Shown here in pieces: positions 1-64,000 of a DNA stretch of 64,000 nucleotides. This stretch comes from Neoechinorhynchus agilis. Lineage: Eukaryota > Animalia > Acanthocephala. The first letter of the stretch is position 1; each line of letters starts with the position of its first letter. Location of the stretch: positions 16,284,784 to 16,348,783 of the forward strand of contig CM121341.1 of NCBI GenBank assembly GCA_051530055.1, given 5' to 3'. The notes beneath the pieces were generated by a model, which saw nothing but the letters and a program-made list of their open reading frames with translations, was not told the origin of the DNA and ran no database searches. Position numbers and translations under genes: made by a program.

Positions 1-348
1 GAAAATCTACACTACGCTATTATTTATCCAGTGGATGGCAAAATTGATTACGATACACGTTATGGTGATCACACGACCAGAGATTGGTACTGTGAAATAA
101 GAAATTATGACTATGGGTCACGAAAAAGCAACGGTGGTGTCATAAATCATTTCTTGCAAGTCGTATGGAAAGAGACAACGAAAGTGGGGTTCGGAATCGC
201 AGCTAAACCAAAACACGACGATGCCTGGAACGCAGAGTATTTTGTAATTGTTGCAAGATACTCCCCCAAGGGTGTCGTCGTGGGGCAACACGAGGAAAAT
301 GTTCCAATGCCGCTTGAAGAATACTCGAAATATTGCGCCAATGCGTAA
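1..348 (+). CDS. CAP/SCP/PR-1 (GAPR-1/GLIPR2-like) domain protein, 3' part; frame is open from the window start
   Basis: Translation gives ENL..., WY.EI..YDY, NHFLQVVWKETTKVGFG, VARYSPKG and ENV, the CAP C-terminal motifs; ends TAA at 346-348. Confidence 0.85.
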   Translation, partial: ENLHYAIIYPVDGKIDYDTRYGDHTTRDWYCEIRNYDYGSRKSNGGVINHFLQVVWKETTKVGFGIAAKPKHDDAWNAEYFVIVARYSPKGVVVGQHEENVPMPLEEYSKYCANA

Positions 349-597
349 TATTTTCCGGAGCAAATAAAAATGATTTCTAATATGAATCTGATAGTGCAAT
401 GCTTAAAGAATCTTAACATGAGTGCTCGAATTTCATAGAATCTGAACGTCCCTATTGCAATTAAAGGTCGTAAATGCCACGCGTTCCTACTTTCCGAACT
501 GAATTACTTCATAATTGTTTCAATTGATCATTCAATTTTTATCATCATTAAATTTTAGTTTATCCCTTCTTGTCCGGCTTATTTTTAGGCATAGAGC

Positions 598-829
598 CAA
601 ACCAATTACATCAGAGAAGTGATATAACCACATAGTCTCCGATGCACGGTTAAGAGTGTGTACATTCCTCCGGATCCTCAGATACCTTTAGGAGACGGGA
701 CTCATCAGTGAGTTTCCTCCCTTCAGCGGTATTTCGTCCTCTTTGACTGTGCGCCATTGGTGGTAACGGATTCGAACCACTTGACCCCTAATCGGGATCA
801 CGGGCATTAGTCCACTTGACCACCTCGAC
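598..829 (-). mobile_element. tRNA-headed SINE-like element (family 2), single arm
   Basis: Minus strand 829->754 has A-box-like TGGTCAAGTGG and B-box GGTTCGAATCC, followed by a body shared with 20926-21118 and 21737-22078 (GGACGAAATACCGCTG...GAAACTCACTGATGAGTCCC...GGTATCTGAG). Confidence 0.55.
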
Positions 830-1039
830 ACAACTACGAAATGTCAAACTCAGCCAGTTTTTTCGACTCAGGGTGAGCGCTGCGTCTTAAAATTCAATTT
901 TTCTAAATTTCAACCCATTTCCTCTTTCCTTGACTCTATCCTTCCAACATCGTCGCTTATTTACTCGCCGTTTTGTGGAAGGACACCCAATACATTTCTA
1001 AACTTGTCTATTCATTCCCAGCACTCCAGCCCATTCCCC

Positions 1040-1275
1040 GCTCATTTCTTCTTTGACTTGCCTTTGTCTTTAATTTGAGCGGAAGATAACTTCCCAAATC
1101 TTCTACTGTGATCGTCATTCGTGCCAAGATAACGGTTTTAATTGCACTCTTCTTTTCCGGACAGAATTCTTCTACTATAGTTAGAATGTACTTTTTCAAA
1201 CATTCTCCTTCAACGAAAAGATTTGGATTCCTTAGTCAATTTATTTGACATTCGGTAACCTGATCGAACGGCTGC
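1040..1275 (-). mobile_element. hAT (Buster/SPIN/GTF2IRD2-like) transposase relic
   Basis: Frame reads GYRMSNKLTKESKSFVEGECLKKYILTIVEEFCPEKK...LARMTI..VEDL...LKTKA, matching the SY.VA..IAK..KPF.EGE.IK.C....E..CP.K....SLS..T...R..D motif of this family. No TIRs found. Confidence 0.7.
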
Positions 1276-2280
1276 TTTATTCTCCTTCTTTTTCTTATTA
1301 AATAACTTGATCAATCGACCAATCTCTCCACGCAGTTCGTCAATTTTCACTTCCCGGCACAAGCCACTATATCAATCATACTTAAATTTGGTCTTTGTTT
1401 CAAAAGCTACGAATTCGTCCACTTTCCTTGAAAATTTCGGCACTCAGAATCAATATTCGCCTTTTTTCCTGCGAACCGGCAAAATCGAGCGAAAACGACA
1501 AACTTTGTGACCCACATTTTAATGACATGTATTTAAGCCCGCGATGTAACTTTTTGCACAATTTCACACGAACAACAGGAAAAGATTTAAATACCCACTT
1601 AAATTTCGACTCGTCGCATCTGGAGGGATTTCCATTAGAGGATCACGTTCCTTCTAATCTTTCGATAGACTGTGCGGTAAAAGATTAGCGTCAACGAAAA
1701 AAATCCTAATGATAACTTTTGAAGAGCGCAATCTGCAAAAATTGCAATATTAAAGTCAACAATTAAGACTAAAGAAAACATTATGGTAATTAATATTTAT
1801 TAATTTAATCTTCGCTTTGACTATTTAATTAAACTTGACCAACTAATGTCTATCCGGCATAATTTTGCTTATTATCGGCCATTTTTTCAGCCTGTTTCTA
1901 GATTTAGTTTTAATCCTGTTCATAAAGTTAAACCAACGCTAACAGCCAGCACACGAAACTTGGAAAAGTGCTAGATTCAGTCTTCGTTCCTCAGAGAATA
2001 GCTCGCTACGTAGTGGAGTATCGGAAATTAATTAGTTCTAACTTTCTCGGCATAACGAAAGAGGAATTTAGAAGAGAGGTATTTGCTGCTGCGCGGGTCT
2101 TCATCGCGTGGACATAAAAGGTGCATTTAAGCTGGAGATTAGAGGGCGGTCATTTGACCTGTTGAAAAAAATCACATTGATGGTAGCTGGGATTGAACAA
2201 AAGGTTTTAACTATTAAGGAGATAAACAACTTTACGTATCGGTGTTATTTAATTAGTGTTTTCATCGATCAATTTTCACG

Positions 2281-2536
2281 TATTATGTAAATTGTACGTT
2301 GGCGAATCATTTACCCGATATTGTCGTTACTCATTTATTTATTTGAGAAATATTTCGCAAGGGGCTGTGCATGCTGTTTATGTTATCTCCATTTTAGATA
2401 GAGACTGAAGAGGCAAGGAAAACCCTGCGAAATATTTCCATAATAAATAAATGAGTAACGACAACATCCGGGGCAGGATTCGCCGACGTACAATTAAATT
2501 CACCCCGAGGACAATGATATATGATATTATGTAAAT
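2281..2536. mobile_element. Palindromic hammerhead-bearing pLTR-like element A with 12-bp TSD
   Basis: TATTATGTAAAT direct repeat at 2281-2292 and 2525-2536; imperfect inverted arms about 2289-2362 and 2419-2495; hammerhead-like motif on + at 2401-2440; same family as 11770-12026. Confidence 0.75.
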
Positions 2537-2689
2537 CAGTAACGAATGTTCGTTACTTGGAGCGACATGGATTTTTATAAACACGTTTTATTTATGTAAA
2601 AATGCAGGATCCACACACTTGTTAGCATCTATCTTTGCGAAACGATGTATGGATGACGGATGTTGAAGGCAAGGAAGGTGGGACTTGTT

Positions 2690-3235
2690 TTTGAAGGGGT
2701 GTTGATGTGGGATCGGATGACAGATTAACAGTCTTTCCTTGTTCTCCGGTTTTTAAAGAAGGATTGGGCTTGGGGAAGAAAGATTTTTGGTAGAGGGTAG
2801 TTCGAGCGAGGGGGGGATGAAAAAGGTTGGGGTTAAGGGTGTTTACGAAGGAAGAATATTTAGAGATAAAAAAATAAAATTGTGGAGGGGTTTGAAGAAT
2901 ACGGGGAGCGTTTTTAGAGAAAATGGAGTGGAGGTGGGTGTCGAGGGGAGGGAGTGAAATCCCGCATATTCTAGCTGCTCTCTTGTGGAAGGTCTCGAGG
3001 GAATGGAGAGCATTGACGGAGAGGGAGAGGAAAGTGGGGAAAGCGTATGTAAGGATAGGAAGGATGACAGAAAGATAACAGTGAGCAAGGTGTTTTGGGA
3101 TACGCCGAGACGCCGGAGGAGTTTGAGAAGACCTTCCATTTCTATTAAAATCAATTTATTACAGCCGATTTCCATTGCCAATCTTCATTTTATCGCAGAG
3201 ACGATGATTGTTTCTGAGGTCAACTGACCATTATG
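2690..3235 (-). mobile_element. CR1/L2-like LINE RT C-terminal fragment, decayed
   Basis: LLKLLRRLGVS thumb-region motif, homologous to the copies at 17.6, 24.8, 36.1 and 49.5 kb. Confidence 0.6.
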
Positions 3236-3475
3236 TGCCCCGTCGACAAATCAGTGTCTGAAATATTCAGAAAAAGCATAGGGTTTCTCCAATCGACATC
3301 CTTCGCTTATTAAAAGGGTTCCTCCTTTTTATTTAGGACCGTCGTTTTTAAAACATTTTTTAGATTTAGTGACCTCCTTGTAGCAAAGTTAACGAAAGTA
3401 GCGTGGGCAATCGGTCAGTGATCTGGATTCATATTAAAAATAAATTTTACACTGAACAGACTATGAACATCTGCA

Positions 3476-3548
3476 GTTTCCGTGGTGTAGCGGTTATCAC
3501 GTCTGCCTAACACGCAGAAGGTCCCCAGTTCGAGCCTGGGCGGAAACA
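3476..3548 (+). tRNA. trnV-AAC: tRNA-Val (anticodon AAC)
   Basis: 73 nt GTTTCCG...CGGAAACA cloverleaf; anticodon stem TCTGC/GCAGA with loop CTAACAC; T-loop GTTCGAG. Confidence 0.95.
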
Positions 3549-3879
3549 GCCAATTAAACACTTCGACGGCTTGCGATTTATTCCCTAGGACGAAGGCGGG
3601 GACGTTCCTAAAATAGAGCACAGAAATTGCTGCGGCGGAGAAGGTAACGCTTTTTTCACAGTAAAAATCCTGTCAATCACGCTGTTGACAAATCGAACGT
3701 GTGATAAGGAGATGAAATGTTTCGCAGCTTTCTTCTGAATTTCAGGAGTTTTAAATTGTTTTCTGATTCCATTTTGCAATCAAACAATAACATTTCGTTT
3801 TAAAAATTGCTTCAGATTTTCCCATTGAGGTTGTCGTCGGAATCTTGCTATATCCGAAGAATTCGGCATGTCAACGAGG

Positions 3880-6692
3880 CTCGGGACTTAACCATCTCAG
3901 CAAACCACGATTTGCCGCATGTCGCAACTCGACGCTGCTGACACAGGCGTTGATCACGCGGATCACGAGAGGACCGACGCTGTAAATTCACAAACTCAAC
4001 TTTGGTCCGAATGACCTGTAGAGAACAAGTGGCTAACGGAAATTTCAAGTACTCTGGGAGGTGAGGATAATGCTGCCCGAGATCCGAAGGTCTTAACACA
4101 TAATTGCCCGGTCTGTGACAAGCAGATCAAAATTACGAAAGGGGAGAATTTTGGACTCACGGCCCAAGGGATCCCTATGTGTTGGTTCCGGCCTTTTGCT
4201 AGCAAAATCTTCTCCTCAATTCAATGAACCTCGTCAGAACATCAAAAGCATCGTCCATCGCACCCCTTCGTTGCTGGAGATCGTGCGCGTTTTGCCCAGA
4301 AACATCCCGAAGCGGATCCCGGAGGACGCTACCGAAATAACTTGGACGCGCCTTTTCGCATCCCCGAGACTGGTACTTTGTGCTGGAGTAAAATCTGACG
4401 AGTCCCTTCTAACCCTCATCGAAAACCGGGTGTCCTCCTTCGACAACTCGTTGGGAGAGGTCCTACGCAAAGCTCGCGTTTTAGGGGAGAATTTTCGAAT
4501 CCACCGAATCCGAGCCGAGTTTCAACCCGTTCAATGACCCAGAGAGTGTCTTCTAAACTCGCCGATGGTGATGTGAGAGGCGCGGTTCGCATTCTATCAT
4601 CCACCAACGAATTCGCAAGAGATGATACGAAAACTCTCCAACTTCTCAGCGAGAAACATCCTCGACCCACTGGTCATCTAGAATATTCGGAGATAATCCC
4701 CTCGTGCACGCCGTTAGAATTTTCGGTTGATGTTTTTAAGAAAGTCGTTTCTTCGTTCGCAAATGGGTCAGCACATGGGCTCGACGGGTTTCGGCCTCAG
4801 CACCTAAAGGGCATGATGTCCTTCTCCGTAAGTAATCCATCCTATGTTCTTCTGAACGCCTTGATTCGGTTAGTCGGCGTTTTCTCTGGGGAAAACCTGT
4901 CCCCAAAGCGATTGAAATGTTTTTCGGCGCTTCCCTCTGCGCCTTAAAAAGAAGGACGGTGGGATTCGTCCCATCGCGATTGGCTCTACATTGAGACAAC
5001 TAGCAGGGAAAGTGATTTCTAGGCGAGTCTCAGAAAGTGTTGCTGAAATTCGCCGTTCAGTTCAACAGGTTGCTGCACACCTTGGGGGTGAAGCCATAGT
5101 CCACGCACTCCGTACATTTGTTATCGAGAACGTCAAACCGTGTGTGATCCTGAAATTAGGTTTCCGGTACGCATTCTATTCCGTTAATCGCGACTCGCTC
5201 TAAAAAGCTCTCACCCCTCTTATATTCAACGATCACATCATTCCTTCCGAAAGAGGCGTTCAACAGGGAGACCCATTAGGTCCGATTGGTTTCACGCTCA
5301 CAGTGAATGCGGAATTTAATGCCTGGTACCTGGACGATGCTACGCTGGGAGGCGATCTCCAGGTAGTTCTTCGTGACCTGGAGAAAATCAAGATGGGGGA
5401 AAGCAAGCTGGGCTTTGAATTGAACGCAGAAAAGTGCGAAATTCTATTCCGTAACATAGAGAGGGACCCTGCAAAAGACGGAATAAAGCACGACTTTGAA
5501 AATGTTGCACCCGGGATAGAAATGATCGACGTCGAACAAGAAATTAACAACCTTCTAAAGAAATTATCGGTGCTTTGAGATAGGTTTTGTGAGCTTGGAT
5601 CACACGAGGCTCTGTTCTTGATAAAGAACACCCTCTGCTATACGCACTGCGCCGTTTTTCAAGCACAAGGTTCAGCTTGGCAAGCTAGATGACAGATTGA
5701 AGGACTGTCTTGAGCAAGTTTTAAATGTAAAGATGTCAGAAGAGGCATGGCGACAAGCACCATTGTCTGTATCTTCTGCCGGGTCGGGCACCCGGAAAAA
5801 AGCAGACATATCCCTGCCCGCATTTTTGGGCTTCTATAAGGGAAGCCGAAGCGCAGTTCAGCTCATTTTAAAATCTAATTATCATCTTGATAGGCATTTG
5901 AAGAGGGAGTCAGTGAGTGGTGTGCACTGACCAACTCCGATCAAGTACCTGTGAAGGGTCAAAAACAATCTCTGTGGGATATACCTCTCGTAGCAAGAGT
6001 TCAAAGCTCTCTCTTATCAGACTCAAGCGACGACGTTGTCCGTGCCAGGTTGTTGGCAGTCTCCACTAGAGAATCAGGTGCTTGGTTGAACGCGGTACTG
6101 CTGGCATCTGTGGGTACTCTTCGGGTTGGAGTTTCAATGAGACTAGGACTACCGATGTGTCATCCCCACCGTTGCCGCTGCGGTGCAAATGTGGATACGT
6201 CGGGACATCATAGTCTCATCTGTAGAAGATCAGCCGGCAGATTCGCAAGGCATGCCGAAATTAACATGGTGCTGAGCTGGGCACTTGTTACGGTACATGC
6301 ACCCATTATTTTTGAACCTGCCAACCTCTGTAGGGACGACGGACGTAGACTTGATGGGGTGACCGTATTTCCGTGGCACTTGTGTCGATACACTCGCGGT
6401 CAGCAATCTCATGTTCTCGATGGTTAAAGCAGGAGGTGCAGCGAGCGCTGCGGAAGGACGGAAAACGGCGAAATACCTAGATCTAGCCCGGACCATGTGT
6501 TTGTGACTTTTGGGGTTGAGACCTACGAATCTCTCTGTAGCGAGGCTCTTCAACTCCTGAGGAATCTGAAGAGATGCCTTCAGGTTATAACCGGTGATGC
6601 AAGGTAAGGTCAATACCTGGTTCAAAATATCAGCATCGGCGTGTTGAAAGGCAACACTGCAAGCATTCGGGCGACAATTGAGGACGGCTAGG
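3880..6692 (+). mobile_element. CRE-like non-LTR retrotransposon (RT + REL endonuclease), near full length, frameshifted (copy 1)
   Basis: CPVC zinc finger, KRIP, G.DGFRPQHLK, KKDGGIRPIAIG, QQGDPLGP, WYLDDATL, SGAWLNA, CRCG...H.L.CRRSAGRFARH, D.RR.DGVT.FPW motifs spread across frames. Confidence 0.85.
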
Positions 6693-7295
6693 CATACAGC
6701 ATACATAATATGCGTAAAATAAAAGATTATTGTTTGATAAAAATTGATATGAAATCCGAAGACTTTTAGTTATAAAAATAATTCCGGTTTCCAATATTTT
6801 CCGGATAAAAGGGCATAATAACAAAAATATGCGGATTTGTTTTCCGTACCAAAACTCTGTACAAACCACTTAAATTTGAATAAGAAGCAATGTTTTATCG
6901 TGGGCGTGATTCTCAGGTTTAATAACAGGTTAAATCATTGATTTACAAAAATTAGATTTTTAGATGGTGGATCAGTGATGCTAAATTTAAACTCAATGAA
7001 ACTCGGAACTAATTAAGAAATAGATTTATATTTGTCCGTAACAACAGCAACAACAGGCGTACCTTTTCCAGTGCACGAACTTTGGCGATCTAAAGTGAAT
7101 CTCAAGTTAAGTGTCAATATTTTCAATGCTTTCTTATCTTTTGAAATTATTCTCTTAGGTAGTCCGAGTTGAGGTGATATTAAACCCCTGCATTTTATAA
7201 ACCCGGGATATCGATTCTCCTGGCTACCGAATGGAAATCAAGGCTGAATCAGATGATTCGTTAGAGGAAATATTAAAACTAAAGTCTGGTTACGT

Positions 7296-8363
7296 TCAAA
7301 AAAGCAATTTATCTAAAAGAGTCTTCAGGAACTCTTTGAGTTTAACCTTGGTTTCTTTACTCAGTTTGATTTTTTCAGCCCCATTGAGGAACGAGAGAGT
7401 AAGCAGAGGTTTAAATAAGGAAGATTGACATGTTGGTTTGTAATCGATTGTCGCTTTCACGACATTGTCAAAGTTCAACATATTCATTTCCAACTCAATG
7501 TGAGTCATTATAATCGTTCCCAAAGTATCCTCGACTTGTTCAAGTCTCGAGTCCTCATCTTCTCCCAAATCAATCTGAGGATCCAAGAGAGATTTGACGC
7601 TCAAAAGAATGACTTCATTGAATTGATTGTCCAGATCAGAGCAAGACATTTGAACGGAAACGCTCAAAAGACAATAAAGTAGGTGTCGATTGGGCCTTTT
7701 TTGGGTCTTTGCAGCTTCCAACAATCCTGCATATATCTGTCGACACGGCTTATATTCATTATCAAGCATAGAACGAACTACTAAGCACGTTTTGGCGATC
7801 AATGAACGATTCAGTGATTGCTTTAGAATAAAAACGAGTGCAGTAATGGGAATCTGTTCAATGAAATCTCGATTACCCACAATTAAGACGTTGCAAAGTC
7901 GCATTATTTGAATAAGAACCAATGGATCCCATAAGATTTCGCTACACCCGTTTTCCAAGTGCCGGAGTTGCTCAGCAGCTACTTTTGTGATTTCATTGTA
8001 TCCATTTTCAGAGAGAAAAAAGTCAAAACACAACAAATTTGCAAGAATTCCAAAACAAAGCTCAGCAATTCGTTGAGATATCGATGATGTGCACAGGTGA
8101 ACGAAAACGCGATGAGCACCAAAGTTTAAAATGAGTTCCGAAACTGACTCATTGATTGTCATGTCCCATAATGAGCAAAGAGTTTCTTCGAGTTCAATTT
8201 CGTCCATTGTCGTACATTGATCGCAATATTGAACGAGCGAGAGAAGAAGTTGATAAAGTCGATGTTTGCTATAAATGGTTCCCCGGATTCGGTCATCTGC
8301 TAACTCGTTCAGTTCAGGCGGAGGAGGCGGATTCCAAAGATCATTTGTAGAACTGTAAGGCAT
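7296..8363 (-). CDS. SAAL1: Protein SAAL1 homolog (ARM-like), intronless, 355 aa
   Basis: DRIRGTIYSKHRLY, EETLCSLWDMT, RIAELCFGILANL match SAAL1 N-terminal motifs (DCIGSTVYSKHWLF, EICRVWDMS, RLREICVGILGN). Confidence 0.8.
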   Translation of the reverse strand: MPYSSTNDLWNPPPPPELNELADDRIRGTIYSKHRLYQLLLSLVQYCDQCTTMDEIELEETLCSLWDMTINESVSELILNFGAHRVFVHLCTSSISQRIAELCFGILANLLCFDFFLSENGYNEITKVAAEQLRHLENGCSEILWDPLVLIQIMRLCNVLIVGNRDFIEQIPITALVFILKQSLNRSLIAKTCLVVRSMLDNEYKPCRQIYAGLLEAAKTQKRPNRHLLYCLLSVSVQMSCSDLDNQFNEVILLSVKSLLDPQIDLGEDEDSRLEQVEDTLGTIIMTHIELEMNMLNFDNVVKATIDYKPTCQSSLFKPLLTLSFLNGAEKIKLSKETKVKLKEFLKTLLDKLLF

Positions 8364-8586
8364 TGTCTTAACAAGAAAGGTAGGAGATCACGGACTTGGT
8401 CATTTTGTAGTTCAAAGACCCATTTCAAGGTCTATCATTCGTCGATTAAGAACAAATGTGATCGAAAAAATCCAATGGTATCGATCGCTCCTCGCATTTC
8501 CTAGACGCACAAACGGGAAAGAAAACGAACCAAGAAACAAGTCTTCTAGTCATCTCTCGAAAATACCTTCTAAAATAAGCTTGAGA

Positions 8587-9321
8587 ATGGCTAATCGTTA
8601 CCAATGTGAGGGCAGCAATGACGTTGGAGTGTTCGCGAAACTCACGAATTCTTATTGTCTTTGTGGTTTAACTTCATCGAGTCAGTTTTACAGTTCTCTT
8701 GAATGGCAGATGGGCGATAGCGTTCCCGTGATCCGGTGCTGCATTGCTGGCTGCCGGATAGTTGGACGCCTGACCGTTGGGAATCGCCACGGCCTTCTCG
8801 TCCCGAATACTACGACGGATCAAGAAATCCAGTTCCTTAGAAATGCCCTCCCGGATAACGTAAAAATCCAGAGAGTCGAAGAGCGACTATCGGCTCTGGG
8901 AAATGTAATCGTTTCAAACGATCACGTCGCTCTTGCTCATCCGGAATTAGACAAGGAGACCGAGGAGATTCTGGGGGACACATTGAACGTCGAAGTGTTC
9001 CGAAATGTGATTGCAGGAAATGCACTGGTTGGTACATACAGCGTTATTACAAACCGAGGCGGCCTCGTTCATCCGCGAACAACGAAACCGCAACTTGAGG
9101 AACTCGCCTCACTCCTCCAAGTTCCTCTACTGCCCGGCACTGTTAATCGAGGAAGCGATTTGTTAGCCGCTGGCCTCGCTTGTAATGATTGGACCGGAAT
9201 TTGCGGAATGAACACGAGTGCTCATGAACTTGATGTTATCAATTCAATATTCAAGCTTACGTACACCAAAGACCATTGGGATTCGATAACAAAGAAAAAC
9301 ACAATGGAAATGCTTTCCTAA
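8587..9321 (+). CDS. EIF6: Eukaryotic translation initiation factor 6, intronless, 244 aa
   Basis: MANRYQCEGSNDVGVFAKLTNSYCL...GRLTVGNRHGLLVP...ERLSALGNVI...GTVNRGS. The true ATG is at 8587; the ORF-track start at 8458 is an upstream extension. Confidence 0.97.
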   Translation: MANRYQCEGSNDVGVFAKLTNSYCLCGLTSSSQFYSSLEWQMGDSVPVIRCCIAGCRIVGRLTVGNRHGLLVPNTTTDQEIQFLRNALPDNVKIQRVEERLSALGNVIVSNDHVALAHPELDKETEEILGDTLNVEVFRNVIAGNALVGTYSVITNRGGLVHPRTTKPQLEELASLLQVPLLPGTVNRGSDLLAAGLACNDWTGICGMNTSAHELDVINSIFKLTYTKDHWDSITKKNTMEMLS

Positions 9322-9543
9322 GAAAATCCCTGTAAACATCTCCGTTTCGGTTTTGTTGCTTTGGTCTGAGAGGAAAGCAGTTTTATTTGTTTGACAGTTT
9401 AGTAATTCGGTTCCATTTCAAATGATTTGCGCACATTTAGGAATCTTTGCGCTTGTATTTGTCAGGAGATTTTCAAAACGGCTTAACTTATGCTAAGAAG
9501 TATATTTGTCGTTGACGAAACAGATGCAGGCTTTCGGTTGTTA

Positions 9544-9750
9544 TCAAACTCGCGTTGTAGAAACCTTTTTGAACTTATTTGGTCGATCATCTCTTGTATT
9601 TATTGATCGATCTTTCATAATACGAAGGTCATTTCCGCAGTTTGTACAAGCACGCGCGGCGGTTAGAACTTCATTTTTTTGTAGAATTTTTACGTTGCGC
9701 GTATCGGATCTTTCAATCGACGTGTCATATTTTCGTTTTATTATGAATTG
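9544..9750 (-). mobile_element. Possible Merlin/ISXO2-like transposase N-terminal zinc-ribbon relic
   Basis: ATG-less frame ILQKNEVLTAARACTNCGNDLRIMKDRS resembles the L...G.L.....C..CG..M.L.KD pattern; short match with no DDE domain. Confidence 0.3.
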
Positions 9751-9832
9751 GTTTCTTTAATAGAATTTTCCTTTGCAAAATATACTATTTTTATCGATCA
9801 CAACAGTCACTTAAAAATTACAGATAATAACA

Positions 9833-10628
9833 ATGTCCAAAATATTCACTCCTACAAATCAGAGACGGCTCACGAACGTAGCAGTAGTTCGCCTCAAGAA
9901 GGCAGGAAAACGATTTGAAATTGCTTGCTATAAAAACAAAGTAGTTGAATTTAGAGATGGAATCGAGAAAAATATTCAGGAAGTTTTACAGACATCGAAT
10001 GTGTTTACTAACGTAAGTAAAGGTCAATTAGCAAAAAAAGATGACTTGGTGAGCGCTTTCGGTACTTCGGATGAGTCCTCGATTAGTTTGGAAATTCTTA
10101 ACAAAGGTGAACTTCAAGTGAGTGAACAAGAAAGGCAAAGTCAGTACGCTGAGATGTTTACCCAAATCGCCCGAATTGTCTCGGAGAAATGTGTTGAACC
10201 ACAAACTCAGAATCACTATCCTCCTACGGCGATTGAGAAAGTCATGAAGCAACTTCATTACAACGTCAATCCAACGAAAAATGCAAAAAAGCAAGCTTTG
10301 GATGTTATTAAGTTAAACGGTCGATGATTCTTGGGGCATCAAAGGATGACCGACTTTAATTTTAACTTCTAAATTGATTCCTCTACAGAAAGCTGAGATG
10401 AGACTTAAAATCACAATAAAGAAGGAGGGACTGGAAGATCGATATCGTAAAGAGATTGAACGATATTTTAGTACAGTCGACGAGATGTCTGAAACTGTTT
10501 CTGAAATTCGTTTTGTTGGTAAAGCTGACCCGGAGTCTTTTAGAAAGGTTCAAGATTTGTTCAAAGGCGCACTCCGAGGTGCTGGTCAAGTAGATATCAT
10601 GGCATTGAAAAATGCTCCAGACAGTTAA
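9833..10628 (+). CDS. SBDS: Ribosome maturation protein SBDS/Sdo1, two coding blocks (9833-~10316 and ~10360-10628) with an unresolved junction
   Basis: [37 protein letters not shown]...KKQALDVIK, then in a shifted frame [11 protein letters not shown]...DPESFRKV; stop TAA at 10626-10628. Confidence 0.93.
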
Positions 10629-11272
10629 GACGATTCTCTGGGTACTAATAATTATCATGATGGCTTGTGTCCGGCTAAGTCATTAAAAATTGCGATGTGC
10701 TTTGGCAAACACGACGCTTCTAATTACGTTTGTAGCTCTATATTCGATTTGACAAAATTCCACTGCTTTTTTAATGAGCGCTTTTCTTTATTTCATCAGG
10801 ACTTGAATTTTCGGCTAAGAATCGTAACGTTACGGATTCAGTTGGTACTCCTTCAAAATGACGGCAATATATATCGCACCGGAGAATGTAATGAAATATT
10901 CGATCACTACAATATTTGTACCGTATTCTATTTTGCTAAAATGTTCTGCTCGGCGCATTTAAATATGATCTAAGAGTTCGCCCGATTTCGAATCATGAGC
11001 GCATGTCTATTCCACTCTTTAAATTTAAAATTAGATTCATTCACTGTTGGTTTTCGGTATACGGTGCTCATATCCTCGTCGACAACAATGAACCTCTTTC
11101 GAGACTTATTGTCAAAAAGAACCACCGTATTTTGCATGTTGAGTCTTACGAGTGCTTGTGCTTAATAGCTTTTGTAGTTTAAGTTCTAATCCAATAGCCG
11201 AATCGATGTTTACAGAATGCTACGGTAAACCAGATTACGCCACAATCGTAAGTTGGATTTTGCAATAACCTA

Positions 11273-11610
<338 letters not shown>

Positions 11611-11769
11611 GCGGACCCGTCGTTTCCCCTCTACTGATCTGGATTTTAAAATAAATTGCGTTTTTGGAAAAAGAACTTTTTAGATTTTCATGGTATTGTG
11701 TACCCTCGCGATGAGATTATAAGGGAATTGGTAGTAGCGGAGAATCCTTATAATAAAATCGATAGCAAT

Positions 11770-12026
11770 GTTATCGAAAGCTTTCGATCATTGTCCTCGG
11801 GGTGAATTTGATTGTGCGTTGGCGAATCCTGCCCCCGGTGCTTTCGTTACTCATTTATATTCGAAATATTTCACAAGGTTTTCCTTGCCTCTTCAGTCGA
11901 TATTGTCAGTAAGTTTTACTCGACTGAAGAGGCAAGGAAAACCTTGTGAAATATTTCGAATATAAATGAGTAACGAAAGCACCGGGGGCAGGATTCGCCA
12001 ACGCACAAGTTATCGAAAGCTTTCGA
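11770..12026. mobile_element. Palindromic double-hammerhead pLTR-like element B with 18-bp TSD
   Basis: Perfect 89-bp inverted arms 11812-11900 and 11920-12008 around a 19-nt spacer; direct repeat GTTATCGAAAGCTTTCGA at 11770-11787 and 12009-12026. Confidence 0.9.
11920..11959 (+). ncRNA. Minimal type I hammerhead ribozyme motif (exact inverted copy at 11861-11900 on the minus strand)
   Basis: TCGA-CTGAAGA-G-GCAAGG-AAAA-CCTTGT-GAAA-TAT-T-TCGA: stem I TCGA/TCGA, 6-bp stem II, loop-less palindromic stem III, predicted cleavage after AUU, one extra core nucleotide. Confidence 0.7.
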
Positions 12027-12091
12027 AATATCAAAAGATATTAAAATATTCGTTGCTTTCATATTTAAATTAAAGTTAGCTATAATTTCAG

Positions 12092-15000
12092 TCATTGCCG
12101 TATGTACATGAGGTCTCTGTGCGCAGAGATGACAAAAGTTATGTCATCCGCGTAACAGGTGATAGAAGCAGCACGAATTTTGAAATTTTTAACGATATAC
12201 TGGGAGGCAAGTAGAAACAGGATCGGGGAAAGTGGTGAACCTTGTGGGACACCCGTGAGCCGGTAATAAATCGATTTCGATGCGTCAATCTCGTAAAAGA
12301 AAGATTTGGTAAATAGAATATTGTGAATTCGGGAGACCAAATTATGAGGAACGCTAAATAAATCCAGTATCTCGATAATAAAAGACAAAGATATCTTGTC
12401 GAACGCCTGAGATAGGTCAACAGCCACTATGGCTTTCAAAGGTAGATTGGAGTTAGAAAAACTAGCGTATATATTAGTTAGAGCAGAGTGTACAAATTTC
12501 CCCTTTTGAAAGCCGTGGCAATTGGCCGATATGCAGCTATGCTTTGTTATGAAGGCTCTCAAGCGATGCGCTATGGCTCGTTCGTAAGTGGTTACAAAGG
12601 GGTTCTGTAGAGAAATTGGGCGGAGATCCTAAGGCTGAGAGACCGACTTTTTCCCATTTTTAATAAGAAAAATACGCCGTACCACATTAATCTCTCTCCA
12701 AGCATAAGGAGAGCAACTCAGCATTAATTCGGCCAAAATGACGATGCAGTCATGCGGAAGTAAAGTAAAGATTTTGGTGCCTGAGCTCAAACTGCGCATA
12801 AAAGACTCGACAGGCAAGGTCAAAGAATTATTGGAAAGGAGCGAGGAAAAGAATAGTTTTAGATCTCTGAGTAAACGAATTGAGCGGGTTTTAAAGATCA
12901 ACTTTGTTTTTGATAAATTGAGAGAGAGGTTCATGCGAGGTAGCATAGTGTTAAGATAGTCTATTGACTGTTCAATTAAAAGTTTTAAGCTGGCGACCCT
13001 ATACGATTTCATCACAAAGGCGATATCATCAGCATAACAGATCAAAGCAGCATTATAAGGAAAATTTTGTACAATATATTGAGAAGCCAGGAGGAATAAA
13101 GAAGGAGAGAGCGGCGATCCCTGTGGGACACCATTAAGAGGGTAAGATAAGGTTTTTCCAGCATCATCGTCGTAATAAAAAGCCTTTGAAAAAAGTGTAT
13201 TATGAATCCTGGCAATGAGATTATGAGGAGCACTGAAAGATTCTAACATCTCGATAATGAAGCTCAAGGAGATTTTGTCAAAGGCCTGAGGCAGGTCCAC
13301 TGCTAGAGTAAATGTCAGCCAGCGCTGAGTGAGTAGATTTACCTTTAAAAAAGCCATGGCAATTACGGGAAATGCAGTTCGGTTCCCTGATAAAAAGATT
13401 TAGTTTATGCGTTTGAGCCCGCTCATAGATGGTGACCAAAGGATTTTGCAGGGAGATCGGCCGAAGGTCTTTGGGAGCCTTAACTAACTTTCTCCCATTT
13501 TTAACCAAGAATATGCGCCTCGAAATGTTGATATCTCTCCAGGCAGAAGGGGAGCACTTCAACATCAGACTCGCTATAAGGAGGACGCAATCCCGAGAAA
13601 GCAGAGAGGTGCATTTCGTCCATGAGGTGCTGTTGGATGAGGACAATTTTGGATATAGGGACAAATTTCGGCAATATGAGATTGATTTAAATCATATCGA
13701 TTACGAATTAGTCTCCTAAAAATGACTGGCGGTGTGATGTTTTTAGAGGAAGAGGAGGCATGAAAATTAAAGATAGACGAGAGTATATGATCCATAGAGG
13801 ATGTTTTCAACCAAGAGGTGAGCTTCGATCTCCAACTGATAAACTTCTTCCTAGAAACCGTATTCCACCACGTCGAGGAGAATGGCTGTAAAGACTTTAG
13901 TATAGCGCGGTCAGATGCCAATTGCTGTCGACATCGGGCAGCCCAATAATGTCTAGAGCGCACTTTGACAAGAAGAGCATCTCCACGAATTTTGGCTTGA
14001 TATAATTGACACCCAATAAATCGAAAAGATCTGCTTTCATAAGGCCTAGAAAAAACCCTTTGTGGCTGGTAGAGAAACAGATAAGCTGTGGTATTGATAA
14101 TACTGTTAATATGACTGAGGGCGTAATTTAGATTGTTGTCTAAAACAGAGCGATGAGAGAGAAGTGAGTAATTAACCGATCTGAACAGAGCGATGTTCAG
14201 AGGAGACAAATGAAGGACTCTCCTAAGTGTATTGTTGGAGCCGATTGACCATATTAAGACGAAGGTTGGGTTATTGACTAAAGATGTGACCTGAGCAGAC
14301 GAAGCTGAAGCCGAGCTTGAGGAGCCTGGATAGAATGACTTGCGGGCCGGAGAATTAGAGGGATTATTACCCTATTTTTGAACCACGCCCAGTATCTCTT
14401 GAACTCTGGGCAACCTTTGAAGAAAGCAGCGTGCGGTCCCTGACAATTGGCGCAATGCCTCTTAAGTGGGTCGGGACAGCAATCTGAGGTGTGTTCGACG
14501 CAAGAGCAGTGACAACATTTGGCATTCGTCTGATTTGTGTAATTTTGGCACCAGTGTCCCCATTGCTGGCATATATTGCAGCGAGGAAAACATAATCATC
14601 TTGCTCACTGAATGATTTCAGTGTGAAGTGGATCGAGAAGCAGTTGAAGGCCCGAGGTCTGCTGGTGCAGAGGTCCTCACGCTGATGTCTCATACCCTCA
14701 ACCGCTGCAATAGATATTGGAAGTCCAGATTTTCTTGATTTGATGAAGTATTTAATTGTGCAGCCGAATGATGATTCGAAAAGATCCCTATCCTCATTGC
14801 ACATGTCCGGTTGGAGTCCATGAACAAGAAATTGGACCTTTTGCGAGGTTGCAGAGACCGTGTAGAGATTATTAGGAAGGTTGGAGTTGGCGAATTCGAC
14901 AAGATTGGACATCCATTCATATTTGCTGACATAAATCCGCATGGTGCCGGCGAAATAAGTTAGTTTATCCACTCGCTTTATGCCATCGTTATTGAGTGTG

Positions 15001-15524
15001 TGAGTCCAAGGAGCTATGAGAGTATCGTACATGACTTGTTTTGGAAGAATGGGGTTTGACTTGACGGTGACCACAAAAGGCCATACTTTGGAAGGAAGGG
15101 CTTGATAATGTTCTGAGAAGACATTTGAATATGTTTTTGTTTGGAAATGGGAGATCATTTGATCTCGCTGCTCGGTCGGGCCCGACCCCCCGCATTTATT
15201 GGGAGAGTCAGAGATCACTGTTTCATCAACGCCCGTTGACGGAAGATCAATGGAATCGCCGATGATTTGTCTCCGATTGTCGGGAGGCACAGTAATCCTT
15301 AAAGAATTGGGTGGCCGTTTGCCACCCTCTGCCATCAACGTCGAAAACCGCATAGAACAACCATAAAAGTCCACGATATCAATGTGTTTGCAAACAAAAT
15401 CGATTTGTGCCACAATGTACAATAAGGTGCGTTTAAAACAATTTGGTTTTGGCCGAAAATCTAAATTTTTGTTTTTTACACTTACAGCTCCGTTTTCCTT
15501 TATGCAGATGAAACGCCAACACAA
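12092..15524 (-). mobile_element. I/Jockey-like LINE: gag ORF1 with three CCHC knuckles; ORF2 without APE and with two tandem RT domains; frameshifted
   Basis: A shifted ORF1 frame gives CNICQQWGHWC, CCHCSCVEHTSDCC and CANCQGPHAAFFKGCP. ORF2 has LRPISLQN, HGF..GKS, DL.QAFDK, GVPQGSPLSP and YADDI motifs twice. Confidence 0.85.
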
Positions 15525-15853
15525 TGTGGACTCTCTTTTTGTTCAAAATAAAATTAAGCAAATATCCAAGGCGGAAGCCTTCTTCACAATACGAACGTTC
15601 GAAATGGGAGATACTGTGCACAATTTCGGTGCTAGATTACGCCGTTCATTGAGCGCTCCAGCCAGACTAAACAAGAAAAACTTTACATGTGAAGAGATGG
15701 TAGTTAAAGAAGAAAACGATTTAATGGACAAGATAAAGAAGGCAAATTTGACTCGTGCTAGAAATGAGGGTCTGAGGACGGCTTTTCATGCGATAGTTCT
15801 TCATCCGCAGAGATATTAGACATTCAAATAAAAGTAGATTTACTTGAACACAG

Positions 15854-16409
15854 TTAGCTCTCTTTGTAGTTCATGATTTGCTTGAATTCTGTGTTTCGTC
15901 AGTCATCAATTCTATGCCAAAATAAACGAACGAACTTACCTTCAAAGCTTATTTTGACTTCACCGCCGTTAGATTTCAAACACTTTATGAAATCCTCACT
16001 TGTGGCATTCAGCCCTAAGGCTGACAAAGTTTCATCTAATTCCTGAGGACTAATATATCCATCACCGTTATGGTCAAAGCGATTAAACATCGCTCGAAGC
16101 TGACTGTCACTGTTTTCTTTGAAGTACCGAACCCCCATATAATCCCGAAATTCATCGAAGTTTATCATGCTATCACCGTCACGATCGCAGCTAGCAATCA
16201 CGTTCCTTACATCAGACATCGTGGCTTTTATTGACAGGGCTTTGAACATTTGGAGCATTTCGTCAGGTGCGATGAGACCGTCGTGGTCGAGGTCGAATAG
16301 TCGAAAAACGTCTCGCAATTCTATGAGGATGGTTTGATGAAATCGAATTAATAATATTCTTACCATTAATTTCCTCGTCGGACCATATCTTGGGTCTTGG
16401 AGGAAACTC
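15854..16409 (-). CDS. Calmodulin-like protein with 4 EF-hands; exons 16409-16364, 16320-15940, 15888-15854; 5' exon not located
   Basis: EF loops DLDHDGLIAPDE, DRDGDSMINFDE and DHNGDGYISPQE. GT-AG introns 16363-16321 (43 nt) and 15939-15889 (51 nt) restore WSDEEINELRDVF and ISFEEFKQIMNYKES*. Confidence 0.85.
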
Positions 16410-17599
16410 TGTCTAAACGTTTTATTTTAAGTTAGAATTAAGTTTGTCGGTAATAGCGAGCTATCGAATCGTAAAATTTGACGTGTTGTTTAAGCGTTCA
16501 CCCGCTCAAAAAGTCGTTTGTTAAAATTCTTTAACTGCTAACGAATATACATTTGGATTATGTTTATGTCTTGTGGAAAAGAATGGTTTTTAATCTTATA
16601 AACTATTATTTTGATCGGTTTGCGAAGGGGTCCGTTATGCATGACGAAGAACCCTCCATAAGCATGTCAAAACATTGTCTTCAATTCATTTTTAAAGTTT
16701 AATGCTCTAATCAGTGGAAATCATGTGGCAATTAATTTTGTTTTACACTTCGTTTTAAATATCCGAGTTCTCTTCACTTACAACGAGTGCATGGAGCGGT
16801 CGACGACTAAGTTTGTGCTTCGCAGACCTTTTAAATTCATCCATTTTCAAGGACAATTTATTCGAATTCCGTTTCAATTTCTCTTCATATTTTTCCCGGA
16901 AACTCATATTTTTAAACAGAAGTATGATTAAGTCTTTGCACTTCGTTTTGTGCGAAAGGGACTCACTGTCAACGGTGACTCATACGCTCAAATTTTTTAA
17001 CAGTGGTGATTGCCGTTCAGATGAATACCTACCCATCGTGGCGAAACCATTTCACTCTACCTAACGTTTCTCAGTTGTTCCTGCGACTGCAAGGAGCAGT
17101 ATAATGAGCCAGTTATAGTGCTGAAATGTATTGTTTAGACATTTCAATGCCATATATTGTGCGATGGCTCTATTCGACAGCAATAACTTCGGGACAAAAA
17201 CGAGCATTTATAATTTGGCGTATCATCAATTTTATGTTATTTACGACTGCGTTCAGGGGAGATAGCTATTTCTTGTTTGAGCGAATTATAATCAAGTCAC
17301 GTAACTTGCAGCGTTTTAGGTGTAAAAATATTTTAAGTTAGGAATTTAAAAGTTAAACCACGAAACATGATTGATTCTTTAATCAATTAATAAGCGACGT
17401 AAACGTAGCTTAATAAGTAGTTGAAGGCAAGCACCATAAGCGTGCTTAAAAGCCTTACATATTATGAATACTCATTCACCTAGTGCTTAAATCTGTACGC
17501 CAGAATGATCACTTCAGAAAATCAGAATAATCACCTTAAGGCAGTTGCAATGTGTAAAAGTTTGTTTTTGTTAAAATGTGGAATGGGACCTCAAACCTT

Positions 17600-18350
17600 T
17601 CACCTCTCACTATAAACTTTTATTGTATGCCGACGATCTCATCCTCATCACCTAACCTCTTCCTCTCCTTAAGCTTTAACGAAATCACACATATAAAAGA
17701 TTTCTGCAACAATCAAAAACTCTACGTGATTCTCTGTAAATGTTTCGAAATGATCCCCTCTCTTCCGCAACCCCACATACTACCCCGAGCTTCTAAATGA
17801 CATCCTACGAGTAACCTCCCTAAGAATTCTGGGTCTCCAATTTCAATAAAACTTGAAATGGGACTCGCACATCACTTTCTCCCTCAAGCTCAAACATCTC
17901 CGATATTTAGGAATCCCTTCACCCGATCTCTACAAATTTTACTTTCGCTTTATTTTATCCTCCATGATCTACGGTTATCCCGTCTTTCGCAACCTATCCA
18001 AATCTACGAGTACAACATTCGTAATCCTAATTCGTTTCATCCTCCTATACCTCGCACCTCCCTATATCTACGCTCCTTTTTTCATACCACCCAATCTTCT
18101 CGGATATCATAATCTGAAATGAATCTGAGGAAAGACCAACCTTACAAGCGCTCCTGCAAACAATATCCGCCATTTCCCACCAGGACGGACATATCAAGAC
18201 CTGATATTCCCACCCGAACATACATGCCCGACCGGAAATTCCCACTCGAACGGGCATCCCAAGACCGGACATTCCCACTCGAACGGGCATTCCAAAAAAA
18301 ACGGAATAATTCTGTGTTTATGAGGACCCAAAGGTATATGATTCTGATCT
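17600..18350 (+). mobile_element. CR1/L2-like LINE 3' fragment with ~30-bp imperfect tandem repeats in the 3' UTR
   Basis: YADDL-like motif, KWDSHI...LK.LR.LG, shared 3' end (AAATGAATCTGAGGAAAG) with 37385; repeats such as ATTCCCACTCGAACGGGCAT at 18180-18295. Confidence 0.7.
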
Positions 18351-18771
18351 ATTAAACACAAAAATTAATAAAACGTGTTACTATTATTATCTACTTCGTC
18401 CCAATAATTGCTATTAACTAACCATTTTTTCTGTGGTTAAGTGTTTTATATTTTTAAAGTTAACAGCAGAGAATTGCGAGATATCGGCCGTTTTGTCCTT
18501 TTGCATAAATCAATTTTTCCTATTGTAATTTCGCTTTAACTCTTTTAAACTACGAAAACTCCGTTTGTTATTCGAAACCATTCCTACCTTTTGCAGTGCA
18601 CATCCAGGAAACAAATGAAACGATTCGCTTATGCCACAGAAACTGAACCTTATAGTCAGAGTATTTGATCTACAAAGATTGTCGGCTGTTAGATTTTTAT
18701 GTAGTTACTTTTCTTAATTGCTAAATATATCATTCGCATTTCACTCAAGCCGATGCTTTTAGTTTCCTCGG

Positions 18772-18932
18772 ATATATTGGAAATTCATCTATAGAAAATC
18801 CTTCGGGTTAGTCAAAGTATAATTTTGGTGAAAATACTCCCGGTAATAGCATATTTGATTCCTCGCGAAATATCTCCAATAAATCAAATATGCTATTACC
18901 GAGAGTATTTTCACCAAAATTATATATTGGAA
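18772..18932. mobile_element. Palindromic pLTR-like element C with 11-bp TSD and a 3' half-hammerhead
   Basis: Inverted arms 18818-18860 and 18882-18924; direct repeat ATATATTGGAA at 18772-18782 and 18922-18932; centre GC-GAAA-TAT-C-TCC-AATAAA. Confidence 0.65.
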
Positions 18933-20925
18933 CTTGTATGAACAAAGTAGCATACACCTTTCGCCAGAAAGTAGGGGCGAATAAAGTTTAATAACACCTA
19001 TAAAGGTGTTTATTTGTTAATGTCATGCATGTCGTCGATAGATTATATCAAGTAGAATTCGCTTTAATCATTGGAAACACAACAGTTTCATTGGACGTGT
19101 TGGTAACTATGAAAGGGACTAAATATTTGATCCGTTGTCGCATGTCAAAATATACAATTATATACATCCAATGAGTTTTGAGAACAGTCCTATTTTTGTC
19201 TGAGATGGACATACAAAGTCCACGATTAAGTTTTTTGTTGTACTAAAAATATATCTTTACACAGAGATCGATGTCCGCATTTACCTCAAGAGTGCCCTGT
19301 GCTCTTGAACGTAAACTTTTAAACAATCGTTCATAACTGAAACGCGTAAGATAATCACATATGAACAGATACTTAATATATAACTGGCGTGCTGCCAGTA
19401 TTTTTTAACTTGTGCAAGAAGATGGTTACATTCTTGATAAATAAATATTCACTTTAGATGAACCTGCTTAAAATAATGCTTTTTGTTTTCCGCTAAGATA
19501 TCCAATATCAGTTCCGTATATTCTTCAAACTTATCATTCGTCATTATTCCTACTCTTGTCTTACGCTGTACTTGATTTGTTGTCAATCAAAGCTAATTCC
19601 CCGAAATAACCACTTTTTTATCATTACTTTACAGTTTTTACACGTCCGTTTAACTCCATCTCAATTCCCGCAAAATACATGCAATCCGCATTCTCTCCTT
19701 GCTTGATAATACAAGAGTAAGTAAAATTTGCTACGGAATAGAATGCAATGCATTGTGGTATAAATTAGACGGTGGAATTTTATCCGATTCTATTTAAATG
19801 ACTGCAAGAACTGTTCTGATATCGCGACAACATTATTTCATTGCGATGATTGATCGGCATTCTAACTAACTTAACACAAATTGTATAAAATTGGAATCAC
19901 AGAATCAATTTTAACCACACGCGCAACTGTAGAAACTTTGATTGGTTCAAGCAATTCCAAAATCACAGTCATATGTTTTAGTTTGAACAGCCAGTCGCTC
20001 TCATGTTATTTTTAAACTGGGATTCTGTATACTCTACTATGAAAATGTTGAATTCACTTGACTAGAAACAAAAAATCATTAGATTGAGCTAATCAAAGAC
20101 GCATTTTCAATGTAATTAAAAGCGCGGAGCTGAGCAACTGTAAGTAACTTCGCTCGTTAAAGAGACATTTGAAACGAGGGGCGAAAAACGTTGATATTAA
20201 AAACAATCTAGTAAAGTCTTAATGTATAAACATGCCTTAGACGTGACACCACGGGAATAAATTTTAAAACTCTATTTGCGGTACAGTTCTATTTTCAGGT
20301 TAACCAATGAGAAACTGGCAGTGTCTATATGGTTTAATCATCGAGCGCCGTTAGACTATTGGATTGAATTTATCTATTTATGAGCTTTAGTGAAAAGGTG
20401 AATTTGTTTAGGAAAGGGGGACATTGCTCAGTCTCAGGGAATGTGAAAGTGAACTTGGATCTTTGCTAGAGTGGCCGGACTATTGAGTAGAAAACCGTGC
20501 CAGAAGCTGCCCATTTGTTGCAGATTGTTTTGGTCGCTTTGATGGAGTTGATTGCCAAGCCCACCTAAGACAGAACAGAAATGAGCTACGTTAGCAAAAC
20601 ATATAGTTTTTCTTGGTAACCACATAGTTCGCTTCTTTAATACTGCGGTTAGGTGTTCCGCCTAATGCGTTATACTGTGATGCTAAAAAAACCCATTCTC
20701 GAAAGAGCCTTAAGGAACCCTTAATGTTTGGCAGTGAATAGAGTAAAACAAAATTGATTGGATCTCCGAGTATTATTTACGCCGGCGATGATGTTATAGG
20801 GGAAGTTATAAAAATTTAAGATCTTGACAACGAAGTCCATGTCAATATAGTCAAATGCACACAGCCCGCCGATATGGGTTAAGGAAACGCATAAAATCAC
20901 TTAATACCTTGAACTTTACGGTCAC

Positions 20926-21118
20926 GAGTTTGTGCATCCCGCCAGATTCCCAGATACCTTCAGTAGGCGGGACTCCGCTGAGCTCCGAATCCCTGCTTCA
21001 GAGTTAAAGGGTTCGAATCCGTTACAGCTGATGACGCACCAACAAAATGGAAAGGAAACTCGCTGATTAGTCCCGCCTCTTGGAGGTATATGAGAATCCG
21101 GATTAATGTTCAAAACTC
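20926..21118. mobile_element. Family 2 SINE-like element, head-to-head inverted pair
   Basis: Arms GAGTTTGTGCATCCC...GGGACTC and GTCCCGCC...AAAACTC are inverted; the central GGGTTCGAATCCGTTAC B-box is shared with the 598-829 copy. Confidence 0.55.
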
Positions 21119-21189
21119 ATAATCGTATGGTTCAGGGTATTAAGTTATTTTATGCGCTTCCTCAAACCCCTCACATTAACACAGAATAA

Positions 21190-21580
21190 ATGTAACCGGC
21201 TAGCCAGACTTAAGGATAAAAATAATCAAATGCCTTTGATATATAGAACACAGTCAAAACATTTACTGATTTCTGGTTATTTTTAAAATTAGAAATTATA
21301 TCAGTGATTTTTTTATTTTTTTTATTTACCAATTTATTTGGCAAGAAACCACGGTATATAAAGTCTTTGTAATTATGATCCAGAGAAAGTTGTAAAATGG
21401 CTTTTGTTAATCTGAATCGAAATGACCTGCACATATCTCTCAGAAGCGAATTTCCTCCCTTTCTTTTTCACAAGGAAAATGCGCTTCAAAATTTTTCTAC
21501 GTGATAATTCGTTAGGAGAAGCGGATAGCCTTAGCCCTTCAGAGATATTTGAGAAATAGATTGTCGTTTGAGACCGCCAC
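21190..21580 (-). mobile_element. Decayed RT fragment related to the 12-15 kb LINE
   Basis: KILKRIFLVKKKGRK, YRGFLPNK and VFYISKAFD motifs. Confidence 0.55.
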
Positions 21581-21736
21581 AACGTTGGGTTGCGAATGCA
21601 TACGCGTTCATTTTTATATCGAGTTCTACTTAATAATCACTTGTGGGCAGATATTTGTTTTGTTGAGCTAAACTACATAAAAGTAGAATTTAAAGTACCA
21701 ACTTAATAGTTTTCCAAATGTGTACTTATATGGGTG

Positions 21737-22078
21737 TAGATCATCCCTTACTCAGCTTTTTTCCTTTAGGCATACAGCCGCATCAATATCTTGCATCAGA
21801 GAAGTGATTGAATTACTTAATATCCTAAAACTATGCAGTAAAGAGTTTGTACATCCCTCCGGATTCTCATATACTTCCAGGAAACGGGTCTCATCAGTGA
21901 GTTTCCTCCGGGGACGAAATACCGCTGAAAGGAAGAAACTCATTGATGAGTCCAGCCTCCTGGAGGTATCTGAGAATCCCGAGGGACGTACAAACTCATT
22001 ACCGTATGCATCAGAGTCAAAGTGATTCAATCACTTCTTTGATGCAAGATAGGAAAAAGCCGAGTAAGAGATGATTTA
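21737..22078. mobile_element. Family 2 SINE-like element, head-to-head inverted pair (~340 bp)
   Basis: Ends TAGATCATCCCTTACTCAGCTTTTTCCT and AGGAAAAAGCCGAGTAAGAGATGATTTA are inverted; internal arms are homologous to 598-829. Confidence 0.7.
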
Positions 22079-22517
22079 AACAGATAATTAAAAAAAGCTT
22101 GCCAGGAGGTATGAAAAGAGTGCACTCATATGTTAGGTTTACTTCATTGTGAAAAAACAACCACCTTTTGGTGTGCAAAATATTGTTCTTCTAAGAAATA
22201 TAATAAAAAGATTCTGGCGAGAAAGAACTAATTACTTCCTTTCGGCAGTTATAGCACCACGGATTTAAATTGACATAAATTTGTTTATGGATGGAATTGT
22301 CCATGTTTTACATGGGGAAAAAATTGAAATAACATATTGAATCTGATATTTCGGCACAATGCAGCATCCGTCATATAAAAACCCTAATTAATTTCCAATA
22401 TATTGTCGGATCATGTCGGAAATACTTGATCAAAAATCGGAAATAAATTAGTAAATTTAAACCCGTGTAGTCAAAATTACCAAAAACATGTTGTCCATAG
22501 TTTATTTTGAAAAGGGC

Positions 22518-22681
22518 GAGATAAAAGCAATTCAATTTTATTTAATATTTCGTCCTTTACGTGAGACTTCTTCAGAATTGTTTCTCGCGTGACATTTAAG
22601 TAACAATCAAACATTAAAAATAATTCTGAGAGGCTCACATAGAGGACGAAATATTAAATAAGATTGAATTACTTTTATCTC
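22518..22681. mobile_element. Palindromic double-hammerhead pLTR-like element D
   Basis: Inverted arms 22518-22579 and 22622-22681; the minus arm reads AATT-CTGAAGA-A-GTCT..AGGAC-GAAA-TAT-T-AAAT; the plus arm is a degenerate copy. Confidence 0.7.
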
Positions 22682-22781
22682 GACCTCATCAAAACAAAAA
22701 ATATGTAAATAACGCGTATACGGAAGAATTTTTCGAAGATGCATAATACGTCAGTCTTCGAAATTCTTTACTGAATGGACG

Positions 22782-23084
22782 ATGGTTTGTAAAAAATGCA
22801 CAAAGAAGCTCGGAAAAGTTATCACTCCGGATCCGTGGAAATTGGGGGCGCGTAACACAACGGAAAGTGGTGGTCGAATAATAGGTGAAAACAAATTGGT
22901 AACTCAGCGTCAAGCTCGTTTTAATCCGTATACAAGGGAGTTTCCGCGATGTAAGTTATGCCGATCAGTGATTCACCAAGTCGGCTCAAAGTACTGTCAC
23001 GCTTGTGCATTCAAACGTGGAATATGTTCAATGTGTGGATCAAAGTTGTACGATACCAGTCGATACCAGCAGAATTCGGCTTAA
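22782..23084 (+). CDS. CRIPT: Cysteine-rich PDZ-binding protein CRIPT, intronless, 100 aa
   Basis: MVCKKCTKKLGKVITPDPWK.GARNTTESGGR...ENK...RFNPY...C..C...HQ.GS.YC..CAFKRGICSMCG. Confidence 0.95.
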   Translation: MVCKKCTKKLGKVITPDPWKLGARNTTESGGRIIGENKLVTQRQARFNPYTREFPRCKLCRSVIHQVGSKYCHACAFKRGICSMCGSKLYDTSRYQQNSA

Positions 23085-24312
23085 CTAGTCGATGTTTGAA
23101 TAATGAAAAAATCGTGTTTGTTTTGAGCGGTGTGCGTTTGAGTAGAAGGGAGTGAGGAGTGGAGTCACTTCTTCGACGCGCTGTTCAATTTAAATATTGT
23201 ATTCGTAATTGCACCAATGAAGGACCCCTTCGGTGTGATGAGAGAATACTTCGTTAGGCAGGAGCCACGATGGTCAACAATCATTCTTACAAGAGTTATT
23301 TGCAGACCCGGACGGCGAAGTGGACGCGTCTACTTTGAATGTAACGAAAAATATGGCGTTGTATGCTCCGTTTAAGTAGAAATTTGTGGTATAATCTGAA
23401 CTACTCCAATTTATTGTTCCTTTTCTTTATGGAGGATATTAATTTAAAAATCCTCAGAACATTGTCCTTGACATAGAAAGCTCCGTCTTTATGTCGAAAC
23501 CTTTTTTGCAATAAATTCACTTTGCCATTAGTGAGTAAGGAATGAGGTCTTTGAATTAATCGGAGCGCAAAAATTCTAAGGAAACACGATGATCAATACA
23601 CCGGCCGCTAATGCATAAATTTCCCTGCACTAAAGGTTTAAATTTCAGCATTGTAATTCTTAACATGTCTACGTTTAATGTTGAAATGAGTGCTCGACCA
23701 CGATAACGACATAAATAAAAATATTGGAAGTTTTTTAGTTCGAAATTTCGTCAAATATTTTATGGTACTTCTGAATGAAACAACGAATCTTAATTGTCTT
23801 TCGATAAATTGAGAATAATTCGAAAACAAAAGATCTTACCACTTAGTCAATAAGACCTATAAACTAGAGTTCCAAGGCGAATCCAATGCTCGGGTCTGTT
23901 TTTTGCTTAAAGGGCAAGGAAATTTGATAATCAAATCTTGTAACTTAAAAACAATCGCTTAAGCTCAACGAAAAAAGGTTTTTAGTCTCAGAGGCTAACG
24001 TTTATAAGACTGGAAAATTCCGATAGTTGAAGACTAAGTTGTATGTTTAAAATTAAAATATACTTGACCTTGACGAAACGAAGTTCTCTGCGATCGGAAA
24101 GACCATTTGAAATCGAGGATTATACTGATCAGTAATGCGCCCCGTGGCTTTTAATGGAACCGAAAACGTTGAGGTAAATAAGTGGAATCATTTTATTCGG
24201 CCGTATAATGAACGACGATATACGGTACAAATATGGTATAGCCCAGATCGCATTGATAATACTTCAAGAACCGAGCGTGGTTTGGCTAACCAGTTGAAAT
24301 TAATAAGAACAT

Positions 24313-24797
24313 CGTATAATGAGCTCGTGAGTTCCAAAAAAATCAATATCACTTCTAATACGGCGCATTGTTCACTTTCAGAACGAAATTTATGACGCGA
24401 AGGCGAAGAATTTAAATTCTTTACGTATTACTCAATTTTGGAAAGTTGAACTTTCAGAGAATAAAATGATTTTACAGCGCTTGTTTATCCTCACAAATGC
24501 TAATCTTTCTCTCACGTAAATTTATTTAGTCAGTGACGATAGTCATTATTTCCGGCACTCATCATGGCACCTGATAAGAAGCTTAACACTGCAGATAAGC
24601 TAATGAACTAAACAAAAAGTTTTATAATTCATTTGTTTAATTTGTCAACGTTTTAAGGAAAAGAAATTTCGTCACTTAAGCATAAAGGAATTTTTCTCCT
24701 CTTTTAATTAACTTATCTTCGATACTCACAACGGCAATTACAGATATGGAACAGCGTTGACCATTAGTATATTCAATAAGAAAAGGGCATTTGTATG
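24313..24797 (+). repeat. Segmental duplication copy 1, left block (3' remnant of the orphan membrane-protein gene)
   Basis: High identity to 37971-38142 plus 38928-39312; encodes the same GAYKCPFLI.YTNGQRCSISVIAV peptide on the minus strand. Confidence 0.85.
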
Positions 24798-26880
24798 CTC
24801 CATCGAAATCACTAGTCTTGGCATTCGGAGAGAGAGGAAAAATCAGCTGTGCGAATTTTAGATGCTCTTTTATGAAGCATTTCAAGAGGACTGATTTGAG
24901 ATTTGGACAGGTTGCGAAGGACTAGATAACCGTAGGTGATGGAAGGTAAAATAATGCTGACGTAAAATTTGCGGAGATCGGATGAAGAGATTGCTAAATG
25001 TCGGAGGCGTTTGAGATAAAATTTAAAGGTGTTCTGCTTGAGGGAGAGAGCGATGTACGATCTCCACTTCAAGTTTGATCGAAATTGGAGACCCAGAATT
25101 CTGAGGGATGTTACTCGCAGGATGTCATTTGGAAACTCGAGGTAAAATGTGGGGTTGCGGAAGAATGAAGGGATCCTTTCGAAGCAACGAGTTTAGGCCG
25201 AAACCTGAAAAGGTCAGGAGAACTAGTGAGCGGTCTACGGAGCCGAATGCTTTCGATAAGTGACTTGAAAGAAATTATTGTTGAGATTGAGTAGGAGCGT
25301 GTCGTAAATGCAAACTAGGGCTTCGGTTGCCGAAAATTTGGGTAGGAAGCCGAATTGTAAGGGCCATAATCTAATGTTAAGAAGTGGAGGAGGGCGAGTT
25401 TTGAAACATTTTTCGATTATTTTTGAAAGAGCGGGTAGAATGGATATTTGACGGAATGATTCGACGGAAATAGGATGTTCTTTTTTGGAGGAAGGATAAC
25501 TTTAGCATTTTTCAGGCATGCGAGGTAGATGCCATGTAAAAAGGTGTGGTTTATAATGTGGATAAGAGGGTCGGTGAGTTCGGGGATGATGCAGCGAAGA
25601 GCCCAGTTTGGGATTTCGGACTGAGAGGACGAATTTCCAGGTAATTTCCTGAAATGTTGTAGTACTTCATATGAAGAAACTAAGGGAAGTATCGGAGAGT
25701 TGACAAAAGTTTCAGCTGTGGGCGTGAAAGATTGTGTGGTGCCTCATGTGGAGCAGTTATTGTAAATTGAGTCAGGGCAGAGGTTCTAATCGATAAAGTC
25801 CAGAACCAGTTTTAATTCAGTGGAAGACAAATTAGGGAAGGGACCCTGATGGCGTAGACCAAGAGAGTCCTTCCGCCACCATGTTGAAATGCCACCTGAA
25901 CGAATTTTGGCGGAAAGAAAGTTTTTGTGGGCGATAAGTATTTTGTTAGTTAGAGCTATTTATAAACGGGGAGAGTCTGGGGAGTTATTGCGATTGGCCT
26001 TTGTAGCTTGCTTTTGAAGACGTTTCAGAATGGGGTTATCCATGGAGAGTCGCGGTTGGAGATTCTAATGAATTTCTTGGGGATTGCCGAAGTTAGGAAA
26101 TTTTTTATTATTGAGGTTAGGGAGGACATGGCCAAGGAGGGGTCATTTGTGTTGTCAGTGGGATGTGCGGATGTTAGAGTTGAATAATTTTATAAAATTT
26201 TGGATGTGATGATCACGTTTATTCCAGACAGGTAAACGGGGAGATTTTATACGCTGAGGTGGGCTGAAGGGAATTTAGAGGTGGATGAGTAGGCGTCGAT
26301 ATTTGGGAACACTTTGTTAAGGTGAGCGTCAAGGTGAGTTGGAAAGTCAATAAGTTGACGCAACTCGCAGAAGGGTAGAAGAAGAAATAGTTTATTGAAG
26401 TCCCCTGCAATTAAGAAATGGTGCGAATTTGTGGAGTTTATGAGCTCCATCATAGAGTCAATTTGGAGCAAGGAGGACTCACGACGAGAGGCAAGAGGGC
26501 GATAGACGCCAGCAATGGTGAATTCTCTAAGGCCATTTCTCAGAGAAGCTGAAAATTGGATTGCGGTGAATTCTAGATTGGGGTTTCGAAGAGAGCTATG
26601 AGAGATAAAGAGTATCGTAGCAATTGCCGCACGTAAATTGAGACCCCCTCCTAGACGGTCCTCGCGGTATGAATGGAAGGAAAAGCACCCGGGAAGGACG
26701 GTTGAATTGCTGTTGTAGGGGGTAAGCCATGTCTCTGTTAAGATTACTACGTCGGCTGTTGAGTAAGATGAAATGAGTGAAATTTCATCTAGTTTAGAAA
26801 TTAGGCTACGAGTATTGAAGTAGATTACGGTGGAGAAGGGAATTTCGGATTTCGGAAAACTGGGGGCTCTTTATACTTAT
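24798..26880 (-). mobile_element. CR1/L2-like LINE ORF2 (APE + RT), heavily decayed
   Basis: IAGVYRP and FLIAGDFNKL (APE), YRPISL-like region, and LKRLRHLAIS thumb motif. Confidence 0.75.
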
Positions 26881-26912
26881 TGAAATAAAGTGGTGGTCCG
26901 TCGCCTTGGCGC

Positions 26913-27750
26913 GTGCATTTTTGAAATTGAACTTAGCTTAAAATTGGTATCTTTAGTTTGCGTTTTTACACTCACTTTCCAAATGCCTATAAAACTCAAA
27001 TGACAAATGTTATGAAGACTAGAGTATGCGAATTTGAAGGAATTGAATAGATAAAAGATCCTTAAAAATTATCAAATTTTAATCGGTTCAAGATCTGACG
27101 ACCGTCGACAACGTTTTAATCGTTTACGATTTCCTTGTTTCTATGAGGTTTAGAAGAACCGAAGTGTGAATTCACGTCTTCCAACGGACGAAAATATTTA
27201 TTTTACGAATTCTCTAACTTTTGCGCCGATCTTTTTGACAATTACCATAATTTTTGTAAAGTTTTGCGAAAAACCCCACAACATGAATTAGATTTATAGC
27301 TAGGTAAATCGATTTCCCTTGTGAAAAATTTAGCACACTTTGTAAATTAAACCAACTGCTTTTCTGATATTAATCAGGTATTAAACTGGTCAAGTTTCCA
27401 TGTTGTAAAAGCGTTATTAAATTGCAAGAATTAGTCTTGCCCGACGCAACCCGTCACTCACTGTAGTTTCACTGCACGAACACAAGAAACTGTACGTAGA
27501 AAATAGGAGTTTTTACAGGCTTGACACAGGGATCGGACGATAACCACGACATTTTTCTTGATTTAAATACCTTAGTTCTTTGGGTACGCAAATTTGTCCT
27601 CGATGAAAATCTCACTTTTTTTCCCGATCTGCTTTTTCATCAAAGTAAGTTGCCGAAATTCAATCCAAAAATCTATTTTTTTTTCAGGATGTACTTCTCG
27701 GTCCAATCGAAAGATGTATTTGGTACGGAGAAAATAAAGATAAGCTAAAC
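26913..27750 (+). repeat. Segmental duplication copy 1, right block: NPC1 upstream region plus first exons
   Basis: Near-identical to 40078-40914; contains the NPC1 ATG (27603) and CIWYGE. Confidence 0.85.
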
Positions 27751-30700
27751 TTTGTGGACTATTCCGTCCCGAGGCGAATAAGCAATCAAACCTTAGTTAA
27801 GAAACTCCTGAGTGTATGCCCACATTTTAACAAAAGTTTGTGATAACAAATTAGTTGAAGGAAGATAATCGCTTAACGCTTAGGTCGAACGGAAAATGGA
27901 ATCTTAAGTTGCTGCGATGCTGACCAAATCGAAACGATCGTGTCTAAGATCAGAACACTTAGTTACGCCACTTTATACAAAAGCAAATGTCTTGATTCAG
28001 TTTACCTTTTCATTTGCGGAATAAGCTGTGATTACAGGCAAGCTAGTTACATGCGAGTGTCCCAAAAGAAAAAAATTAATGGAAAAGATGTCGTTTCGGC
28101 TGTTGATTTGTTGGTGTCGAAAGCAGTTGAAGACGAATTATACAGTAGCTGCACAGGAACGTAGGGTTTTAAGAGCAGTTAAATTTCAAATCGCATTATA
28201 TTTTTTAGGCCCATCGGGTTCTTTGATATACTCTCAGTATTAACCAGCACGAAAGTTGGTGCTCCAGCATCGTTTAATACAACCGTAATTATCGAATCAG
28301 AATATTTTGAGGATCATTTCAATGGTCTCGTACCATACAGAAGGAATCTCTCTTCTAATCCCACAAACAGTACATCCGATTCAAAATGGTAAATCGCTAT
28401 TTGGGAGAGAAAACGATTTATCGCTTAATCGATTTTTTGGATGATGACGACATGGTCGGTAATATAAAATTTATCCACCTAATGGAGATTTTCGTGGTGA
28501 TTGTTTGCATTCTCTTGACATTGCTTCTCATATTTTATGAAAAAACATGCATTCCTTATATCAGGAGCAAAATAAAATTCAATTCGGACTATTTTTTAGA
28601 ACGAACATTTTGCAAAATCGGTTTAATATGTTCAAATCATCCCGTAAAGACCATATTAAGCGCCTTACTACTTCTTGCTATTATGTGTGCCGGAAATGCT
28701 TGCTTTGAAGCCACCTCAGATCCAGTCGAACTCTGGGCAATGAAAGGAAGTATAAGTCTTAGAGAAAAGGAATATTACGATGAACATTTCGGACCATTTT
28801 ACCGCTCATGTCAACTGTATCTAATGCCCAAATCATCCAACGATTCCTTGTTTAGACAGGAGCATTTTAAGTACCTTCATAAAGTAGAGAACGACATTGT
28901 GAGATTAATCGCAGGCAAAGATCGAAGTCAAACCAACCTTTCTATGATATGTTTTAAGCCAATGAAAAATGATGATGACGGATGTATGATCATTAGTCCC
29001 GTTCAATATTTCGACAGTAATTTGAAGGCATTGAATGACTACAACAATTGGAGCACGCATCTGCTAAATTGCATGAAGTTACCGTTCAATAAGGAATGTA
29101 TGCCTAAGAGTGGCATAATAGTGAATCCTTCAGATGTAATCGGCGATTATCGGAGAGAGAAGCCCAGTGATTTAAATGCACTCATATTAACCATTCTTTT
29201 ACGTAACCCAAGAAACGGGAAGCGCATTGAACTTGATAGAGTTAAAGCTTGGGAAAGCGAATTCTTACGATATGTAAAGTCACTTCGGCATGAAAATTTG
29301 ACATTCGCCTTTTCTGCTGGAAGGTCCATCGAAGACGAAGTGGATCAAGCAAGTAAAGCAGATCTGAATACGGTGGTCCTTAGCTACGCGGTAATGTTCG
29401 CTTACCTCAGCGTATTCCTGGGATCATTTCAATCCATTCGAACGTTTTTCGTGCATTCTCGAATTCTGCTTGGTATTGGTGTGTTATTCACGATATTTAT
29501 ATCGGTTCTCTCCAGTTTTGGGTTCTATTCGTATCTAGGTTTTAAGACGTCTGTAATTGTACTTGAGGTAACTCCGTTTTTGCTTTTGGCGGTCAGTTCC
29601 GGCGACAACTTCATATTTGTCAAAAACTACATGCGCAAGTTCAATTCTGATGTGTCTATATCGGTCGAGCAAAGAGTCGCAGCTAATCTTGGTGAAATCG
29701 GCCCAAGTCTCCTGCTATCAAGTTGCTCTCAAGCTCTTACTTTTGGAATTGGAGCAGCAATACCAGTTGGAGCCATACGAGTGTTCGCTTTGTATTCATG
29801 TTTAGCGGTTGTTATCAAGTTTATACTTCAGATCACAATGTTCGTCTCGATGTTCACTCTGGACTGTAAACGACAAAACGACAGTCGCTATGAATTAATC
29901 TGTTGTCTGAAAACGGAATCTAAGCCGAATAAGCATAGGAAGGGCAATATCGTAAACTTAAAACAACCAATCGCATTTTGTTCCTAGGATTAAGTGACCA
30001 TTTTGGGAGGGTAAATTTCTGTATTGAATAGAAATGAATAATCAAATTTGTTGGTAGAATTTCGATTTAAAGTTATAAGCTTATCCTCTAGGATTCTATA
30101 AAGTGTTTAAAATGCGTGCTTGACGACTTTATTTCAATTTGCAGTCCTAACCGCATTATGTCAGCATATCGGATTTTTTTAAGCACCCTCGTCAATTATG
30201 TCAAGAACGACATAGTTTAATAATATCTCAGAGAATAAATTGATAATTTTATCATAGCTAGCTTCTTCGCATCAATCAAATTGTGATTGACTGCTATATT
30301 AGAGACACATTATTGCCCACTACTACTGAGGCCCATAACCAAGAAAATTGTCGTGGTTATATTTGTCCTTTGGACCATTGTTTGCCTTTTTCTAATTACA
30401 AAAGTAAAAGTCGGACTAGATCAGAAGATGACATTCCCGAATGGATCATATATTATTGACTATTTAAATGCCATTGAAGAATATCCATCTACTGGCCCCC
30501 CGACATATGTCGTCATTCAAGACGGATACGATTACAACGACGCATTTTCGAGATCTTTGCTTTCGAACTCAAACGCCAACTCAACGTATTCACTGCTATC
30601 AGAATTGAACGGATTTGTCAAAAGTCAGAAAATACATTTTTACAAGCATTACCCTTTTTGGATGGATGGATATCAAACCTGGGTGACCACAAAGGAGTGT

Positions 30701-31834
30701 TGTTCCTCAGTTGACACAAGTGGAACGTGCTGGAAGGAAGGCTCGGATAAATTTACAGATCGCATCGACGAATATGTCGAATTTAGTGCTGATTTGGAAG
30801 GATGTAGCATCGAAGGGCGGGGTTATCATAAACCTTCCATAGAACTGCGCGATAAAAACGTCGGAGGTAACGATTTCTTGAAATTAACTAACAAAAATTT
30901 ATGTAGCAACAAATATTATGATTGGTACTTTGCTTCCAAGAACCGACAGCGACTTCATTCACTTGTTAAAAGCAGCGCGAAATTTTTCCGACAGTGTGAG
31001 CCAGAAATTAGTGGACGCAAAAGCAATTAGCCGGCCGAAAAACGGACTAAACCCAGTCTTTGTATACAAGTGAGATTACTGACCACTTTTGCTCTAGACT
31101 AAACGAGTTAAACAGTGTTCTGTTTCCATTTTACGAGCAATATATATCATTGCAACGAAGGACGATCCTCAATTTCACAATCTCGATTTGGGTCGTATCG
31201 ATTACCACGTTCCTTCTTCTCGGCATGGACTTTCACTCGAGCGTGATAATTCTGTTGACTCTTGTTATGACGATGGTAGACATGTTTGGAATCATGTTTT
31301 TGGCTGGAGTTCATCTTAACGCTATTTCAGTTGTAAATCTAGTCATGGTATGTTTATCATTTCTTGAAATTATGGCATCATCGACGAATAGGCCGTTGGA
31401 ATAGCAGTAGAGTTCTACGCTCACATCGTTCGTGATTATGCCATCACTCATATCGAGGACAAGACTGAGAGAACAACCAAAGTCTTGTCTAATATTGGAG
31501 CATCGGTGAGTGTGCGCATTTGAAGTGCAAACTAAATCCCTGATACACGCAACACTTAGGTTTTTGTTGGAGTAACGATTCCGGAACTCATGAGCGTTGC
31601 TATGTTATCAAAAGCGAGTTCAAAAATCTTTCAAGTTTATTTCTTTAGGATGTATTTGTCTCTGATTTTAATATGCACTCTGAAAGCTTTCGTTTTTTTG
31701 CCAGTAATGCTTTCATACCTTGGTAAGTTTTCCAAGCTTAAACCACCATTGCAATCATCGTTTTGCTATTTAACCAAGGTAAACCTTTCAAGCCGGACAA
31801 AAGTGAGAATGTAGCGGAACTCAACGCACGATAA
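27603..31834 (+). CDS. NPC1: Niemann-Pick C1-like sterol transporter, multi-exon
   Basis: Signal peptide MKISLFFPICFFIK, CIWYGE, CCDADQ, DPVELW, FGPFYR, sterol-sensing domain (VLEVTPFLLLAV..DNFIF), GPPTYVV, FYEQY, AVGIAVEF. Canonical short introns at 27645-27687, 30867-30906, 31070-31115 and 31723-31778, among others. Two internal junctions (~28370 and ~29950-30300) are less certain. Confidence 0.92.
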
Positions 31835-32374
31835 GATTTCGTTCGAAATCGTGTTCAGCGTTCGCTTTATTCAAATTTTATCACTCAAAAAAACAGGTTT
31901 TGTTGTGAATGGCTTCAACTGAAGATTAGAGGTCTATTTATAAAATATTATTGAACAAGGTCTTGTTTTTGTATTCAACGAAATTCTTTAAGAGAGAATG
32001 ACCTCCAACGAGATTTCTTCACATTTTCGTGGCTACATACAAAATCCAAACCTAGTTGCTTGTAGTCGTCTGCCAATGAGCTCATAAAGTTCCAATACAG
32101 AATACCAAGTTACCGATTTGCCATTCAGTCTTATTTCATTCTTCAGAATGATAAAAATATAAAATTTAATGTCATCGCTGGTTTACTTTCCCTTATCGTT
32201 GACGCACATCACAAGAGCAGAATTGTACTCAAAAGCTTTTAAATCAATTATTTATTATTGCTATGATATGCTGGCCTTAAATCGAGACTCAGTAAGGCTT
32301 ATTGTTTATCGAACAATTCAATGAATATGACAACAATGCTCGCAAGTACTTTTGTCAGCATCTATTCCGCACGC

Positions 32375-32603
32375 AATGATTCTTGAAATTTGTTTTGTGC
32401 GGACACCCAGACGTTTTTTATTATGCAAATTTTCGGAGAGCAAAGTCTGCAAGTTTTTTCAATGAAAAAACTTGCAAACAATGACCAAAAGCCTGAAGAG
32501 GGAGACTTTGCTCTCCGAAAATTTGCATAATAAAAAACGTCTGGGTGTCCGCACAAAACAAATCTCGTTTCACCCAACAGTAATAATGAATGATTCTTGA
32601 AAT
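32375..32603. mobile_element. Palindromic hammerhead-bearing pLTR-like element E with 15-bp TSD
   Basis: AATGATTCTTGAAAT at 32375-32389 and 32589-32603; 61-bp inverted arms 32388-32448 and 32503-32563; GC-CTGAAGA-G-GGAGA-ctttgc-TCTCC-GAAA-ATT-T-GC at 32491-32526, then AATAAA. Confidence 0.8.
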
Positions 32604-33273
32604 GGTTAAATACGCAAAATTGCCCACAGAAATCACAAAACGACTGCAGATATCTCTAAATGTTCATGGCCAATGTAAGCGTTAGAGGCTCGTTTTCAGT
32701 CAAGCTGATGGAAGCTAATAGACTTTATTGCATTGGCCGAATAGTCTAAATATGCAGCGGTTACGAATATTTGCACGTAGTTGCGAATAATTGGACTCGA
32801 CTACAGATACCATTCATTGTTCATGCTCAATGTGAAGATCCCGGGGTCATTCTGACGTTAAAGACTAATTAAGTGAAAAACAAGCCCCTGTATAATGTTC
32901 AAGAGCATCAATTCCTAATGGCACTACATACTAAAAAAATCTTCTAAACAAGATCTACTCGTGTACTTTGCTTTAACAACTCGTCCTAGGACTGCCTTAT
33001 TAATCGCACTTGAGAATAAACTATACGTTACAAGTGTAGGTGCTATAAATGCAAGTATCATTCGAGTCTGAATTTCTCAATTAAATACAGCTCTTAATCT
33101 TAAGTAGGACACGTAAAGCCTAAAAGTTTCCTTGTCCATTCCGTCGCCCAAGACACGTAAGTTTTTTGCAAAATAAAACAAAATATATTTATCTAATGTT
33201 AATAAAATGATGATATTTTCTAACATGTTGTTAAGCGAAAATCGGTCTAAAAGTTTTCCTCCGCTCTTAGATT

Positions 33274-33753
33274 TCACTCTTGTATATCGTCCCTTGCTAC
33301 AATATTAATATCATCCACATCAACGACATCACCTACATCATAAAGATAGGCATGAGACGGATGATGAACACCTTTTCGTCTTCCTTTGGGCACTTCATTC
33401 TTTACTTCGCTGTACCGGTTTGCATCGTCCAATTGAACGTTCAAATTTACAACTTTTCCGAAAGGATTGGGTTCCTCGGGGGAAAGTGACCTGTCTTTAA
33501 AATTAATCATTATCTCGTAATTCGTATCATCAAAATTTATGCGATCGCATTCGAGTAAATATTGACCATCGTGTTTTTTTATTACACAGTTGTCCGAATC
33601 GAGCATTTTAAGCAGAAGGCGAGTGAATTTAACTATGCGATTCTGAACATCTTCATTTTGAGTGGCGGAAAGAAACCTCTTATGGTCGCCGTATATACGG
33701 CTTACGATTGTCAAAAGGAACGTTGCTGATATTAGAAGAATTTTGAAGTGCAT
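33274..33753 (-). CDS. Orphan secreted protein, possible peptide precursor (159 aa)
   Basis: ATG-initiated ORF with hydrophobic signal peptide MHFKILLISATFLLTIVSRIYG, KR, KK and G-RRK basic sites, and a Cys pair; no family recognised. Confidence 0.6.
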   Translation of the reverse strand: MHFKILLISATFLLTIVSRIYGDHKRFLSATQNEDVQNRIVKFTRLLLKMLDSDNCVIKKHDGQYLLECDRINFDDTNYEIMINFKDRSLSPEEPNPFGKVVNLNVQLDDANRYSEVKNEVPKGRRKGVHHPSHAYLYDVGDVVDVDDINIVARDDIQE

Positions 33754-34027
33754 TTGGATAAAAAAACCCGTACCGCAAAAGATCTTTATACGGCTTTATT
33801 ACTCACAATAAAAAAAATTCAAATGTTGTACCTATGCACAAATGATTCGTTTCTTTAAACGGCATTCTTGGATGTCTATGATGAGTCAACTTTAGGAATG
33901 GTACCAGCAACGAGACTTACCTTTGCGCTTTTAGCTTATTCATTCGATGAACTTTCAGTGAATCAGTAAAAAAACGAATGCGATTTAGTCAACTTAGGGC
34001 GAAAACTTTTGAACAGAGGAGTGTAGC

Positions 34028-35040
34028 GCTGAAAATTATAGCACTCAAATTCACGATGTCAGATAATTTACAAATGTATTGAAATCCTGAAAATCAGTTT
34101 TGTGGACTTTGTTCAAGTGACAAAAGTTATAGCGCGCATTGACATTTTTACAATTTTCATAAAAAACTTTTGCAAAATTACCTAAAATCAACACTATTAT
34201 TTTTCTTAATCCTCATGTAGTAAACAATTTAAGGCTAAAATTAAGTAAGAGATCGATTCCGCGATTTTTATAATCCAGTCAAAGAGCTCGATCTTTACTT
34301 TCAAAATTAAGAAAGTTGGGCCAGCGGCTGGTAAAATAAATTCGTCGTTTAAATCAGCCAATTTATTCGGAACGGAAATCGTGACTTTTGGAGGACACTT
34401 CCAAATGTGAGGATTTAATCTATTAAAAAATTCTTAATATTTCGGCTATATTTGGGAGCACTTCTCTTAATTTCAAGGAAAGGTTCAGTGCTGCGACTTA
34501 ACGGAAGCAAAAGTTATATGGTGGAAGCGTCGCGAGAGCTCCTTGAATTCGCATTCGTAATTGCAATTGAAACTTTGCAAAAGTTCTTGTACGTTTGAGT
34601 GCCAAATATGAAATTCGAAATCAATTCGACTTCAAAAAACCAATATCACATTTTCAGATTTTCTTTTATTTTTAAGTGCCCTCTGAAGCGTCAAATTAAA
34701 CGCTGAAATCGTCATCGGGCGTTGGCTTGAAGCCGAAACTTACTGTTGTAGTAGTGAGAAATAATAAAGTTATGTAGCTTTTTCGCAATGAAAGTTCGTT
34801 AGCGAAAACAATGCTCTTTGCAGGATATTCACGAAATGATCTCTCCCCTAAGAACCAGAGGAAAACCTCCTAAGTTATGACGCTCAATCGAAAATATTTC
34901 CTAGCGTTGGGGAAAACATTTTTCACGTAAATACCCACTTGCAAGGTTTTTGTATCGTTTGTTTTTCAAATTCGTTATTTACACTATTTGCGAAATTTCA
35001 GTGAAATAAAACAAACATAATTTGTAAACAATAAAACTTA
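34028..35040 (+). repeat. Dispersed ~1 kb non-coding repeat B, copy 1
   Basis: Homologous to 40957-42030 and, inverted, to 59830-60290. Confidence 0.85.
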
Positions 35041-35299
35041 AAATCTCTGTCAATTAAACATTTAATTTTAGAACTTGACACTAATAAAGAAGGCATTAAA
35101 TTCCCCCCTATAAGCTTTCTCCTTAAATCACGCCTCAAAAATTCATTGAATTCGTTCTCGTCAATACTGTCGGCTCATTTAAGGACCTCGCTTTAAATAT
35201 GTTACGTCACCGTTTTGTACGTGTACAAAGTTGCTGCGGCCCGATTCATGGCGGACTTATGGTAAATCGCAGTCTGCAAGTTTTTCAAGAAAGAGGTGA

Positions 35300-35900
35300 C
35301 GAACAAGCAAGCAGTAAATGAATTTTAAATCCGCAATACAGTAATAATCAATCCCCCACATGAAGAAATCGAGGAAACTGCATTCCATAAGAAGGATCTA
35401 AGCTTTAATGATTTGTCGTAAAGACGCATTCGAAAGCGTCAAAGCAACAATGAAGATTGTAGTGCCCGGGAACGACAGCGTCTTTTCAGATTCGGAGATC
35501 AAGACCGTAATCAGTTGGCCAGGAAAGAAAAAGGAATAAAAAAAAGATCGAATCATCAAATTCAAGAGCGAGCGCATTCAGATTTTTAGGAAGTGAGGAG
35601 CGAAAACCATGAAATGCTATTAATGCAACAAAGAGGGTTTCATTGCCCGATGTTGCCGGGCTGCGATAGATGTGAATAAAATAACGGATGATTCTGAAGA
35701 TGATGACGGTGCATCAGAAACGTGAAAGGCAAAAAAGGGCAGAAATCTTGACCAAGATAAATGGATTCTCAATGGCAATGGAATTCGATACACAGGGGAC
35801 GCTGAATCAAACATTACTAGAACCAACCAATTCTCGAAGTAGTTGTTATCGCTAGAGTGGGACGAACGATATTCGGTTAAAATAAATTTAAAATTATTTT
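35300..35900 (+). mobile_element. Possible Ty1/copia gag-protease relic
   Basis: Degenerate knuckle KCY*CNKEGFIARCC followed by KWILNG.G (W.LDSGA-like); many stops. Confidence 0.35.
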
Positions 35901-36059
35901 TGAGGAGCATGATATTAAGACTTTAATAATAGATTACGATAGGAAAAGAAAAGCGATTCACCTCCATTAACTACTAAGAAAGCTAAAGTTCAACAAAAGG
36001 TCGAGGAAACGTCTAAACGAGTATTAAAAGGAGCAACGAACTACAAGGAAATTAAGTAG

Positions 36060-37560
36060 ACCTAAATACCAACAAAATCATTCAGCTACCTCGAAATTCG
36101 TCCTCTCAATCCGAAATCCCAATCTGGGCTCTTCGCTACATCATCCCCGAACGCATAGACCCTCTTACCCTCATTATAAATCGCAACTTTTTATATAGCA
36201 TCTACCCCTCATGACTAAAAACTGCTAAAGTTATTCTTCCGGAAAATTGACATCCGATTTCCATGGATTCTAATAGCACGTTTAAAAATTACCGAAAAAT
36301 GTTTCAAAACTCGCCCTCCACTTCTTAGCATTAGATTATGGCCCTTACAATTCGGCTTACTACCCAAATTTTCGGCAACCGATGCCTAATTTGCATTTAC
36401 GACACGCTCCTACCCAACCTCAACAATAATTTCTCTCACGTCACTACTAGCATTCAATTGGACTTCTCGAGAACACTAGACTCCGTAGATCGCTCACTGG
36501 TTCTCCTGATCTTTTCCGGTTTCGGTCTAAACTCCTGGCGGATCCATTGGCTGGTCTCTTATCTTCACAATCGCAAAAAATACATTCACTGCAGTTTTAC
36601 CTCCTCTATCAGCCTATGCCGCATGTGCTTTCACCATTTCTCTCTAACATTTTCCTCAACGACTTCAACTCTCCTCTCACTCTAAACGTTTCTTATACGC
36701 CGACGATATCACCCTCGTTACACCCATTCACCACCCCACCTCTCCCTCTCCTTAACCTCTAACGAAATCACACAAATAAAAGATTTCTGCACTAATTACA
36801 AACTCTACGTGATTCTCTCTAAATGCTTCGGGTTTATCTCCTCACTTTCTCGCAATTCCCTCTCCTACCCTGATCTTCCAAATGACATCCTACGAGTCAC
36901 CTCCCTCAGAATCCGGGGTTGTCAATTTCAATCAAATCTTAAATGGTACTCGTGCATTACACTTTCCTTCATGCGCAATACCTCTAAAATTTACTTCCTT
37001 ATGCGCTTCCGCCGTTTAAGAGTCCCTTCTCACGATCTCTCCAAATTTTAGTACAGCTTTATTTTGCCCTGCCTCACCTACGGTTATTCCATCTTCAGCA
37101 ACCTATCCAAATCACAAATCTGTCGGCTTGAAATGTTTCATAGAAGAGCATCTATAATTTACACGGCTGATTTTCCCCTCTCCCCGAATGCCTTGATACT
37201 ATTTTCATCAAACAAGCAAAACACCTCTCAAACCTACCACCACAATTTTTGTCGCACTTTATTCCCCTTTTCACATGAGCACAACACTCGTAATCCCAAT
37301 TCGTTTCATCCTCCTATATCGCGCAGCTCCCTCTACTTCCGCTCCGTTTTCCATCCAACACAATCTTCTCAAATACCGTGACTTGAAATGAATCTGAGGA
37401 AAGAACCAACCACACAAGTTATTTTGTTAACAATAACCAAAAATTCCAACCCGACCGGACATCCCCCGACCGGATATTCATACTCGACCGAGCCCGCAAT
37501 ACACTCCAAAATCAACAACCGCATTCATTTAACAAATCAAAACTCGAGTGTTTATGAGGA
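36060..37560 (+). mobile_element. CR1/L2-like LINE RT and 3' UTR, decayed
   Basis: IQLDFSRTLDSVDRSL, YADD-like motif, LKW...I..., FRRLRV; shared 3' end with the 17.6 kb copy. Confidence 0.75.
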
Positions 37561-38142
37561 CCGACATCAGCGTGGCCAACAATAGTGGAAGACTTTAATT
37601 AAAATTTTTGGAGGCGTAGCTGGTTACTCTCTTCAGAACAACACCATAATGTAATTGGAGAGAAGGTGATAACAAAAGCACTCGAATGATATCCAAGATT
37701 CGCAGCGATGAAGTTCCTGGTTCGCTATTATTGTTGGTGACCAGGAATTAACGAGGACATTGGAAGGCATGCCGGAAAATGTTGCGAATATCAATCGAAA
37801 AGACAGCAACATATTGAAATGCCACTATTTTCTTGGAACCCAAGCGACACCCCGAGGAAGAGTTCATGTCCACTTTGCTTAACGGAAGAGATATCGTGTA
37901 ACGCCGATCAGGGACAAAATTGTACAGGCCTGCCTCAGGTGGTATTGCTACGCTTTTCAGTAGATCGCTGATACTTTAAGAACCGAGCGTGGTTTGGCTA
38001 ACCAGTTGAAATTAATAAGAACACCGTATAATGAGCTCGTGAGTTCCAAAAAAAATCAAGATCACTTCTAATACCTCGCATTGTTCACTCTCAGAACGAA
38101 ATTTATGAAGTGAAGGCGAAGAATTTAAATTCTTTACGTATT

Positions 38143-38927
38143 TTTTTTAAAGCATCGAATTTTTATTTACTGGGTAAATGTTTTCTTTTTTAACCAAAAG
38201 CAAGCGTACATAATTTATAGTTTCTTCGACGCTCCTATTCATCGGCGCTGGCCAAAATGCTAGCCGCATTGCCCCGCTGCAATGCTTATTTTTTGCGCCA
38301 AGAACGACGTCGATCTTGGCTCTCCAGTCGCTGCGTAAATTCGTTTCCCCAAGTCCTTTAGGAGGGCTAGTGCCGACCCTCCCAAGGTCCCATACGTTTC
38401 CACACCGAAGGGGACAAAATGGTAATTTCGGATTAGCTCCCTGTATTTTGAACATTTCTGATCCTCTGCAGCCGTCGCCGCTCCTCCTGGACCTTTTTTC
38501 GAGTGGCTGATGTTGGAGTTTGCCAACGTGTCCACACACGTTGCATCCCACAACAAACATTTTCCCTCCCGCCAAGGAAATACGGTCACGCCATCAGGGC
38601 GTCTTCCATCTAATCTACAAAGATTAGTGGGTTCTAGAATGTTTGGAAGGGAAAGCGTTTTTAGGGTCCTACTCAGAATGGCATTGATTTCAGCATGCCT
38701 TGGAAATCGTCCCGCTGACTTCTTGCATATGAGACCGTGTCTCCCCGAAGAGTCCACTATAGTGCCGCAGCTGCAGCGATGCGGGATGCAAATCGGTAGA
38801 CCTAATCTCAAGGATACTGCGATCCTGACGACTGAGTCAGCAAGGAGATTTCCAAGTTTCCCTACAGGGAGAGCATTCAACCACGCTCCCGACTCCTTCG
38901 TGGAACAGGCTACCAGCCGGACCTGAG
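38143..38927 (-). mobile_element. CRE-like retrotransposon, 5'-truncated (copy 2), with short poly(A) and 7-bp TSD
   Basis: SGAWLNALP...CSCG...RHGLICKK...RPDGVTVFPW...WDATCVDT...PFGVET; ACGTATT at 38136-38142 and 38928-38934; empty site at about 24424-24430. Confidence 0.9.
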
Positions 38928-39157
38928 ACGTATTACCCAATTTTGGAAAGTTGAACTTTCAGAGAATAAAATGATTTCACAGCGCTTGTTTATCCTCACA
39001 AATGCTCATCTTTCTCTCACGTAAATTTATTTAGTCAGTGACGATAGTCATTATTTCCGGCACTCATCATGGCACCTGATAAGAAGCTTAACACTGCAGA
39101 TAAGCTAATGAACTAAACAAAAAGTTTTATAATTCACTTGTTTAATTTGTCAACGGT

Positions 39158-39991
39158 TTAAGGAGAAGAAATTTCGTCATTTAAGCATAAAAGAATTTTT
39201 TCTCCCTTTTTAGTTAACTTATCTCCGATACTCACAACGGCAATTACAGATATGGAACAGCGTTGACCGTTAGTATATTTAATAAGAAAAGGGCATTTGT
39301 ATGCTCCTCCGAAATCACAAAAGTCTTGACCTAATTGATATCTCATTTTATCAAGAACTATTAAAAGCATCACTAATACAGCCAACGAACTTGCACAGCC
39401 AAGAACTGAAAATAAGACAATCTAAGAAGTTTCTTTTATTTCGAGAAAAATAAATCGCTATTACTTACAAATGATCGGTATCGTTGCTGAATGTATCGTT
39501 TGTATATCGGCGTAAAATACGTTCCAATAACAAGAAAGGTAAGCAGCGATACAGTGGCGCAAACCATCTGAATAACATCCTTTACGATAATCGAATCGAC
39601 CGACGGATACTTTTTAGTAGGCACGCAACTCAGGTTCGCCGGTCTCTGCGATAAAATGTCGGTTATAACGAGCCATTTATCTGGAATGTTGTACGTCAAA
39701 ATTCCAGTGGTGGCGATAAGAAACTAAATCGATGAAATGTATTTCAAAAACTAACAAACTTGAGATTACTATACTGATTGATAGAGTTTTTGCGAACTTC
39801 GTGCTCAAGTGACATTTTAAGTGTTGCTTAAACGGTGCTTGTCCAGTTGTTTTCAAAAAATCGCAACTATCAGAGCTCTCAATCGATTCAACTGCAATTG
39901 GTAAAGATTTTCCGACTGGACCTTCGCACTCCTCTTCACTCACTGAATAGAATTCTACGGAACTTAATCTTCCCTTCATTTGCAAGTACAT
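39158..39991 (-). CDS. Orphan multi-pass membrane protein, spliced model from three ORF blocks
   Basis: GT-AG joins give TLSISI/FLIATTGILTY, VCATVSLLTFLVIGTYF and ILGCASSLAVLVMLLIVL hydrophobic segments. Splice sites are inferred and no family is recognised. Confidence 0.45.
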
Positions 39992-40767
39992 TCTCTATAC
40001 TTGCTAAAATAAATTGCAGATCCGTCACCATGGTATTAGTCTAACATTTAACCCAAAAATGATTTATGACCCTTACAGTGCGTTTTTGAAATTGAACTTA
40101 GCTTAAAATTGGTATCTTTAGTTTGCGTTTTTACACTCACTTTCCAAATGCCTATAAAACCCAAATGACAAATGTTATGAAGACTAGAGTATGCGAATTT
40201 GAAGGAATTGAACAGATAAAAGATCCTTAAAAATTATCAAATTTTAATCGGTTCAAGATCTGACGACCGTCGACAACGTTTTAATCGTTTACGATTTCCT
40301 TGTTTCTATGAGGTTTAGAAGAACCGAAGTGTGAATTCACGTCTTCCAACGGACGACAATATTTATTTTACGAATTCTCTAACTTTTGCGCCGATCTTTT
40401 TGACAATTACCATAATTTTTGTAAAGTTTTGCGAAAAACCCCACAACATGAATTATATTTATAGCTAGGGAAATCGATTTCCCTTGTGAAAAATTTAGCA
40501 CACTTTGTAAATTAAACCAACTGCTTTTCTGATATTAATCAGGTATTAAACTGGTCAAGTTTCCATGTTGTAAAAGCGTTATTAAATTGCAAGAATTAGT
40601 CTTGCCCGACGCAACCCGTCACTCACTGTAGTTTCGCTGCACGAACACAAGAAACTGTACGTAGAAAATAGGAGTTTTCACAGGCTTGACACAGAGATCG
40701 GACGATAACCACGACATTTTTCTTGATTTAAATACCTTAGTTCTTTGGGTACGCAAATTTGTCCTCG

Positions 40768-40914
40768 ATGAAAATATCACTTTTTTCCCGATCTGCTTTT
40801 TCATCAAAGTAAGTTGCCGAAATTCAATCCAAAAATCTATTTATCTTTCAGGATGTACTTCTCGGTCCAATCGAAAGATGTATTTGGTACGGGAATGATA
40901 AAGATAAGTCAAAC
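40768..40914 (+). pseudogene. NPC1: Truncated duplicate of NPC1 exon 1, intron 1 and part of exon 2
   Basis: ATGAAAATATCAC... has one T fewer than 27603, giving a frameshift; homology ends after the TGTATTTGGTACGG (CIWYG) segment. Confidence 0.75.
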
Positions 40915-42115
40915 GTTCTAAACCATTCCGCCCCGAGACTATCGGCGCTGGCCAAAGCTGAAAATTATAGCACTCAAATTCATGATGTCAGATAATTTAC
41001 AAATGTATTGAAATCCTGAAAATCAGTTTTGTGGACTTTGTTCAATGGGCATAATAAAGTTCAGAAAAAAATTGTAAGCGTGAGAAAGAGAGTGAGTGAA
41101 TAACACTAAAAAAGTTATAGCGCGATTTGACATTTTTACAATTTTCATAAAAAACTTTCGTAAAATTACCTAAAATCAACACTATTATTTTTCTTAATCC
41201 TCATGTCGTAAACAATTTAAGGCTAAAATTAGGTAAGAGATCGATTCCGCGTTTTTTATAATCCAGTCAAACAGTTCGATCTTTACTCTCGAAATTTAGA
41301 AGATTGTGCCAACGGCTGGTAAAATAAATTCGTCGTTTAAATCAGCCAATTTATTCGGAACGGAAATCGTGACTTTTGGAGGACACTTCCAAATGTGAGG
41401 ATTTAATCTATTAAAAAATTCTTAATATTTCGGCTATATTTGGGAGCACTTCTCTTAATTTCACGGAAAGGTTCAGTGCTGCGACTTAACGGAAGCAAAA
41501 GTTATATGGTGGAAGCGTCGCGAGAGCTCCTTGAATTCGCATTCGTAATTGCAATTGAAACTTTGCAAAAGTTCTTGTACGTTTGAGTGCCAAATATGAA
41601 ATTCGAAATCAATTCGACTTCAAAAAACCAATATCACATTTTCAGATTTTCTTTTATTTTTAAGTGCCCTCTGAAGCGTCAAATTAAACGCTTAAATCGT
41701 CATCGGGCGTTGGCTTGAAGCCGAAACTTACTGTTATTGTAGTGAGAAATAATAAAGTTATGTAGCTTTTTCGCAATGAAAGTTCGTAGGCGAAAACAAT
41801 GCTCTTTGCAGAATATTCACGAAATGATTTCTCTCCTAAGAACCAGAGGAAAACCTCCTAAGTTATGACGCTCAATCGAAAATATTTCCTAGCGTTGGGG
41901 AAAACATTGGTCACGTAAATACCCACTCGCTAGGTTTTTGTACCGCTTGGTTTTTGAAATTCGGTAATTACATTATTTGCGAAATTTCAGTGAAACAAAA
42001 AAAATAATTTGTAAACTAAAACTCAAAAATCGATAATACCTTAAATTAAAAACGATGCAAGTAAAAAAGTTGCTTAAGGCAGGAATCAAAAGCTACTAAA
42101 TTTAGTAATTTAATA

Positions 42116-43171
42116 TTTTTTTTAAAAATTTTTTTTTGAAAAGCAAAACAACAATACAAAACCTCTCCGCTCCTATTCATCGGCGCTGGTCAAAATGCTG
42201 GCCGCATTGCCCCGCTGCACCGCAGTGCTTATTTTTTGGGCTAGGAACGAATTCGATCTTGGCTCTCCAGTCGCCGCGTTGATTCGTTTCCCTAAGTCCT
42301 TCACGCAGGCCAGTGCCGACCCTCCCAAGGCCCCATACGTTTCCACACCGAAGAGGACAAAATGGTAGTTTTGGATTAGCTCCCTGTATTTCGAGCATTT
42401 CCGCTCCTCTGCCGCCGCCGCTCCTCCTGACCTTTTTTCGAGTGGCCGATGTTGGAGTTTGCCAACGTGTCCACACACGTTGCATCTCACAACAAACATT
42501 TTCCCTCCCGCCAAGAAAAGACGGTCACGCCATCAGGGCGTCTTCCATCTAATCTACAAAGATTAGTGGGTTATAGAATGTTTGAGAGGGAAAGCGTTTT
42601 TGGGGTCCTACTCAGAATGGCATTGATTTCAGCATGCCTTGGAAATAGTCCCGCTGACGTCTTGCATATGAGACCGTGTCTCCTCGAAGAGTCCACTATA
42701 GTGCCGCAGCGGCAGCGATGCGGGATGCAAATCGGTAGGCCTAATCTCAAGGATACTGCGATCCTGACGACTGAGTCAGCAAGGAGAGTTCCAAGTTTCC
42801 CTACAGAGGGCATTCAGCCACGCTCCCGACTCCTTCGTGGAACAGGCTACCAGCCGGACCTGCGACACCTCACCCAGAAGATCTTTGAAAGAGTTGTGAA
42901 TCTTCTGAACAAGAGGAATGTCCCAAGACGACTGTTTGCATTCATTTGCGGGGAGCTGGTTGATGCCTGTCAATTGATGCCATTGAGATAATTCTGTTTC
43001 ACAGATCGCATCCTTCGGTGATGTGCCTAAAATTGCATCGACATAGACTTTACTTGCCCGGCAAGGGGAGAGGAAGGCAGGTAAAGCGACGTCTGAAGTG
43101 GTGCGGACTTCCAAACCACCATAAGCCGTGGGAAAAGTAGCCTGTCACCAACCTGTGTCAGAAAATTTGAC
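42116..43171 (-). mobile_element. CRE-like retrotransposon, 5'-truncated (copy 3)
   Basis: T-rich tail at 42116-42137; REL motifs nearly identical to copy 2; the empty site is preserved in the inverted copy near 59775-59790. Confidence 0.88.
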
Positions 43172-43789
43172 ATAAAAATGAATAAAGACTGAGTAGAGAA
43201 TGCTTTTGTGCCACCAAATAGTTTTAGATTCAAAGTTTATCTTTTTTTAGAACTGTGTTAAACGAGACTAACACTTACAAATATCGAACTTGATTACATT
43301 ACGCAGATTCCGATAAACCATTGATTTTTCGCTTAATCGCGTAGTTAACTTCAGCGAAATTTTTTATCGATATTAAGCTTTCGGGATAGAAAAGTTGATC
43401 GTAATGACATCATCCTTACCGTCAGCAATTTTTGTTTTCTTAGAAATCTACCAATTTTGCATCTGCTAATGTTACAGTCATTATCGCTGTCAACAGAACA
43501 AGATATTTGTGGGGAAATTTTCAATCTGAGCTGTTGTATTCTGTTCGTTGAACAACATTGTCACCCTTGGCGTGCCTCGCCGGACGTCGGACCATTGGAA
43601 TCATCTTTCTTGGTTTCCGTTTCATCACTTTAGGTTGTCATGCCAAATGACAAATCTAAAGCACTGCTCCCGTCCTCTTCATTTGTGCTTTCAAAACTAT
43701 GCTTTAACCATTCAGTAAATGAATTCAGGTGTGAAAATTTAACCTATCTTCAGATTGGGTGTCTTGCCAGTCCGAAAAATGCCTCACGT

Positions 43790-43945
43790 CCAATTTTGCG
43801 TTATCGCTCGATCAAACTGCATTTTCTCGCATACTAAAGATCTTCGAATGCGTGCTTGATGGGCGGATAAGAAATGTGGTGAATTGTAGCATCAATCAGA
43901 TTGGTTTCGTTAAAGAATGTGGAACCACTGACACTACCTGCCTAG
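43790..43945 (+). mobile_element. RTE-like RT relic inside repeat B (second copy inverted at ~59000-59160)
   Basis: YRSIKL..SHT.KIFECVLDGRIR.VV..S.NQ.GFV..CGTTD across one frameshift. Confidence 0.7.
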
Positions 43946-44760
43946 ATTTCGGCGAATGAAAAGGTGGACCATCAATATCGTCTAAATATTGAGAAGGTGC
44001 AAGCATTCTACCACTAAAGTAGTAAATTGCTTAAGACCTAATAGATTCAATTAACGTCGAAAAACATTGACGCACCAGTATTTCGTCAAGATCGAATACT
44101 TTGTTGAGACCTTCCCTGACTTCATTCGCAAATGAAAATTCGGTGCATCTTCAACTTAATCGCCAGTGGGCGCCTAGACTGCTTCAAAATGCCATTATAT
44201 TCTCGGGTTCGTCGAGTTTTATGTACGGCTATGGCATTGCAGCCCTTATTCCAATCTTACAAACGATATCGTTTTCAATCGAATGAATAACCGCGGATCA
44301 TTTAGTGAGGTAAAAATGGTTATTGGAATGGTACATTCGTAGCTGGCAACTTCATTGAAGCTTTAGTAACTGCACATCCGTTTAGATTTGGAATAAAAAG
44401 CGCATGATAATTCTCAACTATGTTAATACTTCACTGTGTTCCACCCTCGCCCTTTTTTCAACTTGCCATCAAAGATTAATCCCCTTTAATTTTTCAAGTT
44501 GGTAAACAAGGCGACGCTTTATCCCACAATATTCGAATGTCAGCATACGAAGTCAATCAATAAGACTTTTTTGGAAAACAAGCGATCGCTTTAATTATTT
44601 CTTCAAATCGCATCAAATCTCGCAGACACAATAGCAGTACTGTTGGATGATTAAATCGTTTTACATCATGGAAAAATTACAAGCAACCTTGTGCCGATGA
44701 ATAATTCAATCTTAAAACAATGATTAAGTCATTGAATAAAATAAGACTAGAAAACTTACA

Positions 44761-45338
44761 CTACGAGTGCATTCGTTGGGCCCTTTTAAAGGTTTTTTCA
44801 GCAACAAATTGTGTAGGTCATTAAACAATTCGGAGGATAGAAATGGTTTTTCGAGATTGTAGTTGACAACATACAGCGGCAAATCCGTTTCGTTTAAACT
44901 TTGAGGAATTTCGAATCTTTCTACAATTTCATCTAGACTGATAATCGACGTTAAATGCTTTGTTCAACTTCAATCCTTACATTTCATGTTATTGTTTATG
45001 TCGCTTGTCGAAACCTGAGGGAGATCGTTAAAGACGAATATATTTCGACCGATTAAATCGGTCATATCCAGTTCAATTGTTTTGTAAGTACCCGAATATT
45101 TCTTCGATTGTTCGTATGATCAAATTCTTTTTCCAATTTGTTTTGCGACCAAGGATTTAAGATACGATCGACATTTTTTTTCTTCATTATTGTCGGAGTA
45201 AATCCTTGACTGCTCTCAACGTTCGTCGCCTGCTTCTTTATTAATAAAATCCTCGTCGCTCAAACGAACCACTTCAATTTGTTCTCCAAATTCTCTGATT
45301 AATAGTTTAGCGACCTCGGTCTTCCCAGGTAGAGGAAA
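44761..45338 (-). pseudogene. Cryptic ~190-codon frame with a P-loop-like start (nucleotide-kinase-like), interrupted by four TGA codons
   Basis: PLPGKTEVAKLLIREFG...; no TAA or TAG over the span; ends at a GTAAGT donor (44759). Not listed in the ORF track. Confidence 0.4.
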
Positions 45339-46689
45339 TCAACACAATAATCAAACCGCTAAATTCTGTGTCATGGCTGATCGATACTTTATTAGCAATG
45401 TTGTTAGCTTTTCAACGATCTTAAATTATATTGTTCAGAAATCTTAAGAAAAGCAGGTAACTTTCCATATTACCTACGTAACTAAATAAAAAATTACAAC
45501 GCTTTCACGTAAAATTCTTTGGCACTATAGAGTAGTCGACAAAAACCGAAAGCGATTGAAACGTCTCGTCTTATCGTCAAAGTGAACTATTAGCACATTT
45601 CGAACAAAAAACTGCAAAGAAATTTACATTCGATCGAGTTTTTCCTTCGAGGGGTTCAGTTCATTTTCTCTATACGGCGAGTTTTTGCCCCCCCCCGAGA
45701 ATTATTTGTAAATAAGCAAATTTTCGAAGCCTCTACCTCCTTATCAAGCATCTAAAAATACATGTAGTAGGGGAGCTCATTTGATCCCTGGACGCGGGTC
45801 CATCAATTTCCGAAGTTGATAAAATATGGTGAAGAAAATAAGAACTGAGAAATTCAATTTTATTGTGAATTTTCGGCCGTAGCGTAGGCCTTCTTCAGAC
45901 TATCTAAAATGTATCAGTCGCAAATCCTATGTCCTTTTGGAACGATATCTGGCGGAACGCGTAGGTGGAGTGTGTAATCGCCCTTGTTGTGCATTGAAGT
46001 TCCATATATAAACGAGAATTGGAACTGTAATATTGAAACCTTGGTCAAACGACTCGAAAGGAACGCCAAACAAAACGACCTCGGGTTCAACAGGCAAATA
46101 AGAATACGGCAAGAGGACGACAGGCTACACCGATAAGCACCAGAGACATTCCCTGCTCGTCTACAACCGAAAGCCATGTAACACAGGAGCAATTCGTCAC
46201 AAATTCGTATCCGCCCAATGAATACAATTAAGTGCCTCAAATCAGATATAAAGTTTATACTTCTTACCTAATGCATTTGCGATGTTGTTTGTATGTGGGT
46301 ATGATATTAAATTAAAAAATTAATTTATTTGCGATGAGCTACATGCAATAGAGCAAACGAACACAAATATATCACGGAATTTTCCAATAAAACGGTCCTG
46401 GACAACAATTTGCATTTCAGTACCAAAACAATGTTAACACGCAATTTGGTTATTGCCCACATCGACGAAAAATGAATAATGGAATGGGAATACACAATAC
46501 AAACTTTCCAGCCAACGCAAATGCTCCAATGGTGAACACCTATTATGGAAATTAGACTACAATTTTAACCCCACAAAAAATGACACTCCGAGCAACTGGT
46601 CCAACGGGATGGCTGAGTATCACGAAGGTTCCTGAATTCTCCTGTTCGATCTAAACAGGAGAATTCAGGAGAATTCAGGAACACAAGCG

Positions 46690-46995
46690 ATCGATAAATA
46701 GAAAGAGTGACATGAGTTCTGCAGTGGTCTCACACGCTATGAATACTGGGCATCAGATCGATTTTGATAACATACAAGTGTTATTACGAAGTCACGATCG
46801 ATTCAGTCGTGTGGTCATGGAAGCTGTGTATATCCAGTCGTCATCCATTTTTGATGGAAACAAGCCAGATTACAAATTGAAGCTTCGGATTCCACCCGAT
46901 AAGATCAACGTGTGATAGTTTTTGGCTTTCCCTACCTCTCTTTTTAGAATTCGCTGAAGATCCTAGTTTGGATCGAAATATTCAATTAATAAATT
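46690..46995 (+). mobile_element. Penelope-like element 3' relic: GIY-YIG C-terminal half plus pLTR
   Basis: SAVVSHAMNTGHQIDFDNIQVL....RFSRVVMEAVYI, then CTGAA-GATCC..GGATC-GAAATATTC and AATAAA at 46954-46993. Confidence 0.8.
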
Positions 46996-47059
46996 AATTA
47001 ATTCTTACTTCAATTCCCATACCTCAAACATATGGATTTTATTTTCAACACTCTTAATA

Positions 47060-47415
47060 ATTGTTTTTGTGACGTTTCTCACCCAGACATTTATTTATTT
47101 GATCGAATTTTCGAGACTCTCCGGTCTCCTCTTCAGGTGTTGTCAACATCTAAAACACAAGCGCTCGCTCATCATCAATTTACGTTTTAACTAAGGACCC
47201 GGGGTCCGTCATGTCCGTTAGCAGAGGCGCAATTTTCCGTGCTGCTACCCTGGGGGAGCTTAGGCCATGAGCAGATATCTGTGGTTGATAACTTTAGGGT
47301 CACATTCCCTTTGTTACCTTCCATACGTTTTTGTCGCTCGGCCTGTTCTATCATCATGGACTCCATTATGAGCCTCCGTTATAAATGTCTGGGTGAGAAA
47401 CGTCACAAAAACAAT
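47060..47415. mobile_element. Head-to-head pLTR-like element G with a hammerhead on the minus arm
   Basis: Perfect 35-bp inverted repeat 47060-47094 / 47381-47415; minus strand 47139->47102 reads CTGAAGA-G-GAGAC-cggaga-GTCTC-GAAA-ATT-C; tail resembles element E. Confidence 0.65.
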
Positions 47416-47589
47416 CATACTATATACCCAAAACAACAACTTGACCTTATACCCTTAATAATATTCTCAATGACTTTTCAGCGAAAATACTACAAATGGT
47501 GGACTTGAGGATAAGCTCAGCTATTCAAAACCTCGAACGACGCCTAGAGAAACACTTCAAAACCTGACCAATTCTATCTCATTAGTCTG

Positions 47590-48200
47590 AGCCGCATAAA
47601 TATACCGGGACAACTGAAAACCCGTAGGATAGAGAAAAGATCTCCAGATCTATATGAAACAGATACGAGTACGGGCGTTACTCTGAATATCGATGTGAAT
47701 GACAATGAATCGTATGTCAGGCAAATAATTGACGAGCAACAGCAAATATGCGCAGAAGGACTAGTCGATATGATCAAGCGGAGGAGAGCCATTCTATGAC
47801 AGAATTGAGGCTGGTGCAGTGGTATGCAGGCGGGCGCCTAGAAATTCCCAGAATAATCTCGGCTGCTCAGAAACACTTCCAAGATATTCCTGAAGGTATT
47901 AAGTGTCTAGGCACGGACTCCTCCATTTTCATCGCCCCGCCGGCCAATCTTAATTCGCAAGGACTCCTCTCAATTTTTAATTCCAGCCCTTTCCCGACCG
48001 TTATCGGTCAATTCAGTTCACCTGATATGTCTTACGCCATTTTCTCAATTCACTTTGGGGGAGAGAAAATTGTCTTGGTAAATGTTTGTGTTCGGCCAAA
48101 GAAAATCCACCTTAAGAAAAACAAGCATATATTGAAAGATTTACTGCTCTCCGGTGTTGATCTTTTATTTGGCGACTTTAACGATCCTACGGAAAAGTGG
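47590..48200 (+). mobile_element. APE-type LINE 5' part: ORF1 end and truncated AP endonuclease
   Basis: ORF1 stop TGA (47797) overlaps the ORF2 ATG (47796); LRLVQW..G, IVLVNVCVRP and LLFGDFN motifs; the APE C-terminal SDH region is missing. Confidence 0.7.
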
Positions 48201-50660
48201 ACTCGTGCAATTTCACGCGCTAGGGTTCCTGCCCAGGAAAGTCATGAAACGGATCCCAAAGGGCACACGATATCAGGTCGCCAAAGCATTTACGGGATTG
48301 CTCAACGATTGCCTCCAAAAGAACTGTACACCATCATGGAAGCGGCTCTTCGCATTCTCGCACTTAGTCCTTTGCACCAGTGATGATTCTGGGGTGCCTT
48401 TGACATCAACAATCAAGGAAAGGGTGGCCTCCTTCGAACATATATTTAACAATTTCGAAATGAAATTTCGCGAGGTTCGTAAGGTACGCACGAAGGAAGG
48501 GTTTCGTAGCCGTTTTTCAAAGCGATCCCGGAGCAAAGATTTTGGTCGTATCTTTGACCTCTAAAGATGCTTGCGAGTCTTTTGTTTAAGAATTGCTGAT
48601 TCTTCATCTTTTAAAAATATCAATAAGAAACCAGAATATTGATAATAAAGATAGGATCGAGACTACAAAGCTTAAAGGATGCCAAATGAAATTTTAAATT
48701 CAACACCATTTAGTAATAAATTATATTAAGAGTCTCGGACGGCGATGTTCGCGGGGGGCTGTTCCGTTATTGTCATCCTTCGACAGTTTTGCACAAGGAG
48801 ACAACGCGACACAAATACTCCGATCAAAACAATCATGCAGTAGTGGCACCTTTGAAATCGCACCTCCTCCCATACAAGACAGGACACCCGCTCAAATTTC
48901 AGAATTAAAAAAGGTTATCTCATTCTTTGCAAATGGATCGGGCCATGGGTTCGACGGGCTAAGGCCTCAACACCTAAGCGAAGCAGCTCTCTAGAATGTG
49001 CGCTTTCGCGGTTAGTCGACCGCCTGACTGGAGAGGACCTGAATCCCGTTGCAAAAGACCTATTTTCGGAGCATCATTATGTGCCCTCATAAAAAAAGGA
49101 GGTGGGATTCGTCCCATCGCCGTATCTTCGACGATACGCCGACTTGCAGGAAAAATTCTCTGTAAACGTATCACAGACTGGGCTGTTGCACATCCTGCGG
49201 GGCGGAAGCTATTGTCCACGCGCTCCGAAACTTTACTACGAGGAGTTCAGAGCCGTGCGTGATTCTTAAGTGTGGTTTTCAGAACGCCTTTAACTCTCTA
49301 GATAGAGAAAGCATGTTCTGCGCTATTGGGGATCACGCACCAGAAGCCTTCCAGTATTTTCTCAATGCCTACGGGACCGCGACTCCTTTGCTTTTCGAAT
49401 ACCACCTCATTTGGTCCGAAAGAGGAGTGCAGCAAGAAGATCCTCTCGGTCCAATAGCATCAACCGTCCGTCTCGTGCGACTTAATATTTCCAGTACGTT
49501 CGAGTCGGTACATCATTCCCTTCTCCTCCATTCATGTGCTTCCTTTGGCCTCCCAACTTGGCAACTCGCTTGGATTTCCTCTTTCCTCTCCAACCGCGAA
49601 CAATATATCCAATGTGGAACTTCTTTTTCCTCCTCTCTGCCCATATTTAAAGGGGTCCCCCAAGGCGCCGTACTTTCCCTCTCCTCTTTGACATTTTTCT
49701 AAATGACCTCGATCCCCTCGCTCCCTCTACCAAATATTTTCTTGATGCAGATGACCTCACAGTCATTACCATCGCATCTCCCTCTCTCTCCCTCTCCACA
49801 ACCATGGACGAGCTCAACCATCTCATTTCCTCGCTCACCACCCTAAACCTCTCCCTTAATTTAACCAAATCTTTTGAGCTTGTCCCTCACATTTCCAAAC
49901 CCAATCTTATCCCCATGCCTCTCCCTCTCCCCATCCAACGCTCCTCTTCTCTCCGAATACTGGGCCTGACTTTACAAGAAAACCTTAAATGGGATGCCCA
50001 CATTTCATTGACCCTCTCAAAAGCAAACCTTCGTCTTTACCTTCTCAAACCCCTCCGGCGTCTCGGCGTATCCCCTAAACACCTTGCCCACTTTTATCTT
50101 TCAGCCATTTTTTGGTTGATACTTTCAGGCGACACGGTGTCGTTTGTCGAAAGTCAGGATGAAGGTTCTCACGCCATTCTGAGATCAATAGCGTAATTTC
50201 TCGGACGTTGAGAACGGCGAACGTCTCCTCCCATCTTTGTCGACTAGACGGTCGTCGACCTGACGGAATTTCGGTCTTTCCATGGCGGGAGGGCAAATGC
50301 CTTCTCTGGGACGGCACGTGTGTGGACACCCTCGTAGTAAGCAACATTCCCTACTCTCTCGAAATCGCTGGAGGTGCATCCAGTGCAGCGGAAGGGATGA
50401 AGTTACGAAAATATATGGATTTAGCAAGGACCCACTAACGGAGCTCAACATAATGGCGATATTTTTCAATCGTAAAGATTGAATTCAAAAACGCAGCCTG
50501 TGCCGAATTGAAAATGAAGCATTGCGCTCACATTGAGGAAAACACCGCACGAGCAGGTGTATTCCAGCGACAAAATATCTCGCAGTACAACGAGGCAATG
50601 CTGCTAGCGTGATATCGACAGCCGAGGAAGGAGAGAAGCTAAGATTTTGCGGACGATGGT
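48201..50660 (+). mobile_element. CRE-like retrotransposon (copy 4), mosaic with a CR1-like RT segment at ~49465-50110
   Basis: KRIPKG, G.DGLRPQHL, GGIRPIAV, F.NAFNS, QQ.DPLGP, then an abrupt switch to LNISSTFESVHH / GVPQGAVLS / ADDL / LKPLRRLGVS, then back to RHG..CRKS / RPDG.SVFPW. Confidence 0.8.
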
Positions 50661-51009
50661 GATTGCACGTTTTAACGCTTGCTGTTTGTTGCTTAAATTA
50701 AGAAGTACAACTCGAATTTTTCTCCCGGTATTACTGGGGAATGGATCGCTTTAGGCCGAATGGACATTTTTTAGTAGTAGTCGGAAAAGCGGTTTTTCAA
50801 CTTGTTAAATGGCTTCCGAAAACTTTTCAAATCCTGTTACCAATGCTCGTTCAAATAAAAAGAATGACATTTTTCACCCGAATCCTTGGGATATTTTTGG
50901 ATAATCGCAAAGGCAGCCTATTCCTCCATTTTTGGCCCGATAATTCAAGAAATCATTCATTCGAACTCTTAAAGATGGTCGCATGTTGAGAGTTCGGGTT
51001 TGTTAATAA

Positions 51010-51430
51010 CATCGGCGATATTTCGGTGATTGACATTCCGACACAAGTCGAAGATGCTGCGAAGTCCAAGAATGAGTCAGTTAATCCTAAAGACAATTCT
51101 GTGGAGAAGACAGGAAAGTGATTATTTGTATAATCGGTATTTTAATTTCATGGTATTTTGCGCAGGAGTAAAGAAATAAAAAAAAGTAGTTGATGCATAT
51201 AAGCAAATGATGCCTTTAGCTGTGTTAGTCGATTAATAATTAGTATAAACAATCCCGTTTAGGGGTTTTTCTCGAATTGAACTGATTTATGTAGAAAATA
51301 CTGTTCACAAAATTTTGTTTGCATAATGACTAACTAATTAATCGAAAAGTTTTTATGGTTATATTCCTTAAACATAGCTGAAACAAGTCTTCGGTGACCA
51401 CTTTGTGATGTTTTCAACTCGAATAACTCG
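51010..51430 (+). repeat. Direct duplicate of the Elongin A-like gene 3' end and downstream flank
   Basis: Matches about 53640-54068 (GATATTTCGGTGATTGACATTCCGACACAAGTCG...AACTCGAT). Confidence 0.85.
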
Positions 51431-52296
51431 ATACAAAGGCGCGTGAAATTGTGAAGTGTGTTAAAGTAGCGACATCGCAGCGGAAAATTAGTCCCGCTTG
51501 TTGAGTAGTTCTGGAGATTTTCGAGCTGATGTCCAGAACTATCCCTCGCATTGAAACACCATCTCCTTAAAACCGCTCGGGATGTAAATTGTGCCTCGTC
51601 GATTGGCAGTTCCACCGGTGTTTGGCCAAAAGCCTAAGTTGTGTCGAGAGTTTTACTTTTCCGTCGCTGTGGCACTCTGAGTGGGGTTTTGCCCATGGTG
51701 GACGAGATGACCATCGAACGATGTTTGGCCGATGACAATCGCGGGTTAACTACATAGGCAAAACTGAACGGCCTATGATTGAGTTGAGCATTCGATACAA
51801 TAAGATCATTGTTGTTGGCAAGGGACAATATTATTTGTATGCCAAAAAGTATGGGCTTTTGCAGTTGAAAAGTTAATTTTTAAAATATTTAAAATTGTAC
51901 GAAAATTCGCTTAAAAAGTAATAACGAAAAATAGGATGTTTTATTAAGTTTCTAACCGTACAATAAATTCACGTCCTTGAGTAGCAAATATTGTTCCATC
52001 GCTAGAAAAGCTAGTAAAAATATTATGAATACGCCGACAACATACGGAGTCAATAGGAAAATATTTGGAGCTCTTAAATTAAATAATAAGACAAATATTA
52101 TGTCAATCAAAATGCTGTTGGGTAAAACGTCCCTTATTAGAAAAAGTATTAACATAAAAAGGGATAATCGCTCTAAAGCAAATAAAAACGGAATCGCCTA
52201 CTGAAAACATACGAAACTATCGATCGATAAAAATAACGCTAACATAAAGGTACGTTTGGGCGATTATCTAATTGCGTATTAAATGTATTAATTTAG

Positions 52297-53757
52297 ATGA
52301 CTCCAAAACATAGAAAGGACAAGCTTGAACAAGCTGACAAAATTCAATACACTGAAGACCGAAAGCGCAAAAATGATTCGAATGCCAGCGATGATCAACG
52401 TCTCTCTAAGTGTAAGAAATCCAAAAGTACAAATCGTGAATCGGCCCCGGGAAAATATGGGAAAGCATCCGATGATCAATCATACAATAAAGACGACGCC
52501 AGAAAAGTCATTATCAAAAAGAATACACTTGAGCAAGTTGAATTCACTGCCGACCGCAAGCGCAAAACTGATTCAAATGCCAGCAATGGTAAACGCCTTC
52601 CGAAGTGTCCGAAATCCACTAGTATAAATCGTGAATTGGTTTCGATAAAAGACGAAAAATCAACCAATGATCATGATGAATTATACAATGACAACGACGC
52701 TAGAAAAGTCATCAATAAACTTCGGTTATATTCGAAGAAATGCAATGAAGCGAAGATGAAACACTATCTTAAAATAGTAAAGGATCATAGGTTCATATAC
52801 GAACGTGCAATCAAAGCTTGTGGAGAAGACTGGTTAAGGGACAAATTTTATCGATATCTTTTTTCTTGTCATGAACTTCCTGATTGGCCTGATGAAACCA
52901 AGATTCACAAACCTTCGTCGATTATTACGATTCCTGACGCCACGAAGCCATACATCGCAGATGTTGACTTAACGGCACGGCCGAGTAGGCCAAAGCTGAA
53001 ACGGAATTCGGGTACTGAATACAGCACACTCGCTGGAATCAAGTGTCCAAGGAATCTTTTAGCTTTATCAAATTCCAAAGACATTTACGAAGACGAGGAT
53101 ATTGACAAGTGCAAAATCGCAACGCTTAAAAAAGGCAATTACAAGGGAGTGATTGATGGAATCAAAGAGAAGTTTTCGAAAATTGAAATGGATAAGATGA
53201 TGCGTTCTTTTGAGAAGAAACCCCTTATTCAAGAGCACGAGAAGAAGCAGCACGAAGCAGAAAAGAAACGACTTTACGAAGAGGAAATAAAATTCATAAT
53301 AAAGTGCACGACGAGAAGGACTAATACTGATGCAAATGAAGTGGCCAAGTCAGAAACCGATCCAACGATAAAGGAGGAGAAATTACATTACGACTCATTC
53401 ACAAGTAACGTAAAGACTTACGTCTATGACGGCCGATTTCCAGTCATCAGAATAATCGAATATATGGTCGATTTTTGCGATCTCTATGAGATGCTTATTT
53501 TTGAAAAGAACAACCCGGAATTGAAGGATGATCTACAGCTCCTATGGAAGCGACGATGTAAACTTGACTACGATGTTGAAACACTGAAATTCAGCAATTG
53601 CTGGAAGCAAACGTATATTCATTACTGGAGGTTTGTTAATAGCATCAGCGATATTTCGGTGATTGACATTCCGACACAAGTCGAAGAAGATGCTGCGAAG
53701 TCCAAGAATAAGTTAGTTAATCCTAAAGACAATTCTGTGCAGAAGACAGGAAAGTGA
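52297..53757 (+). CDS. ELOA: Elongin A-like protein, divergent and intronless (486 aa)
   Basis: VINKLR...KMKHYLKIV resembles the TFIIS-N start; KTYVYDGR and FP...EY...FC.....FEKNNPELKDDLQLLWKRRCKLDY...WKQTY match the Elongin A C-terminal domain. Confidence 0.6.
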   Translation: MTPKHRKDKLEQADKIQYTEDRKRKNDSNASDDQRLSKCKKSKSTNRESAPGKYGKASDDQSYNKDDARKVIIKKNTLEQVEFTADRKRKTDSNASNGKRLPKCPKSTSINRELVSIKDEKSTNDHDELYNDNDARKVINKLRLYSKKCNEAKMKHYLKIVKDHRFIYERAIKACGEDWLRDKFYRYLFSCHELPDWPDETKIHKPSSIITIPDATKPYIADVDLTARPSRPKLKRNSGTEYSTLAGIKCPRNLLALSNSKDIYEDEDIDKCKIATLKKGNYKGVIDGIKEKFSKIEMDKMMRSFEKKPLIQEHEKKQHEAEKKRLYEEEIKFIIKCTTRRTNTDANEVAKSETDPTIKEEKLHYDSFTSNVKTYVYDGRFPVIRIIEYMVDFCDLYEMLIFEKNNPELKDDLQLLWKRRCKLDYDVETLKFSNCWKQTYIHYWRFVNSISDISVIDIPTQVEEDAAKSKNKLVNPKDNSVQKTGK

Positions 53758-54604
53758 TTATTTGTAGAATCGGTATTTTAATTTCATGGTATTTTGCGCT
53801 GGAGTAAAGAAATAAAAAAAGTAGTTGATTCATATAAGCAAATGATGCCTTTAGCTGTGTTAGTCGATTAATATTTAGTATAAACAGTCCCATTTAGGGG
53901 TTTTTCTCGAATTGAACTGATTTATGTACAAAATACTGTTCACAAAATTTTGTTTGCATAATGACTAACTAATTAATCGAAAAGTTTTTATGGTTATATT
54001 CCTTAAACATAGCTGAAACAAGTCTTCGGTGGCCACTTTGTGATGTTTTCAACTCGAATAACTCGATTAGGATCTCATCGCCGTCTCCAAAAGAAATACT
54101 CGGTATTCTATTTGGATTCCAAGAATCGCCGCTCTTCTTGGCTTCTGATCGATTCTGTGAAGACTCAAACAATAATCACGGGTTTAAAAATCTAAATAAA
54201 CTGCTGCATCTTTTTAAATAGTGTCCGGTTGCTCTTTTTCAAGCTTGTGCGGGCGTTCCGATTTTTAACATGCCTGAACTTATCCCGAATTAATCAAGCT
54301 ACGAGCCAAGATAATACACTCGACCGTTTCCCCGGTCATATCTTCGTGGATGAACGGATCTCTTTTATCCAATTCCTCCTTTGTGCCCATGTCAAGCTCA
54401 GGGGAATAAAACATGAAAGTTGCTCATTGGTTGTTTTCACAAGGTTAGATTTAAGGAGATTGTTAGCCACGTATTCTTGAATTTTTAAGTTTTTCAAAAT
54501 AACTGTGAAACATCCTACTATTTCGTTGACCTTTAAAAATGAGCCAAGAAGTGTTCCGTTGTTTATTGCCAATTAAAAACTGTAAATTTTTTTAATAATT
54601 AATC

Positions 54605-55910
54605 TTTTTATTGTTTCTTTTTAAAGGACAATTTTAGAATAAATCGTTCCCCGGACGCTGACCGCATTTCCTCGTTGGATTGCGAGGCTTATTCTTTTGA
54701 TCAGGAAAATCCTCTCGCGTCGCTCCCCTGTTTGTGCTGCAAGTCGTCGTCCGAGTTCGGCACAAAAGCTTCGTGCCGAAGATCCCAGCGCCCCTTGTGT
54801 TTCCACGCCGAAAGGAAGGAAAATTTAATTTTGTTTGAGCTCATTGTATTTCTCCGCTTTCCTCCTTTCGGCGGCACTCGCTGCTCCTCCCGTCTCCGCT
54901 AAAGCATCTTGCCGGTTGGACAGGGCGAGTGAGTCCACGCATGTTGCGTCCCAAATTAGACTCTTCCCTTCTTTCCAAGGGAAAACGGTTATACCGTCGG
55001 GACGCTTACCATCCGAGCGACAAAGGTGATTAGGCTCCAGGATGGTTGGAACGTGGATCGAGTTCAGAGCTCTGCTAATGATCGCGTTGAGCTCTGCGTG
55101 CCTTGGGAAACGACCGCTCGATCTCTTGCAGTAGAGTCCATGTCTCCCGAGCACGTCAACTTTTATTCCACATCGGCACTGGTGTGGGGCACAGGTTGGA
55201 AGTCCTAAACGTAGAGCGACGGCTATTCGAACTGTCTCGTCGTCCAGCAAAGTTCCCAAAGTACCAATTGGCAAAACGTTCAACCATGCGCCTGACTCCT
55301 TCGAGGAACTGGCCACAAGTCTAGCTTGAGACACCTATTACTCAAATTATAAGGACGGCCGAAGGGTCCTTCTGGACGTTTCTTGGTAAGAGTTTGATTA
55401 TTGTAACTTTTCGTCACAGCCTCCTCTAAAAGTCGATCAAAATTGGTTATCCGCTGCTTGATGGTGGTTGTGAGGTTGGACTCGGGGTCACGGCTAGTAC
55501 TCAGATCCAATTTTGGAAAGGCGAATAAACGTGAATAGTTTGTATTCGTCGGTTCAGATAGGCAGTTTGCCAGCAGCTTCGAGAACATTTCACAGCAGCT
55601 ATTCCTGGCTCCTTTTGGAATCCTCTTCAAGACCGTTTTTGGAAGATATTGTAAGAGGCGCTTCATCACATTTTGAGTTTTGAGACTGTCGATGATAAAA
55701 GGTTTGTCCAACACTGGTGGAAGGGAAGATCCAGGGCATCGAGATCGTACCGGGCCATGTTTTCGAATGAGCCCACTTATCGTCACGCCTATGACGCGAT
55801 CGCATACAGTACAGCGAGTCGAAATCGAGGGCGAAGTGGGCGGAGAGAAGAGATCTGCCTCCATTACTGAGGAATGAATTTGTTTTGAGTTCCCACTTAC
55901 ATCTTTGGAC
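54605..55910 (-). mobile_element. CRE-like element with the RT internally deleted (copy 5)
   Basis: CTVC...GLIRKHGP..SRCPGS and KRIPKGAR are joined near 55335 directly to SQARLV..KESGAWLN and the REL domain; no RT motifs in between. Confidence 0.8.
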
Positions 55911-56101
55911 CATTTCTCTTTTTTATTTAGAAGCGGTTTGATGCCCAGAAGTTTTCATTTTGATGCGAATCTTGGAATTTGGCAAAATTCATTCTTTAGC
56001 GGCTGAATACTTGACAGTGGGACGGTTTCAGTACGGCCCTCGTCCACTTCCTGATGGTATCTTAGAATCCGGAGGGACGTACAAATTTATAACCGTACGA
56101 C

Positions 56102-56478
56102 CATAGGCATTGAGCGCAGACCAGCGCTTTCCCAGATCGAAATCGATGGACTGTGCGCCCATTCGACCGTGTATGGAAAAAATAAAAATATCTGGGTCAT
56201 AGGCATTGAGCGCAGACCAGCGCTTTCCCAGATCGAAATCGATGGACTGTGCGCCCATTCGACCGTGTATGGAAAAAATAAAAATATCTGGGTCATAGGC
56301 ATTGAGCGCAGACCAGCGCTTTCCCAGATCGAAATCGATGGACTGTGCGCCCATTCGACCGTGTATGGAAAAAATAAAAATATCTGGGTAATTGGCATTG
56401 AGCGCAGACCAGCGCTTTCCCAGATCGAAATCGATGGACTCTGTGTCCATTCCGCCTTGTATGGAAAAAATATCTATA
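56102..56478. repeat. 96-bp tandem repeat: three identical units plus one diverged unit
   Basis: Units start at 56102, 56198, 56294 and 56390; the 32-codon unit is open in several frames. Confidence 0.95.
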
Positions 56479-57487
56479 GTGCACAATCAAAGGGGACGAA
56501 ATGCTGCTGAAGGAAGGAGTGGCGGATCTCTCGACCTGTTCCCGAAGGTGATCGTGTCTTTTGATTGACTTCGGCATTCGAATACGGCAGATAGTGCTTC
56601 CTAAGCAGTTTAGCTCAATAATGAAACCAACGAAAATAAAGGTCTTATCTGAAAAATATACCGTTTCATAATTTGTAACATCAAAAACTCTTCTTCAAAA
56701 GTTAGGATTTAGTTTCTGTAAACAATAATGAAAAAGCCCTTCTTTTAGCAATCAGAGTTAGTGGTCCACATATCGACCGTTTTCTTTGTGACATTCGTAA
56801 CATTGATCTTCCAAGAAATACAAGATATTATCACCGATGAGCATCCTTAACTTCGCATCGAAAATCGATTTAAAATGCTCGAAGAGAGAAACGCACAAAC
56901 ATGGCTAATCGCTGATAAGCTACTTTTGTATATCTTTAAAATGTTCATAGGAAAGTCTGATATCTCGTCCGTTAGAAAGCTAAGATACAGATTTAATTGA
57001 AATGGAAGTACAAGGCATTCCTTCCAACCCGCCTCAAACCTTATGAAGACCGACATTTCGTCGACTTACTCGTTGGAGTTGTTTCAAAATCAGCTTAAGG
57101 ATTTAACGAGTAACCTCGCGATCGATGGAGCTAAACAGAAAAGGAATCAAATCTTAATTTCATCGCGATGAAAACGCGAACCTTTGTAAGATAAACCGTA
57201 ATGTCCACATCGGCGATATCGGATCTTTTAACGTAATGATTCAGACAAAAGTTCTCAAAAACCGGACAGACATGAGTGAGCGACGATTTCCGTAGATATT
57301 CCATGGTCAAACAATGTGAAAGTAGCTTGAACTTCTATATAAAAACCTCTAAATTGAAAGTGTTCAATCAACAATTCCTACATTTTTCTCCCGTTTTTTG
57401 TTAATGGAATTCGGAAGCTTTTAAGCATTGTTTAGATTTCAAAACAAGGAGTGTCGATATGTGACGTACCGGGAAACGTGATTAGAA

Positions 57488-57563
57488 TCTATACCCGGTA
57501 ACTGATGATGAACCCGACGAGGTTCCAAACGTCTTTAATAAATACTCAATTACCGGGTGTAGA
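57488..57563. mobile_element. Short pLTR-like element H with a mutated hammerhead
   Basis: AA-CTGATGA-T-GAACC-cgacga-GGTTC-CAAA-CGT-C-TT then AATAAA; 14-bp inverted ends TCTATACCCGGTAA / TTACCGGGTGTAGA. Confidence 0.55.
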
Positions 57564-58464
57564 CCTAAACAATAATTCTAAAACAAGGAATACCTTTGGG
57601 GATTAAAAAGCTTCCGGTAAATATAATTTTGCTCGATTGATTGGCGCTGATCATTTGCTTCCTCTACAACAATGGCGTCCTTGCGATAGATAAAGAACTT
57701 TCAATTGTGAAGATCAGTTACTCACGGCTGTAAAAAATTTTGCAGAATCTTTTCGGACCTTTGATCTTATCATTGGCGCTCCCAAAATCAAATTTAGAAC
57801 GACTTCAGGCATCTTCTATCCGTGAAATCCGAATTTCATGAGCTAATTTTTTTCAATAATTTTAAAATACTAAGAGTCCACAAACTAACACCGATGATAT
57901 TATCGCAAACAATAGCTTTCAATCCACCCATTGAATAAGCAAACGAGATTCTATAAGCGAACTCTTGAATCGATTCCAAATGCTCAATATTCCTTTATAA
58001 AGATCGCAAAAGTGCGGGAATGCCGACTTGAACGAGTTCGATTTCACCTCGCAATAATTTCTGACCTGGCAAAACATTGCCCACAAGAACTTAACCGGCC
58101 TTCCCAATTTTCTTTAACGCCCTCTGAGGTGCTAGACAGCACTTTGAGTAGAGGCCGACGCTTACAAAGCTAAATTTTTTATCAGTGTACGTTTTCCATG
58201 TAAAAGACTTTTTCAATTAGTATGTCATCGCTCCAAATCGAAATACAACTTGAAATATTTGGCGGATATTTATTGAAGAAAAAACGGATTTGAATACGGG
58301 CACGAGAGTTGCAGAAAACTGCAATCAAAATACAGCATTAATAAACACGAGTACAGAATATTCAAGTTGGGCGATTTGATACACTAATCGTTTACTATTT
58401 GATCAATTTTTTAAGCAAAACAACAGGTATGAATAATGGTGTAGCAATGAAATAAACGTGGCAA

Positions 58465-60290
58465 ATTAAAAGAGATTAATCCTTGATGGCAGGTTGAGAA
58501 AAGAACGAGAGCGGAGTACAGTGAAGCATTAACATAGTTGCGAAATATCATGCGCTTTTTATTCTAAGTGCAGTTACTAAAGCTCCAATGAAGTTATTAG
58601 CTACAAATATTCCGTTTCCAATAAACATTTTTAACTTATTAAAAGATCCGCGGTTATTGACCCGATTGAAAACGAAATCGTTTGTAAAATTGGAATAAGG
58701 GCTGCAATGCCATAGCCGTGCATATTATTCGACGAATCCGAGAATACAATGGCATTTTGATGCAGTCGAGGCGCCCACTGGCGATTAAGTTGAAGATGCA
58801 TCGAATTTTGATTTGCGAATGAAGTCAAGAAAGGTTTTGACAAAATATTCGATCTTGACGAAATATTGGTGCCTCAATATTTTTCGACGTTAGTTGATTC
58901 TATTGGATCGTAAGGAATTTACTACTTAAATTGTAGAATGCTTGCATCTTCTCAATATTTAGACGATCTTGATGGTCCATAATTTCCTTCGCCGGAATTT
59001 AGGCAAGCAGTGTCAGTGGTTCCACATTCTTTAACGTAACCAATCTGATTGATGCTACAATCCACCACATTTCTTATCCGCTCATCAACCCCGCATTCGA
59101 AGATCTTTAGTATGCGAGAAAGTGCAGTCTGATCGAGCGATAACGCAAAATTGGACGTGAGGCATTTTTCGGACTGGCAAGACACCGATTTTGAAGATAG
59201 GTAAGATTTTCACACTTGAGTTCATTTATTGAATGGTTAAAGCATAGTCTTGAAAGCGCAAATGAGGAGGACGGGAGCAGTGCTTTAGATTTGTCATTTT
59301 GTATGACAACTGAAAGTGGTGAAACGGAAACCAAGAAAGGTGATTCCAATGATCCGATTTCCGACGAGGCACGCCAAGTGGACAAAGTTGTTCAACGAGC
59401 AGAATACAACATCCCAGATCGAAATTTTGCCCCACAAATCTCTTGTTCCGACGGCTGTAACATTATTAGAAGCAAAATTGGAAGATTTCTAAGAAAACAA
59501 AAATTACCACTGTTAACGATGATGTTATTTCGATCAAATTTTCTATCCCGAAAGCTGAATATCGAACAATTCTTCGCTGAAGTTAACTACGCGATTAAGG
59601 GAAAAATCAATGGTTTATCGGAAGTCAAAACAGAGAAGTAGCTAATTTATCTGTGTAATGCAATCAAGTTCGATATTTATAAATGTTAAAGTCTAGTTTA
59701 ACGCAGTTCTAAAAAAGATAAACTTTGAATCTAAAACTATTTGGTGGTACAAAAGCATTATCCACTCAGTCTATTCATTTTTATAATTAAATTACTAAAT
59801 TTAATCGCCTTTGATTCCTACCTTTAGCACCCTTTTTACTTGCATAATTTTTAATTTAAGGTATTATCAATTTTTGAGTTTTATTGTTTACAAATTATGT
59901 TTTTTATGTTTCATTGAAATTTCGCAAATAGTGTAAATAACGAATTTGAAAAACAAACGATACAAAAACCTTGCAAGTGGGTATTTACGTGAAAAATGTT
60001 TTCCCCAACGCTAGGAAATATTTTCGATTGAGCGTCATAACTTAGGAGGTTTTCCTCTGGTTCTTAGGGGAGAGATCATTTCGTGAATATCCTGCAAAGA
60101 GCATTGTTTTCGCTAACGAACTTTCATTGCGAAAAAGCTACATAACTTTATTATTTCTCACTACTACAACAGTAAGTTTCGGCTTCAAGCCAACGCCCGA
60201 TGACGATTTCAGCGTTTAATTTGACGCTTCAGAGGGCACTTAAAAATAAAAGAAAATCTAAAAATGTGATATTGGTTTTTGAAGTCGAAT
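58465..60290 (-). repeat. Repeat B copy 3 (inverted, lacks the CRE insertion)
   Basis: Reverse complement aligns to 41560-42115 plus 43172-44490. Confidence 0.85.
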
Positions 60291-60622
60291 TTATTTCAAC
60301 CGATTTGGCCGATCTTGAACACAGTTCTGAAAATGGCGACGCGTTGCACGTTTGCGCTCGTCGATTGAACAGAACGGGAATGTACGGGTGTACTCGGTCT
60401 GGTGGTCACGGCCAATTAGTTCGATTGGATGCATTGACTGACAATTACCGTGATCGAGTAATCGGCGTTTTGAATTTCACCGATTTTTTGGATGGAAATG
60501 TAAGTCGAATTTTATTTGAGTTTAAGGATAAACTCAATGGTCTTTTACTTGTTAATGGCAATAACAATCTCACTGTCGGAGTAGGACATAGTGATGATTT
60601 AAATGCAGTTATTGTTCGTTGA
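60291..60622 (+). pseudogene. NCSTN: Nicastrin N-terminal fragment; signal peptide and downstream exons not found
   Basis: VCARRLNRTGMYGC resembles PCVRLLNATHQIGC; LFEFKDKLNGLLLV resembles the following SRIAGLAV segment. Confidence 0.5.
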
Positions 60623-60840
60623 AGAAGAAAAAGTAATTTTCAAACAAATTTTTATGAATTTTATATTTTTTCCATTCGACCTGCATCTTGCTTAATATCA
60701 ATATGTTTTATATTTTAAGTGCTTTTAAGGTCAGGCAGACGCAAAGAATTAATTAATGCTATCGCATCCCTCAGGAGCGTCAAATACCCCCGAGGAGGAG
60801 GAGGGGCTCGTCAGTAAATTGCTTCTTTAATTTATGTATC

Positions 60841-62520
60841 TTTCTTTTTTTTGAAAAACATAATATATTGTTAACAATTCAAACAATCTGTTTGAAGCAC
60901 ACTCACCACCTCCCGCCAAATTCCAGCTTTTGTCCTTCCTCGACCGTCGCCATCACGCTGGCAGCATTGCCTCGTTGTACTGCCAGCGAGATATTTTGTC
61001 GAAGGAATACACCTGCTCTTGAGTCTCCGGTTGCCTCTATCAATTCCTTCGAGACATCCTGGAGCAGAGAGAGTGCCGAGCTGCCGAGCGCTCCATACGT
61101 CTCTGCCCCAAAGGGGACAAAATGGTGAGCCCTCGATAACTGAATATATTTGCGTATTTTCCTCCCTTCCGCTGCACTGGGGGCACCACCGGCGATTTCG
61201 AGGGAGTAGCGGATCTTGCTGGCTGCGAGGGTGTCCACACACGTGGCGTCCCGGAGAAGGCGTTTGCCCTCCCGCCACGGGAAGACCAGTCGACAAAGGT
61301 GGGCGGGCTCCAGGATGTTCGGGAAGTTCGCCGTTCTCAACGCCCGAGAAATTGCGTTATTGATTTCAGAATGGCGTGAGAACCTTCCTCCTGACCTTCT
61401 GCAGACGAGACCGTGTCGCGCGAAAGCAGAGAGCTGGCCATTTAAAATACGCTCGAGACAAGCCCTCAACTTGCCGTCGAGCTTAGCCAATCCTTCCTAA
61501 TGTTTGAAAAATGTTGCTGTGCGAACCTCGTACAATAATTTGGGGATGAAGAGCGTGTTCTTTATGAGAAACAAGGCTTCATGAGCCGAGAGAGCGCTCA
61601 CGCTATCGCACAGCAACGAAAGTTTCGGTATGATATGACCGATCTCATCTTCCACATTTGAATCGAAGACGCAACTGCCCAGGAGGCTGAGTTCCTCCCG
61701 AGTCACGAGTTTCAAACCTGGAGCTACGGCCTCGAACCCAGCCATTAGTTCTTTGACTTTGGCGGCATCTCCAATATTCAATACAAGGAGCTCACATTTT
61801 CCAGCATTGAGCCCTATGTCCATCCTCGAGGTCTCTCTAATCAGCGTCTCCAAATCGCGCAGTACAACGGAGGGATCACCTCCGAGCGTAGCGTCATCCA
61901 AGTAACAAGCGTTGAAGCTGGAATGGAGAGAATGCGCTATTGTATTTACTGTTAGTGAGAGTGCGATTGGACCGAGGGGATCTCCTTGCTGCACTCCTAT
62001 TTCGGACCAAATGAAGTGGTCTTCGAAAAGCAAAGGACTCGCCGTCCTGTAGGCATTGAGAGAATACTGGAAGGCTTCTGGGGCATGATCCCTAATATCG
62101 CGAACATGGTTTCTCTATTGAGAGAGTTAAAAACGTAAGGCAATCGTTGACCAATCCCGTAAATGCTTTGGCGACCAGATATCGCGCGCCTTTTGGGATC
62201 CGTTTTAGGACGTTCCTGGGCAGAAACCGCACGATATCAGGTATCGAAATAGAATCAGTGGTGATCTGAGGGGTCTCAGGCACGAAAGGTTCGGTTAATT
62301 GTGGTGGAGAACCAGACCCACTACAGAGGAGATCCCGGGGACCATGGACAAACAAAACTCCAGATTGGTTAATTTAAAAGACCTACCGCAAACCGGACAC
62401 AAACCAGTAGAGACGCGTGGGAGCCCGGCAGCGTTGGTCTTCTCAGGTTGATCATGATCGATGAGTGGCGCGTTCAAATTATCTGCGTCAGCAGCGTCGA
62501 TTGTAGGCGATTTGAACACA
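60841..62520 (-). mobile_element. CRE-like retrotransposon (copy 6) with internal deletions and a poly(A) tail
   Basis: CPVC, KRIPKGAR, QQGDPLGP, CYLDDATL, RHGLVCRRSGGRF and PFGAETYG motifs; T-run at 60841-60853. Confidence 0.85.
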
Positions 62521-62566
62521 TTGTGACGTAATTTGGATGAACGAAAATATTTTGAAATAATCGAAA

Positions 62567-62899
62567 TACAGTAGAACGCCCATTATCCGGATCTGAATAC
62601 TGCCCTACTCAACTTCTGTTGCTCAAGAGAAACAGAGATTCTTCAGCGAACAAACGAAGGTGTGCCATGGGGTACAGAGATCAAATAAGTTATTATTTTA
62701 GAAAATTAGGCTAAAATTTATGTAATTATGCTCCAATTTTGCTTTTTTAAACCACTTCCACTGCATGTTAAGAACTTTGACATCTGTATTCTAGTTTTAA
62801 ATACTAAATACATCACATTGAGTTTTCGGTAATCTGAAAAATCTCGTATCCAAATGATGTTCGGTCAAAATTAATTCGGATAAAGGACGTTCTGCTGTA
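62567..62899. mobile_element. Tc1/mariner/pogo-type MITE (329 bp) with TA TSD
   Basis: TA|CAGTAGAACGCCCATTATCCG ... CGGATAAAGGACGTTCTGCTG|TA; 21-bp TIRs with 18/21 matches. Confidence 0.75.
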
Positions 62900-63079
62900 C
62901 TCTCATTGGTTTGGGGATGTGTCGACTACAAACGACCCACATCCGCAAAAATAATGTTGTCTCCATTTTTCGAAACGACACATCCATTTGACAAATATTT
63001 TCATTTTGAATCTAAAGCTATGACATAAGTTTAAGGCGGAGGAACTTTTGTAAGTTTCCAATTGCGAATGCGAATTCAA

Positions 63080-63690
63080 GGAGCTCTCGGGGCGCTTCCA
63101 CAAGAAAACTTTTGCTTCCGTAAAGTAGCAGCACTGTCCGGGAATTGAGACTAAGAGGATAATACAAAACCGATCGCAGTCTTTTAAATTCATCAAATGA
63201 TCTGTTCCGTTATGGAATTCGTCAATACAATAGTAATGGAATCGCCCTCAGAAGCAATCCACAGAATGCACCGTGAACAGTGTGATGTAGTCTAAATAGG
63301 GCAAAAGATGCAGGGCATTAAAAAGAAGGTCGTCCAGCACAATCAGGTTTACAGCAGATTTGAGAATTTCTCTGCCATTTCCAATCACCAACAGACTTTT
63401 CAACATTGCGCTGAGTTTGGTGGTACTTATTTTGTAGAAAGAGAGCCAAACCTAAAGAGACGTCTTGTTTTGGAAGCCTAACATATCGCTGTGTCCAACA
63501 CAATGGAAGGAAATAAAGCTAATTTTAGCACAAAAGCACAATGGGAGCGGAAACGTGATCCCGAACTTCGGATAAGGCCATCCCGTGCTCCCGAGCCAAA
63601 GAACACATTATTTGTAAAATCCCCTTGTAGATGATTTATGAGGCGAGGTTATCTCGTGAAATATTTCAAATGCATCAAATATGTTATTAG
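63080..63690 (+). mobile_element. Penelope-like element 3' relic: GIY-YIG domain plus degenerate pLTR hammerhead
   Basis: IHRMHREQCDVV*IGQK...QH...SAISNH...H...EREPNLKRRLVLEA*HI; G-GCGAG-gttat-CTCGT-GAAA-TAT-T-TCA at 63642-63668. Confidence 0.75.
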
Positions 63691-64000
63691 AAGTATTATT
63701 TAGCTCTTCACTCGGTAAATAATTTTTTATTAAAAAAAATTTCGAATCTCGACAGTTATTAAGCGTCTTTTAATAACTAACGAACTGACGGTGAATCCGA
63801 CGAGATTCGAAACTTCTTTAATGCAAAAAATTATCTACCGAGTGACGACCTAAATAATACTTCTAATAATATAACCCGAAATCTCACATATCGATATTTT
63901 AAAATATGTCATGCCCGGGAGTATGCTGATCACAATTCTAGTCATTTTTATATCACCAAAGAGTTTAATTCAAAATCAAATTTAACCATCAGGAGGTACT

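Follow-up and report, generated by a model that had tools for sequence, protein, structure and literature searches.

We find that element B, at positions 11770-12026 of the 64,000-nucleotide stretch of DNA analysed here (the window), is a known kind of Penelope-like element (PLE) insertion scar in a new and young instance, and neither a new class of element nor a new ribozyme. It very probably arose in one retrotransposition event, carried out in trans by a PLE reverse transcriptase/GIY-YIG endonuclease, from a small multi-copy family that is non-coding and descends from a PLE end (pseudo-LTR). With its exact target-site duplication (TSD) and empty site, its tail on one side only and its identical arms, element B offers a clean, young example of Penelope integration, a process that is poorly understood. 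Its parts, in order along the window, are listed here.

11770-11787, no strand assigned: left copy of the TSD, 18 bp; exact direct repeat with 12009-12026, and seen in the empty-site joint
11788-11811, minus strand: one-sided 24-nt tail, forming the 3' end of the long copy; homologous to the tail of element A at 2496-2524
11812-11918, minus strand: body of the long copy, comprising the left arm and the spacer (its own 5' region), as indicated by read depth and fold
11865-11896, minus strand: 32-nt minimal hammerhead motif of the long copy, recognised by descriptor match and by stem II covariation across families
11920-12008, plus strand: inverted, 5'-truncated 89-nt copy with no tail; 100% complementary to 11812-11900, and ending where tail-less family copies end
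11924-11955, plus strand: 32-nt minimal hammerhead motif of the short copy, with predicted cleavage after 11955
12009-12026, no strand assigned: right copy of the TSD, 18 bp; exact repeat, and seen in the empty-site joint

Sequence comparison confirms the layout first described for this locus in all of its parts. The inverted arms (11812-11900 and 11920-12008) are each 89 nt long and 100% complementary, a spacer of 19 nt (11901-11919) lies between them, an exact 18-nt direct repeat brackets the whole, and the left side alone has a 24-nt extension, which separates the left repeat from the left arm. Element B is a 131-nt minus-strand copy (11918 to 11788, tail included) abutting an 89-nt, 5'-truncated and tail-less plus-strand copy. 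One base, 11919, belongs to neither copy, and the joint at this position shows no microhomology. The spacer is family sequence of the minus-strand copy because read depth at 11907/11908 is ~14x that of the flank, and the 24-nt extension is element sequence, not target, because the homology between elements A and B runs through it. In the predicted minimum-energy fold of the long copy, the spacer pairs downstream of the cleavage site and extends helix I, helix II forms, and both core strands are open; the modelled fold supports the division of element B into a long copy and a short copy. Moreover, an open frame of 22 codons, 14 of them within the arm and 8 in the tail, runs from an ATG at 11966; 5 of the 7 differences between elements A and B over this frame are non-synonymous. 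By analogy with rotifer Penelopes, the ORF of the parent element probably began with these codons, the likeness being suggestive and not proof. The rotifer element Pen2a, with its 9-bp TSD, 31-bp tail and inverted pseudo-LTR, begins its ORF within the pseudo-LTR, which includes the first 12 codons, a number that rises to 22 when the tail is counted (PMC3846280).

The insertion itself can be read directly from sequence data placed on positions 11620-12500, namely one whole-genome Illumina run, one DNA contig set and two RNA-labelled contig sets. A joint from 11769 to 12009, with 18 ambiguous letters, is present in 16 reads (15 start points) and in one DNA contig, and a variant joint from 11772 to 12012 is carried by 8 more reads. 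The first of these joints is the exact empty site with a single 18-mer, and demonstrates both the insertion and its TSD. Filled and empty forms have similar depth in the DNA contigs (~130 versus ~160). The flanks of the empty-site reads differ from the assembly by several percent, and most Illumina reads from the flanks carry variants that are absent from the assembly; the empty form may be an allele (an insertion polymorphism) or instead a paralogous copy of the target. The insertion looks young, because the arms are identical to each other and so are the TSD copies, and these identities, together with the empty site in the reads, support the original prediction of a recent, non-coding insertion with a true TSD.

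Several features of the target region were also observed. Element B has a 330-bp (TTA)n tract (11280-11609) on one side and a LINE-type reverse transcriptase (RT) ORF (12092-13357, minus strand) on the other, and may sit in the 3' UTR of the LINE; the only structures matched by this ORF are those of R2-type LINEs. The tract is ~480 nt downstream (minus strand) of the LINE-type RT ORF pair and looks like the 3' tail of the LINE; the two ORFs of the pair (12092-12562 and 12629-13357) share 67% DNA identity. The target site of element B contains a perfect 14-nt palindrome (TCGAAAGCTTTCGA), present at 11774-11787 and 12013-12026, and the other TSDs in the window are not palindromic. Illumina reads mostly differ from the assembly at 11685, 11765 and 12052-12065, with 51 of 54 reads lacking one nucleotide at 11685, and the cause could be another haplotype, another population or consensus error.

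Element B belongs to a multi-copy family, because its arms are ~70x deeper in the Illumina data than the left flank. The 3' ends of the family fall into three classes. At 11812, exactly the end of the tail-less right arm of element B, 757 reads leave the element; another 260 leave at 11808; and 2037 pass through 11788 and share ~9 more letters before their AT-rich flanks diverge, so that the full tail of the family is ~33 nt long (24 nt in element B). On the other side, thousands of family reads leave element B at 11898, 11903 or 11905 and pass into 5' sequence typical of the family, resembling what precedes the hammerhead in element A. Opposite-strand joints at 11906 and 11917 correspond to other head-to-head pairs with different junctions, and joints linking 11918 to 11819 across 18 letters correspond to head-to-tail copies with a period of ~118 nt, which make up a small minority of the family reads. 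In the whole-genome reads, the family occurs solo, in tandem and in differently joined inverted copies.

Four related insertions in the window were examined for the same architecture.

2281-2536, plus strand: element A, of the same family as element B and older; long plus-strand copy with a 29-nt tail at 2496-2524; TSD of 9-12 bp
22501-22698, minus strand: element D, an older inverted pair, 87-92% identical; complete motif on the minus strand only (22575-22544)
32375-32603, plus strand: element E, of a different family with the same build; complete motif at 32493-32524; tail of ~25 nt; TSD of 15 bp
47053-47462, minus strand: element F, with a long minus-strand copy and a motif at 47136-47105; TSD of 9 bp

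According to the original prediction, the architecture of element B recurs with different sequences at 2.3, 18.8, 22.5, 32.4, 47.1 and 57.5 kb. Inverted pairs are indeed present in elements A, D, E and F, but a complete hammerhead on both strands is found in element B only, and there is one hammerhead each at 2.3 kb (with one stem II mismatch), 22.5, 32.4 and 47.1 kb. The 2.3-kb element, moreover, is not of different sequence: it belongs to the family of element B, to which it is 85-87% identical, tail included. The inverted partner in element A (2290-2362) is 73 nt long and is cut inside stem II, that in element E is 64 nt long and lacks the CUGAAGA core, and that in element F (47381-47415) is 35 nt long and carries a 38-nt tail, which in this case is on the short copy. 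Because partner lengths vary among elements A, B, E and F (35, 64, 73 and 89 nt in the window), the point at which the inverted partner is truncated is arbitrary, and element B is the case in which the partner is long enough to retain the whole 32-nt motif. The one-sided tails are 24-38 nt long, with a TTCACCC...AATGA pattern shared by those of elements A, B and E, and the TSDs are 9, 12, 15 and 18 bp; no TSD is recognisable for element D. Arms are identical in elements B, E and F, which are young, and 85-92% identical in elements A and D, which are old. Of the core, the repeat at 18.8 kb retains just the 3' portion (GAAA-UAUC), followed by downstream sequence, and the site at 57.5 kb (57490-57560) has the full layout but with G12 replaced by C. 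At 63.7 kb (63785-63873), a position absent from the original list, lies a decayed element related to that at 57.5 kb, in which A9 is replaced by G and 15.2/16.2 is unpaired. These last two relics share the helix II loop CGACGA, and both are dead hammerheads of a further family. With ~ten relics in 64 kb, this compact worm genome is densely seeded with PLE ends. The window also contains a tRNA gene at 3476-3548 (61 bits in Rfam), 1 kb from element A, which is the sole match at Rfam gathering thresholds.

These observations bear on what it is that moves. A perfect 89-nt inverted repeat within a direct repeat resembles a MITE, and the whole palindrome might be taken as the mobile unit, either as a MITE or foldback element moved by a DNA transposase or as a palindromic RNA copied as such. 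We regard this as highly improbable. A MITE or DDE origin needs a TSD of fixed length, but the TSDs of the siblings vary from 9 to 18 bp; the ends of element B are asymmetric, with a tail on one side only; and the inverted partners range from 35 to 89 nt and mostly lack the core. The thousands of family reads described above leave element B at three points instead of entering the palindrome, the family also occurs in tandem, and the window revealed no transposase having ends of this kind. The original view that such units mimic MITEs is supported, a DDE/MITE origin being unlikely given the variable TSDs and the one-sided tail. The accompanying view of Penelope-mobilised head-to-head pairs is right as regards their derivation from PLEs and their non-coding nature, but the palindrome is not the unit that moves, given that the inner junctions differ, the spacer belongs to one arm and family members are also found solo or in tandem.

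Each arm of element B reads, outward from the centre, TCGA, CTGAAGA, G, GCAAGG, AAAA, CCTTGT, GAAA, TATT and TCGA (11920-11959 on the plus strand), with the core motif at 11924-11955 on the plus strand and 11896-11865 on the minus strand. Both strands carry the CUGANGA and GAAA cores in type I order, and standard hammerhead numbering places the predicted scissile bond after 11955 on the plus strand. To count such motifs we used a strict descriptor built from published features (PMC4209133): CUGANGA, one extra base, a helix II of at least 4 bp, GAAA, a complementary 15.2/16.2 pair, U16.1 and H17. The descriptor finds 6 sites in the window, compared to 0.005 expected (the mean of 200 dinucleotide-preserving shuffles), and all six are exactly 32 nt long from C3 to H17. 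We also aligned 8 motifs, including that of element A and two from another locus. Stem II is paired in 97.5% of cells in this alignment, a value that is partly circular because 7 of the 8 motifs were chosen by a descriptor that requires pairing, and there are 14 double-sided changes, with none of 500 shuffles scoring as high; when the stem II partner columns are slid as a control, pairing falls to 22-47%. The real evidence for the motif is the variety of pair types together with the chance expectation. Covariation of stem II across copies, which had been named as a test of the ribozyme assignment, is thus present.

The motif is a Penelope-type minimal hammerhead, as first proposed, with nearly all of the published features. 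Helix III is loop-less with a palindromic 15.2/16.2 pair followed by U16.1 and H17 (AUAU-U in element B; AU or UA at 15.2/16.2 in 8 of 8 motifs), and the extra base after A9 is G in elements B, A, E and F and A in elements G and D and in locus L001. The exception is the conserved G10.1-C11.1 pair, which is G-U in element B and G-C in the 7 other aligned motifs, and on the basis of this G-U pair element B may be a weakened copy of the hammerhead. The exact 32-nt core of the B family gave no match in the metagenome scan. In addition, four hammerheads from different families (at 2405, 45898, 46954 and 47136) have a TTTTAGA(T) motif 5-15 nt upstream, as do most B-family reads. Immediately past the cleavage site, the majority of B-family copies have UCUAAAA, to which this motif is complementary; the motif may be a distal part of helix I.

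Rfam reports no hammerhead in the window at gathering thresholds, nor in 11700-12100 at E<=10, where the only matches are to spurious microRNA-precursor models and are caused by the long hairpin of the palindrome. Given this result, and the fact that chimeric long reads can create palindromes, an assembly foldback error or an accidental resemblance to a hammerhead was considered for element B. Such an explanation is barely credible. About 67 Illumina reads cross 11919, at about flank depth, and because most of these agree with the assembly, the palindrome is not an assembly artefact; chance is opposed by the excess of motifs over expectation and by the covariation of stem II, and the Rfam hammerhead models evidently miss the loop-less type. 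Such units imitate both MITEs and microRNA hairpins and go undetected by the Rfam models, which makes their recognition useful for repeat annotation.

As regards expression, contigs from two RNA-labelled runs include exact arm sequence, and one contig of 906 nt runs from the LINE into the right arm, the left flank being uncovered. Some transcription is therefore likely. A transcript spanning the whole unit is predicted to form a hairpin of -173 kcal/mol that buries the motif, and this hairpin would be expected to dominate in such a transcript. The two sense motifs of element B lie on opposite strands, so that no single transcript holds both, and for this reason element B cannot form a hammerhead dimer in cis. 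Published work has shown that minimal hammerheads do not cleave as single motifs and cleave weakly as dimers (PMC4209133), and that no RNA-seq read ends at the hammerhead site of the PLE studied in vitro in 2024 (PMC11167929). The proposal that the unit switches between self-cleavage and small-RNA production is speculation.

The head-to-tail read joints, which imply a unit of ~118 nt, and the arm sequence in the RNA-labelled contigs are also what might be expected if the family were a free-standing animal retrozyme, consisting of tandem hammerhead repeats that spread via self-cleaved circular RNA, with element B as an integration by-product and not a Penelope end. We consider this unlikely. 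Tandem joints are only a small minority of the family reads, element B is inverted and not a direct tandem, and a tail, a TSD of variable length and an inverted partner are all hallmarks of PLEs. Moreover, animal retrozymes have themselves been argued to be non-autonomous PLE derivatives (2026 preprint 10.64898/2026.07.22.740005), and if this is correct, the retrozyme explanation is largely a sub-case of derivation from a PLE end.

Derivation of such hammerhead elements from PLEs can be examined at two further sites in the window.

45867-46000, minus strand: element G, with a complete motif at 45898-45867, preceded by an ORF end homologous to that of element H
46712-46982, plus strand: element H, with a C-terminal GIY-YIG endonuclease remnant ORF at 46712-46915 and a degenerate hammerhead from 46954

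The ORF of element H, 67 codons long, stops 38 nt before the degenerate hammerhead. An exhaustive HMMER search with this ORF gives 14 matches, and it is the C-terminal end of a GIY-YIG domain because the best matches carry Pfam GIY-YIG adjoining or overlapping the matched stretch. The top match lies on a 16-Mb chromosome record (GCA_051530055.1) that contains tandem GIY-YIG remnants and 32-nt hammerheads close to that of element G, every 360-410 bp. Tandem units of 360-410 bp are observed at L001:3292-8996 (CM121342.1), each with a 32-nt minimal hammerhead (helix II GGCC/GGCC), and GIY-YIG ORF remnants are present in the array. Elements G (minus) and H (plus) face away from each other across ~1 kb, both keeping the last codons of a PLE ORF (...DY.L.LR.PPD...), and may have arisen either in a single old head-to-head insertion or in two independent ones. 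Pfam searches of 20 window ORFs found no PLE reverse transcriptase in the window, and the search with an RT piece at 61.5 kb returned nothing useful. Among the loci examined (the window and L001), no intact PLE was found, and none with the terminus of element B itself.

Taken together, we favour an origin of element B in which the PLE endonuclease would nick both strands, 18 bp apart, and so give rise to the TSD. Synthesis of cDNA would start from a distal site on one side, leaving the tail, and from a proximal site on the other, leaving none, after which the two cDNA products would be joined at 11919 without microhomology. Both arms would have been copied from the same template or master, as suggested by their identity, and end-to-end joining or template jumping would be preferred to snap-back priming. 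The hammerheads would be passengers of the pseudo-LTR, and motifs with a loop-less helix III would need a second sense copy, which the inverted layout does not supply in cis. The order of these integration events is inferred and not observed. In vitro, purified PLE protein cleaves and extends both target strands, and initiates reverse transcription at two internal positions, one at either end of the tail (2024, PMC11167929). The pattern of element B agrees with this behaviour of the protein, and its anatomy is what the in-vitro biochemistry predicts, namely staggered nicks that produce the TSD, a single tail, and 3' ends that face outward on both sides (PMC11167929).

Two other routes were considered and rejected. 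Snap-back self-priming at TCGA is inconsistent with the finding that 11917-11919 cannot pair with 11901-11903, and with reads showing that the long copy ends at 11918. A hammerhead-cleaved RNA as template would give a copy that starts after 11955, not at the 5' edge of the motif, and the partners in elements A, E and F show arbitrary truncation.

A further, tentative possibility, to which we give less than even weight, is that the family of element B forms a self-sufficient template ~118-131 nt long, a "mini-retrozyme" comprising nothing but the hammerhead, the first Penelope ORF codons and the tail, which is still mobilised in this worm. If so, priming on both nicked strands from a single template by a PLE complex, so far seen only in vitro, would naturally leave head-to-head insertions of the B type, which have identical arms, a one-sided tail and a joint free of microhomology, and the cis-requirements of PLE retrotransposition would be bounded at ~130 nt or less.

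The arrangement of element B was originally thought to be possibly undescribed, but it matches the published structure of PLE insertions (PMC8557442, PMC3846280, PMC11167929). PLE insertions are heavily 5'-truncated, with an adjacent inverted 5'-truncated copy and a tail of 30-40 bp that is often at one end only (Craig et al. 2021, PMC8557442), and rotifer Penelopes have an adjacent inverted pseudo-LTR, TSDs of 8-10 bp and a 31-bp tail on one inverted pseudo-LTR (Arkhipova et al. 2013, PMC3846280). Element B shares with these insertions (PMC3846280, PMC8557442) the head-to-head, inverted 5'-truncated copy, the optional tail at one end, the short TSD of variable length, an ORF start in the terminal repeat that is open through the tail, and perhaps insertion into another retroelement. 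It differs from PLE insertions in having no ORF body, both copies being only 89-131 nt long, from rotifer Penelopes in the length of its TSD (18 bp versus 8-10), and from PLE tails in that its own is 24 nt long rather than 30-40. The motif resembles the minimal hammerhead of metazoan PLEs (PMC4209133) in its CUGANGA and GAAA cores, the extra base between 9 and 10.1, the short helix I, the lack of a helix III loop with palindromic 15.2/16.2, and the existence of many families whose helix II shows compensatory changes. This helix measures 4-6 bp here, however, compared to 7-8 bp reported in Schistosoma, the distance from C3 to H17 is fixed at 32 nt in all copies here, and element B has G-U at 10.1/11.1. 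Like the animal non-LTR retrozymes (Cervera and de la Pena 2020; 10.64898/2026.07.22.740005), the family consists of small, non-coding hammerhead repeats related to PLE pseudo-LTRs, with some copies in tandem according to the reads, but element B is an inverted pair, and the implied unit of ~118 nt would be unusually short. Finally, there is a parallel with LINE-1 twin priming, in which two cDNAs from two nicked target strands likewise give an inverted, 5'-truncated structure within one TSD. Element B differs in the class of enzyme (GIY-YIG plus PLE RT), and in that both of its parts keep the 3' end of the element rather than one being an inverted internal segment.
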